A stretch of DNA of 63,985 nucleotides, filler included, from Stramenopiles sp. TOSAG23-2 (Eukaryota), in assembly GCA_900128395.1 (NCBI GenBank). It is 9 parts of 9 records of this genome, joined end to end, with 100 filler letters (N's around TTAATTAATTAA, not from the genome) between each part and the next. Parts side by side here need not be neighbours in the genome. Positions count along the whole stretch, not along the records: positions 28,874 to 35,970 come from LT650358.1; 8 more parts are not named here. One strand, 5' to 3'. A model generated the notes under the pieces. It saw only the letters and a list, made by a program, of their open reading frames with translations. It had not been told where the DNA came from and made no database searches. Positions 1 to 63,985 of this stretch are shown here, piece by piece. The position numbers were made by a program, and so were the translations under genes. Each line of letters starts with the position of its first letter. The first letter of the stretch is position 1.

Positions 1-18
1 AAAAGGAAAGAAAGTTAA

Positions 19-411
19 ATGATGTCCAGTAAAGTAGTGCTCCAATTCAAATATTATTTGGATAAGAATAACAAGATAAATAATGAAGCTAAGTATGCGG
101 ACCGTTTGGTCGTTTCTATTGATAGTCTTGGAAAATTTGTACGGGTTGGGTCAATTGGATGTGAATTCGATCTAATTGTAATGGATGAAGCCGTTACCAT
201 TATGAACCACTTTGGTACCAATTTCTTCAATGACAGTCGAAAAGCCATGTCTCTGTTTATTAGACTATGCCGCGAAGCTGAACATATGATAGTATTGGAT
301 GCCGATTTAGACAAATCTACTATAATTAAATTTCGGTCGGTTGGTTTGGGGGGGGGGATGATGGATTCTATTTATTATACATGTGTATACTATAGATATG
401 AAAGCATGTGA
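19..411 (+). pseudogene. Fragment of a UL9/replication-origin-binding-type SF2 helicase (possible endogenous viral remnant)
   Basis: Motif run YYLD...DRLVVSIDSL...FDLIVMDEAVTIMNHF...A..MIVLDADLD resembles motifs Ia-III of Herpes_ori_bp-like helicases. No Walker A upstream (in-frame stop at 16-18), and similarity ends near 330. Confidence 0.6.
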
Positions 412-682
412 TGATGATGTCAGATGTAATGTACAGACGTATTGTTTGTTATATGTATTCTTGTACATGTTGCTCATGAGAGAGTGGATGTACATATATT
501 TGTTTGTTTGGCCATATTAAAAATATATAAACTAAAACGGATACGGTAACACGCGGAGGTGCAAAAATGCAAATAGAGTATAGCATTATATAGGGGGTTT
601 AGAGTACCAACAGGTGGTAGGCCATGTAAATCCACTTTTTCCCGGAAAATGCAGTGCTATAATGGACAGTGCTCAAAATAAA

Positions 683-839
683 ACTATTCACTATGGGGTA
701 AATATGTATTATATATCGTTTTCTAAAAAAATGCCAATTTTATTTTTCATATGCAACGTGCATATCTTTGTGGTAAAAAATAGCAAATATCCGGAAATAT
801 TAGAAAAAATGATGAATATTTCCCCCCATAGTGAATAGT
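683..839. mobile_element. MITE-like element, copy 1
   Basis: Perfect 16-bp TIR ACTATTCACTATGGGG...CCCCATAGTGAATAGT, 157 bp long, non-coding; homologous copy at 13090-13224. Confidence 0.8.
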
Positions 840-989
840 CTTAAGTTAAAGTGCACAGTTTAAGTTATTTTTTGAAGGTGAAATGGCATCAGGGTTTTTA
901 ATAAACCCCAGAGGGTATAATTATTAATTAGAAAAGAATTATAGAAAGTAAATATATTATACACGGAAAAAAAAGAAAGAGATATATAT

Positions 990-1330
990 ATAGAAAACGA
1001 GATAAAATAAAAAAAAGTAAACGTACCCTGATTTTAAATAACATTGTATTTGACTCGGGTGTGATTCAATAAAAATTGACGAAAAAAGAATAATCAGGTC
1101 TTATTGAAAACGAGATAGAATAAAAAAAAAGTAAACGTACCCTGATTTTGATAACAGTGCATTTGACTCGGGTGTGATTCAATAAAAATTGACGAAAAAA
1201 GAATAATCAGATCTTATAGAAAACGAGATAAAATAAAAAAAAAAAGTAAACGTACCCTGATTTTAAATAACATCGTATTTGACTCGGGGTGATTCAATAA
1301 AAATTGACGAAAAAAGAATAATCAGATCTT
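990..1330. repeat. Tandem repeat, 3 copies of a ~113-bp unit
   Basis: Unit GAAAACGAGATA...GTAAACGTACCCTGATTTT...GACTCGGG...AATAATCAG(G/A)TCTT starts at 993, 1106 and 1219. Confidence 0.95.
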
Positions 1331-1424
1331 CCATTGGAATTGTTTCTGATCGTAGAACATTTATACGTACTAGTGTTGGATCATATTTCACATTTCACAA
1401 CTTTTGAAAAAACGAATCAACGTA

Positions 1425-2711
1425 ATGTCTTGTTTTGAATTTCTTCTGTTATTGCCAATGTTGATAATCTTATTAGCTACTTGGCCGTTACTCCTCTTAA
1501 TCATCCCGTTTGCATACTGTGTTCGAAAGGTAACGAAGGGGATTGGATTCTCAAAAAAAACTCAGAAAGCTGCTATTTATGACTTCCGAGCTGCTGATAA
1601 TATCAGGGTAACTTCGAACGCGTTGGTCCCAGAACTGAAGGCGGGGCATTGCATAGTCAAGATCCATGCTGCCGGGGTGAATCCAGTGGACGCGAAGGGT
1701 ATAGTAGGAGACAAATTTCCAGAGGGATGGATGTGGTTTTGGTTTCGCATGGTTTCTGGTCAAACTGTTGGGTTTGACTTTTCTGGTGAAATTGTAAACG
1801 TTGGAGTCAATGAATCCGACTTTAAAGTTGGGGATGAGGTGTTTGGCTTAAACTATCAATTTCTTCCTATAGGTGTTGGGAAGTTTGGTGGGACTCTTCA
1901 AGAATTTGCTCTGGTGCCGTTACACGAGATATGGCAAAAACCGAAATCGCTTACTCATGTCGAAGCTGCAGCTTTGCCTTTGGTGGGATTGACCTGCCTT
2001 CAAGCTTTTGAGCAACATGGGATAAAACAAGGAGACCGACTCTTAGTTGTCGGTGCATCAGGAGGAGTGGGTCATGTAGCCACCGGTATTGCATCGAGGA
2101 AGGGTGTTAATGTGACCGGGATATGTTCCACTTCGAAGGTAGAATTTGTTCAAAAAATGGGAGCCGCTAAAGTTGTTGACTACCGTGCAAAGGAACCTGC
2201 TATAAAACAACTTCAAAATTTAGCAACCAAGGACGGAAAGTTCGATATGGTTTTCGATACAGTCAGCTCGGCTGATAGCCGTGACAAAGCGGCGAACTAT
2301 GAAAGCCAAATTCGATCGTCTGAGCCCCCAATTATTAAAGTAGCGCATGGTTCTCAAGCGGAGAAAGGTGTTGATAAGCATAATTACGTAGTGTTTGGTG
2401 GAATTTTTATATCATGGATGCGAGCATTAATTAAGCGTCTAAGTAGGAAATCTTGCTGCTGCACATGCAATTTCTTCCCGAAAGGATTTGAGCTTTTCTG
2501 GATTGATATGCCACATGGTACCCGGTATTTGAAAGATTTACAGGAACTGTGTGATAACCAGGGATTGCGCCCAAAAGTTTCGAAAGTACTACCATTCGAT
2601 ACTGAAGGTTGTCAAGCTGCTTTTCATGCACTAAATCCTCCAAAATCTGAAAAGCGGTCGACTGCGGGGAAAATAGTGATTGATATGGTGCAGAAGCCCA
2701 CTCAGCTGTGA
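1425..2711 (+). CDS. Medium-chain dehydrogenase/reductase (NADPH:quinone reductase/RTN4IP1-like) with N-terminal membrane anchor
   Basis: AAGVNPVDAK, GFDFSG, AAALPLVGLT, VVGASGGVG (Rossmann fold) and GKIVI motifs; first ATG at 1425. Confidence 0.88.
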   Translation: MSCFEFLLLLPMLIILLATWPLLLLIIPFAYCVRKVTKGIGFSKKTQKAAIYDFRAADNIRVTSNALVPELKAGHCIVKIHAAGVNPVDAKGIVGDKFPEGWMWFWFRMVSGQTVGFDFSGEIVNVGVNESDFKVGDEVFGLNYQFLPIGVGKFGGTLQEFALVPLHEIWQKPKSLTHVEAAALPLVGLTCLQAFEQHGIKQGDRLLVVGASGGVGHVATGIASRKGVNVTGICSTSKVEFVQKMGAAKVVDYRAKEPAIKQLQNLATKDGKFDMVFDTVSSADSRDKAANYESQIRSSEPPIIKVAHGSQAEKGVDKHNYVVFGGIFISWMRALIKRLSRKSCCCTCNFFPKGFELFWIDMPHGTRYLKDLQELCDNQGLRPKVSKVLPFDTEGCQAAFHALNPPKSEKRSTAGKIVIDMVQKPTQL

Positions 2712-2841
2712 AAATAAAAAAATAAAAATCAGTAAACATATATACAAAGTATGTAATATAATAGTAGTGTTTATAAATATATTTTGAGAAGATGTAAAAA
2801 TATATTCATACGAACGTATGTACACACTTTCTTTTTAAACT

Positions 2842-3528
2842 CTAGGGTGTTTCATTTAAAAATTTCCCTAATCCATTTTGTGCTGTTTTTTTTAATAATT
2901 GTTCTATTACAGTAAATTGTATTAAAGGCTTCATATCCTCTAAATCCAATTTATATGGATCATCCTGCGACGATGATGTTTTTTTTTCTTTTAGTTCTGA
3001 TACTAGTGGAAGTAAATCCTTTACTTTATCATTTAATTGTTTTACACCATTAGAGTCTGATGTTTTTAATAATTCTAAATATTCTTTTTGCAATTTAATA
3101 GAATATTCATCTATTTCGTTTTCAAATTGTTTTCTTAAATTATTTTCTTCTTTCCCATATAATACATTGTCAAATAATAAATCTTCTGAGACTCTAAAAG
3201 CTCGATATATCTTTAATAGTTCAAAATCTTCATTATAATCTTTCATTGATGTAACTAGACTTTCCTCACCTCCATCTTCACTTGTTATATCCTTCCATTC
3301 AATTGTATATTGATTCTGTAAAACATTTTCTATAGTCTCTCCCTTTTCATCTTCATCTTTCTCATTGCATTTTTGTCTTAACATATTATATATGTCCTCC
3401 TTTCCTAACCAATCCATTATATTATTTAAAAATAAAATAATATTTTCCCTTTTCTTTACTACATCTTCATTTGGAAGCAACGTCGTTTCAACATCATTAG
3501 TATTTATCGCAACTGCAATTGATGACAT
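2842..3528 (-). CDS. Hypothetical acidic, helical protein (228 aa)
   Basis: Long ATG-started ORF in very AT-rich DNA with (TA)n upstream, like other genes here; no recognised motif. Confidence 0.6.
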   Translation of the reverse strand: MSSIAVAINTNDVETTLLPNEDVVKKRENIILFLNNIMDWLGKEDIYNMLRQKCNEKDEDEKGETIENVLQNQYTIEWKDITSEDGGEESLVTSMKDYNEDFELLKIYRAFRVSEDLLFDNVLYGKEENNLRKQFENEIDEYSIKLQKEYLELLKTSDSNGVKQLNDKVKDLLPLVSELKEKKTSSSQDDPYKLDLEDMKPLIQFTVIEQLLKKTAQNGLGKFLNETP

Positions 3529-4342
3529 CTTTTAATCAATAAGCATACGGCGCAATGTATATATATATATAATGCATACAATCGGGTATATATATATATG
3601 TCTGATGCATACAATCGTATAGATGGGATCAATATCGCTCCGCACCCCTCCTATCCATCTTTATCTGTTTAATTACATGTATATATTAAAAATATATATG
3701 GTGTTGGAGTTTGTTATAAATATTTATTTATACATATAAATTCCAATTGTATATCAAGAAATAATGTTTATGATCATGCCAGATAATTTTATGTACTTGT
3801 TATGTCTAGTATTGTCGTCGTTCATTGTCATATATTCCATAAATATAAATATATTATTATAAATATCCGTATTTTTGCTCATTTTGTTGCAGGTAGTAGA
3901 AGGTAAATTAAAATAGTGGGTGAATGCAAAATTCACAATGCTATTTATATGCTAAATTCAAAAAGATTGGGTTAATTAAACGAATATATCTTACTATTAC
4001 ACAAAAAGGAAAAATTTCTGAAAAAAATCGTTCATACTTTTTTTAAAATATATTAAGTATATATAATTGTATACTAAGATTACCATTTTATTTGATATAA
4101 GTATTAGTATACAAATATATATACTTAATATATTTTTAAAAAAGTATGAACGATTTTTTGCAGAATTTTTCCTTGTGTGCTTGTGTAATGTGTGTATAAT
4201 AGTAAGAATTGCAAAAGGAGATATGTATATATGTATGTAGCGTTTATATATACAGAGAGATCTAGAACGACAAAAGTGGCAGCGGGGGGGAATCTTATAT
4301 ATATATTATAATTCATTTATATTTTTTTCTATAAAGAGAAAG

Positions 4343-6141
4343 ATGGCATTACAAAAAAGTATATCGATAGCATTTGAAGATGAGATTGGTGGATTATCAA
4401 AGAAAATGTCTGGGGAGATTCTCAATTTTTTTATTCCCAATACTATCAAAAAAAGAAAGAGAAGACGAGACAAGTTAAAACGTGCAGTATTAAAAGCTAA
4501 TGCTGTAAATGCTCTTTCGGGAAATGATAGTGTAGCACCTTCAATTGGATTAAAGAAACAAATATCAGTTACAGTATATGATGAAGAGGAAAATACAGTA
4601 AAAGAGGAAGTGCAAGAAAATATACCTGATGGTAAACGTACAGTTGAACTGATTAACAAGGAAATGCAAGAAGCTATGAAAAATAGAGATATTAAAGCAG
4701 TGAGGCGTTTAATGGCAGAAAGAGCTAGTGTGCAAGCAGCAGCAGTACAAGAAGTTGAAGAAGATCTTCCACAATGTCCTATTTGTTTTGATGATGATCC
4801 GGTAGGAATGATTCATTTAAAGTGTGGTCATGTTGGTCACTACGATTGTTTAAAGCAACAAATTGATTCCGGATATTCAGGAAAACGAATATCCTTCAAT
4901 TATTTAAAATGTTCTGCTTGCAGGCAAGATCTGGAAGAAGAAAAAGGTAGCGCAAAATTAGTAAAGCTGCTAAAGCCGCATTTTAAATTAAAAAAAGAAA
5001 TAACTGCTTTATCAGTGAAAGAATGCGTTGACAATGCTTACATACCGAATTTTAAAACAATGTTGAGAAGTCAAAAAAAAAATGCAGAAGCAGCTGCACT
5101 TGCAGAAGTTGCTTGTTATTATTGTGCCACTTGTAAGAAACCATTTAGTGCAGGACGTGTTGATTGTATGAATGATATGGGCATCGACGTTTCAGTAGTT
5201 AAATGTGGGGAATGTTTGTGGAATTCTCGGCCACCAAGTGCTCGTAAATGTACGAAGCATACTGGTAAATGGGATCCAATTTATAAATGTGACCACTGTT
5301 GTGGAGTAGCAAGTTATATATGTGGGAATGATTATTATTGTGAGCAATGTCATACGCCTCCGTATCCCCCTGGACATAAGTGGAAGTTAGCTAAACCATA
5401 TGAAAAGAGAAAAGTTGGACAAGGTCAAGAATGTCGTGGATATGGGAAATGTACATTGGGTATTAAACATCCAAAAAATGGAACGAGACATGTTGGATTT
5501 ATTATTGGTTGTACAAAATGTGAAGGACCTGCTTTTAAGCATCAACCAGTATTTGCAAAAGATGATAAAAAACCAGCTGTTGCTCCCGGAGGCAATGTGG
5601 CAATAATAAAAAAGGATGGCGGAATCGAACCTCCAAATCATGTTAAATTGAAGGGTTCCTTGTATTGTTGGATCGGTAATGTCGGCTGTAACGAAATTTA
5701 TTATCGGGCTGGTGATTACAAAGGAAAACCATTATTTAGAAGAAGAGGAAATCCAAAAGATACAATACGATGTAAGTACATATTTGTTGCCTCCTATGCA
5801 TATAGCTATGTAATTTTAACCCTTAAATAACCTTTTTTCTAATGATAAAATTCTCTCATATATATATACATTTAGGGAATGGACGTGATGCCTGGACAAT
5901 AAATTCTGAGGAATGTTGGTTTAATCCAATCCATTGTAGTTATAAGAAAGCTGCTCATGCTAATTTGCCACCAAAAAATGGATGGTTGTTCAATCCATTG
6001 CAAATTATTGTTGGATGCGGGATTCCAGTAATGATGTCATGTGGTCTCAATTTATTAAATATATTTTTTGAGCCATATCTAGAATATAAAATCATTAAAA
6101 ACAATGGTGGACCGCCATTTGTGAATGAAATGGAAAGATAA
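4343..6141 (+). CDS. MYCBP2/PHR-type RING-Cys-relay E3 ubiquitin ligase (2 exons: 4343-5771, 5876-6141)
   Basis: RING CPICF...CGHVGHYDC...GKRISFNYLKC is followed by a tandem-cysteine-domain pattern YYCATCKKPFSAG..DC, CGEC, CTKH, YKCDHCC.VA...C, CEQCH, C.LG.KHP..G...GCTKC. Intron GTAAGT(5772)...TTAG(5875) restores the frame (DTIR-W-NGRDAW). Confidence 0.85.
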
Positions 6142-6307
6142 TTTTTTACGGAGGGCATGATATTTTAAAGACAACAAATTTACTTCGTACATGTTTAATA
6201 ACATTTTTAATATGGAGACACATGTAAATATTTTTGAAAAAAAAATATTTTAAATTAAAATATGTAATTTGTATAATTTTTTATGACACATTACATTATT
6301 TTTTTTA

Positions 6308-6658
6308 TTATTTTTTGCTTGCCTTATTGCTTGATGAGCCACCAAAACTATTGTCAATCTTACGAGTAACGACAACAGGCGGCAAGTTAGTACTTCCACG
6401 TTCTTCCCAACACTTCAGTGATGCCATCACCATGAAATCTCGCATATTACCACATGCAATAAAATTGAATCCTCTTGGAACGGTCCCTTCAACACCAGGT
6501 TGGGCAATGCGACAAGATTCTTTTGCTGTTATCCATAATTGTCTTAATACATCGCAGCCATCATTAAATTTCTCATTGCTTATTTCATTGTCAATTTTTT
6601 TTTCATCCATATCCATACAATTTTCAATACTTTTTTGAAATTTTTCAATCATATCCAT
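6308..6658 (-). CDS. Hypothetical protein (116 aa)
   Basis: ATG-started ORF with coding-like composition relative to its flanks; no motif recognised. Confidence 0.5.
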   Translation of the reverse strand: MDMIEKFQKSIENCMDMDEKKIDNEISNEKFNDGCDVLRQLWITAKESCRIAQPGVEGTVPRGFNFIACGNMRDFMVMASLKCWEERGSTNLPPVVVTRKIDNSFGGSSSNKASKK

Positions 6659-7131
6659 ATTGTATGATAATGTTTTTTGATGTTTGGTATATTGTAAGTA
6701 TTTTTAATGAAAATATTATTTAATATTTAAATCTTTGCTGTAATCTTGACTAAATGTATTTTTTGTTCCAACTTGTTTTTGTATTATGATATAGTATGTT
6801 TAATATATGTGTATATATGTGCGTTATTGGTGCATATCGGAGAAAGCATTTGAGAACAAGAACTCTGTAAAAAAAGGAATTGGGAATTGGGAACTTCAAA
6901 ATGTGGGCTCTTTTTACAGGTATTATAGCATGAAAGACCCGTGAGAGCATTATTGTGATATCATATAATAATGTAAGAACTTATACTTACACACAGATAT
7001 TAATAATAATTAGTATTTTGATGCTATATTTCATAAATTTTTTTTATGTATTTTTTTATATTTTACGAGTAATATTTTGTACACTTTAAATAATTTTTTA
7101 TGTATGCACACACCATATATCTATTTTTACC

Positions 7132-7231
7132 NNNNNNNNNNNNNNNNNNNNNNNNNNNNNNNNNNNNNNNNNNNNTTAATTAATTAANNNNNNNNNNNNN
7201 NNNNNNNNNNNNNNNNNNNNNNNNNNNNNNN
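7132..7231. other. Artificial contig spacer
   Basis: N44-TTAATTAATTAA-N44 (six-frame stop linker). Confidence 0.98.
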
Positions 7232-7508
7232 ATGCTTCATCACGTACACGCTCAAAATCATCACATCCAAATCGTTTTCTACATTGCTGGATCAAAGATG
7301 ATCGTTTCACATTACATAATGATCGAATATCTAAATGTAGAAGTATTTTTGTCATGATCCCGCACGCAGACTCAAAACCAGCTGGTAAAACTAATGTACC
7401 AATTTCAATAGGTTCCGCACGTTCTTCTTCTAACGCTTCAATCGTGGATTGTTTTAAAAGCGTACGTTGTCGTTTTGCAGGTGGTGGATTGGTTGTAAGG
7501 GATGCCAT
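7232..7508 (-). CDS. 5' part of a probable F-box-like protein, truncated by contig end
   Basis: NLS-like PPAKRQR, then IMTKILLHLDIRSLCNVKRSS (F-box-like); runs into the spacer. Confidence 0.5.
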
Positions 7509-8003
7509 GGTTGTATATATGTATATATATATATATATATGTATATGTATATTTCTATATATATATATTTCTCTTCAACATTTTTCTATATCTATTTATT
7601 CATTTCTTAGTTCATCAGAGAAGAATTATAAAATAATTGTCAAAATACATTGAAAATCATCACGTTCACGTGTGAAATATAGAAAGTATATAGAAAGTCG
7701 AAAAATATTTATCGCATGAATATATATCATTTTACACTCTTCTACCTTTTAACAAACAAAAACACAAATTGAATATAAGCACAACACACCAATACATTTT
7801 TTTTTACGAACGCACGAACGCATGTAATGAATTTGTTATTCACTCTTGAAACTCTTTTGACACCATTGTGATGGTATATTTCTTGATGAATGGAACTTCT
7901 CTTGAAAAAACATGGACTTACAAATGCATTTACCTCTCGTGAGAACATATATACTCGAATTCACACGTTCATAACAGTTTGTATTCAACATCTATCATAT
8001 ATA

Positions 8004-9041
8004 TTATTTGACACTGCATACAAATAAAGCACATGATAAACAACTATATGGATCATCATTTTGATTCTCGGATCCAACACATATATATGGGACTCTTGAA
8101 AATGCATTGACATTAAAATTTAAATCATTTAAATGTTCAATTGTTTTATCAATAAATTCTTCAAACGTCGTTTGTATATCTAATTTATCAAACGTTTCAG
8201 CTTGTTCTGCTTTTAATACATCCTTTTCAACTACAAATGGACGGTGTGGATACGTCAATGCAATTATTAATTTACCATTGCTATTTTGTAAACATGCATG
8301 TGCATCTTTTAACATCGTAAGTGGTTTATCGCATCGATCTAATACATTCAACATTGATATTAGATCAATCGTATTCATCTTCTTATCGTTAATGTTTGCG
8401 CTAGTAGTGGTAATAAATTTCTTTATCCTGGTTTCAAAATGTACATTTGTGATGAAAGGATTGTTCTTTAATGATTCGATACAACCAGCTGATGCTTCCG
8501 TCACTTCAATATTTTTAAATAATGGATAATATGCTACTTGTGTAACATATCCATCCCCTGCACCTACATCTAATACGGTGTTGAACTTTATTGATGACGA
8601 CGACGTTGTGCTGTTGTTTATATTGTTCTTATCATTATTTACAGTACTCATGGTGGTTTCATCATCATCTTGTATTTTCAAAAGGTTCAATAATGTTATA
8701 GAATCTAATACAAACATTTTATTTATTTGTAACAATGATGCTGCATCCACATGCCTCATGCCAAAGAATCCGGTTAATACATCCTTCAATTTCTGCTGCA
8801 TCATTGTATGTGGTGGATTCATTTTTATAAATCTTTCACCTTCTTTTGTGAATGTTGATTGTATAAATTTACTAGAATGAAACGAATAATGATTTACATT
8901 ATCATATTCATAATATGATTGATCTGGTTTCCATAATATTTGTTGCAATGATGAGGATGATGGTATTGTTTTCTTTGCATGGTTCTTTTTATTCAATCCA
9001 TTTGATACATTTGCGATTAACTTGTATATAAATTGTCTCAT
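8004..9041 (-). CDS. METTL9: Protein-histidine methyltransferase, DREV family
   Basis: MFVL, LDVGAGDG.VT, TEAS, DLISMLNVLDRCDKP, LTYP.RPFV and RVPYIC.G motifs; first plausible ATG at 9041. Confidence 0.85.
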   Translation of the reverse strand: MRQFIYKLIANVSNGLNKKNHAKKTIPSSSSLQQILWKPDQSYYEYDNVNHYSFHSSKFIQSTFTKEGERFIKMNPPHTMMQQKLKDVLTGFFGMRHVDAASLLQINKMFVLDSITLLNLLKIQDDDETTMSTVNNDKNNINNSTTSSSSIKFNTVLDVGAGDGYVTQVAYYPLFKNIEVTEASAGCIESLKNNPFITNVHFETRIKKFITTTSANINDKKMNTIDLISMLNVLDRCDKPLTMLKDAHACLQNSNGKLIIALTYPHRPFVVEKDVLKAEQAETFDKLDIQTTFEEFIDKTIEHLNDLNFNVNAFSRVPYICVGSENQNDDPYSCLSCALFVCSVK

Positions 9042-9312
9042 CGTAGGTGTTGTTCTTATTACTATTTTATCTTTTTCTATGTAGTACGTAGTACGTATTA
9101 TAGTTATATTTATTTTAATAGATTTAAAGTTCAAATAATCAAATAAGATTTTACTATATATTTTTATCAATAAAATTTTTAAATTATAAACAAACACATG
9201 ATTGATATATGTGTTCTATCGGAATTTTTACATTTTTGTTTTTCGTTTTAAGATCTTTTCACCCTCCTTATGTATTTAAGCATAACATGTCACAGACGAC
9301 ATATATATATAT

Positions 9313-10755
9313 TTAACCTAATGATGCACGGAATAATTGCGGTCCGCTTACTTTCATATTTTCCACTGAACGTCGTAATGATTCACCACCATTCCAATTT
9401 TCATCATATGCATCAGGCATTTTCACTGGCTCGTCGGATAGATCCCATTCAATAGTATCTACCATTTGTGAATCTGGTGCCATCATATTATCCAAACTGA
9501 ATTTAAACGTATCGCTCATTTGAAATTGGGAGATGCTCATATTGTTATTACCAATCGATGTATTGTATTTATTATTATTTCGATTGCTTTTCCTATAATT
9601 ATTATTATTGTTATTATTTCTCGTCGTTGACGTGCTAGTGGTGCTAGTAATAATATTGGTTTGATTTTTAGATGGCCTATTTGTTGATTTTTCATAATTA
9701 AATTTTCTGTTCATTTCCAAACGTAAAAAACCTGCAGTCATTTCCATGATTCGATTTGAATCGACTTTTTGCAATGGTGCACGATCACCACCCCATTTCG
9801 ATGGGCTGTTTTTTAAGACACCATTGCCATTTTTCGATCCCATACCAACATTAGGTGTTTTTGGCAACAATGGTGCTGTGCCACTACGTCCTAATGCACT
9901 ATATAAATTTTTTAACAAATCTCGATCTTCTGGTGAATCCAATTGTAAAGATGCACCTAATGCTGGTGCTTCGATTGCATTTGCTTTATCGTAGAAACTA
10001 TTACGGCCTTTCGTTGCCATCGTAAATGGCGATTCGTTTGTAAATAAATCAGCAATTGCATCACGATCATCGTAATTACCACCACGTGTTTTACCACCAC
10101 GATTTTGCATACTTTGTGTCCATTTCCTATTCATTAATGAGTTCCATCTGTTTTTCACTGCATTTTCTGGTCTCCCTGGTAAACGTTTAGCAATTTCACA
10201 CCATCGATTGCCAACAGCAGCTTGAACTTCCAATAAAATTTTATCTTCATCCGGTGTCCATGGTAATTTTGAAACATTTGTATCTAAATGATTTTTCCAA
10301 CGTTCCCGACATTGCTTGCCTTTTCTTCCAGGTACATGTGCTGCTATTACACTCCATTTTTTTGGACCATATCGTTTCACTAACTTATTTAATAATGCAT
10401 CTTCATCTCGTGTCCATGGACCTTTGACAGGTGGGCCTTTAATAATTTCCCAACGTTCTTGTACATTTTCTGCATTGAAGACACGGCGTACGCCTTTTGC
10501 AACATCAGACCAATTCCCTTCCCCGTGATCTTTAATAGCCTCTAATAGTTTGGCATCATCTTCTTCCGACCATGTTAAACTATCACTTTCCTCTTTACGT
10601 TTGGAGGAACCATTTTGACCTTGTAACTTGGAATTTGTTGATGGGGTATATGCTGGAGACGGTGCACCACGTCTTACACCTAATGATGATTCCAACGATG
10701 TATCAATCGATGATGGTGCTCTTTGTTTTTTTCTTCTTATTGTTGTCCTAGACAT
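9313..10755 (-). CDS. R1R2R3 (3R) MYB transcription factor
   Basis: Three Trp-spaced repeats: WSEEDD..W..VA, KGPWTRDED..KKWS.IA..PGR.GKQCRERW.NHL, PWT.DED..GNRW.EIAK.LPGR.ENAVKNRWNS. Confidence 0.93.
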   Translation of the reverse strand: MSRTTIRRKKQRAPSSIDTSLESSLGVRRGAPSPAYTPSTNSKLQGQNGSSKRKEESDSLTWSEEDDAKLLEAIKDHGEGNWSDVAKGVRRVFNAENVQERWEIIKGPPVKGPWTRDEDALLNKLVKRYGPKKWSVIAAHVPGRKGKQCRERWKNHLDTNVSKLPWTPDEDKILLEVQAAVGNRWCEIAKRLPGRPENAVKNRWNSLMNRKWTQSMQNRGGKTRGGNYDDRDAIADLFTNESPFTMATKGRNSFYDKANAIEAPALGASLQLDSPEDRDLLKNLYSALGRSGTAPLLPKTPNVGMGSKNGNGVLKNSPSKWGGDRAPLQKVDSNRIMEMTAGFLRLEMNRKFNYEKSTNRPSKNQTNIITSTTSTSTTRNNNNNNNYRKSNRNNNKYNTSIGNNNMSISQFQMSDTFKFSLDNMMAPDSQMVDTIEWDLSDEPVKMPDAYDENWNGGESLRRSVENMKVSGPQLFRASLG

Positions 10756-11695
10756 GATTGTGATTATTATTACTATTCAATTTGTTTTTAATATATATAT
10801 ATATATATAATTTTTTTTTTTGACTAAAATAATATATCCTACTTTTGGCGTATAAGTTGCTGAAAACAGAGAAGAAAAAAAATTAAAATGGTATAAATGT
10901 TTTTTTTTTTTTAATATATATATATATGTATGTATTCCACAATCAAAGTTTTTATTATTACGAGAAGGGAATGGGAAGAATAATTGAAAGTTGTTTTTAT
11001 CTGTTATTTGTAATTTTCGATTGCAATTGTTGTTGTTTTCTGTTTTCCTTTCTCTTGTGCATTTGCTTCCATCTACTTTGATCGTTTGTATGAATGTAAA
11101 TATATGTTTTTTTGATGTTTCTTCGGGCGTTTGTAAAATCTTTGAAAAGTCCAAATAGCACTAACACAGCATGGGGAACATCTTGAAAAATCAAAGCCCG
11201 CAACAAGAAAAAGACAAAAAAAAATCTTTTCTTGATGATTCTATTTCTATTTTACCTGCTATATCCATCGTAATTCACAAGGTCAATTTTTAGATGATTG
11301 ATTGTTTTCAAATGAAAAAAATAAAAGATCGACGAGAGAGAGAAGTTGAAAATGAAGAGTGGGCGGATGTGTTGATGACGTTTTACCATTTAATCTCTGC
11401 AATATGACGGAATATGCATGTGTGGATGCAGTCTAATTATAATGATAACCATACCTATATAGTGTACTTAGAATGGGAATAGCATTAGTGATTAGACGCA
11501 TATTAGTATGATACTTACTACATATAATTTGATAATTTGTACTGAAATAATAGATAGGAAAATTACCCTTTCTTAACATACTAGTATTTATACTCATTGA
11601 AAACATATAATACTATGCCTTACCCAAATAGAAGGCACACAGCTAGCAGCGGTCCACTTTGGAAAGATTCTAAAAAGATTAATTGTTCTTGTTTT

Positions 11696-12491
11696 TCAAA
11701 TAGGTGTAACTTTACGTTTACTATGGCTTTGGCTGTTTCCGTCATTATCGAAAGCATCGCTCTCATTTGTATCGTCGCCAATACCATTTTCGGTATCCTT
11801 TTTCTTTGAAGTTGATACCCATGCAACCCTCTCATAATTTATTATTGCCTCGCCATTTTCAATTAATCTCGAAATATTTTCCATGTTGGCTTTCTCAACT
11901 TCACCCAGTGCCATCCACCAGTATAGCAGTAAAACCGGTACAACTTAATATTGTAAACGGAGGTTTTGACCCCCATTTTGCACGCTGTACTGCGTACATT
12001 CTAGTCAAGGAAGATGAAAGTATACAATTACATGGAGTTGCAGAACATAAAATTATAGCCTGGGTTTTCACTGCTAAAGGGATAATAACAGAGGACATAA
12101 AACGATCTATTTTTGCCTCTGCATCATCTTCGTCATCTTCTGATATAAATGGGGCCTTGCCTTTGACAGCACCAGCATATTTTGTTGGCACAAATTCTGC
12201 TTGAGAGTTGGTCCAGTCCCTAAATCCATATGAACATAATAAATTAATTACAAGTTTAGGTTGAGGAATTTCTAACGCATTTAACATTCGCTGCAAACTT
12301 GCGGTGTTACTTGCTAACAAATCAGCTTGCGAATTCGTTAAGAATAATAATTTTGGTGTCACGTCACTTCCACTTGGAATTTCTTCAACCATATTATACA
12401 TTGTCCTGGCTTTGATCATGCGCAGTTGTTCCAATTGATGCATGCCATCTTTTCCCGATGTATCGCTAATAGACCATCGCTTATCCGCCAT
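11696..12491 (-). pseudogene. SLOG (TRPM/LSDAT-like)-SLATT fusion homolog with internal deletion and frameshift
   Basis: The N-part (12491-~11930) has LEIPQPKLVINLL and F...VIIPLAVKTQAIILC, which are SLOG-like. An out-of-frame C-part (~11930-11696), YWWMALGEVEKANMENISRLIENGEAIINYERVAW, resembles the SLATT C-terminal helix pattern. Confidence 0.55.
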
Positions 12492-13089
12492 AATTGTCGT
12501 CTGTAATTAACAAATGCAAATGTAGTATATATTGTTTGTATTTACACACCACAATAATGCACATTTCCCAAATATAATTACACATGTGTGTATATGTGTT
12601 TTGTTAAATGATTAAACAAATTTCGAAATAATAAATAATTAAAATTCTATTTTTAGAAACACAAAATTTAATTAAGGTGCTAGCCAGGCGCTAGGCGCTA
12701 GCCATACCATTGATAGTAGCTCTAGCTCTAGTTTAGTATCGGATATTTATAGTATTGTGTGATTAGAAATATTAGTCTAGTGGGAATAGTATAAATACAC
12801 TATACATATAGCGTTATATAAAAAAAATTAGCTTGTGTTTTAGTGCTATTGCATGCTAACCGATCTGCGTAAAAGTTTTACAAATCTGTTTTCCGGAACC
12901 CTTAAAAAAGTAGTCTTCAAAAAAGTACATGAACATAGCACCTGTTTATTTAGCATAAGAATAGTATAGAGAGGAAGGTGAAAAATGTTATATTACGACA
13001 ATGTAGAGTATTTGATACAAACCATTTGATATAGTATTGATGGATAGGTGTACCATATAGTATTACATAATATAAAGTTTTAGTATAAC

Positions 13090-13224
13090 ACTATTCACTA
13101 TGGGAAAATATGTATATATCGTTTTCTAAAATGCCAATTTTATTTTTCATATAAGTGCGTGTAAAAAATAGCAAATATCCGAAAAAATAGAAAAAATGAT
13201 GAATATTTTCCCCATAGTCATAGT
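13090..13224. mobile_element. MITE-like element, copy 2
   Basis: Colinear with 683-839 (ACTATTCACTATGGG...ATGCCAATTTTATTTTTCATAT...TAGCAAATATCCG...CCCCATAGTCATAGT), with small internal deletions. Confidence 0.8.
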
Positions 13225-13369
13225 CACATTGGAATTTTAAATACAGGCAATTTAGCATCACTAGATCTATAGCACTGACACAGACCTATAACTCGAGGTG
13301 CGAACTCGGGCGAATTTTACAGTGTCAATTTAGCACGACATTACACACTAACACTGACACAGGCTTTAC

Positions 13370-13448
13370 CTGGGCCAGTTTTGCGGAGAAATTAAAATTT
13401 GGATCATATTTTTTGATTTTCAGGATCAAACTAAAACTGGCAACCCTG
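13370..13448. mobile_element. Degenerate short TIR element with an hAT-like end
   Basis: The right end AAAACTGGCAACCCTG (reverse complement CAGGGTTGCCAGTTTT) pairs with left GCCAGTTTT; the left terminus is decayed and no TSD is seen. Confidence 0.35.
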
Positions 13449-13720
13449 GGCTGATGGCAAAGGCACAACAAAGTGGTGTTAAAAAATGTTTGCATTTTTT
13501 ATGATATTTGCTGCACAAAAAATAACATTTATTATATTGTTAATGTGATTGAAAATCATCAGAGAAGAGAAAATTGAATGACTATTTTAATGAATGTGCG
13601 AATGATGAAATACTAGAAATAGTATATATATATATAGAAAGAAAAAGGAATTGTATATATATATTGATATTGATATTGGAATTTGTGTGTGTGTATTGAT
13701 ATATTTGATTAGCTATAATC

Positions 13721-14356
13721 ATGGCATCATCTTCATCGTCCTTGTCGTCTACTACTACTACCACTACAACAACTACGACGACTATGGTAAATAATAGTCA
13801 AAATAATGGTGGGAATGCAATATCAACGCCTGCACATTTCATATGTCCAATTTCTGGTGAGATATTTAAAGATCCAGTTATGGCTTCTGATGGGCAAACG
13901 TACGAGAGAAAGGACATAACAAAATGGATAAAGCAAAAAGGATCAAATGCTACATCACCATTAACTGGTTTAAAGCTGAAAACAAAAGTATTGACTCCAA
14001 ATCATAGTATGAAAAGTCTTGTCGCAGAGTGGCAACAAAAAAATAAGAATGGTACACATTTGGAAGAAACACTGAAAGATTTGGTTGGTAGATTAATAAC
14101 TGCTTCATCAAGTGAAGAATTAATCAGAGTTATCAATAATATTTCTAATGTTATCCAATCAAGTGACAAAGTATTAGTAACTATGAAAAAACTTGACAAA
14201 TGGACCAGTATTGTCGATGATGAACTTTTAACTGCTGAAGTTATATCTTCTTTTGATGTTTTAAAATCACAAGTATTAATAATAATGAAAAAGAAAGAAA
14301 ATGAATTGAAACAGCTTTCTGATATAAATAAATGTCAATCGCTTATGATGGAGAAA
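13721..14356 (+). CDS. U-box E3 ubiquitin ligase, 3'-truncated at contig end
   Basis: PAHFICPISGEIFKDPV..SDGQTYER..I..W....TSPLTG..L....LTPN..MKSL..EW. Confidence 0.9.
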
Positions 14357-14456
14357 NNNNNNNNNNNNNNNNNNNNNNNNNNNNNNNNNNNNNNNNNNNN
14401 TTAATTAATTAANNNNNNNNNNNNNNNNNNNNNNNNNNNNNNNNNNNNNNNNNNNN
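14357..14456. other. Artificial contig spacer
   Basis: N44-TTAATTAATTAA-N44. Confidence 0.98.
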
Positions 14457-14535
14457 GTACTAGGTTTTCAACATTGTTGGTATCTTCGATTTTTTGTTTT
14501 TTGGTTTCTTTACTTTCTTCACTAAATGAACTCAT
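14457..14535 (-). CDS. Possible 5' end of a gene truncated by contig start (MSSFSEESKETKKQKIED...)
   Basis: ATG at 14535 after an A-rich leader, open to the spacer. Confidence 0.35.
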
Positions 14536-15164
14536 CTTCTTTTTCTTTTGTTTCTTTTTTTCTTTCTTTTTAATTTCTTGTTTTAATTAAATATTGTATT
14601 GTTATATCTATTGTCTTTTCTATCTCTTTCTATAAGTATGTATGTGTGTGTGTGTATTCCATTTTATTAGTTGCGCTTATTCAATGTGGTAAAACTAGCA
14701 GGTCAATAGGATTATTTCCCGTAGCGGAAAATAAATATGAAAAATAAGAAAGATTTCATCTATGAAAAGTTTTACGATGAATGCTCTTAGAACAAACAAT
14801 TGGTGTAGCAAAATGTTCAAAATATTATAGCTCACAAATAGTAGCTTAATAAGTACAAAAAAAATCAAAAGGAAGATGGACAAAAGCTAATGCTATGACG
14901 ATGCTAATTTTAATTTTGGAGGGACTCTAATGTTATTCCCATATTAATATAAAAGCGAAGTTGTTTTATTTTCAATTTAAAGTCATTTGATTGGCAAAAG
15001 AAGGGTAAAAAGAGTACAAATACAACTACTAAAAAAAATAATAATACAAATCTAAATCTACTTATTCGAAAAAAATACTATATATATATATCTATTTCGA
15101 AATAATGAAATGACAGAGAGCACAAGTCATTATTCGGAACAAAGCTTTCATACTGAAATTGAAA

Positions 15165-17366
15165 ATGAAATTATTTATATTAGTAATAATAATAACAACA
15201 TGTATATCACGAATAACAGCGAATACAATACCAAATAACAAACCACTTGTTGGTCCATATGAAGTGAAACATACGACGGTCAAAGTACCTGGCTTATATT
15301 TTGATTGGGATACAGTGGATGTTTATTATCCAGTTGTAAATAATAATGATTTATCATCAAATGTATCAATACGATTCATATCATTTTCACATGGTGCTGG
15401 TGGTGGATTACTACTTTTACCAATTGTATATAAATCACTTTTAACTGAAATTGCATCTTGGGGATTTGTAATTGCTGCTCATGAATCATCATTCATGGGT
15501 GATACAAAAATTGAATATACTCAACAATTGAGTGTAATTAAATATGCACGTGAATCAGCTGCATCTGGACATCCAATTTTTTCATTAGCTAATTTTTCAT
15601 ATGGAGTTGGAGTTGCAGGGCATAGTATGGGTGGACAAGCAACACTTTTCTGTTCAGAAGCTGAAAATACAAAAAAGTATGGCATTAATGCAGCAGTAAT
15701 GTTGCATGCTTGGACTAAAAATGAAAATTCCCCAACTCCAGCTATACCTTTTTTAGCATTTACTGGAACTACAGATGATGTGGCAGCAATGTCTATGACA
15801 GAAACTTTTTATAATGCTGCTTCACCAACCTTACCACGTGGTTTAGTGGAAAAGGTAGGTGCACCGCATCAAGAACCAACAGATTATGAAGATAAAAAAG
15901 AACCGTATAATCCATATTTACAACAATTTGTTGCTGCTTGGTTCAAAATTTATTTACATGTATCAACAAGAACTGAAGTAAATTGGAATGAATTAATATT
16001 TGGAAATGAATCAAATTCATTATGCAATGGTGGAGATTACTACAATGGATCTACTACTATGAAAAGATGCGAAGTTCATCATGGTGGAAATGTTTCCAAT
16101 ATGAATTATGGTGGGAAAGAAGAAGAAAGTGAATCAAATTTAACCACTAGCGGAACATGCAATGTGCAAGATTTTGGTGCTATTGGAAATAATAAAACTG
16201 ATGATACATATGCAATTCAAACTACTATCGATTTATGCCACAAAAAATATCCAAACTTGGCAACTGTATTTTTCCCTGGTGATGTTCATGGTAAAGTTTA
16301 TCGTATCTTTTCTTCAATCGCGTTGGTAAGCAATACTACTTTATCAATTGGCGCTAATGCAACAATTTATTCAGCGCAAAGCCCATTGAAAAGAGGAAAA
16401 CCACTTACATCAAGATGCGGTGTATCATATTGGAATACAACTGCTATTTTTTGTGGTGAAAATATTTCTAATTCAGCCATTATTGGCGAGAATGTTTTTA
16501 CTAGCATTATAGATGGCGGAGGATGGGAAGGTTGGTGGACTGACAAAAATTATGGACAAGGCCCCCGTCTATACGAGCCAATGTGGAGCGAGAATTTAAT
16601 ATTGAAAGACGTGTCATTTATTCATTCCCCAAGTTGGACATTACATCCACAATATTGTAATAATATATTAGTTGAACATGTACAAATATTAAATCCACGA
16701 TTTACTGCCAATACGGATGGATTTGATCCAGATTCATCGACTAATGTTGTATTACGTGATTCATTTATTGATACAGGGGATGATGGTATTTCCATTAAAT
16801 CATCTAATTCTTCAAGGAATAAACATATTCAAATGCCAAGTCGTAATATTCATATTTTTAACACTACGATTCTCAGTCGCAATGTTTGTATTGGTTCAGC
16901 AACGTTTGGTGGAATATATGATATTCTTATAGAAGATTGTATTATTGGTGATGATAAAGGGTCATCTCCATGGGCTATTAAATATAAATCTCATCGATAT
17001 TTTCCAGGCGCTATGATAAATCATACTTTCCGCCGTTTGAAATTTGGAAAAATAGCACCTAATAATTATCAACAACCTGACGGTGGTCAAGCATTTATCA
17101 TTACATTAGATTACGGAGAAAAAAAAAGAAATCCACCACCAGCATGTCCAACCATGTGCCCTTTATTTCAAAACGTTACATTTGAAGATATTACAATCCA
17201 AGGTGCATTACAAGCAGGTATCATACATGGAGAACCAAATGATTTATTAAAAGGCTTACGTTTTCATAATATTACATTTGTAGAAAAACCGACACGTGGA
17301 TGGCATTGTCAGTATGTGGCTGATGATTTTATAGCAACCAATGTTTCCCCAATGTTGAAATGTTAG
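15165..17366 (+). CDS. Secreted fusion: cutinase/chlorophyllase-like alpha/beta hydrolase + GH28 polygalacturonase-like beta-helix
   Basis: Signal peptide MKLFILVIIITTCIS; GHSMGG nucleophile (15618-15635), TDDVA Asp and APHQEP His; then NVQDFGA.G....DDT.AIQ, NTDGFD (16710), GDDGISIKS, IGS. Confidence 0.88.
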   Translation: MKLFILVIIITTCISRITANTIPNNKPLVGPYEVKHTTVKVPGLYFDWDTVDVYYPVVNNNDLSSNVSIRFISFSHGAGGGLLLLPIVYKSLLTEIASWGFVIAAHESSFMGDTKIEYTQQLSVIKYARESAASGHPIFSLANFSYGVGVAGHSMGGQATLFCSEAENTKKYGINAAVMLHAWTKNENSPTPAIPFLAFTGTTDDVAAMSMTETFYNAASPTLPRGLVEKVGAPHQEPTDYEDKKEPYNPYLQQFVAAWFKIYLHVSTRTEVNWNELIFGNESNSLCNGGDYYNGSTTMKRCEVHHGGNVSNMNYGGKEEESESNLTTSGTCNVQDFGAIGNNKTDDTYAIQTTIDLCHKKYPNLATVFFPGDVHGKVYRIFSSIALVSNTTLSIGANATIYSAQSPLKRGKPLTSRCGVSYWNTTAIFCGENISNSAIIGENVFTSIIDGGGWEGWWTDKNYGQGPRLYEPMWSENLILKDVSFIHSPSWTLHPQYCNNILVEHVQILNPRFTANTDGFDPDSSTNVVLRDSFIDTGDDGISIKSSNSSRNKHIQMPSRNIHIFNTTILSRNVCIGSATFGGIYDILIEDCIIGDDKGSSPWAIKYKSHRYFPGAMINHTFRRLKFGKIAPNNYQQPDGGQAFIITLDYGEKKRNPPPACPTMCPLFQNVTFEDITIQGALQAGIIHGEPNDLLKGLRFHNITFVEKPTRGWHCQYVADDFIATNVSPMLKC

Positions 17367-17603
17367 AGGAGAGAGAAGAAGAGAGTAGAGAGTTTTTATA
17401 TATAATAAAAATTAATATCATATGCATACGTACGAAGCGTAATTAATTATAAAAATTATAAAGTGTATTCGAAATCTCATTAATTTTTATACGAACGTCG
17501 AACGTGAGAATTTTTGCAGCCGGGATGAACCGCCTGTCAAGATATCTTGTGTGTATCTTTTCCAACGCTTGTATATATATATATATATCAAAATTATTTT
17601 TTT

Positions 17604-19598
17604 TTATAATTTAGAAGCTTCGTTACTTAATGTTTTTTGAATAGCACTAAATCCTTGGCCTTCACTTTGCAATTTCAATGCCATTTCTTTCATTCCTTTC
17701 GCATCCATTATTCCATCCGTTGGACCAGGTGGTACACTTCCTCTTAAACCATTTGCAACAATTCCAGTCCTATTTGGATTTTTCACAACTCTACCTGGTA
17801 ATGCACCAGTAGCAACACCATCTACAAATGATATAACCCCATTGCAAATAGTGAAACGATAGCCTTGAACTTCTTGTGTCCATCGTCCAGCACCAAGCGG
17901 CAAATCATATTTATATCTTGGTGGTAGACAATTTAAAGAGTTCATATCAATTACATTTACATCAGCACGCATGCCAGGTCTTAATTCACCACGATCATTT
18001 AATCCCATCATCCTGGCACTATCAGACGTTTGCTTTTTCACAACAAGTTCAATTGGTAATTTTTTACCCCTAGAACGATCTCTAGTATAGAACGTTAACA
18101 TGGTTGTTTGAGTTGTTGCTTCACATTGCAAATTCATATGTGCACCGCCATCGGCAAATGACCCAACAACATTAGGATGTAAAAACATTTCAATGATTGC
18201 ATCTAAATTGTGCTCACCGTAATTAAACATGATACGGACTAAAATCCCACCATGGGATTCCTCAGGATGTGTTAAAATATCATACATATACTCAAGTTCC
18301 TCTTTACCTGTTTTTTCTTTACAGAATTTCAACGAATTTTCACGCAGTGGTTCAATATCGTTGCTATATGGATAAATAAATTCTGCATATCGAACCATTA
18401 TATTGACAGGACCTGTTGTTCTTCTTGCATCGCATTCAGCAATAATTGCTTTTTTTACATCTGTTTCACGTAATTTTTCGAATAATTCTGGAGTTGCAGA
18501 ACCATTACTTCCCCCATACATTTCCACCATCTTTTTATATGTTTTCGATACGACTAATGGATTCAAATATGCCCCAATTCCAAAAAATAGTTGGCCATTA
18601 CGCATCATAGGTGTAACCATGATATTACCACCTTCACGATTAATTTTATCAGCTTTGATTAATTTATCACGATGTGAATATGCAAGTTCTTTCCTCCGAG
18701 AACTAGCTGTGCCTGGGGTATGACCAGTTGTAAATAAAACACCATCCATTTTTGATACAGTACCCATCCAATCCCATTCGCTTTCAACATATTGTGATAT
18801 TTTTTGTCTATCTGGCTTACCAACTAGGGCAAAATCATCATACAAATCCCATGAACTAGCTAATTCAAAGACACCACCTCCACCACGTGTAATAGCTTCC
18901 CCTATAGCAATTAACTCTTCATGCGATGCTAAACTGCCTGGTAATAAAACACCTGCTGGATCACGATGGATAGAAACACGTGATGTGGAAAATCCAATGG
19001 CACCTGATGCAATTGCTTCTTCAACAACTTTTCCCACATTAGCAATTTCGTCCGGTGTTAATGGCGCTTCAACTTGTCCATTAGGTCTATCAGACATATT
19101 TACTTTTGAACCTAATACCCAACTACGTACACCACCATGACCAACTAATACACCAACATCGCATGCAAATTGTTTATTTTCCATGTATGCCATGTATTCA
19201 GGAAATGTTTCCCATTCCCAATTTACAGCTTCCGTAATACAACGTGATGGGATATCTTCAATACTATCGCAAATATCTGTAACAAATTGTCTCATAGGTT
19301 TTTGACATGGTGCCAAACCAACGGCACAGTTTCCCATGACTAACGTGGTTACACCTGCTGGCGCAGATGGTGTTAAATATTCATCCCACATGACTTGTGC
19401 ATCATAATGTGTATGTGGATCAACCCATCCTGGTGTTACTGTCAACCCAGTTGCATCAATCACTTTCCCCGCTGCTGAAATATTTAACTTCATACCAACT
19501 TGTTCAATAACTCCGTTTGTAATAGCAATATCACCTATATATGGTTTTGAACCAGTACCATCTATAATTGTACCATTCTTTATTAATATATCACACAT
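17604..19598 (-). CDS. N-acyl-D-amino-acid deacylase-like amidohydrolase with C-terminal PTS1 (SKL)
   Basis: DILIKNGTIIDGTG, PGWVDPHTHYDAQ, GVTT..MGNC, GA.GFSTSR, DGGAH, DRG.L.PG..AD.NV.D; ends in -SKL; intronless. Confidence 0.9.
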   Translation of the reverse strand: MCDILIKNGTIIDGTGSKPYIGDIAITNGVIEQVGMKLNISAAGKVIDATGLTVTPGWVDPHTHYDAQVMWDEYLTPSAPAGVTTLVMGNCAVGLAPCQKPMRQFVTDICDSIEDIPSRCITEAVNWEWETFPEYMAYMENKQFACDVGVLVGHGGVRSWVLGSKVNMSDRPNGQVEAPLTPDEIANVGKVVEEAIASGAIGFSTSRVSIHRDPAGVLLPGSLASHEELIAIGEAITRGGGGVFELASSWDLYDDFALVGKPDRQKISQYVESEWDWMGTVSKMDGVLFTTGHTPGTASSRRKELAYSHRDKLIKADKINREGGNIMVTPMMRNGQLFFGIGAYLNPLVVSKTYKKMVEMYGGSNGSATPELFEKLRETDVKKAIIAECDARRTTGPVNIMVRYAEFIYPYSNDIEPLRENSLKFCKEKTGKEELEYMYDILTHPEESHGGILVRIMFNYGEHNLDAIIEMFLHPNVVGSFADGGAHMNLQCEATTQTTMLTFYTRDRSRGKKLPIELVVKKQTSDSARMMGLNDRGELRPGMRADVNVIDMNSLNCLPPRYKYDLPLGAGRWTQEVQGYRFTICNGVISFVDGVATGALPGRVVKNPNRTGIVANGLRGSVPPGPTDGIMDAKGMKEMALKLQSEGQGFSAIQKTLSNEASKL

Positions 19599-20103
19599 GT
19601 TTTGAAACTTGTATGTATACTAGTTTTTTTTTGTAGTGTTATACTTTCAATGTATATATTGCACTGACTTTATACTGAAGGATGTGTAAGTATATATATA
19701 TTTGCATATGCGTAATGTTCGTTAATCAATAATAGAGGCACGAGTTGTTTTTTGTTTTGTTGGTTGAGTTGGACGGTGACTGTAGATATTATTTACATGC
19801 TATTACATATTCGATAATTTCCAATAGTATTCAGTGCTGATCTGAAACAATGTGATATCATATTATCAGAGATACATAGAGAGAATAATTATTATAAGAT
19901 AACTTAAATATTCTAATAACTAACATAAGTTTAAAAACAAATAAATAACAACTACTTCCGTGGTGGGATTGGTGGATGACGGTTTCGCACTGTTAGGGCG
20001 CTATTCATGCACCCACATGTCGCACCTTTATCCAACATGTGACATATATGTTGACAGAACCTAATAATCTCTTTATTAAATGTTCTCTCAATCATATTCG
20101 ACA

Positions 20104-20670
20104 TTATACATCCTTGGCAATTCTGATGTTGATGCACTCCTTGCGGAGTGAGGGAGCCCGCAAATACTTGTGTGCGTTCCACAGGCAACCGTAGAACTGA
20201 ATTGTTGCTGATGGTTTCAGTATACACTTTTTCCAACCCCACATCAAGCCTAGCTTGCACGTGAGTTGGAGTAGCAGCAGGACGTGTTGCAACGTGTCCC
20301 GCATCGTTTCTGCCATTATTGCTACGTCGTCCATTATGCGCACCAGACGGACCCCCCTTAGCCGCATTTCTTTGTCTACCAGACGTAGAAATTTTTCCGC
20401 GACGCGAGGGGCGTCTCGTAGGCCAAAGAACATTCGTGTGCATCTGAGCACTATGCTTGTTCCCGGCTGGAGCCCAAACGTTGTTGTGGCCCATTTGCTG
20501 CATCCTACCCATATCAATCCCAACCATTGCGACTCCGGATGCAACTTGAACAGGTGATAGTACCTTTTTAGGTCGAGACCCGCGAGATAATCGCCCACTT
20601 GCAACAAATGTTGCATGTGGCGCAACGGGTAGGCTTTGTACCCCATTGCGCGTCCATACTGATTCAGATC
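20104..20670 (-). mobile_element. Reverse transcriptase fragment, DIRS/Ngaro (tyrosine-recombinase retrotransposon)-like
   Basis: DLNQY...LLQVGDYLAGLDLKRYY...LHP, FGLRDAPRVAEK, RLRGVRLVRIMDD, KLG....KKCILKP..TIQFYG. The segment is GC-richer than its flanks, with an overlapping same-strand ORF (19952-20527). Confidence 0.8.
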
Positions 20671-20954
20671 TATATTATGTTTGGTTTTGGAATGCTTCTT
20701 GTGTGAAGATCTGTTTGTGAAGCTCTGTCTAAAGGATCTTCTGCCATGTTTAAAGGATCTTCTGAAATGTTTAAGAAAAAGATATACTTATAATGTGTTT
20801 ACTGTGACAATCGCTTTTATAGTAACTTTTGTTTTCCTTCTGGCGTATATTCCTGGCTTACGTTTACGGGTGTCCAGTTTGGATCATTCGTTGATAATAA
20901 CATTGATAATTATTGCCACATTCATGATTGGTCATTTTCTTATAAATTGTGCTG

Positions 20955-21147
20955 NNNNNNNNNNNNNNNNNNNNNNNNNNNNNNNNNNNNNNNNNNNNNN
21001 NNNNNNNNNNNNNNNNNNNNNNNNNNNNNNNNNNNNNNNNNNNNNNNNNNNNNNNNNNNNNNNNNNNNNNNNNNNNNNNNNNNNNNNNNNNNNNNNNNNN
21101 NNNNNNNNNNNNNNNNNNNNNNNNNNNNNNNNNNNNNNNNNNNNNNN
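20955..21147. other. Intra-scaffold gap (193 N)
   Basis: Pure N run with no linker; the left flank ends and the right flank starts with GTGCTG. Confidence 0.95.
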
Positions 21148-21574
21148 GTGCTGTCATCCCATGCCCATCAGGATCTTCTGTTGTGCTGGATAAGTCTGAT
21201 AACAATTCTGATGAATGGAGCTTTGATACAACAACATCAGATATTTTTGCAATAGGGACATATATCTTTATTGCATTTACCTTTGGGCGCTTTCTTGAAA
21301 CAACTAAAGAGGTCCTCAGCCTAGTTTCACTCACAATATCATATTTATGTTTGTGGGCATACATTGTTGCATTATTTTTATGGTTCTGTGCAAAGACATT
21401 CATTGTATTCATCGATCAGCCTGGCTTGCTTGTTTTGACTGCTTGTTTCTCATATAGGTGCTGTATAACACCACAGAATCGATCTTTTTTTAAAGATCGA
21501 TTTCGTTAATGCTATGTGCATGCTATTTTTTAAAATGGTGTTGGAGTAGATGAGGAAAAAGTTAATGATGTCAA

Positions 21575-21674
21575 NNNNNNNNNNNNNNNNNNNNNNNNNN
21601 NNNNNNNNNNNNNNNNNNTTAATTAATTAANNNNNNNNNNNNNNNNNNNNNNNNNNNNNNNNNNNNNNNNNNNN
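21575..21674. other. Artificial contig spacer
   Basis: N44-TTAATTAATTAA-N44. Confidence 0.98.
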
Positions 21675-21729
21675 GACAACATCTGGTGAATCTAGTAAAG
21701 AGGCAGAGGAGGAAGAAAGAAAAGCTGCA
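21675..21729 (+). repeat. Exact 55-bp inverted copy of 26722-26776 at the contig tip
   Basis: GACAACATCTGGTGAATCTAG...AAAGCTGCA is the exact reverse complement of 26722-26776. Confidence 0.95.
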
Positions 21730-23013
21730 TCAGCTTTAAAGCGCAAATTAAAATTGCAAAGGGAAGCGGAAGTTGCAAAAATGCGTATTGAAGATGAAGA
21801 GTCCCAACTATTTGAATCTAGGACTAGAACAGCTCTTGTTATAATAATAGCTTGGAGGAATAGATTAGGCCGTAATAGGCAAAGAGAAATCTTCAAAGCA
21901 TTTAAGCATAGAATATGGATTTCACGTTCCTTTTACAATCAAACTTCATTTCAAATGTTAAAAAGTGCACAAGAAGGTAGAACAGACGCAGTGAAACATT
22001 TGTTATTTGGTGGTGCTGATCCAAATGCTCGTGATGGTGGGGACTTTACATGTTTAATGCATGCTTCGGTAAAAAACCATGAGAAAACAGTTGAAGCCAT
22101 TTTAGAAGGTGGTGCTGATATACATCGTCAAGATAGTGATGGACATGATGCTTTGTATTATGCAATATATAATGGTATGGGAAAAGCAGCAGCAATGTTA
22201 TTGACATATGGCGCTAATATTGAAATGAAGACAGTTGAAGAAATATGTTTTCAAAGTGATGTAAAAAATCCAAATAATGCATATCGCATATATGAAATGG
22301 TTAGCAAATGGATAAATGGAGAAAAAGATGCTTCGTTTATGTTTTTGACAAAGAAAGAGGAACTAGGACTGTCCTATTCAGAATTAATGAAACATAACCG
22401 CGTAAAGAAGAAAACATATCAAGAGGAAACAATCAAAGACATGGCTGAACGGCTTAAGCAAGAACGTACACCAGTTAAAAGACCAAATGCTATTACTGCA
22501 TTAGGACTCTTAACGGTTGCTGAAAAAAATGCATTACTAGCACACAAGATTGAACAAGAGCGTTTGAGGCAAGAAGAGATACGCCAAAGATCTGATCAAA
22601 AAAGATATAAAGTAACAACAAAATTATCGACTGATAAATTATTAGAAATGAAACAAATTGAAAAACATACAAATGAATACATGCTCCATCGAATTACAAG
22701 AAAATTTCCCCGTAGTATAACACCAGCATTAGACATATACCCGAAGCAAAAACCACCAACACCATTAAAAACACCTCCTATGACACCATCTAAATTTTTC
22801 CCTAAATCTGGACATGTAAGGCCTGAATATTTAAAGCGTTTAGATACCATTGATGGACGAGTCCCATATGAATATGATCCATTGTATCAACCACAAATGA
22901 ATCGGAGCCCAAGCGCTAGGAGAGTACGTTTCTCCGATAAAAGTAGGTACGTGTTTCCCAGACGAGATTTTAACGACAATTATGTAGAAAATGGTGAATT
23001 GAAGTATGAGTAA
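21730..23013 (+). CDS. Ankyrin-repeat protein, 5'-truncated
   Basis: SAQEGRTDAVKHLLFGGADPNARD, TCLMHAS..NH..TVEAILEGGADI, DALYYAI..G....A.MLL.YGANI; open from the contig start. Confidence 0.85.
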   Translation, partial: SALKRKLKLQREAEVAKMRIEDEESQLFESRTRTALVIIIAWRNRLGRNRQREIFKAFKHRIWISRSFYNQTSFQMLKSAQEGRTDAVKHLLFGGADPNARDGGDFTCLMHASVKNHEKTVEAILEGGADIHRQDSDGHDALYYAIYNGMGKAAAMLLTYGANIEMKTVEEICFQSDVKNPNNAYRIYEMVSKWINGEKDASFMFLTKKEELGLSYSELMKHNRVKKKTYQEETIKDMAERLKQERTPVKRPNAITALGLLTVAEKNALLAHKIEQERLRQEEIRQRSDQKRYKVTTKLSTDKLLEMKQIEKHTNEYMLHRITRKFPRSITPALDIYPKQKPPTPLKTPPMTPSKFFPKSGHVRPEYLKRLDTIDGRVPYEYDPLYQPQMNRSPSARRVRFSDKSRYVFPRRDFNDNYVENGELKYE

Positions 23014-23267
23014 AATTGTACGTATAACGAAGTTCATACAAGTATAATACGAAGTACGAAGTATATATATATATACGAGTATATATATATCATATACTTC
23101 GTATATAATTTAATTTGTACGCCCATAATTTACGATTTGTATTTTTAATTCAGGGATTTACCGATGTGGTAATAATAAATGATATTTATTGTACTGGGTA
23201 AATACGAAGTATGATATGTGATATTTAAATATTGATACTTCTCGTATGACCATATCATTTTTAAAAC

Positions 23268-25700
23268 CTAAATTGAATCACCTCCATTAATATTTGATAA
23301 TGGGTCGTCATTGCTACTATTTTCGACAACAGTTTTATCAGTGCTGCCATTGTAATATTCAAAAATTTCTGGTAGTCTATTCAATCGATTAATATATTCA
23401 AGAATAGCTGGAAAATTATTTAATAAAGTAATATCACCAGTTGATCCAGTTTTTAAATCAACTAACTTTGGCAACCAGTAAAAATCGCATATCGATGGTA
23501 ATTCAGTATCAGATAGCCATAAATTTTTCTTGTTATTAATCTTTAAACGGTTTTCTAGAAATTGTAAATGTTTTGGAAAAATGTTTCTATTCAAATTTGA
23601 TTTCAAATCACTTAGACCATTTTCAGTAAAGCTATCTTTTTCAACACCGAACCTTTCATGGTACTTATATACTGACCAACCCGTAAACATGTCCGTTTGT
23701 TGATCCATAAATGCATCTACAAAACTAGCTACCAGTGGGTTTTTTGGATATATACATTTATCTGGACGATGTATTTGCGAAAGTTTTCCAACATAGCGCA
23801 ATATGGCAGCACTTTGAGTTAAAATAACACCGTCTATAAACAATGCAGGGACTTGGCCAAACATTAATGTTCCTGATTCTTTCATTTGGATGAACTCATC
23901 TCTACTCTTGAAACGATAATCTTCGAATGGTATGTTACAATATGTCAGTGCTAAACGTATAGCTTCACCTTTACCTTTCGCATCGAAATATACTAATTTT
24001 AAAATTGGTAGTTTCTTATCACTAGCCATCCTGTCATCATCTCCCTCGATTATTGAAGATGCAACTTTCTCACGTTTTTTCGAGCGTTTCATGAATCCTT
24101 TTACTTCTGGAGAGGCTAATGCTGGGGCGCCTTTACTGCTGTTGCCTCTACTACTAAAGCCATTTTGACCCATGTTGCTCTTATTCGTAGGTTCTGCATT
24201 CATCTCCCCAAATAAATTTTGAAAATTAACTTTTGGCATAGCGGCTGCGACAGATTTTACTGTTGAAACTAAATTATCCTTTGTCTTACCAATACCAGCA
24301 GTTCCACGCTTAATAGTATTACGAGTGAAACTTGTCCTCTTCCCGTTATCATTACTACTACTGCTATTGTCTGTATTAGATATTGATGGGGTTGCTTGTG
24401 GGACAACTTTTTTTGGTGCATATACTTTATTTGGCTGTTTTCGAATCTCTAATCCTCGTTGTACAAGGACCATGACATTTTCAACAGGCGGAAACTTCAT
24501 CAATCGTTGCAAACAACGCATTTCATCTTGCGCCATTAAAAATTCTCGCACAAAAATAACCATTGCAACGCCAACGTATTCAATAATTTCAACAATTTTA
24601 TCGGTCCTACCAGATGGAGAACTACCATTACCCCCCACATTAGATTGGGCAGCAAAAATACCATCCCATAAACACATCACATCTTCAATATGAAATTGCC
24701 TTCCAAACATTAACCGTACCCATGCTAGTGCATATAATTGTGGCTCAATGTTCATCTCAACCAATCGTTTATGTAATTGTGGGTCTGCTTTGTGTAAATA
24801 TTGATGATGGATACGATTACATGATTTCAACACAGGTGTTAATGAATCATCATTTTCAATTTCTGCAACTTTTTCATTCGCAACTTCAGCGCCGGAACGC
24901 TTTCTGGTAGCACCACCACGCTTTGCTAACAATCCTAGTGCACGTTCTTTTTCTCGCTGCCTTGCAAGAGCTTTGAAGTCACGTGCTTTAACAATAAATA
25001 ATGGTTCCATATCTTGCATAATCCTTTCAAAACACCAAAAACTATCCCCCTCAATACCATCCCGATTTGCCAATATAGTAACAGAATTATCCTTACCAAC
25101 GTCACCATCTTGTACATTTATACAATCCCATTCTAACTGATATACAATAGGTGCGAGAATTTCATGCATTCCTTGACGATATGAAGTTTCCGGATGCATA
25201 CGTGACCACAAAAATAACACGTTTGTCATGTATTCCCGTATAGTAGGATCTTCAAAAAACTCGTCACATCCAGTTGGATATAACCTTTGCATGTCTTTCT
25301 CTATTTCTTTTATTAATTCTTGCTCTGCATAAAATTTTTGCCACGAGCTTTCTTCACCGCCTTCATTATCCCCATCGTCCAATGGATCGCTCATACAAGA
25401 TAAAGGGTCATCATCATCATCTTCAGTTGGATCTGTTTTATATTCTTTCATCAGTTGTTGGTATTCTTCACGTTTTTTTAAAATATGCTTTCCCCAAGTC
25501 TCAGGTGGCTGATCATCAGGTAAAACCCCAAGAAATAGTTTCCATGCAATCGACCTAATTTTAGTATGACGCATTGCCCCTTCGACGCTTTTCTCTCGTA
25601 AACGAGAAAAGTCTGTGTTATTTGGTGGAAACCATGTATTAAAATCCTCCTGAATAATATCAAGTGAACGTGCACCAAATGAATTTCTCCGTGATGACAT
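23268..25700 (-). CDS. TBC1D5-like Rab-GAP fused to a C-terminal sigma-class-like glutathione S-transferase
   Basis: RSIAWKLFLG, IEKDMQRLYP (R finger), YRQGMHEILAP (Q finger) and WVRLMFGRQF; then LKLVYFDAKGKGEAIRLAL...FEDYR, FGQVP.L..DG..LTQS.AILRY and SICD. One uninterrupted ORF. Confidence 0.88.
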   Translation of the reverse strand: MSSRRNSFGARSLDIIQEDFNTWFPPNNTDFSRLREKSVEGAMRHTKIRSIAWKLFLGVLPDDQPPETWGKHILKKREEYQQLMKEYKTDPTEDDDDDPLSCMSDPLDDGDNEGGEESSWQKFYAEQELIKEIEKDMQRLYPTGCDEFFEDPTIREYMTNVLFLWSRMHPETSYRQGMHEILAPIVYQLEWDCINVQDGDVGKDNSVTILANRDGIEGDSFWCFERIMQDMEPLFIVKARDFKALARQREKERALGLLAKRGGATRKRSGAEVANEKVAEIENDDSLTPVLKSCNRIHHQYLHKADPQLHKRLVEMNIEPQLYALAWVRLMFGRQFHIEDVMCLWDGIFAAQSNVGGNGSSPSGRTDKIVEIIEYVGVAMVIFVREFLMAQDEMRCLQRLMKFPPVENVMVLVQRGLEIRKQPNKVYAPKKVVPQATPSISNTDNSSSSNDNGKRTSFTRNTIKRGTAGIGKTKDNLVSTVKSVAAAMPKVNFQNLFGEMNAEPTNKSNMGQNGFSSRGNSSKGAPALASPEVKGFMKRSKKREKVASSIIEGDDDRMASDKKLPILKLVYFDAKGKGEAIRLALTYCNIPFEDYRFKSRDEFIQMKESGTLMFGQVPALFIDGVILTQSAAILRYVGKLSQIHRPDKCIYPKNPLVASFVDAFMDQQTDMFTGWSVYKYHERFGVEKDSFTENGLSDLKSNLNRNIFPKHLQFLENRLKINNKKNLWLSDTELPSICDFYWLPKLVDLKTGSTGDITLLNNFPAILEYINRLNRLPEIFEYYNGSTDKTVVENSSNDDPLSNINGGDSI

Positions 25701-26502
25701 TTTTTTCCCCTTCTTCTTCTTTCCTGTTGTTGTTGTTCTTGTTCTCTCTCTTTCTATATTAATATTCTTTCTCCCTTTTGTGTCGTTTTTTGTTGTAAAC
25801 AATTTTCCACTAATCAAAAACTATATGTGTCTTCAATAATCAATGTATAATAAATACGTAAATATAATTTTTGTATATTGCTATTGCAGGTGCTATTATT
25901 ATTATTTATTATTAGCTTCGTGCTATATATCATATATATATATTAAAAAAATAAATAGTAATATAAAAAAAATAATTCTCCTGGCTGCTGGCTGGAGGAC
26001 TGCTGGACTGTGCGACTGATTATTTTGATGTGTGCCTGGTGTGCATGTGCCACTATTTTTTAAAAAAAATTCTACTTTCGATATTCAATACCAGGCATAT
26101 AATACCTGGCATATAATACTGCCAGACTGGCATCATCATAGACAGACGACTATAATATTTACAATGTCTATATTATTATTACTATTATTTTAATCTAGAT
26201 TTAATTTAAATAAAAAAATGAAAATTATTTTTTTATGTTTTTCCTCCTCTCTCCTCTCTTTTATCAAATTCATACGAATTGAAATATGAAAAAGATTGAT
26301 CATAATATTCAAATATTTTATATATATTGATATTCCACAATTGTTTTTTGGAATATACATATATAATATATATCCGTATACATCACTTTAAAATAAATTA
26401 AATACGAACTCGTATTTCATTTTTTGAATACATTTTATCTCAAATATAAATCTTAATATATTCAAAAGAGACATATTATATCATAGGTATCATATTAAAA
26501 GT

Positions 26503-28425
26503 TTATGAAATTACGCAACAACCACCGTCTTTGGGTGGCAATGTTGCTTCCATTGCTTTTTTCTCATCTGCTTTCCGCAGTTCCGCTTCTAAGCGCTCGT
26601 TCTCTTTCAATGCCTCTTGGCGTTTCTCTTCTGCATCTTTCTTTGCTTGCATTTCCAATTCTTTTTTATGCTGCTCCTGTGCTTTTCTTTCCTTTTCTTC
26701 TTCATCTTTTTTCAATTGCTCTGCAGCTTTTCTTTCTTCCTCCTCTGCCTCTTTACTAGATTCACCAGATGTTGTCATGACTTGCTTCGATATTACGCGT
26801 TCCAAATGTTGTGGTACAGGCTTATGTACTTGATCTTCCACGTTGTCTGGTGCAGCTTCTTTTGCCTTGGAAAATGACATTTTTTGCATTGATTTTGCTT
26901 TCACTAATGCAACTGGGTGCATTTTTTCATACCAAAAATCTTCACAACCCGCAACAAATTCTGGCCAGCTTAAATCACCACTATCATCATCATCTAAATC
27001 GTTAAATTTAGCAACAATTTGATCAGCAATAGATGGGAAGAAGCGTTTCATTAAGCTATTTTCTTTCTCCAAATGTGCTTTTACTTGTTCTACGCTAACT
27101 ACCGTCGAATCTGTCACTTCATTCGCGGTAGCAACGTCTTCGAACACTGCAGCATAATGCGCCATACGAGCTGCATGACTTACACCTTGACAACCGTCTA
27201 ATAGAAAATCTTTAAACTCCGTCCATGTTACTTTACCATCCCCATTTTCATCTAGCTCTTTAAACAACTCAGTGGCTGGTTTATTGGGTAGCACGATTGC
27301 TGCTGCGTCTTGGTACACTGCCATTCCTGCTGCTTCAATTTGTTCTAATGTTACAAACGTGCTACTTTCATTGCCCTCGCCTTTAATTTTGTTAAATATA
27401 ACACGTAATATTTTTTCAATTTCTGCAGCACGTTTATCATCTTCCAAATCTTTAATGCGTTTTTCCTCATTCGCAGTAGTACGTAAGAAAGTCAATTCTA
27501 GATTGATATTTCCAGTAGCTTTAGCAGCTGTGATTAACTTAACTAGCGATTTCAGATCATCACCTTTCTCCCCATTGACTTTAATCAGTTGATCTCGAAT
27601 ACAAATAACGCCATCTTGCTCTGCTTGGCCTTTAGTTCCGTCTTTGCGTCTAGAGAAACGATTGACGAAGACGATACCAGGCATACGCAATTGACTAACT
27701 TTAAACTGTTTCATCGCTTTCGTTTTGATAATCTCACAACTGTAAACGATATCATCTAAATTGTCATCGGGACCAATCTTGTCTTTTACCATGCATAGAA
27801 TAGCATCGCCTTTTTTCTTAACCAATTTGCTCAACTCAGGGTCGCTTTGAATAGCTTCCTTATCAAAAACTTGCACTTTTTTACCTGTCAAATTTGCTTT
27901 ACGTTTCTCTGATATTGCAATTGGTTTACTCAAACCTAACGCCATACCTAAGCCTAATTCTAAATCGTAAATAACGTTAGCAACTACTTCAATGCCACCA
28001 CTAAGTGATTTGCCACTGCTAGCAGTGCTTGGTCGCGCCTCTCCTTCTTTTTCATTGTTATTTGCCTCGCCACTCTCTCGTGTTGTGATTGGTTTTGATT
28101 GAGGTGCAGGCGGTGCCGTCATAAGTTTTGGCACATCGAATGGATGAAATCTGTTACCTTCATCTCCATCATCCCACCTTAGCTCTACTTGTGATTCAAG
28201 AACATCATAAATTATGCCGGAATAAAGTTTATTATCCGATTTACCCAACACATTTACACGATCTCCAATTGCAAAGCCCGTTCGAGAACGATCATCAAGC
28301 AAAGACTGTTTAGTCACGTTTTTAGTTTCCCCATTATGAGCGTCTACTTTTACTATTATTGTTTCCGCCTGTTTTTCCTCTGAATTAGTTGTAGCTACTT
28401 CTTCTTCTTTTCCTTTTTCTGCCAT
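26503..28425 (-). CDS. Multidomain Ca2+-binding scaffold: Tudor/SH3-like + PDZ + EF-hands + coiled coil + CaaX
   Basis: FAIGDRV..Y.G.I...VELRWDDGD; GLGM.L...G.AEQDG.I..RDQLIKVNG...LTFLR; DENGDGKVTWTEF and DDDDSGDLSWPEF; ends GGCCVIS. Confidence 0.8.
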   Translation of the reverse strand: MAEKGKEEEVATTNSEEKQAETIIVKVDAHNGETKNVTKQSLLDDRSRTGFAIGDRVNVLGKSDNKLYSGIIYDVLESQVELRWDDGDEGNRFHPFDVPKLMTAPPAPQSKPITTRESGEANNNEKEGEARPSTASSGKSLSGGIEVVANVIYDLELGLGMALGLSKPIAISEKRKANLTGKKVQVFDKEAIQSDPELSKLVKKKGDAILCMVKDKIGPDDNLDDIVYSCEIIKTKAMKQFKVSQLRMPGIVFVNRFSRRKDGTKGQAEQDGVICIRDQLIKVNGEKGDDLKSLVKLITAAKATGNINLELTFLRTTANEEKRIKDLEDDKRAAEIEKILRVIFNKIKGEGNESSTFVTLEQIEAAGMAVYQDAAAIVLPNKPATELFKELDENGDGKVTWTEFKDFLLDGCQGVSHAARMAHYAAVFEDVATANEVTDSTVVSVEQVKAHLEKENSLMKRFFPSIADQIVAKFNDLDDDDSGDLSWPEFVAGCEDFWYEKMHPVALVKAKSMQKMSFSKAKEAAPDNVEDQVHKPVPQHLERVISKQVMTTSGESSKEAEEEERKAAEQLKKDEEEKERKAQEQHKKELEMQAKKDAEEKRQEALKENERLEAELRKADEKKAMEATLPPKDGGCCVIS

Positions 28426-28773
28426 CCTATAATTCTTTTCCTCCTTTTCCTTCAAATAACAATTGATACTGTGAAAGATTATGATACTGTGAAAGATAAT
28501 TACCTATATACTACTATTGTTTCTATCAAATGTTGCAATGGTATATTTTTGACATTGGTATGTAGATATATGTATGTAGTAAATATAAACTATATACTCG
28601 CCGAAAATTAAAAAAATGAGATGTGATATAATAATATATATATATATGTTGTTATTATAATTTCCTGTGTGGTAATCCTATGTTAAATATTAGGAAAAAA
28701 ATAAATTATACTATAACTGTAATAACGTGATAAAGATCTGAGGAGTGCAGTTTACTTGTGCCCAAGCCAGGCA

Positions 28774-28873
28774 NNNNNNNNNNNNNNNNNNNNNNNNNNN
28801 NNNNNNNNNNNNNNNNNTTAATTAATTAANNNNNNNNNNNNNNNNNNNNNNNNNNNNNNNNNNNNNNNNNNNN
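28774..28873. other. Artificial contig spacer
   Basis: N44-TTAATTAATTAA-N44. Confidence 0.98.
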
Positions 28874-29394
28874 TTGTTGTTTTATTTTAATTTCTTATTA
28901 TTATTATTCAAATATAATAATCATAAGTATTATTATACTATTATAGCAAATTAGTATTCATAAAACATGGCACATGTATTGCTTTAACTATATTATGATA
29001 CGTTAGAATTGTTATCGATATATGTTATATTTTATATACCCCCATGCAAATGTATAGTACATTTTTTTTAATGGTGGCTACAAAAAGTCAAAAAGGTATG
29101 CTGGTATATAATGGTCGAGAATAATTCTTTTTTGCATACAGAAGAAAATCGATTAAATGTTTTTATTTACATAATCAATACATTAGGTTAATATGATGTA
29201 TTATGGTAGATGACTTTTCATTTATTAATAATATTTATAGAACATCGTATGATATATGTATGGAAGTCTGTTTTTTTTTTTCAAGAAGCTATATCATGTG
29301 GTGGTGTGGTGGTGTTAATATTTATAACGATGGATATTAAATACGATGATGCGTGCGTGCTATTAAAGGGTATTTGCTATTTGTTCTAATTTAT

Positions 29395-29595
29395 AAAGCT
29401 GTATAAAAGCTGTAAGCTGTAAGCTGTAAGCTGTATAAGCTGTAAAGCTGTAAAGTGTAAAGCGTAAAGCTAAAGTTAAAGTGGTGCTGTGTGCTGTGTG
29501 GTGTGCTGTATGCTGTATAGTTGTATTGTGTATTTTAAGTTTACAAAAGTAAAAAAGCTGTAATAAAAAAAAAAGCTGTAAAAAAAGCTGTAAAG
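29395..29595. repeat. Degenerate (AAGCTGT)n / GCTGT stutter array
   Basis: AAGCTGTAAGCTGTAAGCTGTAAGCTGTATAAGCTGTAAAGCTGT..., then TGCTGT variants and more AAAGCTGTAA units. Confidence 0.85.
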
Positions 29596-29615
29596 TTATT
29601 ATCCATCTTTCGTCA

Positions 29616-31271
29616 CTCTAGGAAACGTTTGTGGCCCCGATGTCCCCATGAGGCCCCAATGTTCCCGATGGCCCCGGTTTAAGGTGAATTTTCTTGCAAT
29701 AAATTTCCGAAATCCATTCTCCCGCAGTTCTCTGTTTTTGCTTCACTAAAACATAAAAACCCTAAAATATTTGTATACTACTGAAGTACAAATCTCCTAT
29801 AGATAACTCAGATGCTATGCAATGTAATTCACAAAAAAATAAGGGTCTGGGGCCGCTGTGAATTTAAACGTTAGAATTCCAACAAAAGGTTAAGGTAATA
29901 ATGTCTTTGAGTTTTGGCAGTTAGGATTTTTACGAAAAAAAGGCCAAAATATACACCGTGTTACCATTGCAAATATTTCCAAAAAAAAATTTTAAATCAC
30001 CAAGTTAAAAACTCGGTTTTATGGAAATTAGCGGGGCCATAGCACTAAATAAATTTGCACTAAACACTCAACAAATTTACAACTTTACAACACACACAAA
30101 CATATATAATATATATAATAGATAGATGAATAGATATATATCTGAACAAACAAAAGAAACATACTGTATAAAGATATTAGTTGCGAATATCTATTCGGAA
30201 TAATTGAATAATATTACTAATTTTGTCGAAGAATGAATCGAGACTATGCTATATTGAAGGTAAGTATTGTCATGCAGGTAAGTTCCGCACCTTTATAATA
30301 TAAATGAAAATCATTTAATGTCAACGAAAGTATAGCCTAGGTAAGTACTTCTGAGATGGTAGACATTAACATTACTAACAACGAATGTGAATTCCAAATG
30401 TCTGTTTCTTAAACAAAACAGGGTTACGCAGAAGGGTCTGCTAGAAAGTTAAAGCTAAGCCACATTGTAAATCAAATTGACCGTGTGAAAAACAGTGCAG
30501 CTGATCAAAATGCGCCAATTGATTGGTTTAGCAGCGATGAGGAGGAGGAAGGGGGAAATTGTTTGAAAAGACCGAGCATGCACCAGAATTAAGTGAACAT
30601 GAATTAATTGTACAAAAAAGTGCCGTACGTGTTGTAGCCATATCGTTACTTGTAAATTAATATTTAAATAACATATTTGAAGAAACGTACGTCGTACTGG
30701 TTAGTAGAAATGGTAAGTATTAATCATTGGTAAGTTTGTATACGCGTTGCAAGATGTAAATGATGCTAGTTTATTTTGATTTTCTTCGAGCAGTGCCGTA
30801 ATAAAAAATAGTGTAAAAAAGGTATAATCTTCTATATAATATTTATATAGTAACAAGTATATATTGTTTTATTGGAAAATTCCTCATAATTTAATGCATA
30901 ATATATAGGTAGATAAAACACTAAGTGTACAACATAATATAGTAATTTGTTATACTTTTATTTTGTAAATGAACACTTAATTCCCAAATTATCTAACCCT
31001 GACCCTAACCCCCCTAATGCTATTACGGCTGATGGATTCCCCCATCCGCCCCAATGTCCCCATGAGGCCCCAGGGTTCCCGGGGAAAACGCCTTTTTAAG
31101 GGTTTAATATTATTGAACATAATGTATGTTTAAAAATTTTTCAAAACTGTTCCAAAATTGCCAAAATGTGCCAAATAACCTTATTTCAATTTTATTAAAA
31201 ATAACAGGCAAATAACACTAGGGAACATCGGGGCCTCATGGGGACATCGGGGCCACAAACGTTTCCTAGAG
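29616..31271. mobile_element. Non-autonomous DNA transposon with ~51-bp GC-rich TIRs
   Basis: Left CTCTAGGAAACGTTTGTGGCCCCGATGTCCCCATGAGGCCCCAATGTTCCC matches the reverse complement of 31221-31271 with one mismatch. Extra internal TIR-like copy at ~31049-31080; telomere-like CTAACCCTGACCCTAACCC at ~30993-31011; no long ORF. Confidence 0.88.
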
Positions 31272-31714
31272 CATCTTTCATCTTTCATATCAGAAGAACT
31301 CAGAATTTTTGATCTTCCTATTATGTCACATACTCTAACAAGCACGAACAAGGTCCATCAAATCCAAAAAATAGGATTTTTGATATAAAAATATCTCTCA
31401 TGGCTTTTTTGCTCTGTGTGTGTGTTTGATCGTTTGTATATATATATATATTGTGTATTCATCCATATTTTACATCATATATATACAGTAGTAGTACAAG
31501 TAGTGTGCTTTGAACAAGTGGCGAGATAAAGAAGAATAAGAAGAGAATTCATTCAAATAAAAAAAAAATAAAAAAAATTTCATCATCAAATTTTCTCGTA
31601 ATTTTTTTAATTAATTTACGTGATTTTTTTGTGTAAAATTACAAGATATCTTTTGAAGTAAATTAGATCTTGATTTATATTCTGTATATCCTTTTGTTTT
31701 TAACATTTTCAACA

Positions 31715-33097
31715 ATGCCACATAAAATGAAATCTAAAGTGGTGAAAAAGAATAATAGTAATACCAATGTATCTTCAACAACAACTAAAACAACAACTAC
31801 AGGAACAGCAAAATCTTCCAAGACGCCAATCATAACAAATAATAATAATAATAACGCAAATAATAATAATAATGAGAATAATAGTAATACCAACGACTTT
31901 AACAACAATACCACTACCAACAAAAATTCTAACAACAGTGAAGACCATGTGATTGATTTATTTTATCAACATTTTGATGCTAATGGCAATGAACGGAATA
32001 CAATGGACACTTTGCCTGGTTATAAGTTTCCACTACCAAATAATGTTGAAGAAAAAGAACGCACATATTGTGAAATTGTATTACGAAGACGTTTTGAAGG
32101 TGATCCGGTTAATAAGAATACAGATGTATATTGGTATTTCTCATATGGTAACATTGTTTATAAATTTCGTTCACGTATTGAAATATTGAATCATTACAAA
32201 GAAAAAAAAATACCGTTGCCATTATGTATTGAACAAAAAAATAAATTGTTATTTAATAGTAAATATGTGTATAAATTGAAATGTTGTACTGTTGTTAATT
32301 CACTTGCCTCCTCGTCACCATCAATATCATTGAACGGGAACAGTAGTAGTAAGAAGAAGAGGAAGAAGCAGAAAGATGTGGATAATAATCAGAAAAAGAA
32401 GAGGAAGAAGAAAAGTACTAATGAAAAGAATGGAACAATTGTATCACCATCCAACAAACAAAGCAAGAAGATGAACAAGAAGAACAAAAGAAAAGTAATG
32501 AAACAAGATAGTGAAACACCAACAATGAAAAAGATTAAGAAATCATCTAGTAGTAGTGGTATTGATAATGGAAGAACAACTACAACATCGACAACGACGA
32601 CGACAACAACGACGACTAGTACACCAAATCGTAAAAAGAAAAAAGAACATGGACATAATGATGCAATTAGTAATAAAAAGACAAGTGTTGATAGTAATAA
32701 TATTAAAGAAAATACAGATAAAGTGATAGTATTGAATGAATTTGGTTCATTGGAAAAGAAAAAATTATCTGATTACCGTGTTAATAAAAAAGATCATCAG
32801 CAAGAGGAGGAAGCTAATAACAAAGCATCTGCATCACAAGTACAATATGAAATTGAAACCATTATGCGTAAACGGACAACACCTAAAGGTATTGTACAAT
32901 ATTATGTGAAATGGAAAGGATATAACCATCAAAACAATACATGGGAACCAGAACAACAGTTGGTAGAAGATGGTATACAAGACTTGATCGATGCATTTAA
33001 TATGACAGAAAGTAGGAAGATAGTTCATCATGCAGAACGGGAACAAGCATTTCAGAAATTGATTCAATCGGATGGTTCATTAGTTTGCATTGTATGA
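31715..33097 (+). CDS. Nuclear protein with an MBD-like domain and a C-terminal chromodomain
   Basis: EIVLRRRFEGD....TDVYWYFSYG..YKFRSRIEILNHY (~32070-32197, MBD-like); Lys-rich NLS region; YEIETIMRKR...QYYVKWKGY....NTWEPE..L (32846-~33000, chromo with aromatic cage). Confidence 0.82.
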   Translation: MPHKMKSKVVKKNNSNTNVSSTTTKTTTTGTAKSSKTPIITNNNNNNANNNNNENNSNTNDFNNNTTTNKNSNNSEDHVIDLFYQHFDANGNERNTMDTLPGYKFPLPNNVEEKERTYCEIVLRRRFEGDPVNKNTDVYWYFSYGNIVYKFRSRIEILNHYKEKKIPLPLCIEQKNKLLFNSKYVYKLKCCTVVNSLASSSPSISLNGNSSSKKKRKKQKDVDNNQKKKRKKKSTNEKNGTIVSPSNKQSKKMNKKNKRKVMKQDSETPTMKKIKKSSSSSGIDNGRTTTTSTTTTTTTTTSTPNRKKKKEHGHNDAISNKKTSVDSNNIKENTDKVIVLNEFGSLEKKKLSDYRVNKKDHQQEEEANNKASASQVQYEIETIMRKRTTPKGIVQYYVKWKGYNHQNNTWEPEQQLVEDGIQDLIDAFNMTESRKIVHHAEREQAFQKLIQSDGSLVCIV

Positions 33098-33638
33098 TAT
33101 GAGAAACCGGGGGGTGTGTGAATGATGGGGGGTGAATGGTGAAAAATGTGCGTGAGAGTGAGTTGTGTGAGGGATCTTTAAAACGTTGACACTATGTTTA
33201 TAATTGTTTTCATGCACAAACACACATTCTCTTTCTGCACGACCACTGCGACACTCTCCAGTCTCCGTCGTCCTCCATCACAGGTGATTTTCCCTTTGGC
33301 TTTCCTTTTGACTTTTAGTCTTTGTTGTTATAGTCCATGGACACGAAAGAAAATAGAAAAAAATACATTTCGAAAACAATACATATATAATATTAACGTT
33401 TAAGTTGAAAAAATATTGTCTATTAATTTCTATTATCATATTATCATCATCCTTTTGATATTTACCAATAGAACACATATATATATATATATACGAACTC
33501 GTATAAATATATTTCGAATATTTTTAAATTCAGATAGAACAAACGTGATTTATTCATTTTAATATATAAAAGATATAATAAATATCATCAATTGTAACAT
33601 TATAACAAATCGATCAAAGACAACGATTATTACGCAAT

Positions 33639-35276
33639 ATGGCATCATCTTCCTCCTCCTCCTCGTCGTCTAAAACAAAAACAAATTTAGCAACACAATT
33701 ATCTAGTATTGAATCGACGATTACATTGGAAAATATTACAACAGATCCATTATATAAAGAAGGAATGTCGATGTATGAAAAATTACGAATTATCAATATT
33801 CGTCGTAATGAAGCTGCATTAAAAGCAATTGGTTTAGATACAAATGAATTAACGACTATTGCACGTGGGGATAAAGCACCATTGAATGCAAATAAATCAT
33901 CGAATGGTAATAAGACAAAGAAAAAACGTAGAATACCAAAAGTCCCAACACGTTTTTCAACACGATTACGAAATATCCCAGCTGTGAATTACAAAGAACT
34001 AGATGATTTTGATAATAATAATACTACAAATTCATCAACAAATTATTATAAAAACAATAATAATAAAAGACAAAAACAATCAAACAATACTACCACAAAT
34101 CAAACGGAGGAACAAGATGATGACGATGAACCGATATATGTTCCATCTGAATTACCAGGTAAACGTCGACGTAAAGCAACTAAACATTTCAATCCAAATG
34201 ACAATGGATCATCTTCTTCATGTTCCTCCATCACCATGACTAAATCAATTGGACGACAATCAATTAAAGAATTGAATGTGAATTTAAAATATTTAGATAT
34301 GAATTATTTAGGAAAGATCATACCGCCAATGGGTGGGCAAGTGAAACGTGCGGTGATGGAAACGAGTTGTACAAGTGGTACACCAAAGTTCAGTCGTATG
34401 AGTGGTATACAAAAATGGAAGAATTGCATTCAATTATTTGTAAATGTATATGGAAATGGGTATAAAAATGTTTTTTTAAATGGTGGAAAGCAAATTACAG
34501 TAAGTTTGATTTGGAGTGACTTGGACTGGATGTGACTGAGTATGACTTGTTATCTACAACAATTGTTTCAATGTTGGAACAGTCCTTTCATAAATGTTTG
34601 GCAATAGTTTCCTTTTATACTAGATTCATAAATATATATGACTAACAATTGATTTTATTATTTACACACCAATACATTTATGGGCAATGGTACACATTCC
34701 GATACACCATTCTACGTATTGCATGCGACTGGAATTCAATTGGTCGATATATCAATTCAATCGTTCGATGGTACATTCGTAAACTGATGTAATGCATTCT
34801 CTTATATGACGTACATCTAAATTTATACATTCTTGACATATATTACTAAATTTATATGAATGTACTGGTTTATATTATGATTATATACGACCACCAACGA
34901 CAACAGTGGTTTGCACAATCAAGGCAATGGGAAGGTACCGATGTGATACAAGAAATGATACATAGTGCAGGTTCAATCATTGAAAATGAAGATGGTACCA
35001 TCTCCGATGAGATCGATGAGGGTACACCAATATTATTGTTTTGTAGAAACTTAGGTGTGGTAAGTTTATTTGATCTGATCTATTTTTATATTGACAACTC
35101 ACTAACATATTGTTCTACAGGGATATGTTTATTGTGGACGTTTATCATATATGGCACATGCACCGGAACGTATACCAATACGTTTTGTATGGCAATTGGA
35201 TGATTCAGAGACATTGATTAAACATTCAAAACCATTTCAAGATTTAGTCAGTGCATGTAATGAAATGATCATGTAA
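33639..35276 (+). CDS. Nuclear protein with an N-terminal YE..R..NI.RN...L..IGL helix and a C-terminal DUF3427/SRA-like (PUA-fold) domain; 3 exons (33639-34499, 34907-35059, 35121-35276)
   Basis: Two phase-0 GTAAGT...CAG introns (34500-34906; 35060-35120, with ACTAAC branch point) give LFVNV...YKNVF..GGKQIT|WFAQSRQ...PILLFCRNLGV|GYVYCGRLSY..H....PIRFVWQL. Confidence 0.75.
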
Positions 35277-35970
35277 AGAGTTACAAAAATACAGAATACT
35301 AGGATGGTTGATCTTGTTGGTATTTAGTTGTGCGGGTAAAACCGTGTGTGAAACAATGTATTAAACAGAGGAGAGAGACCTGAGGGGTTGCGTGTGCGTG
35401 TGTTTTATTAAAACAGAATTTATAAAAATGTTAAAAAATATATTTTTGATTATGTGATTTACATCATTTATTTTAAAAGAGATCTGTTTTAATTTTAAAA
35501 AAACTTTGTCAATTTTTCTCATTTCACCATATTCTCACCATCGACAAGCGTAAAAGATCTCATTATATACGAGTATAATTTGGTAATTCAATTGCATTAT
35601 GACAATGTATACAATTTATTCAAAATAACGACATTTACTTTAAACGAAGAGAAAAAAACACGTGATTTTAACGTTTGAATTCAATAATTTAAACGATAAA
35701 ATAAAATTGTATCACAACCTGGTAGCCATCATTATTTACAATACGTCAATAGATAATACAACGCGATATACTTGTTTTAAATGGTTGGTATGAAAAATAA
35801 TAGATACAATCAGCTTTATATCGCATTGTTGTTTTTTGTTTAACAACATGTTCAAAATATTATATTAAAATCTTGTAATATGAAATAAATAATTAAATCA
35901 ATATTCAATATGTACATATATGAAAGTAAAAACAAAAAAGAAAGGAGATATATCAAGATTTGAGGAGTCC

Positions 35971-36070
35971 NNNNNNNNNNNNNNNNNNNNNNNNNNNNNN
36001 NNNNNNNNNNNNNNTTAATTAATTAANNNNNNNNNNNNNNNNNNNNNNNNNNNNNNNNNNNNNNNNNNNN
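35971..36070. other. Artificial contig spacer
   Basis: N44-TTAATTAATTAA-N44. Confidence 0.98.
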
Positions 36071-36463
36071 CACACTAGTGTGTTGATATTCTCATAATCG
36101 AGAATACCAATGAAGGTAAATTGATAGTATCAACTACTCATAATAGCTGATGGAAAACGTACATCATATTATATATATTTTAAATGAGTATGATAAGAGA
36201 AATATCATACAAACATATATTTATGAGTAAATAAAATCTTGTTTTAAATTATAAATTAAGAGAATTTTTTATATTTTTTATTTAATAATAATAAAATTTA
36301 TTTTTATATTTTATATAAAATATAATATTATACATATCATATAATAGTGTTCGTAACATTTTTACGACTCGTATATATATAATTATCTCGCCGCAAATAT
36401 ACCCTGCGTTTGGGCCTGGCTTTTTATACGCGCGCATTTCTTACCACCACACACCCCAACACT

Positions 36464-38923
36464 TCAAATGCGCTGATTCTGAACAATCTGCCGCATTCGA
36501 TTTACATTGTTTTGAATAGTTTGGTGTGTTGGCATCAACTCATATGCTATTTCAAAGTGTTTTAAACTGTCTTCATATAATCCTAACTTTTCTTCGATAC
36601 TAGCCATGTTGTTCCATAAAATTGGATGATCCGCTTTTTGTTGTACGATTGATTTTAATTTTTCCAATGCTTCTTTATGCCTATCTACTTCCGATAATAG
36701 AACCGCAGCATTGATATCACATTCTAACATATCAGGATTCACTAATTTTGCTTTATCCCATTGTTCCAAGGCACGATCAACATATTTTAATTTACCCAAA
36801 GCAAGCGCATATTGATTTCTCACATCGGATTCCCTTAATTGTGTACCTGGTTCAATATATTTAGCATTATTGGCCTGCAAAGCATCTTCATAAAATTTCA
36901 ACGAATTTTCATGTTGACCAACTTCTGCAAAGAGATTTGCAGCAGTGAAATGTACTAATGGTATTTTGCATTGTCGATCAATTGCTTCATTCACGGCTTC
37001 TTGGACTTTAAACAATAACGATTCATCTCCTGGCATACCATGTTCTTTTTTCCTGTAGTAAAGATGCATATATTCTTGTGCCATATATGCATAGCAGTTT
37101 GCATCAGCATCTAAACCTAAAGATATTGCTTTTTTAAACAGTTCAATCGCTTTCTCATGCTCTTTCAACGTCGAAAATGCTAATCCTCTATTATACCATC
37201 CACTTGGATAATTTGGATCTAGTTCCAAGGACCTTTCCAATAATTGTTGTGCTCTTCTAGCGTTTGTTACATTTCCATCACGTAATAAAACTTGAGCTAA
37301 ATTGTTTAAAACTTTAACACTATCAGGTTCTTCACGATATCCAGCTTCGTATATAGATGCTTCATCTTTCCAATCAAAATTACGTATGTACGTATGATAA
37401 GACATAGACGTATATCCAAGAATTAAAAGTGCCATGTAGCCATATTTAAAAAGATTCCTCCTTTTGTTATTATTGTTATTGTTACCATTACTTTTTGAAA
37501 TTTGCACAAAGAAACGAGTTAAACAATTTTTTTCTGAAGTTTTTCCTTCATTTACAATATTTTCACATGTTTGATCACCGTTAGACATTAATGGAAGATA
37601 CAATACGTATCCAGCATAAATGCAATAACCCATACTTGGAATATATAGCAATCGTTCCGCTAAAACGGTACCAACGTAAAAAAAGACATTCGCAGCTGGT
37701 AAAAATGGTACAATAAGCATAGCAATTGAAAATTGCAAAATCCTATTTTCAGAATATAACGAATACATACCACAGATAATGACTAAAGTATAAGCGAATA
37801 TACCTTCTACCCATGCAGGATTGGATATACTTTCTACCCATGGCGTTGCACTAAATCCATGATCGTAACATAAATTTGATGGCCAAATAAGTAATCGCAT
37901 ATATCGACCATGACTTTTTATTGTAGTCAATGTCCGCGTTAAGCTAGAATTTGACAATGGTATATGATTTTCCATTATACCCCAAGGTCTTAACTCGTGA
38001 TTTTCATGTAATGATAATCTTGCTTTTAAAAACAAGAACGTAGCCATACATACTGCAATTATTCGTATGATACTATTTTTACTTGGAAGTGAAAAAGTTG
38101 GATAAGGGCGTATGATGAAAAAAACTTCATATGCTACCATTAAGCAAAATGATGTTGCACCGATTTCTTTGAATAAAGCAGCTACAATGGTAGATATTAT
38201 GGCAAGAATAAGATAAAATACGGATTCACTTGTAATATTTTCACTATCAGCAGCAGCAGCAGCATCGTCTTTTTTCCTATTTATTACTGGTGCAGCTTTG
38301 GCATAAAGCAAGATGCTAATGATCATAAAAAAACATGCGACAATATCAGCACGCCCAACAATTCCAGCAACAGCTTCTGTATGTACTGGATGCACGGCAA
38401 ATAATAACGCAGATAGGATAGCAGGAACTTGCTTATAAAAAGTACGCGTAAACACGTAAAACATTACACAAGTATAACTATGTAAAACTGCATTCCAAAG
38501 ATGATAACCACCCGGTTCTAAATTATACCATAGATAATTTAGTCGAAATGTCAATACGCAAAATGGCCGATAACTTTTATGACTCATCTTCGATGCAATG
38601 TTACCACCCCAAAAATCATGCTTAAATAAATCTTCTACAGGAGTATTGCCAACTACATCCTGATTTCCTAATATTGCGGCGCGGTCATCCCAAACAAATT
38701 CTGCATCAAATGTCGGTATATAAGTAATCAAAGCTAAGAGGAATATAAAAATTCTGATATAAAGATCATTATAATATATAGCATTGTTTTTTCCAGTTAT
38801 TTTCATTTTTTGTGTTTCATCATCATCTTCTTGATTTTTTGTTGTTGTTTTTTCATTTTTTTTTTCATATTCATCATCATATTCCTCTTCAGAGTCTGGA
38901 ACAATATTAACACGTTTACGCAT
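36464..38923 (-). CDS. TMTC-family protein O-mannosyltransferase (GT-C membrane domain + TPR repeats)
   Basis: FVWDDRAAILGN, DFWG....SHKSYRP..VLTFRLN, LLFAVHPVHTEAVAGIVGRAD, KE.G, PFLPAAN.FF.VG.VLAERLLYIPSMG; C-terminal TPRs. Confidence 0.95.
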   Translation of the reverse strand: MRKRVNIVPDSEEEYDDEYEKKNEKTTTKNQEDDDETQKMKITGKNNAIYYNDLYIRIFIFLLALITYIPTFDAEFVWDDRAAILGNQDVVGNTPVEDLFKHDFWGGNIASKMSHKSYRPFCVLTFRLNYLWYNLEPGGYHLWNAVLHSYTCVMFYVFTRTFYKQVPAILSALLFAVHPVHTEAVAGIVGRADIVACFFMIISILLYAKAAPVINRKKDDAAAAADSENITSESVFYLILAIISTIVAALFKEIGATSFCLMVAYEVFFIIRPYPTFSLPSKNSIIRIIAVCMATFLFLKARLSLHENHELRPWGIMENHIPLSNSSLTRTLTTIKSHGRYMRLLIWPSNLCYDHGFSATPWVESISNPAWVEGIFAYTLVIICGMYSLYSENRILQFSIAMLIVPFLPAANVFFYVGTVLAERLLYIPSMGYCIYAGYVLYLPLMSNGDQTCENIVNEGKTSEKNCLTRFFVQISKSNGNNNNNNKRRNLFKYGYMALLILGYTSMSYHTYIRNFDWKDEASIYEAGYREEPDSVKVLNNLAQVLLRDGNVTNARRAQQLLERSLELDPNYPSGWYNRGLAFSTLKEHEKAIELFKKAISLGLDADANCYAYMAQEYMHLYYRKKEHGMPGDESLLFKVQEAVNEAIDRQCKIPLVHFTAANLFAEVGQHENSLKFYEDALQANNAKYIEPGTQLRESDVRNQYALALGKLKYVDRALEQWDKAKLVNPDMLECDINAAVLLSEVDRHKEALEKLKSIVQQKADHPILWNNMASIEEKLGLYEDSLKHFEIAYELMPTHQTIQNNVNRMRQIVQNQRI

Positions 38924-38926
38924 GGC

Positions 38927-39325
38927 TTAGTCTTCTTCTTCTTCCAATTGGCGTTTAACCTCTTTAATAATTTTAAATTTTTCCTCCTCAGGTAGAGCTT
39001 CAAATGCAGCAATTTTTTCTTTCAGGCGCTGTTGAACTTGAATTTCGATATCTTTTTCAAACTTTATTTCTTCGTCTTGACTTTCTCGTATAGACAATCC
39101 AATAAAATATGTAAATGGGACTGAACCAAACGCTATTAACCAAGCAGCTCGTTTTATTTTGCTTTTCCCAGGACTCGTTCCTTTTGATGAAGAAAATTGT
39201 CTTAATGGAGGAGTTTGAATGCGATTGTTCAATAGTTTCAATCCCGCAGTATTCGTATAAGATTGTTTCAAAAAAGATATTTGTTTTTGCCTCAATAATA
39301 TATTTTTTGTCAATGTTAAATACAT
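38927..39325 (-). CDS. Small putative mitochondrial single-pass membrane protein
   Basis: Basic, acid-free N-terminus ending LRQFSS (presequence-like), one hydrophobic segment, acidic coiled-coil tail. Confidence 0.65.
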   Translation of the reverse strand: MYLTLTKNILLRQKQISFLKQSYTNTAGLKLLNNRIQTPPLRQFSSSKGTSPGKSKIKRAAWLIAFGSVPFTYFIGLSIRESQDEEIKFEKDIEIQVQQRLKEKIAAFEALPEEEKFKIIKEVKRQLEEEED

Positions 39326-40020
39326 ACCCTAATTAACTGGTATATATAATTATAATAATGTATACCTATATAAATGTTTTTTTATCAATAGTTTATGACA
39401 CACTATTATTAATCAAAATATAAAAAGTTTTAATTTTTCTTATATATATAATATTATGCTGATTAGATTAATTTAGATAATAAATGGTAATGCTTTATAC
39501 CTTTTGTCAAAAGATGTGGTTTGTCTTCGATGCAAATGTATATATATAGAGTAAAAAATTGATGGACGACATGATGTGTTGCATGTTGCATGTTCGTGTT
39601 ACGTGTGGTGTGGTGATGAACAACTTTCAGTACAAATAATAAAACGGCACACTATGGGGAAATAATTATTGATAGGGATAAATTTCGTATTTTATATTTT
39701 TTAATAGTACTTTTAGGTACAAAACAAAACAGACTTTTCTATAATAATACAGACTATAGCTTACCAGGTATATCAGTTAATTAATTAAAACAATAATAAC
39801 ATACCTGTACTTGTTACTTTTAATATTTATTAATACTTTACATAAAGAAGTAAGTTTAAACAAGGTCAATGTATAACCGGATATATAGACATACTACATA
39901 GTATTATTGTATGAACCAATACATTTCGACTGTATATCTACCTTGTAAGATTTTTTTTACCAATTTTTATCATATGCATTAAATCGTAGATAATACACAT
40001 AGATATTATTTTTAAAAAAA

Positions 40021-41751
40021 ATGCCATTTAATTTAAACGCTTGGAAACGTGTTCAAGGGTTAGGCGATGTACAGACAGGTATCCATGCTGCATGTCAAAA
40101 TAAAAATTGGCAGAAAGTTATCAAATTGTTAAAAGAAAATCCAGAACGAGCGAAACAGAAGGCACCAGGTGCAGTTCTACCATTGCATCTTGCATTGGAA
40201 CAGTGTGCTCCTCTTGTAGTTATAGAAGCATTGTTAGCGATATATCCTAAAGGTATAAAGAAGAAAACAGAAAGAAAAGCTGGTGGATTTTTACCTTTAC
40301 ATTATGTTATGGAAAATATTAGAAACGTAGAATATGATTATTTTGAATATATTCTTTCATTACACCCTAAAGCATCAAAAGTATTAAATGCAATAGGGTT
40401 ACTACCACTTCACATGGCAGCTATCAAAGGTGCGAAATTACCTGTATTTAAAATCTTAATTAAAAAAAATGACTATGCGTGCGATTTAAAAACAAAAGGA
40501 AAAAATAAAAAATTTGCTTTGCGTATATGTGCAGAAAATAATGCGGCGTTAAAAGTTCGTAAATTAATTTATGATAATATGGATTCAGAAAGTGTCATAA
40601 CAATTCTGGAAGGGCATTTATGGGGGGAAGCGTTGAAATTATTGAAACAGTCACCATCAAGGGCGCGTGTTAGAAGACCAAAAGATGGTAAAAATGTCCT
40701 TCAAGTAGCATTATTAAATAATGCACCAGAAAATGTATGTTTAAAAATATTAGAAGTTTATCCAGAAGGAGCAAAGCATCAATGTAAAATTAGTAAATCA
40801 TTGCCAATTCATGATTTATGTACACAAAGAACAAGTTCCATACAAGTGGTAGAGGCATTAATTAAAATATTTCCATCCGCTCTATCACATGTAAATAAAA
40901 ATGACGAGATACCACTTCATACTGGTATAAAAAATAATTTACCAGTTGAAATGATTAAAGTATTAGTCCAACATGATATGAAAAGTTTAAGACATGTCAA
41001 TTCAAAACAAAATAATAGTATTCATATAGCAGTAAGCCATGCCGTCAGTTTCGCTACCATACAATTTTTAATCGAAGCAGATCCCGCAAATGATCATAAA
41101 ATAAATGATTTGAAACAAATATTTTTCCCAAGATGGAATAAAAATGTTCAAAGGACAAAAATGGATAAGATCGTATTACGAGGTGTAACACCTGGTGGTA
41201 TTTTTGATACAGAAGTAAAGTTCAAATGGGCAGAATTTTATAAACGTCAAGATGATGATCGAAGAAAAATGAGAGCAGAAGATATCAATGGTTGGTATCC
41301 AGATTTAAAGAAGGGTTCTAAATATGCTGTAGTAGAGAAAAAGGATGAGGAAGAAAATGAAAAAGAAGATGGGGTGGAGGGGAAAAAAGAAGAGAAGAAA
41401 AATGAGAATGAAAAGAAAAATGAAAATGAAGTCATAGCCTTAAAAGAATCACCAATTCATTCATCGTCTCGACATGGTCATATCGGAATTGTTAAATTAT
41501 TACTTGCAGCTGATGAAGAACATGAATTTAAAAGCGTATTGGTAACAAATGATAATAATGATACCCCATTGCATTTGGCATCGATGTATGGGCATCCAGA
41601 TTGTGTAAAGGAACTATTGAATACACGAGTATGTGATTTAAATGGACAAAATAAACAAGAAGAAACACCAGAAAGTTTAGCGGAATTAAATGAATGGCGT
41701 GAAATTATAGCTTTATTTACAAGATATAAACAAGTTGGTTGGCTTGCATGA
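40021..41751 (+). CDS. Ankyrin-repeat protein (LPLH-type repeats)
   Basis: Repeated LPLH.A/LPIH motifs; C-terminal SPIHSSSRHGH..IVKLLL and TPLHLASMYGH..CVKELL. Confidence 0.88.
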   Translation: MPFNLNAWKRVQGLGDVQTGIHAACQNKNWQKVIKLLKENPERAKQKAPGAVLPLHLALEQCAPLVVIEALLAIYPKGIKKKTERKAGGFLPLHYVMENIRNVEYDYFEYILSLHPKASKVLNAIGLLPLHMAAIKGAKLPVFKILIKKNDYACDLKTKGKNKKFALRICAENNAALKVRKLIYDNMDSESVITILEGHLWGEALKLLKQSPSRARVRRPKDGKNVLQVALLNNAPENVCLKILEVYPEGAKHQCKISKSLPIHDLCTQRTSSIQVVEALIKIFPSALSHVNKNDEIPLHTGIKNNLPVEMIKVLVQHDMKSLRHVNSKQNNSIHIAVSHAVSFATIQFLIEADPANDHKINDLKQIFFPRWNKNVQRTKMDKIVLRGVTPGGIFDTEVKFKWAEFYKRQDDDRRKMRAEDINGWYPDLKKGSKYAVVEKKDEEENEKEDGVEGKKEEKKNENEKKNENEVIALKESPIHSSSRHGHIGIVKLLLAADEEHEFKSVLVTNDNNDTPLHLASMYGHPDCVKELLNTRVCDLNGQNKQEETPESLAELNEWREIIALFTRYKQVGWLA

Positions 41752-41927
41752 GGAGTATAGAGGGTGGGATATATTATATAATATTATATTATATATAAAA
41801 CATGATGATGTATTTTATATGCATTTATGACACACTCCTCCTGTATGAAAATTAATATCCTCAATTATTAATTTTCAAAAACCTGCCTCTAATGCTATTC
41901 GTATTACCTGGTATTATTCAAATTCAA

Positions 41928-42944
41928 TTAAATACTTTGTTTTTCCTCCTCCACCACCACCTCCTCCTCCTTCTCCAATTGCTTCTTCTTTTTACTCGAT
42001 GAATATTTCTTTTCTAATAATAATATAGGAGGATATTCCTTTATTTTGGAATTTACAATGCTACGTTTAGATTTTAAAAGATTAAATGCATTTTCAATTG
42101 TCATTCCTTTACTTATATAATACGCCATACCCATTGTTGCTGCTCTTCCAATACCTCCTTTACAATGAATAAAAACTTTACTTCCCACTGTACTTTTCAA
42201 CTTATTATTTATAAATTGAATACCTTTTTCTAACTTTTCTAATGTTGGTGATATCGTATCAACCGTTTGAAGACGTAATTGTTCGATTCCTACATTTGTA
42301 TATTGTGATTGTGGACCAGCCCATTCATGACACATATTAACAACTCCAACAATGTTTTTGGACTTCATAAATTCAACATCTTCTGCCATAGGAAATGAGC
42401 CAACAACAACTTGGTCATCAATTTCAGAATAAAATGGACCAAACATTCGATGATTACATGCTCTTGCAAATTGCCCTGCAAATAATAATGGGGGATCCCA
42501 AAAAACTTGTATAACTCCTTTGTTGATTTCTAATAATTTCATATTGTCAAAACGAGCAAAAATACCAATTGGTATGAACCAGATGAATAAACTTTTTTTT
42601 CTAAAATGTTTCAATATATTATGTTGCAGTCCTTTTGTTGGATTTATGATAATTTGAGGTAACGAAAAGACTAGCATTGCCCAACTGATCATGCTTATTA
42701 ATACGAAGAAATCAAAACACATTGTCACATATTTTGAACCGCCATTATCTGAATACAATGTATGAAATTTTTCCATTTTATTACGTTCAGATAGAATGCC
42801 AATAGAGATTAATATTCCAAGTGGATATAGCCCCGCAAATGTTTTCTTTTTAAATATATATAATGATATGCATGATATGACAATACCTATTGCAACTAAA
42901 TACATTGGCATGGAATAATTTGTCGTATTATTTGTATCTACCAT
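41928..42944 (-). CDS. PTPMT1-like dual-specificity (phosphatidylglycerophosphate) phosphatase with a multi-TM N-terminus
   Basis: YSEIDDQVVVGSFP, GVVNMC.E..GP...Y...GIEQLRL.TVD..SP, and CX5R loop IHCKGGIGRA. Confidence 0.8.
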   Translation of the reverse strand: MVDTNNTTNYSMPMYLVAIGIVISCISLYIFKKKTFAGLYPLGILISIGILSERNKMEKFHTLYSDNGGSKYVTMCFDFFVLISMISWAMLVFSLPQIIINPTKGLQHNILKHFRKKSLFIWFIPIGIFARFDNMKLLEINKGVIQVFWDPPLLFAGQFARACNHRMFGPFYSEIDDQVVVGSFPMAEDVEFMKSKNIVGVVNMCHEWAGPQSQYTNVGIEQLRLQTVDTISPTLEKLEKGIQFINNKLKSTVGSKVFIHCKGGIGRAATMGMAYYISKGMTIENAFNLLKSKRSIVNSKIKEYPPILLLEKKYSSSKKKKQLEKEEEVVVEEEKQSI

Positions 42945-43036
42945 TTTATTTTTTCTTTATTGTATTATTATTGACGTTGTTGTTTTTAATATTTTATTTT
43001 CATTCAATACAACGATCGTATTTTCTATCTATACAT

Positions 43037-43155
43037 ATACATGATACAATTTCTTTTTATTGAATATATAATATACTTATTTTCCAATCTAAAAAATTAC
43101 TACACATACATGATACAATTTCTTTTTATTGAATATATAATATACTTATTTTCCA
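43037..43155. repeat. 50-bp direct duplication near the contig end
   Basis: ATACATGATACAATTTCTTTTTATTGAATATATAATATACTTATTTTCCA at 43037-43086 and 43106-43155. Confidence 0.85.
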
Positions 43156-43162
43156 TTCTCTC

Positions 43163-43262
43163 NNNNNNNNNNNNNNNNNNNNNNNNNNNNNNNNNNNNNN
43201 NNNNNNTTAATTAATTAANNNNNNNNNNNNNNNNNNNNNNNNNNNNNNNNNNNNNNNNNNNN
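43163..43262. other. Artificial contig spacer
   Basis: N44-TTAATTAATTAA-N44. Confidence 0.98.
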
Positions 43263-43525
43263 ACTGTATATGCGAATAGCATAGCGGGGTTTCCTGAGTA
43301 CATTCGTCATTCCAGCTGAGCATCTGAGCATTCCAGCATTCTTCCAGCATTCATTTACAATCATACATTCCAGCATTCTTCTTCATCGAATTTAAATTAT
43401 TATTAAAATATAATAATAATAAATGATTGATTTCTTCTTCGATTGCGGTTTTGGATTATTATTATTATGTCATAGAAAGCAAGATCAACAGACGAGATCA
43501 AAATTTGTTTCGAATAACGATCAAG

Positions 43526-46500
43526 ATGATGGTACGTCATACTTTTTTTCCATCTTCTAAATTATTAATATCTACTATGATGATAATTGCTATATATATA
43601 TGCTCCATTTTATTATTAAGTACATCCAATTTGCATATAACTGCAGTTGAATTTGTAAAAACACATCATGTTAAAACATTATTAGAAAATTACATGAATT
43701 TAAACGACAATCAATTGAGATCGATATTGACACCAGGTTTTCCATTACATCGATTTCGTTTAGCCGTAAGTGATTTAAAAAATTCGTTTGAAGCAATTGA
43801 AAGTAAAATTTCACCATATTTTGATTTAATTAAAAAACCTTTGCCATTGTCTTCTTCATCTGTTTCAGCTAGTACTACTGATGAGCATTTTTCGCAGCAG
43901 GAATCCATCGCATCTACTGTTACTACCATGATACAGCATAACAACAATGCCAATAAAGAAGATTTATTATGGAAATGGATTTCACTTCACTCCGGCAATG
44001 CCGATGGTATTAAATTAAAACCAATCAAAGCTTTTGGTCGTGGTATCGTAGCAACAGAAAATATTTTAAAAGGTGAAGAAGTTGCTGTTATTGATAGAAA
44101 ATGTATTATGCGAGCTAGTTTAACTATTGAAACATCTAAAAATTGCAAGAAATTGTATGAAGGATGGACTAAAGATGGTAGTAAAAATATAATGAAACAT
44201 AAATCACATCAAACAGTTGATAAAGCATTATTATCAGTTTTTTTATTGGAGGAAAAAGCAAAAGGAAAAAGTTCGTTTTTTTATCCATATATTAACATGT
44301 TGCCAGCAAAAGTTGATTATGTACCTGTCACTTGGAATACCAATGAAATAGAACACTGGTTCCAAGGATCTTTCATGGTACCAGCAATAGCATCACGAAG
44401 GAATGATTTACATAATGAATATCATGAAGGGGTTTTAAGCATATTGCCAGAGTTACGTTATCGGCAAGGATTTACATTTGAAGATTATCTATGGGCAAGA
44501 GTTATCGTAGCAACAAGGGCATTTCGAGTATTTATTAATGGGCAGCTTGACGATATGGAGGAAAAGACCATGTCGGCAAATTCGCAGATTGTATTGGTTC
44601 CAATAGCAGATTTATTGAACCATAAGAAAAGACCACAAACGGAATGGACATTTAATGTAGAATTAAATGCATTTACATTAACTGCAACGAAGGCTATAAC
44701 AATCGATTCTCCAATATATGATTCATATGGCGATAAAAGCAATTTTGAATTTTTATTGAATTTTGGTTTTACAACATATGATGGTAAAAAAAATATACAT
44801 TTTACTATTACTAAAGATGATTTGCAATTAGCTGATCGGCCAGTATGGGCCAATGAGATAAACAATGGCATTGCAAGTGTTAGTAGCAATAACCAACAGA
44901 ATACAAGAACAAGAGGAAGGACATCCATTATCAATCTAGCAGAAGGTGGTGGTGGAAAATCGATAAATGTTGTAGATAAGCCATATTTAAAAAAATATCT
45001 GTTACTAGATAGCATTGACAGACCGTTCCTAGCTTTGGTAGCATATTTACGAAAAGAAGGTGAATTGCATGAGATATGGAAAGACAGTACGGGTGAATTT
45101 GCTATGACCATTATCTCAAAAAAGCTTGTGATGATGAAAGAATCATATGCGACCACGTTGGATCAAGACAAACATATTTATGAAACAATGGATTTTTCAA
45201 CCCAAGGATTATTAGAATCAAACCCATATAAAAAATATGTACATGCGTTAAAATTAAGAATGCAAGAGAAAAGAATTATACAGAAATTAATTGATTTGTG
45301 TGAGAAAAACACCCGATTTATGAAATACTTCCCAAAAGTAAATATTGTTATCGTTCAAGACCACCCTACAGTAAATGGACAAGTGATTGTCTCGACGGAT
45401 CTTGTGCATAGCATTGATCGGAATGGCGATTTGCGTGTTGGAAGCGAAGTAATTGCAAGATGGAAGGGTGGAACAAAGTATTATGAAGCATCTATTTCAC
45501 AAGTCAATGATGAGGATAATACGTATAATTTACATTACTGGGATGGAGATGTTGAATTCAATGTGCCAAAAAAACGTATAGCTTGGCTGTATGATTGTCA
45601 TGTCAGACGTCGTAATATACGCCAAAAGATCAATTCCATCATTAAAAAACGCTTAGAAAACTATTTACATTATGATGATACGATAGAAAATGATAATAAT
45701 ATTAATAATAATAATGGTGATGATCATGATGAAAATGTTGCAAATCGAGAGGAAGATAATGGTACAGGGCTCTTAATTAAATCCTTACAGAAAACATGTT
45801 ACCAGTATCGTCCAAAAAATGATTTTTGGGCTTATGAGTATTGTCCTGGAAAACATGTCATACAATTTCATGAAGAGCAAGAAGTTGCAAATGGTGACAA
45901 AGGTACTATCAAACGGACGCAGACGATACAATTGGGATTATACGATAAGCGTAATAGCAGGATGAATGGGGATGGGCATTTAGCTAACTCTGATGCATAC
46001 GAGGAATGGTATACAAATGGCGACGGTGGAAGAGTAACTACTATTCAATATATATGCCTTCCTAGTTCTGATGATATGATTCGCATCTCAACGAAAGCAT
46101 TGTTTCAGGATAATATATTCTTAGCAAAACAAGAACAAGTAGTAGGAATAGATAATGATAATTTTAACGAAGAAAACAACGTAGTAACTACTATTACTGT
46201 TCATGCTGAACATGTATTGGATAGTAATAAATATATGATTTACATAAAACCGCATTTAACGGTTCATGATTTGAAAGCCAAAATTTTTCATGCATTCTTT
46301 ATAGGAAATCCAGACCATACTAAAATGATCAATGTTATTTATAATGGCGAAGTTTTATCCTCTGATCGTATCATTGAGGATGTTGGGATAACAGAGGATT
46401 CTCATGTCTTTTTTGCATTAGAAGATAAAAATGAAGATACAGAAATTTATTTTCCTGACATAGAGGAGGTTGATGAAGATATTCATACAGAGGGGGGAAA

Positions 46501-46882
46501 TACGGACGGGAAAGCGACGTTACCAAAATTATTCCATGATAGGGATAACAAGATTGTAAATATTACTGAACCCGCAGCATTGACATATGTTATATCATTT
46601 TTAACCCCATTAGCATGTGTAAAAGATGACTTCAAAGAGAAATATTTAACAGAGGAAGACGAAGTTTTGAACTTTGTAAACGATCCAAGCGTAAGTGGTG
46701 TAGGAATTGGTGATTTTTGCTATGCATACACACGTAGAAATAATAAAGGTGTACCGGAATATAATAGTGGGCATATTACAAATATAAATAGTGATGGAAC
46801 ACTAAGTGTTCAATATGATAATGGTAGGTTTGCAAAAAGAGTCATGGCACAGAATGTATTAGTCTTTGATCAAGAAGATTAA
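43526..46882 (+). CDS. Signal/anchor + SETD3/LSMT-type SET domain + Tudor-like + MRH (OS-9/PRKCSH) domain with inserted ubiquitin-like domain + Tudor-like
   Basis: GRGIVAT, F.PYINMLP, LVPIADLLNH, DSYG.KSN..FLLNFGF; VGSEVIARWKGG..YY.A.I...TY...Y.DGD.E; C......FWAYEYC.GKHV.QFH...YTNG..GR.TTIQYIC ... IVNITEP...TY.I.F.TPLAC; TV.DLK.KI...IYNGEVL...IEDVGI..DS.V. Confidence 0.82.
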   Translation: MMVRHTFFPSSKLLISTMMIIAIYICSILLLSTSNLHITAVEFVKTHHVKTLLENYMNLNDNQLRSILTPGFPLHRFRLAVSDLKNSFEAIESKISPYFDLIKKPLPLSSSSVSASTTDEHFSQQESIASTVTTMIQHNNNANKEDLLWKWISLHSGNADGIKLKPIKAFGRGIVATENILKGEEVAVIDRKCIMRASLTIETSKNCKKLYEGWTKDGSKNIMKHKSHQTVDKALLSVFLLEEKAKGKSSFFYPYINMLPAKVDYVPVTWNTNEIEHWFQGSFMVPAIASRRNDLHNEYHEGVLSILPELRYRQGFTFEDYLWARVIVATRAFRVFINGQLDDMEEKTMSANSQIVLVPIADLLNHKKRPQTEWTFNVELNAFTLTATKAITIDSPIYDSYGDKSNFEFLLNFGFTTYDGKKNIHFTITKDDLQLADRPVWANEINNGIASVSSNNQQNTRTRGRTSIINLAEGGGGKSINVVDKPYLKKYLLLDSIDRPFLALVAYLRKEGELHEIWKDSTGEFAMTIISKKLVMMKESYATTLDQDKHIYETMDFSTQGLLESNPYKKYVHALKLRMQEKRIIQKLIDLCEKNTRFMKYFPKVNIVIVQDHPTVNGQVIVSTDLVHSIDRNGDLRVGSEVIARWKGGTKYYEASISQVNDEDNTYNLHYWDGDVEFNVPKKRIAWLYDCHVRRRNIRQKINSIIKKRLENYLHYDDTIENDNNINNNNGDDHDENVANREEDNGTGLLIKSLQKTCYQYRPKNDFWAYEYCPGKHVIQFHEEQEVANGDKGTIKRTQTIQLGLYDKRNSRMNGDGHLANSDAYEEWYTNGDGGRVTTIQYICLPSSDDMIRISTKALFQDNIFLAKQEQVVGIDNDNFNEENNVVTTITVHAEHVLDSNKYMIYIKPHLTVHDLKAKIFHAFFIGNPDHTKMINVIYNGEVLSSDRIIEDVGITEDSHVFFALEDKNEDTEIYFPDIEEVDEDIHTEGGNTDGKATLPKLFHDRDNKIVNITEPAALTYVISFLTPLACVKDDFKEKYLTEEDEVLNFVNDPSVSGVGIGDFCYAYTRRNNKGVPEYNSGHITNINSDGTLSVQYDNGRFAKRVMAQNVLVFDQED

Positions 46883-47298
46883 GAGAGGGAGAAAAAACAA
46901 AAAAAAACGAAGTGTAGTGTGTGGTGTGGTCTTCCTGGGAAAACGTAGATTTGGACCTGGAAGATCTATGGTGTCCAGAGAAGTGTGGTGGGTTCTTTTT
47001 TAAAAATTACGTGTACGAACTGGGTTTTCTTGTGTAAAATTTTACGAAACTTCTGTAGAACATGGATAAAATATTTTATGATAAAAACATTTTATAATAA
47101 TGTGAATTATTTAAGATACACGATTATATGCATGTGTTGTTTATAATTATATACTTTTGATATTATATATACGAGGCGTGTATTATTTAAAAAAAACGCG
47201 AGTGGGATAACCTCTCTCTCTCTTATAGTACACACACACACATATACTTTGTTGCACACACACACATGTTATAGTCTTTAAATTATTTCTAATTATTT

Positions 47299-48243
47299 TT
47301 ATCCAACCAAAAGTGACACTAACGTACGTTTAACAACATCTTTTACACTTTCATCAATTGCAAATTTTAAGCCAGATGATAGCAATGCTTTGGACAATTG
47401 TGCTTCCACACCACGCCATAAACCAAAGAAACCTTCTTCCTTTAATATACCCATGAAAACTTCTGAGGAAGTTACTTTTTTCTTCGGTTTACCATCTTTA
47501 TCTTTACTACCACCTTTACCCACTTGCATCAATACTTTAACACGTATATATGGGAAAGTCATAAAGGTAGCAACTGCTTTTGCAACGACACCTAACCAAA
47601 ATGCAGCGCCAACGCCTAAATTTGCATCAGCAGCTAGTTGATATGCTCTTATAACTTGTATTTTTAATTGTTCAAATACCATAAATTCAATCGCTGGATT
47701 TATGGATAGAATTATACTAGGAAAAATACCACGATATAAACCAGAATATCCACTTTTTTTAACGATATCTTTCGTGACTTGGGCTAAGCTTCTACTATTT
47801 GTTCCAGATGATTCAACCATCATAACAGCAGAAATGACTTGGATCGGCAATGTTACTAATGTATTTGCAACAGCTGCAACGTAACCAACCACTAAGTTTA
47901 GAAAGGCTCCCAACTTTGCGTTCCCACTTACAAATAATGCTGTAAACAGTTGTGTAAAGTAAGAGTAAAAATAGTAAAATGTAAATTTTGTAGTCAATTG
48001 TTCTAACAAACGTACATGACCACCATTATACAAACCTTTAACACCTTCTGTTTTATATACGTATGCAACTAAAGCCCATATGTTTTTTGGCATTTTTGAC
48101 GATTTGTCAGACTGTTTACTATTTGCATACAATTTTGCCTTACATACGTCCAATGGTAATAATATAGCAGTTGAAACAACAGATGCTATCGCACCATTGC
48201 ATGCACGTATGAAATCATTCATCGCCGGGGATGGTTGTGCCAT
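47299..48243 (-). CDS. Peroxisomal adenine nucleotide/CoA carrier (PMP34/ANT1/PNC-like, SLC25 family)
   Basis: Three carrier repeats (PLDVCK, PIQVI, PYIRVK), F.FYYFYS, G..PSIILSINPAI.F.VFEQLK, AFWLG.VAK.VAT..TFP. Confidence 0.87.
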   Translation of the reverse strand: MAQPSPAMNDFIRACNGAIASVVSTAILLPLDVCKAKLYANSKQSDKSSKMPKNIWALVAYVYKTEGVKGLYNGGHVRLLEQLTTKFTFYYFYSYFTQLFTALFVSGNAKLGAFLNLVVGYVAAVANTLVTLPIQVISAVMMVESSGTNSRSLAQVTKDIVKKSGYSGLYRGIFPSIILSINPAIEFMVFEQLKIQVIRAYQLAADANLGVGAAFWLGVVAKAVATFMTFPYIRVKVLMQVGKGGSKDKDGKPKKKVTSSEVFMGILKEEGFFGLWRGVEAQLSKALLSSGLKFAIDESVKDVVKRTLVSLLVG

Positions 48244-48590
48244 GATAAAAGCAAAGTTATGTCGTTCATGAAATTTAACTGAATAATTATGATATATATA
48301 TATATATATATATATATGTAATGTGTTTGTGTTAATTTGCAACTGCACAACAACTATTAATATTAAATATAATAATAATAATAATATAACTGCATTTTTT
48401 TTTTTTTAAATTATTATATGTGATTTTTTTTGATTTTCAATATCCCTGCTCCTATACTGTGTACCTGTTATGTGCTTTAGCGATTAGTCTAACCCCATTG
48501 CCTCCTCCTCCGATGGCGGCTCGGGAAGACCTGCAAGACTCTGCGCTTTTATGCATATATAGAAGAGAGGATCAGATCTACTTTTACCCA

Positions 48591-48867
48591 GCTTGCCAGA
48601 GTAATGGCTTTACTCATTGTGTGATAATTCGTATATATGTGCATAATGCACTAATCCCACAATAAATTAAGAGCAAGTGTCGATATATTAATATCTATCT
48701 CACAGTATATGCGCTTGCCAGAGTAATGGCTAGTACTCATGTGTGATAAAGTGATAATTCGATAAATTCGTACATGGCAACTATAATATGCATACTCTCA
48801 AAACAATAAATTAACCAAGTCAATATATCATGTATATATATATCATAATAATCATATCTCACAGTAT
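48591..48867. repeat. Two diverged tandem copies (48591-48708, 48713-48867)
   Basis: Both start GCTTGCCAGAGTAATGGCT..TACTCAT, contain CAATAAATTAA, and end ATCTCACAGTAT. Confidence 0.8.
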
Positions 48868-49027
48868 GATATTATGTGTCAATAATAACTCCTATAACAG
48901 GAGGAATTATATATATATATATATATCAATTACAGCACTATTTTATCCCCCTTTCTCTATTCCTCTCATCACTTTTGTTTGTAGTTTGTACACATAATAC
49001 ACGCTCTTAATATATTTTTTGCTATTT

Positions 49028-49960
49028 TTATAAATTATTTTTATCGCTAAAAATATTGACATTTAACTCCGTTGGTGCATCATTTAATGTGAAAAATTGA
49101 TGCCGTACACCCATTTGATTTACATGGACAATTCGAAACCCACTAACATTCTTGCCAATTTGTAATTTCATTGGTTGTATTAATCCTTGACTAAAATCTT
49201 TTCCCATACTATCTATAGCAGTTCCAATCGCAGATGAAACAATAATTTCTAAATCTTCATCGTAAGCTATAGCATTTTGATGGTAATGCCCACAAAACCA
49301 TGCAACACATCCACTAAGTTTAGACATTTCTAATAATTTTTTGCGATGTTTCAAAGGTAAATTCGCCCATGATTCTTTTTCATTTTTATTTAAAATAAAA
49401 GGAGGAATGTGGCTAAAAAAAATGCAAGGTGCATCCCGTCTTTCTTTCTCCTCGTTCACTTCTTTTGCTAACCATTTTTCTTGAGCTATAAAATCATCAC
49501 CTGTCTTTGAACTATCTTTATATATCTGGCTGTTGATAACTACCATTCTACAATTATTAACAAAAAAACTATAATAATCTCTACCCCACGTCTTTCTATA
49601 TTCTTCCATGGTTTCTTTGGTAGGCGTTTGCCCCACATCATGGTTGCCACACATACAAATAAATGGTATATCTTTGTTCAACTTACTTATACTATATTTC
49701 AAGTCTTTTGTCTGCCCAGCTCTAACTGAAACATTTTTCTTCGTCGGGAAAGCGTTTATTAAATCTCCACACATTGTAACAAATTTGGGTTTTGGCTTCA
49801 TTTTATTCACTTTCTCTATTCCCTCCATTAACATTTCTTTTTCTTGTATCCAATTTTTATTACCTTTTAACATACCTAGCTGGCAGTCCGCCATATTTAC
49901 AAAAAAAAATGGTTCCACATCTTCCCCATTTGGCTTGTTTGACGATAATCCCGCTGACAT
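49028..49960 (-). CDS. CPPED1: Calcineurin-like metallophosphoesterase
   Basis: PFFFV.MADCQLG, PKFV..CGDL.NA.P, CGNHDVG..PT, F.H.PPF, FCGHYHQNA, SSAIG. Confidence 0.9.
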   Translation of the reverse strand: MSAGLSSNKPNGEDVEPFFFVNMADCQLGMLKGNKNWIQEKEMLMEGIEKVNKMKPKPKFVTMCGDLINAFPTKKNVSVRAGQTKDLKYSISKLNKDIPFICMCGNHDVGQTPTKETMEEYRKTWGRDYYSFFVNNCRMVVINSQIYKDSSKTGDDFIAQEKWLAKEVNEEKERRDAPCIFFSHIPPFILNKNEKESWANLPLKHRKKLLEMSKLSGCVAWFCGHYHQNAIAYDEDLEIIVSSAIGTAIDSMGKDFSQGLIQPMKLQIGKNVSGFRIVHVNQMGVRHQFFTLNDAPTELNVNIFSDKNNL

Positions 49961-50353
49961 TATTAGTTATATTGGGTACAAATAAAATATATTTTGATAT
50001 GTCCTTCATATACAATGTCTTGTGGAATATGATATACCTGTATGTATTTATTACAAATTGTAAAATATATTTTTTATTTGGAATTCTAAGTAAAACGTTT
50101 ACGAATGCACAATGCTAATGCAATACTAACTACTACAAATTTTTAATATATAGGCAAAAATCATCCAAATATTATACGAATATTATTAGTCTAAATTAGA
50201 GTGGAATTTAAATTTATATTAGAAATACTTCTACCTTAAATAAAATGAATGAATTAATAATTATTTTCTCTCTGTTATATTTATTAATTTTTTTTGCTTT
50301 GTTGTTGAATGAAATGACATTTTTACACACAGTATATGTTAATATACAGGAGG

Positions 50354-50453
50354 NNNNNNNNNNNNNNNNNNNNNNNNNNNNNNNNNNNNNNNNNNNNTTA
50401 ATTAATTAANNNNNNNNNNNNNNNNNNNNNNNNNNNNNNNNNNNNNNNNNNNN
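50354..50453. other. Artificial contig spacer
   Basis: N44-TTAATTAATTAA-N44. Confidence 0.98.
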
Positions 50454-50576
50454 AAAAGCTATACAACAATATAAAAAAGATGGATCAAACGGGTATCAAC
50501 AAGTGAAAAAGATGGAGATATCCTACTAAATAATTAATATATATATATTTATATACTACCAACTAAAATATCCTAT

Positions 50577-51194
50577 ATGCATTACTATAATAATTTTTTA
50601 TTTCACCCCACCCCCCCCCCGGGGGCGGACTCTGGTGCGTATGGTGGCTGGCGGGGTATCACCTCCTCGGCAGACGGGACGAAGCTGGCAGCGGCTGCGT
50701 TTACTGCTAACATATGGACCTCCAGCAACAGCGGTGCGACCTGGACGGAAGATACCTCCGTTGGTGCGACGAAAGCTTGGTATGGTATCACCTCCTCGGC
50801 TAATGGGACGAAGCTGGCGGCAGCTGTGAGTTGGGGCAACATATGGACCTCCATTGAATGTCCTGCTGGTAACCGCCATACCCCTGGGCTTTGTAAGCCA
50901 TGGACTACGTGTTCTGCTGGTCAAAAGATAACCCAGAACGGAACAACAACCGCCGACCGACAATGCGGCGCATGCCTTTATGGAACCTTCACATCAACAA
51001 TAAATCAGTTTAGTTGTAAGCCATGGACTGTTTGTGATTTAGAAAATGGAGAAACGCTAGCAAAGATGGCTACTTTAAGCAATGACTATGAATGTTCCCC
51101 TCCAGCAGAAGAAGTTGCTTCTTCCTTGGTGTCGTCTGCTGTTGCCGCGCCACTTGCCCTGCTTACTGTATTCTTCATTATGTTGTTAGCTTAA
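50577..51194 (+). CDS. 3' part of a cell-surface protein: Asp-box/BNR-like propeller repeats + TNFR-like Cys repeats + GPI/TM tail
   Basis: Two W.GITSSA.GTKLAAA....NIWTS repeats with SSNSGATW; CKPWT.C...GTTTADRQC..C..GTF...CKPWTVC; hydrophobic C-terminus. The true 5' end is missing. Confidence 0.65.
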   Translation: MHYYNNFLFHPTPPPGADSGAYGGWRGITSSADGTKLAAAAFTANIWTSSNSGATWTEDTSVGATKAWYGITSSANGTKLAAAVSWGNIWTSIECPAGNRHTPGLCKPWTTCSAGQKITQNGTTTADRQCGACLYGTFTSTINQFSCKPWTVCDLENGETLAKMATLSNDYECSPPAEEVASSLVSSAVAAPLALLTVFFIMLLA

Positions 51195-51859
51195 ATGTTG
51201 AATTTTTCATTTTTATTGTTACGCTCCAGGAGCTATCAGAGAGGAACTTAATAGTAAACCTGGACCATAGGGTCTCGAATTTCTTAGATTAAAAAATAAA
51301 AAAAAACATGTAAATATGATGGGAATGTGTGAAAATGATACAAATGTAATTGTTTTTGTGATGGATTACTTAAATATAGATGTACAACTTCACCATTGTG
51401 TCATTTCACTTTCTGTTGATCAAAAAAAATGTTCTTTATATGTATAAAATCACCGTCGTGCCCTTTATAAAAATGCTCAATTTCTAAAGTGCGTTTATGC
51501 CATCTTCTTGGATTAAAAATATAAATGATATGCATACAAATTTTCCAAAAATTCATGATTTTTGGGAGATCTAGGAATTATAATGCACGAGGTTTGATAG
51601 TAAAAATATGTGTAATTTGTACTTATTAGTATTTGGTAAAATTTTATTTTATCAACTGGAAGCTCCTCCTCAGATAAACCGGGTCGTATAATATATATTT
51701 AAATTTAATTTTTTTTCAAATTTTTATCTCTTGTCATATCATATATATTCATATTTCTCTATCTGGTGGCATCTCTCCTCTCTGTTATGGTATTTTCAGT
51801 TTTAATAATTGATATATAATAGTACTAAATAATATATTATATTATTATCATCATGTTTG

Positions 51860-51893
<34 letters not shown>

Positions 51894-51955
51894 TTTTCGT
51901 TAGCAAATAAAGTACTAACATCATATCGATTATAACATATTTAAAAAAACAACAG

Positions 51956-52338
51956 GTAAATGTTTCGCAGGTTTCAATGGTGAAGGTTGCAGACGTACTG
52001 CATGCCCAAATGATTGCAATGGTCATGGTATCTGCCAAAGTTTGGAAAAATTTGCAAAAGATTACGTTCCATTTGATATATATGAAGATATTACTGCTGA
52101 ATACGATAGTGCATGGGATGCTAAATACAGTTACGGATGTAAATGTGACGATGGTTTCCGTGGTCCAGATTGTTCTTTAATCGAATGTCCATCAGTTGAT
52201 GATGCTCTTGGTGGCCATGGTAACACCAAAGGCCGTGATTGCTCTGGCCGTGGTAAATGTGATTACAGTTCTGGTTTATGTGAATGTTTCTCAGGATATT
52301 ATGGTAATGCATGTCAAACACAAACAACATTGAACTAA
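51956..52338 (+). CDS. Last exon of a tubular mastigoneme protein (Sig1/Ocm1 family, EGF-like repeats)
   Basis: After TACTAAC (51913) and a CAG acceptor (51955): CKCFAGFNGEGCRRTACPNDCNGHGIC...WDAKYSYGCKCDDGFRGPDCSLIECPS.DD.LGG.GN..GRDCSGRG.CDYSSGLC.CFSGYYG..CQ. Confidence 0.85.
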
Positions 52339-52787
52339 TTTTATTGATGTTTAATATTACATGTGAAAAATGTTTTGAGAGAAATGAAAATAGTTTTACA
52401 ATAAAAATCAGAAACAAGAAAAATAAAAAAAAAATATTTAATGAAACGAGTAAAAACAAAATGAAAGAAGTGTGTAAGATTTGCAATGTGTCATGTTTTT
52501 ACTTTTTTTATTTTCCAAAAAAGAAAAAGAATAAAACAAAATTAAATTAATATATTTTTAGATCTAGCGAAAGTTAAATTAATAATATTACGTATCATTT
52601 TAGCAAAAGAGGAGAAGAGAGGGGAGTGTATTTTAAATAATATTGTTTTTTGTTAAATTTAATATAATAACACAAGATATCAAACAGGTAAAAAAAAAGT
52701 AATCTCCCTGCAGAAATACACACATTTCATACGTGTGCACCCACCCAAATTTTTATGTGTTTTGATTGAATCGTCCAGGTGTGATAT

Positions 52788-54810
52788 CTACGATACATTA
52801 CTGTCTTCATCACTTTCATAACTACTGCCACCACTACCACCAAATTCCTCTTCCTCTTCTCTTTTTCTTTTTTCTTCTTCTCTTAATCTTGCTTTTTCTT
52901 TTTTATCAATTTCTGCTTGTCTATCGTCAGCTTCTTGATCTGTTAAATCTAATTCTTCCGGCAATTGCATTAAATCCATATAATAAAATGTTTTTTTATT
53001 TTTTCTACATTGTGCATCAAACCAACGCTTCCTTCGTCTCCAATCTAATTCTTCAGCGACAATCCATTGCCTTTCATGATGCTGTAATTGGCCAAAATGT
53101 ATGGTAGGATCACATTCACGACAATATTCTCGCATACCACATTGGGCACATCTTAACGTAGTACTTAAATGTCTCTTGCATTCAAAACAAGTATCCATAA
53201 CATTGTTAACAGGTGCTTCCCATAATGATCCACCAGTAGCTTCACAATAATAATAGACTTGACCACTTGCTGAATCATAATTTTCTATCCATGCCCATTG
53301 TTGATGCGCTAATTCTAATAATTTTAAGATTTTAACCGTATCGTTTTTCAATTTGTAGTTCATTTGGACCATATCGTCATGAAAACGATCGTATTTTAAC
53401 CGCGTAGCAGCAACAATTTCATCGTACTTCCGATCAAAATATTTTTTATATGCAGCTTCTTTTAAGCGTATTCTATCTGCTTTTTTTAAAAATCCCCCTT
53501 CTCGTTGAAACAATAAAATTTCATTATCAACTAAATCTTGCCAATATTTTTTACCAATTGGAGTCTCAAAATATGCATCTACAAATTCTTTTGTAGACGC
53601 TTTTACCGCTAATTCAGCTAATCTCAATGAATTATCATGATTCATAACATTCGCAGCAACTGCTCTAGATAATGCTTCAACTAAAATTTCTTTTAGATTT
53701 TTCTCAATTTCTTCAGCATCCTCATTTCCATCCAATTCTTCCCCTTCCGCCTGCCCTTTGCGAAAATTAACTAATGCATTTGTGCATCTTTTTAGATCAT
53801 CTAATGCTTCTCGTAATTCCGTCTCCGTTTCCGTTTCCGCTTCTTTCATTTTAACTTCATCTTCCTTTAATTTTGCCAATCGTGATTTTTCTTTTGCAGC
53901 TTTTTCTGCATCTATTTCTGCTTGTTTTTCATCTTCAATTGCTTTTAATTCGGCAGCTTTTTTCTCTTCTACTTCTTTTTTCTTCTTTCTTTCTGATAAT
54001 AAAATCGCTTCCAATGTTTCTCTTGGACCATATGTGTTGTTACGTGTTTTCATCATTTCTCTCCAAAATCCTTTACCGTACATTTGTGACATTAATTTAT
54101 CTCTTAAAACAAATGCCGGTTTTAACAATTCTGGAAATTCTTTATTATATCCAAACATTTCTTCTAATGATACTTCGCCATCACCATCAGCATCAATATT
54201 ATCCAACGTTTTTTTCAACTCTCCAGTAATTTCTTCAGTCCCTGTTAACATGCGAACAAGTGCGTCTAACTCTGCCATATCTAACGAGCCACCTTTATCA
54301 ATATCAAATATATCAAAACAAAATTTGATTAATGCTTCATCATTCATGGTATTTAAATTCCATATACCAAGCAAAAATTCTTGAAAATCCAATTCTCCAC
54401 TACCGTCAAGATCTACAGCGGTGAAGACTGTTTTTACAGAATTAGATTATTATTTAATTATCGTTCATGTTGTTATCATATTATTTTTCTCTGTTAGTAT
54501 ATTATTATTATTAATCAATAAATAAAGACGTATTGTGTGTTAGATATTTGTACCTATTTAACTTACCTCTTCTTGAAAATGGTGTTTCAGTCACTTTAAA
54601 AAATTCATGAAATTCATCTGGTGTTACCTCACCATCACCTTTTTTATCCATCTCTACAAAATATTTAAAAATTTGATACCCCTGTTTTGGACTTAAATGC
54701 AATACTCTATAAGTTTCTTTTAATTGTTCTCGCCATTCGTCTTGATAATATTCATATGGCGTATAACCATCAATATAGACTTTATTTGAACCAGATGCAC
54801 ATAAACCCAT
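52788..54810 (-). CDS. N-acylated EF-hand protein with coiled coil, WW and B-box (2 exons: 54810-54567, 54427-52788)
   Basis: MGLCAS start; four EF loops (DKKGDGEV, DLDGSGEL, DIDKGGSL, DADGDGEV); WW W....D..SGQVYYY...TG.S.WEAP; B-box C..C.....C..C...YC..CD..IH....HHER; phase-1 intron 54566-54428. Confidence 0.85.
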
Positions 54811-55428
54811 CTTTTCTTTGTACCCAAGCTTTTCTTTTATGAAAGGTATAGTGTTATTTATATTTACAAGTAGTTATTATGGTTTCACGTACATATGAAT
54901 ATAATTGTAATAATAGTTTAACAGTTTTGGGGTATATATTTTGTAGATATTTATATATCTGTTACATAGCCTGGTTATTAATAAAAGTGGTGTATATTTT
55001 TTAACTTTTTTGTTTGTTGTTGTTGTTTTTTTTTTTTTTGTCGTCTTCGCGTCGTCGCCTGAGATGCTGATGCCTGCTTGTACTACTTTATCATAAAAGC
55101 CACATGTTGCTGTGTTGCTGTCCAGCTGTGATGCTACAGACAGCCGGCTATAGATAAAGCTGTAAAAAAGAAAAAGAAAGCTGGTGTACATTATATACTT
55201 GTTAGTATATTTTTATCTACCTATAAGTATATAGTTTCCGGTGTGGCGCGCCCCCTCTGATTTTAAAATGATGCGAATGAATAATTGTATTTATTTATAG
55301 ATATATAAACAAGAAAAAAAAAATAATGATTCATGATAATATAGAAATAAAATATAACGTGACGAATTATATAAATCAAAATATACAAGATCATATAGTA
55401 TTTTATAGTTGTATAAAAATAAAAAGAA

Positions 55429-55815
55429 ATGCCGACGTCATCCAAGAAAGAAAAAATATCTGTAGGAGAAATTATCCAAAAAGCATTAACTCGAGGAGAA
55501 AATTGGAATAAAACAACCTTTGAAAAATTTCCACAAGTTTTATTTTGGCTGCGTATTGTAATAGCTTTTATATTAGGACTTTCTTGGGCATTCGTGAAGC
55601 TTGAAGGTCAATTGGGTTTAATTAGTTATGCTGCGGCTTCCTCATTAATAGTATTTTTGTATTATAACACGTTTTTAGAAGTGGATGTCCAAGATTTTGG
55701 ACAATTTGCATTAATTTCAGAAGGTTTTATGCCAGCGTTAGCCATCTTTGTATTAACTTGGTCAATATTTTACACAGCATTATATGTTGATAATGACGAA
55801 ATTGGTTTTTATTAA
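55429..55815 (+). CDS. RAB5IF: Rab5-interacting/GEL complex subunit OPTI (C20orf24 family)
   Basis: VLFWLR..IA..LG..W....L.G..G, YY..FL.VD..DFG...L..EGFM.A.A.FVLTW..FYT. Confidence 0.85.
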   Translation: MPTSSKKEKISVGEIIQKALTRGENWNKTTFEKFPQVLFWLRIVIAFILGLSWAFVKLEGQLGLISYAAASSLIVFLYYNTFLEVDVQDFGQFALISEGFMPALAIFVLTWSIFYTALYVDNDEIGFY

Positions 55816-56267
55816 AAAAAAAACGAAGAGAAAAAACAGGGTCCCTCTAAAGTGAGAAAAGATTATACTGTGGAGTAAAGTTTGTATATATATGATATTT
55901 TGTATATTTTTGATATTTCGTATTCGTACTTAATTCGTATATAGTATATATATAAAAATGCATATATGATATATCATATTCATATAATATTAATTAATCA
56001 TATTAAAAAATAACTTATGCGTAAACTTAAAATATATAAAATTTTCACTTTTACTCGTATATGTTAATTATACATGCATATATTTAAAATACGAAGTCGT
56101 CGTATTAAATATATATTAGATAAATATTAAATAATATGATATCACATACTACGAGAAAGAGTATCAAATGAGATTATGATAAAATATGATTATAATACAT
56201 TGAGTAAGAGAAAATTTTTATATATATATATCATATTTTTTAGTTTCCCCCCTCTCTCTCTTTCCTT

Positions 56268-57541
56268 TTATTTCTTATTATTGCTTCCATCATTTCTTTT
56301 GTTTTTATCATAACGTGTTGGTGAATAAATATTTGTTTTCATCAAATGTAATTGAGGTGTATTAACAGCTCTACTATCCCTAGCACACAATGATTGGTCA
56401 TCCATCCATGAAATAAATGTTGAATTATATTCTTGATTTGTACGATTTAAATACATTCTAAATGCTTTCTCTGGTATATCTCTTGAAACATTTTCTCGCC
56501 AACGTTTCCCTTCATTTTCCATAATGTTTGTATTTGAACACATAATAATAACATTTTCTTCATCTGGATGTTCTAATTGATGTACATATTGAAATTTACG
56601 TTCAAGCATCTCAATTAAACCATCGAAATCTTCCATTTCGTTTCCAGCATTAATTATTACAACGCTTTGACGATCTTCCTTATCTACTTTTAATAACATT
56701 TTCAAACGTGTAAAAAATAATGGATCTTTTAAACCTGGTGGCATACCATCCTCTGTATAAATATCAACAATAACAATATTGTATTTTAAATATTCACCTG
56801 GATCCTCTTCTTTTTTACTGCCACCGTTATTATTATTATTACTACCTTTTGCATTTTGTATTAATAAGTGTTTTAATAAATTTGCGCGATTAGAAGTCCA
56901 TTCTACTGCTTCTGCAATGTGTGTTTTAATAACATCATTATCATCATATCCAAAACCTGTTTTTGCACCAAGAAAAACTACTTTTGACCATTCAATCACA
57001 TCAATGGAACGAATATGTGAATAATTAGCATTTAAAAATGCTGGTATGGAACCAGCACCCAATCCCATTAATAAAATATTGCATGATTCCGTATCAGTTT
57101 GCTTTAAATGCCCAGATCCAGCAATACAAGATATCATGGTTCGTGCATACCATAAGATTACAGTATCCCCAAGTTTTTTATTATGATCCACTTCAGATTC
57201 AACAAAACCTTCTAAATACCATGTACCTATTGTCATTAATTTTCGCTTATTATCATCGCGTTGTATGACAGTTACAGCTTCAATACCTGATATTTTTGGT
57301 AAATTTGAACATGGTACGAATTGCGGAGGATAATGACATATTATTTTTAAGGGTGGAATAATTTCTTTTGTAACATTATTATTTTTATTTACAATTTTGT
57401 TATTGTAATCATCATCATCATCATTATTAATTTTTAATGAAGATGCAAATTTAGATTCAAGTTTTGATGATTCATTATCATCGTCGTCTTCCTCCTCCTC
57501 CTCCTCATCGTCATCATCATCGTCATTCTTCGCTTCTTTAA
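56268..57541 (-). CDS. Class I SAM methyltransferase (METTL13 C-terminal/spermidine-synthase-like), 5'-truncated
   Basis: YARTM, ILLMGLGAGSIP.FL, IDVIE....V...A...FG, YNIVIVDIY, P..L....FF; the frame is open to the contig end. Confidence 0.78.
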
Positions 57542-57641
57542 NNNNNNNNNNNNNNNNNNNNNNNNNNNNNNNNNNNNNNNNNNNNTTAATTAATTAANNN
57601 NNNNNNNNNNNNNNNNNNNNNNNNNNNNNNNNNNNNNNNNN
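57542..57641. other. Artificial contig spacer
   Basis: N44-TTAATTAATTAA-N44. Confidence 0.98.
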
Positions 57642-58527
57642 GTCCTATATTTTAAAATTTCTGGAGGCGGCACAAAAAGTGTGGGGATAAGGAATAAGTC
57701 GACACAACATGTGGCAACCACATCATATATTTCGTAATCATGCGTAAACGAAAATACAAGCTGAGATCTGAGAGATGTAATTATATAAATACATGTATTC
57801 CATATATAACAAACACCATTAACAAATATTCCACATAAATATTGATACAGAGAAACTAACGAGTGTAAGCAACCTCCCATAATTTAAGTATGTCGAGAAG
57901 GTCGTTTATTATGGATTTATATTATAATATATATATATAAGTTAGTTCACATGTATCCTATGATATTCTAATATATCCATCTACATGTGTTCATCTATAA
58001 TATATATATATATCGATATGTGACCGGATAATTAATATGTACACGGGTAGAGCGGTAGAGCTATCAGGTACGATATACCACACATCATAATGGCACCTGT
58101 TGTGTGATGGTAGCAGGCTGGGCAGGCCAGAAGGTAAAACGCATAAAAAAACATCGTTTTCTCCCTGGTAGAGCGGTGAGCGGTGTGGTGAATGCTACTA
58201 CAGCATGTTTCGTACTTATTTTACCTGTTTTATAGGAGTTTTGTCCGTAAGCGTAATAAGGAATATGGTAAAATAGCGTGAGTATATATATATATATATA
58301 TTTACGACATATGCATATGACTTTATTTTTATATATGTAATTATACTGTAAAATTAGTACAAAGAAAAATGGCCGGAGGAATAAATTCGTACTGTATGTG
58401 GTTTGCGTATTTCACATGTATTTTCTTTTCTGAGATTTACAAGAAAAAATGATGATAAAATGATATAGCGAAGATTATAACAAAAAATAAATCTCTCTTT
58501 TTACTATATATTTCCATCGTAATATAT

Positions 58528-60093
58528 TTACCCGATTAATTGTTTCATCAATGGTGTAAGATCTTCCACACGTTTTACAATATTGCTTGTAGGAGAATCA
58601 GCTTCAAATCGAAATGGCCAATGACTGTGGAGCGTAGCGTATGAATGAGTGGTGTGTTAGAGGGTATCTTCTCTTTTTTTAGGTTTAGAAGAAATAGAAT
58701 TTACTTACGTAGTGGTTTGTTCATTTACATATGCTAAACGTCTTAGTGCTAGTACATTATCCGGTGCTTTAGCTTTTGGTGCCATACTTATTAATGCAAC
58801 AATCCGTTGCAATTTCAAATCATGATTATTAATATCCAAACATTCTTTATTGATTGGAAAATTATTATATTCTCGAATATTTTTTAATCGTGTTATAACA
58901 TCTAATACACGTTGTCTTTTGTCAACAAATTCACTTAGATCAACTACATCATCGTCATCACCATTGTCATTATTTAATACTTCAACGGTTTTTATCACTT
59001 CCTCTTCCATTATTTCATTAATATCTTCTTTTTTTGAATTTGTATTACAATGTACAGTTCTACTATCCCAAAATACCATATCGCCTGGATCAACATGTAA
59101 GAAAACAGGTTGTTTCATATTTAAAACTTCATCTGATGGAGGTACTAATAAAAATTGACCATGCTCATCACTACCCCAATGTTTTCTAGCTCTTTCAGTC
59201 AATTCATTATGATATTTCCATGATTCTGGGATGACAACAATACCACCAGTCTGTTTCGTTTGTTTAGTTAATGATAAAAACGATTGAATAGTTTGTCTTC
59301 CTGGATACGTTCCAGCATTTTGATCGACATGAAACCATTTCTCAGCAGTACGCCATCTTTTGGTACAATTCACTGGGCGAAACACAACAGGGCCACCAAA
59401 ATCAACTATCAAATCTGACTCATTAATATCCCATAATTTTGCAAATAATTGTCGAACATGTGGTAGTGTTCTTAAATACCACATGAAATCTGATTGTCCA
59501 ATTCCAAATTGTAATATAATGCCATACTCGTTTGCTGGAATTCGATCCCATGTTTCCACTTTCGATTGAAAAGCTTTAAAACGAGATTCAAAATAATCCC
59601 ACAGTAAATCTTTCGCTATGTCCACCTCTTTTTTCGTGGCCACATTTTTGAAAATAACGTATCCTTGCTTATTAAAAAATTCAATACCTCTTATTATATC
59701 TGTCATATTAAGAGCGTTAAAATAATGATTTGTTTTTTTCGTATAATTGACATTTTTCATTTTATGTGTTGTAAGGGTATAAGCATCATTTTTATTTAAA
59801 TAATCAATTCTTTTCTTAATGGCAGCATAAATAGAAGAGACACACACACTATTATACGCGTCTATTTGACGACAAAACTTTTGTGCTGATTCTGCTGGAT
59901 CCTCATCTTTTTGATATAGCACATATACAGGGGACAGTGAATTTGGTAAACGTATTGGAATTGTAAATTCTATTTCTTTACTATTATGATTATTCATTTC
60001 AATATCTATACCAAATATATAATGTACATGGCAGTTCAAAGTGCAAATAATTAGTGCAGCAATAATATATATACATTTCTCATACCTACGCAT
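58528..60093 (-). CDS. Secretory-pathway PhyH-like 2OG-Fe(II) dioxygenase (2 exons: 60093-58709, 58624-58528)
   Basis: Signal peptide; FF.KQGYVI, WFHVDQ (HxD), GDMVFWDSRTVH; intron 58708-58625 restores TTTHWP. Confidence 0.85.
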
Positions 60094-60486
60094 TTGTCTC
60101 CGTATATCTTTTGTGATATATAATAATAATATATATTATTCAAAATAGTTTGACAGATGTATATTATTTCATACATATTGTTTCTATATTTTGTATATGA
60201 CGTATTTATATTATTATATATGTTTTTTAGTAGTATTATTATTTATTGTAGTAAGTGTTGCAAGTCTATAGTTGCTATAAAAAATCATCACTACTAGCAC
60301 AACAAACACTCTGCTGATGAACGAAAAGAAGAAGAATGTAATGTATAGTGTAATTGTTATTAGTCCGAATAAAAAAGTCAGTCCCACGTATACTATACTA
60401 TAGATATCTATATGTAGACAAAGAAGATATATATATATATATATATATACAGCAACACACACAATATATAATAATAAGATATAACA

Positions 60487-61612
60487 ATGAATACACGTGT
60501 ATTAGGAAGAGGTGCAGCTGCTATGAAAACATCTGCACAAGGATTTGGATGCATGGGAATGACTGCGTTTTATGGGAAACCAATGTCAAATGTAGCTGCA
60601 GAAGAACTACTAGTTAACGCATTTAAAAATGGAATTACACACTGGGATACTGCAGAAGTTTACCAAGGTAAAAATGATGATGGCTCTGTCTTATACAATG
60701 AATCTCAAGTAGCCTTTGGGATAAAAGCTGTAAACAACCGCGATGCCCTTCAAATTTGTACAAAGTACATGCCAAGATTACATGGAAAAACAATGTCAGC
60801 AGAAATGTGCATAAATGCTTGTAAAGACTCTTGCGAAAGACTTGGTGTGGCATATGTTGATTTATATTATGTGCATAGAATGCATAATAAAGTTTCGGTG
60901 GAGGAACAAGCAAAGGCAATGTTAGCAGTGAAAAACAGTGGCTTAGCAAAACACATTGGTCTTTCAGAGTTTTCACCAAAAAATATACGAAAATTTCATG
61001 CTATATGCCCAGTTACATGTGTTCAGCAAGAATGGAGTTTAATAAATCGTGATTTAGAAGATGATATTGCACCAACTTGTAGAGAATTAGGTATTGGTAT
61101 TGTTGCTTACTCACCATTATCTAGAAGTATTTTAAGCGATGAAGTTGCCAAACTTGGGAAAACAACTGCAACGGCGAAAGGTGATAAAAATGATTTAAGG
61201 GCATCACGTTATCCACGCCTTTCTGCTGAAAATCTTCCAAAAAATGCAAAATTAGTTCAAGGTGTTCAAAAAATTGCATCTTCAAAAAAATTGACTTTAG
61301 CACAATTGTAAGTACAAAAATGATATGATCTTTTCTCTCCCCCCAAATGCTTTTGTTTCTAACTCGATAAATTCATATCTTTCTAATATAATGTTTCACA
61401 GATCTTTAGCTTGGGTAGGAAGTCAAGGAGAAGATGTTGTACCTATTCCAGGAACTACATCAATAAACCATTTAAATGATAATGCTCAAGCGGGGCGCGT
61501 TTATTTAACAAAAGATGAATTACATACTATTGCATCATCGATATCTTTGGATAAGGTTGCTGGCGCAAGATATGCTGGTGGAAAAGCAGCTACTTACAAA
61601 GGTAATTTGTAA
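60487..61612 (+). CDS. Aldo-keto reductase, AKR13-like (2 exons: 60487-61307, 61402-61612)
   Basis: GFGCMGM, DTAEVY, ICTK, DLYYVHR, IGLSE, QQEWSL, GIGIVAYSPL, VVPIPGT; intron 61308-61401 gives AQL-SLAW. Confidence 0.93.
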
Positions 61613-61800
61613 AAATTGTAAATATTACGTCATATATAATAAACGATGCATGGAAGGGGGGAAATAGAAGAGAAAGGAAAAAGAGTGTGAGAGACAGAAA
61701 CAAAAAGCATATTGAGAGCAATATAGTGAGGAAAATAATAGCATATCAATATACGGTATACTTCTTTAATGGATGATGCCCCATTCTTCACAAATATTTA

Positions 61801-62823
61801 CTATAATGTACCATCATCTTGTTCTTCTTCGTAAAATAATTTCACAATATTGTAAAAGTTTTTTGTATCAACATCCATATGATGAATTGTTACCGCAGAT
61901 TGAATTTCACGGTTAAAACTTTCCATAGATGTTGTTTTGGATATGGAATCAGGAGGATCATTCAAAAATTCTTCAATATGAATAGGTTGAAGTTTTAATG
62001 CTTCTAATGTAAATCGCGTCAATCTAACATCAACATATTGTGAATAGTATCTTGAATAAAATTGATAAAACAATTTTACATTCAATCTCATTTGTATCAT
62101 TACATCTCTACCAAATAGCATCCCAGCACCGCCACATAAAACATTACAATCATTCCATCTTTTCCCAGCAAATACATTTTTCGCACTTTTTAACAGTTCA
62201 TTCGATTGTAATAATTTTACATATCGGTTTGGATTAAATATTGTATCATCGTCAAATAATAAAATATATTTGAAGTTCGTACTAGACAGACATGGTAAAG
62301 CAAATAAAGTAGTAAATTCTGCAACCCTTTCTTGGAATCCTAATTTGCTTCCCCTGCCACTAACTTCATAATTCAGTGTTAATTGATACAACTTTTCTCC
62401 AATCCACGACGATTCGTTGGAAGACCTAGAAATTATAGGCATATCAAGGTCCTGAATTCCAGCAAATTCATTTGTTAAAACAAAAACACAAATTTCATGT
62501 TGATTATTATTTCTTTTAATTAAATCATATATTTTTACAGCCCGTTTATGAAATGTGACGCTTGATGAAAGTATGATAGCAACCGTTTCACATTTCAAAT
62601 TTAAATTAGTTAACAGTTCCCCAGCAACTTTATTCAACTTATATGGTTTACATGTATTTTCATTTATGATATTAGGATATTTCAAAAGAATTGGAGGAAA
62701 AGGAGCATTATATAACCAATTCCTTTTATTTCTTTTAATCATATATTTTATTAATAGTAGAATAGATATGATTGCAAATATACATTTAACAATGATGACG
62801 AAAACTCTCTTTTTCAAATGCAT
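61801..62823 (-). CDS. GT31 (fringe/core-1 galactosyltransferase-like) type II membrane glycosyltransferase
   Basis: N-terminal TM anchor, YILLFDDDT (DxD), LCGGAGMLFG, DVRL, AVTIHH. Confidence 0.75.
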   Translation of the reverse strand: MHLKKRVFVIIVKCIFAIISILLLIKYMIKRNKRNWLYNAPFPPILLKYPNIINENTCKPYKLNKVAGELLTNLNLKCETVAIILSSSVTFHKRAVKIYDLIKRNNNQHEICVFVLTNEFAGIQDLDMPIISRSSNESSWIGEKLYQLTLNYEVSGRGSKLGFQERVAEFTTLFALPCLSSTNFKYILLFDDDTIFNPNRYVKLLQSNELLKSAKNVFAGKRWNDCNVLCGGAGMLFGRDVMIQMRLNVKLFYQFYSRYYSQYVDVRLTRFTLEALKLQPIHIEEFLNDPPDSISKTTSMESFNREIQSAVTIHHMDVDTKNFYNIVKLFYEEEQDDGTL

Positions 62824-63985
62824 ATTATTTTTAGCTGCTGCATCTCATGCACAAAGTATACATTTCCTCAATATAATATTGCTTATAAACGAAAACTATC
62901 CAATTCATATGTATTCCTATACCTGCCACCATTTATTACATGTAAATATTTTTGAAAGTGGCCCGTGAGTATATTAATTGATTTTTTCATGATGAGAATC
63001 CTGTTATAAGAAGGATATCCGATATATGCAACATATCGACAATGCCTGGTTTGCACATTTTCAATCCGGTCTCCCAAATTGCCATTTATTATTTGGTATA
63101 TTTATACTATTTAGTATACTGAGTACTCTGGTACTGCTGGACTGTTCATCGTGCTGCTCCAGTAGTGCTATTATTAATATGGACTATATTGTAGGTGTTT
63201 TAAATAAGACGGATGATTACCTCCCCAAAATAGTGGGGTTCCAATAAGTACATATTTAGTATACCATAAATATATATTTTTATAGGATAACATCAAAAAT
63301 CGATATTCTAGATATTTTAGATATTCTAGATATTTTTTCCAATGAACATTCAAGCGGGCAAGGTATTCAGCCCGTAAGCAGGTAAGCAAGGTTGGGATTG
63401 AAGAAACGCAAAAGAATGTGAAATGTATTATAATATTAAAAATGAATGGCATGTAATAAACATTTGTATAAATACAGGGCAGTACCATTACGATGCCATC
63501 ACCATAATTTAAAATAATCAAAATATTATAGATACATCATGATGCATCTGAAATTTCGGAAGTATCTAGTAATTTAATTAAATGCATTTTAACTTTATAT
63601 CCACGTGGATTTATATTATTAATTATTATTTTTTCGTATATTACGAGTAATATTACGCGTATAATAAATACGAATTATATTATTTTATAATTATTATTTT
63701 TAATATATATATATATATATTTAATTAATGCATAATTTATTTTTTAATTTACTCATGATAATTCCTACTCTCCAGAAAGAATACAATAACTGAGACAAAT
63801 CTATCTCACTAAACTGAAAGATTTTTAATATATATATATATATATATGATGTGTGTGTAAAAAAATTAAATTTATATTACGAGTAATACTCGTATGTAAA
63901 ATACAAATATTTATATATATATATATATATCGGCTTTTTGCCACAACCGTGCACTTCAAGATCTTTATCCGACTAGTTACCGATT

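What the first reader, a model, noticed from the sequence alone, without database searches (positions are those of the whole stretch)
31715..35276. Tandem pair of putative modified-DNA readers: an MBD-chromodomain protein followed by a spliced DUF3427/SRA-like protein
Seen: two co-oriented genes about 540 bp apart on the same contig, both with Lys/Arg-rich nuclear-type linkers. Gene 1 combines an MBD-like motif with a chromodomain. Gene 2 is visible only after splicing and ends in a domain matching the DUF3427/SRA-like pattern. Known: MBDs bind methyl-CpG, chromodomains bind H3K9/K27 methyl-lysine, and SRA/PUA-fold domains read modified bases. Inference: this may be an epigenetic silencing module in a heterotrophic stramenopile that links DNA modification to histone methylation. 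It sits 440 bp from a TIR transposon. Gene adjacency in eukaryotes is often chance, so the 'system' reading is a hypothesis.
Basis: partly seen in the sequence, partly recalled or inferred. Interest (0 to 1): 0.78.

Follow-up and report, generated by a model that had tools for sequence, protein, structure and literature searches.

The report
Protist SRA base reader, chance neighbour
Both genes are real, but they are probably neighbours by chance; the second belongs to a widespread, unannotated protist protein family whose base-flipping pocket differs from the usual methyl-cytosine readers and which also occurs in an organism reported to lack DNA methyltransferases, so it may read a different DNA mark.

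Summary
Both genes exist as described. Gene 1 (460 aa, one exon) has a clear chromodomain; its MBD-like part keeps the key residues, but profile and fold support is weak. Gene 2 (389 aa, three exons; intron 2 seen spliced in RNA contigs) ends in an SRA fold closest to the SauUSI/DUF3427 domain (modelled on a 53% identical homolog: Foldseek E=1.2e-4, Z 10.2). The two-gene module is not supported: only 1 of 11 distinct sequence groups with enough flank has gene 1 upstream, and that group is a near-identical relative. The transposon is absent from that relative's two loci. The real interest is gene 2's family: 963 clusters, with members in stramenopiles, green algae, Rhizaria and unicellular holozoans. 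Members join a conserved N-terminal helix, an HMGN-like RxSxR motif and an SRA pocket that matches SUVH5 by spacing, except that the cytosine-selecting Asp is Asn (143 of 145 rows). A member occurs in Capsaspora, listed with HELLS but no DNMT. Best reading: a non-catalytic, nucleosome-tethered adaptor that flips a pyrimidine, not necessarily 5mC. The HELLS link rests on a recalled motif, and no HELLS was found in this assembly.

The parts
31715..33097 (+). Gene 1: single-exon 460-aa protein, MBD-like domain + basic low-complexity linker + chromodomain
   Evidence: 3' part covered by RNA contigs of X1 and X3
31988..32293 (+). MBD-like domain (residues 92-193) with R126, D137, Y139, R152 at the positions of the MBD methyl-CpG residues (MeCP2 pattern recalled)
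   Evidence: No Pfam hit; Atlas 0.83 to MBD clusters, lead only; low-confidence model pLDDT 51; Foldseek rank 1 MeCP2 MBD at E=1.7; 6 MBD entries among 37 rows, best Z 2.9; one paralog in the genome
32846..33001 (+). Chromodomain, residues 378-429, aromatic cage Y378/W400/Y403 intact
   Evidence: Pfam PF00385 E=1.4e-15; best PDB hits CDYL and HP1/CBX5; residues read; cage equivalence recalled
33639..34499 (+). Gene 2 exon 1 (residues 1-287)
33774..33836 (+). Conserved N-terminal helix YExxRxxxIxxNxxxLxxxGL (residues 46-66), resembling the CDCA7 HELLS-binding helix and the WDR76/Cmr1 N-terminus (resemblance recalled)
   Evidence: 57 of 85 family members with a full N-terminus, 0 in 200 shuffles; similar helices in 7 other ORFs of this genome
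33951..33965 (+). RxSxR motif (residues 105-109), HMGN/Dsup-like acidic-patch anchor candidate
   Evidence: 78 of 85 members against a shuffled mean of 12.9, max 24; RRSAR/RRSSR arginine anchors in PMC12487698
34254..35273 (+). SRA domain of the SauUSI/DUF3427 type (residues 206-388, split by both introns); pocket M254-S255-G256, Y275, N277, W288, Q291
34500..34906 (+). Intron 1, 407 nt, GT..AG, phase 0
   Evidence: not bridged by any listed RNA contig; one X1 contig ends at 34499
34907..35059 (+). Gene 2 exon 2
35060..35120 (+). Intron 2, 61 nt, GT..AG, phase 0
   Evidence: skipped in RNA contigs of X1 and X3
35121..35276 (+). Gene 2 exon 3 with stop codon
29616..31271 (.). Non-autonomous TIR element, unrelated to the genes' function; an 8-bp sequence flanks both ends (left copy 4 nt outside the TIR)

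Best explanation
Two unrelated chromatin genes sit side by side by chance. Gene 1 is a lineage-restricted reader: a chromodomain for methyl-lysine (probably H3K9me or H3K27me) joined to an MBD-like DNA-binding fold. Gene 2 is a member of an old, unannotated protist family of non-catalytic adaptors. Proposed mechanism: the RxSxR motif docks on the nucleosome acidic patch (inferred). The SRA domain inserts its thumb residue (M254) from the minor groove and flips a pyrimidine between Y275 and W288 (fold shown on a homolog model; flipping inferred). N277 reads the Watson-Crick edge, which removes the usual carboxylate filter for C over T, so the ligand need not be plain 5mC (inferred). The N-terminal helix recruits a protein partner, most plausibly a HELLS/DDM1-type remodeler (motif conservation shown; partner inferred from a recalled resemblance).
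For: Fold: a model of homolog P0022's domain (pLDDT 83) hits SauUSI first (E=1.2e-4; Z 10.2, rmsd 2.7 over 114 residues). The top 15 rows are all entries with SRA or SRA-like domains and row 16 drops to Z 4.9. Pocket positions line up by spacing with SUVH5 Q392-S393-G394, Y416, D418, Y428, Q431 (PMC4740795) and are conserved: G 144 of 145, Y 130 of 143, N 143 of 145, W 138 of 139 rows. No catalytic domain passed a Pfam cut-off in 124 relatives scanned. Helix in 57 of 85 and RxSxR in 78 of 85, far above shuffles. Named members: Capsaspora, Diaphanoeca, Creolimax, Aureococcus, MAST-4, Amorphochlora, Cymbomonas, Chloropicon; the 8 named members aligned all keep the helix and the pocket Asn. Capsaspora is listed with HELLS and without DNMT1/3/5/6, Dim2, UHRF1 or CDCA7; Aureococcus with HELLS and without CDCA7 (PMC10538959 supplement). 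No synteny beyond near-identical relatives.
Against: No HELLS ortholog was recognised among the SNF2 matches of this assembly (24, 28; classified mostly by eye, one candidate checked against PDB). No BRG1/SNF2 was recognised either, so the assembly may simply lack both. No tool gave a CDCA7 or WDR76 sequence, and the helix found no such protein. The helix also occurs on an ORC4-like and other proteins, so it may be a general module with another partner. AbaSI has Asn at the equivalent place, reads (g)5hmC and was reported inactive on 5hmU DNA (PMC4081097). Residue equivalences are by spacing, not by superposition. The fold was predicted for a homolog, not for gene 2 itself. Gene 2's own motif reads RFSTR, not RRSxR.
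Confidence: 0.55

Rival explanations
1. Gene 2 is an ordinary 5mC/5hmC reader of bacterial DUF3427 origin that stands in for UHRF1 or CDCA7 in protists with DNMT5- or DNMT1-type methylation. The pair is still unlinked.
For: SauUSI's domain reads 5mC/5hmC (PMC7913695) and DUF3427 fusions bind 5mC/5hmC (PMC6765204). Asn can read cytosine, as in AbaSI. This genome has 7 C5-methylase matches on 6 contigs, two of which look DNMT1-like and one DNMT3-like by motif (no tree). No SAD_SRA or zf-4CXXC_R1 match was found here (weak negatives).
Against: Retention in Capsaspora, listed without DNMTs; 0 of 145 rows have Asp at the base-reading position; the carboxylate is described as the source of C-over-T preference (PMC6212794); CpG observed/expected in the window is 0.88, so there is no strong depletion.
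Confidence: 0.25
2. The first reader's module: genes 1 and 2 are a linked silencing unit that couples DNA modification to histone methylation next to a transposon.
For: Same strand, 541 bp apart, both chromatin-type; adjacency kept in L066 and L070; parts of both genes are covered by contigs of RNA runs X1 and X3.
Against: Adjacent in 1 of 11 informative groups. In L037, a close intron-less ortholog, a different ORF lies upstream. Very different breadth of homologs. The transposon is absent from L066 and L070.
Confidence: 0.06
3. The SRA domain binds DNA or RNA without reading any modified base, and the protein is a structural chromatin factor; the helix binds something other than a remodeler.
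For: The helix is shared by proteins with unrelated C-terminal domains in this genome; no binding data exist; HELLS was not found here.
Against: The most invariant columns are the predicted pocket residues, as expected for a pocket that is in use.
Confidence: 0.14

Closest known systems
SauUSI target-recognition domain / Pfam DUF3427 (PF11907; PDB 7CLG)
   Same: Closest solved fold; 12 of 124 relatives match DUF3427 at E<=0.05, 1 above the cut-off; thumb Met and stacking Trp correspond by spacing to M829 and W868.
   Different: Eukaryotic, stand-alone, no nuclease or helicase; Asn in place of D858; Gly in place of the methyl-contacting Y831; N-terminal chromatin motifs.
SUVH5 / UHRF1 SRA domains (SAD_SRA, PF02182)
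   Same: Same fold (Z 9.5 to SUVH5); thumb-Ser-Gly, two stacking aromatics and the following Gln fall in register with SUVH5.
   Different: No PF02182 match; Asn for Asp418; no SET, RING, PHD or Tudor domain.
AbaSI / PvuRts1I SRA-like domain
   Same: Asn at the base-edge position (Asn236 = UHRF1 Asp474, PMC4081097); same fold (Z 7.6).
   Different: A bacterial nuclease for (g)5hmC with a four-tryptophan pocket; 14% identity over the aligned part.
CDCA7 (HELLS/DDM1 adaptor) and WDR76/Cmr1
   Same: Architecture of an N-terminal partner-binding helix plus a C-terminal DNA reader (PMC11343034); WDR76 co-purifies with LSH-family enzymes (PMC4714748). Sequence likeness of the helix is recalled, not tested.
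   Different: No zf-4CXXC_R1 and no WD40 domain; HELLS binding not shown.
HMGN / Dsup nucleosome-binding motif
   Same: RxSxR core; RRSxR in 69 of 150 and RRS[AS]RL in 12 of 150 relatives; RRSAR and RRSSR anchor on the acidic patch.
   Different: Embedded in a reader protein; gene 2 has RFSTR.
MeCP2/MBD-family domains and HP1/CDY chromodomains (gene 1)
   Same: Chromodomain with intact cage; MBD-type residue pattern.
   Different: MBD not confirmed by profile or a confident model; no chromoshadow or other Pfam domain above cut-off.

Membership tests
SRA superfamily (gene 2) | SRA fold | tested here: met
   Homolog domain model; top 15 rows SRA or SRA-like, best Z 10.2
SRA superfamily (gene 2) | Thumb residue and two stacking aromatics lining a flipped-base pocket | tested here: met
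   M254, G256, Y275, W288 conserved; mapped by spacing to SUVH5
Canonical 5mC-reading SRA (UHRF1, SUVH, SauUSI) | Carboxylate (Asp/Glu) at the Watson-Crick edge | tested here: not met
   Asn 143, Cys 1, Glu 1 of 145 rows; equivalence by spacing only
Canonical 5mC-reading SRA (UHRF1, SUVH, SauUSI) | Preferential binding to 5mC/5hmC DNA | not testable with these tools
   Needs binding assays
Pfam DUF3427 (PF11907) | Score above the curated cut-off | tested here: inconclusive
   Gene 2 could be scanned only exon by exon (no hit); 0 of 28 close homologs; 12 of 124 distant relatives match, 1 above cut-off; Atlas 0.90 to a DUF3427 cluster
CDCA7 | zf-4CXXC_R1 hemimethyl-CpG zinc finger | tested here: not met
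   No such Pfam match in gene 2 or its relatives; the C-terminus is an SRA fold
CDCA7 | N-terminal helix homologous to the HELLS-binding helix | tested here: inconclusive
   Helix strongly conserved, but no CDCA7 sequence was obtained and searches with the helix reached none
CDCA7 | Binds HELLS/DDM1 | not tested
   No HELLS sequence was available for a complex prediction
MBD (gene 1) | Pfam PF01429 match | tested here: not met
   No match at E<=1; the genome-wide PF01429 search gave only one other locus, a Pin1-like protein by eye
MBD (gene 1) | MBD fold | tested here: inconclusive
   Model pLDDT 51; MeCP2 ranks first at E=1.7; 6 of 37 rows are MBDs at Z 2.0-2.9
MBD (gene 1) | Two arginine fingers plus Asp and Tyr | tested here: met
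   R126, D137, Y139, R152 read; the reference pattern is recalled
Chromodomain (gene 1) | PF00385 above cut-off with three-residue aromatic cage | tested here: met
   57.4 bits against cut-off 25.1; Y378, W400, Y403
Linked two-gene module | Conserved adjacency beyond close relatives | tested here: not met
   1 of 11 informative groups, the near-identical one; few of these loci are from close lineages

The most novel reading that the evidence does not exclude
The YExxR..N..L..GL helix is a portable docking helix for HELLS/DDM1-type remodelers, shared by CDCA7, WDR76 and a set of unrecognised adaptors (here fused to SRA, PARP-type zinc finger, HRDC, WD40 and TfoX-like domains). Gene 2's family is an ancient member whose Asn pocket reads a thymine/uracil-type base (U, T:G or 5hmU). 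That would give HELLS a methylation-independent, lesion-sensing input and explain why HELLS is kept in species without DNA methylation.
Probability: 0.12. Interest if true: 0.88.

Novelty: new variant of a known kind. Interest (0 to 1): 0.55.

Why it matters
SRA domains are the standard readers of methyl-cytosine, and eukaryotes are mostly known for the UHRF1/SUVH type. A second, bacterial-type SRA family spread over several eukaryotic supergroups, with a family-wide Asp-to-Asn change and a member in a species listed without DNMTs, points to a DNA mark or lesion that is not yet assigned. It is testable with one small domain and a panel of oligonucleotides, and Capsaspora offers a cultured host. 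If the helix binds HELLS, it bears on the open question of what targets HELLS where CDCA7 and 5mC are missing. The gene pair itself adds little.

Tried and rejected
A second copy of gene 2 in this genome (L002) was rejected as contamination: it is 99.7-100% identical over 636 nt to the five best-matching metagenome loci of a distant group, has GC 0.43 against about 0.32, and begins with what I recognise as a sequencing adapter. PF11907, PF10497 and PF02182 searches of the own genome were empty; these are weak negatives in an incomplete, intron-blind search. Sequence profiles A1, A2 and A5, protein P0078 and the helix region found nothing meaningful in the PDB. The helix region of gene 2 retrieved only 5 close orthologs of 30 candidates. 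No viral relative was found; the prokaryotic genome scan could not run on A5. L017 was rejected as HELLS: it is closer to SNF2H/ISWI (E=1e-141) than DDM1 (6e-112) and has HMG and PHD-like domains. L129 is a WD40 protein with the helix, but its identity as WDR76 could not be shown. A search for CDCA7 on long metagenome contigs got no answer. No complex prediction was sent: no HELLS was at hand and nothing suggests that genes 1 and 2 bind. Literature searches (listings only) showed no paper on this family; the library lacks most subscription journals, so this is not proof of absence. PMC12711577 had none of six terms sought.
Full report
Setting. The window is a chain of contigs joined by N spacers. 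The finding lies on one 7,097-bp contig, window 28874-35970, of a 32.8-Mb assembly in 9,146 pieces. The host is a marine eukaryote. A stramenopile of the MAST kind is likely, because the cluster of a 53% identical homolog carries a MAST-4 label, but I did not establish it.

Observation. Gene 1 is one open frame, 31715-33097, 460 aa. Gene 2 starts 541 bp later. Its exons 33639-34499, 34907-35059 and 35121-35276 give 389 aa without an internal stop, 53% and 56% identical to two intron-less homologs. Of 4 runs laid, RNA contigs of X1 and X3 (one study) skip intron 2 at GT..AG, and X22 crosses it unspliced. Intron 1 was not bridged; one X1 contig ends at its donor. These are contigs, so nothing is said about expression levels or co-expression.

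Gene 1. The chromodomain is firm (Pfam E=1.4e-15; nearest PDB chains CDYL and HP1), with cage aromatics Y378, W400 and Y403 (equivalence recalled). The MBD-like part keeps R126, D137, Y139 and R152, the pattern I recall from MeCP2. It has no Pfam match and an Atlas score of 0.83 (lead only). Its model is poor (pLDDT 51); MeCP2 ranks first at E=1.7 and 6 of 37 rows are MBDs at Z 2.0-2.9. I put MBD fold at about 75% and methyl-CpG binding lower. Only 2 homologs were found among 29 candidates, both with a chromodomain, plus one paralogous domain in this genome.

Gene 2 fold. Because the gene is spliced, I modelled the domain of homolog P0022 from 13 sequences (pLDDT 83). SauUSI is the best match (Foldseek E=1.2e-4; Z 10.2, rmsd 2.7, 114 residues). 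The next 14 rows are SUVH, UHRF1-type and restriction-enzyme entries, and row 16 falls to Z 4.9. SauUSI's recognition domain is DUF3427 (PMC6765204, passages) and has an SRA fold (PMC7913695, passages). Pfam DUF3427 matched 0 of 28 close homologs scanned out of 41 found. It matched 12 of 124 distant ones scanned out of 150 listed, 1 above the cut-off.

Family. The domain profile finds 963 clusters at E<=0.001 and 584 at 1e-10; only the best 150 were seen. Those that do are Capsaspora, Diaphanoeca, Creolimax, Aureococcus, MAST-4, Amorphochlora, Cymbomonas and Chloropicon. Of the 150, I kept the 85 with an initial Met and at least 80 residues before the domain. Of these, 57 have the helix pattern (0 in 200 shuffles) and 78 have RxSxR (shuffled mean 12.9, max 24). 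No catalytic domain passed a Pfam cut-off.

Pocket. SUVH5 uses Q392 (thumb), S393, G394, Y416, D418, Y428 and Q431 (PMC4740795, passages). By spacing, gene 2 has M254, S255, G256, Y275, N277, W288 and Q291. Across the alignment rows G is kept in 144 of 145, Y in 130 of 143 and W in 138 of 139. The base-edge position is Asn in 143 of 145, with no Asp. The TagI paper attributes C-over-T preference to that carboxylate (PMC6212794, passages). Against over-reading this: AbaSI has Asn there, reads (g)5hmC, and was reported inactive on 5hmU DNA in preliminary data, although the authors note that a rotated Asn could take uracil (PMC4081097, passages). The Asn therefore opens the ligand question without settling it. 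A second pointer is Capsaspora, listed with HELLS but no DNMT1/3/5/6, Dim2, UHRF1 or CDCA7 (PMC10538959, supplement rows); its member keeps the helix, G, Y, N and W. Against it, this genome has 7 C5-methylase matches (DNMT1-, DNMT2- and DNMT3-like by eye) and 2 MT-A70 matches (not classified), so 5mC may exist here; window CpG observed/expected is 0.88.

N-terminal motifs. RxSxR resembles the HMGN/Dsup arginine anchor on the acidic patch (PMC12487698, passages). The helix resembles, from recall, the HELLS-binding helix of CDCA7 and the start of WDR76/Cmr1. The papers confirm that CDCA7 binds HELLS through an N-terminal helix (PMC11343034, section 11 and passages; PMC12718391, passages). They also confirm that WDR76 co-purifies with LSH enzymes (PMC4714748 and PMC11331135, passages). 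Their alignments are figures I could not see. No profile of the helix alone was built and no tool gave a CDCA7 or WDR76 sequence, so the homology is untested. A search of this genome with one such helix region returned 8 of 8 scored candidates: the query, gene 2 and six more. The seven besides gene 2 lead to a PARP-type zinc finger, WD40, HRDC and weak TfoX-like domains, an ORC4-like ORF by eye and two unassigned ORFs; two of the matches have E above 0.5. The helix is thus a portable module, which fits an adaptor role but weakens a specific HELLS claim. No HELLS was recognised here, nor BRG1, so the absence says little.

The pair. I scanned 80 metagenome loci of the family for gene 1's two domains at E<=0.5. 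Only L066 and L070 had them; these are about 89% identical in DNA to this contig. The 80 loci form 23 groups, 11 with at least 2.5 kb upstream, so adjacency holds in 1 of 11. Most informative groups are distant (about 38-42% domain identity), which limits the test. L037, a close ortholog with 1.6 kb of flank, has another ORF upstream. The TIR element is missing at the same site in L066 and L070, so it came after the gene order was set.

Verdict. The most likely mechanism for gene 2 is a nucleosome-tethered, non-catalytic base-flipping adaptor. Shown: gene structure, fold (on a homolog), motif and pocket conservation, breadth. Inferred: flipping, acidic-patch docking, ligand and partner. I saw no paper on the family in four searches (listings only; PMC12695648 passages, did not bear on it). 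Two earlier notes of this scan describe what appears to be the same family in other genomes; I had written the helix idea down before seeing them, and they are not independent evidence. Novelty: new variant of a known kind. Interest 0.55.

Noticed in passing
window:29616-31271: Non-autonomous TIR element with no long ORF, absent at the same site in L066 and L070. An 8-bp sequence present once at the empty site flanks both ends, the left copy 4 nt off the TIR. Its middle (about 30422-30650) is 96-98% identical to pieces of a host gene on another contig that looks RING-type by eye (L117), so it carries captured gene fragments; a diverged relative lies on C819.
   Followed up: partly
L003:736-1917 (-): Protein with the same N-terminal helix and RxSxR followed by a PARP-type zinc finger (Pfam E=5.5e-13): a candidate break-sensing adaptor.
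   Followed up: partly
L128, L129, L130, L131, L132, L133: Six more ORFs with the helix: TfoX-like (weak), WD40 (possibly WDR76/Cmr1, not shown), unassigned, HRDC, unassigned, and an ORC4-like fragment by eye.
   Followed up: partly
L002:1-652: Contaminating contig in the assembly: identical to metagenome loci of another group, higher GC, starting with an adapter-like stretch.
   Followed up: yes
L161:1450-1850: Paralogous MBD-like domain (31% identity) with the same C-terminal KLKCC extension, in a long ORF with a duplicated stretch.
   Followed up: partly
L017:1-3897: ISWI-like SNF2 ATPase with an N-terminal HMG box and a C-terminal PHD-like finger.
   Followed up: partly
L004:262-1167: C5 DNA methylase of simple, bacterial- or virus-like look on a short contig (Pfam E=2e-60).
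   Followed up: no
L035:1384-2034: The only PF01429 (MBD) match of the genome search is a Pin1-like protein by eye, so probably a WW domain mis-hit.
   Followed up: yes
P0005: Database protein joining an alpha-amylase piece to a 99% identical copy of gene 2's domain start; probably a chimeric contig.
   Followed up: no
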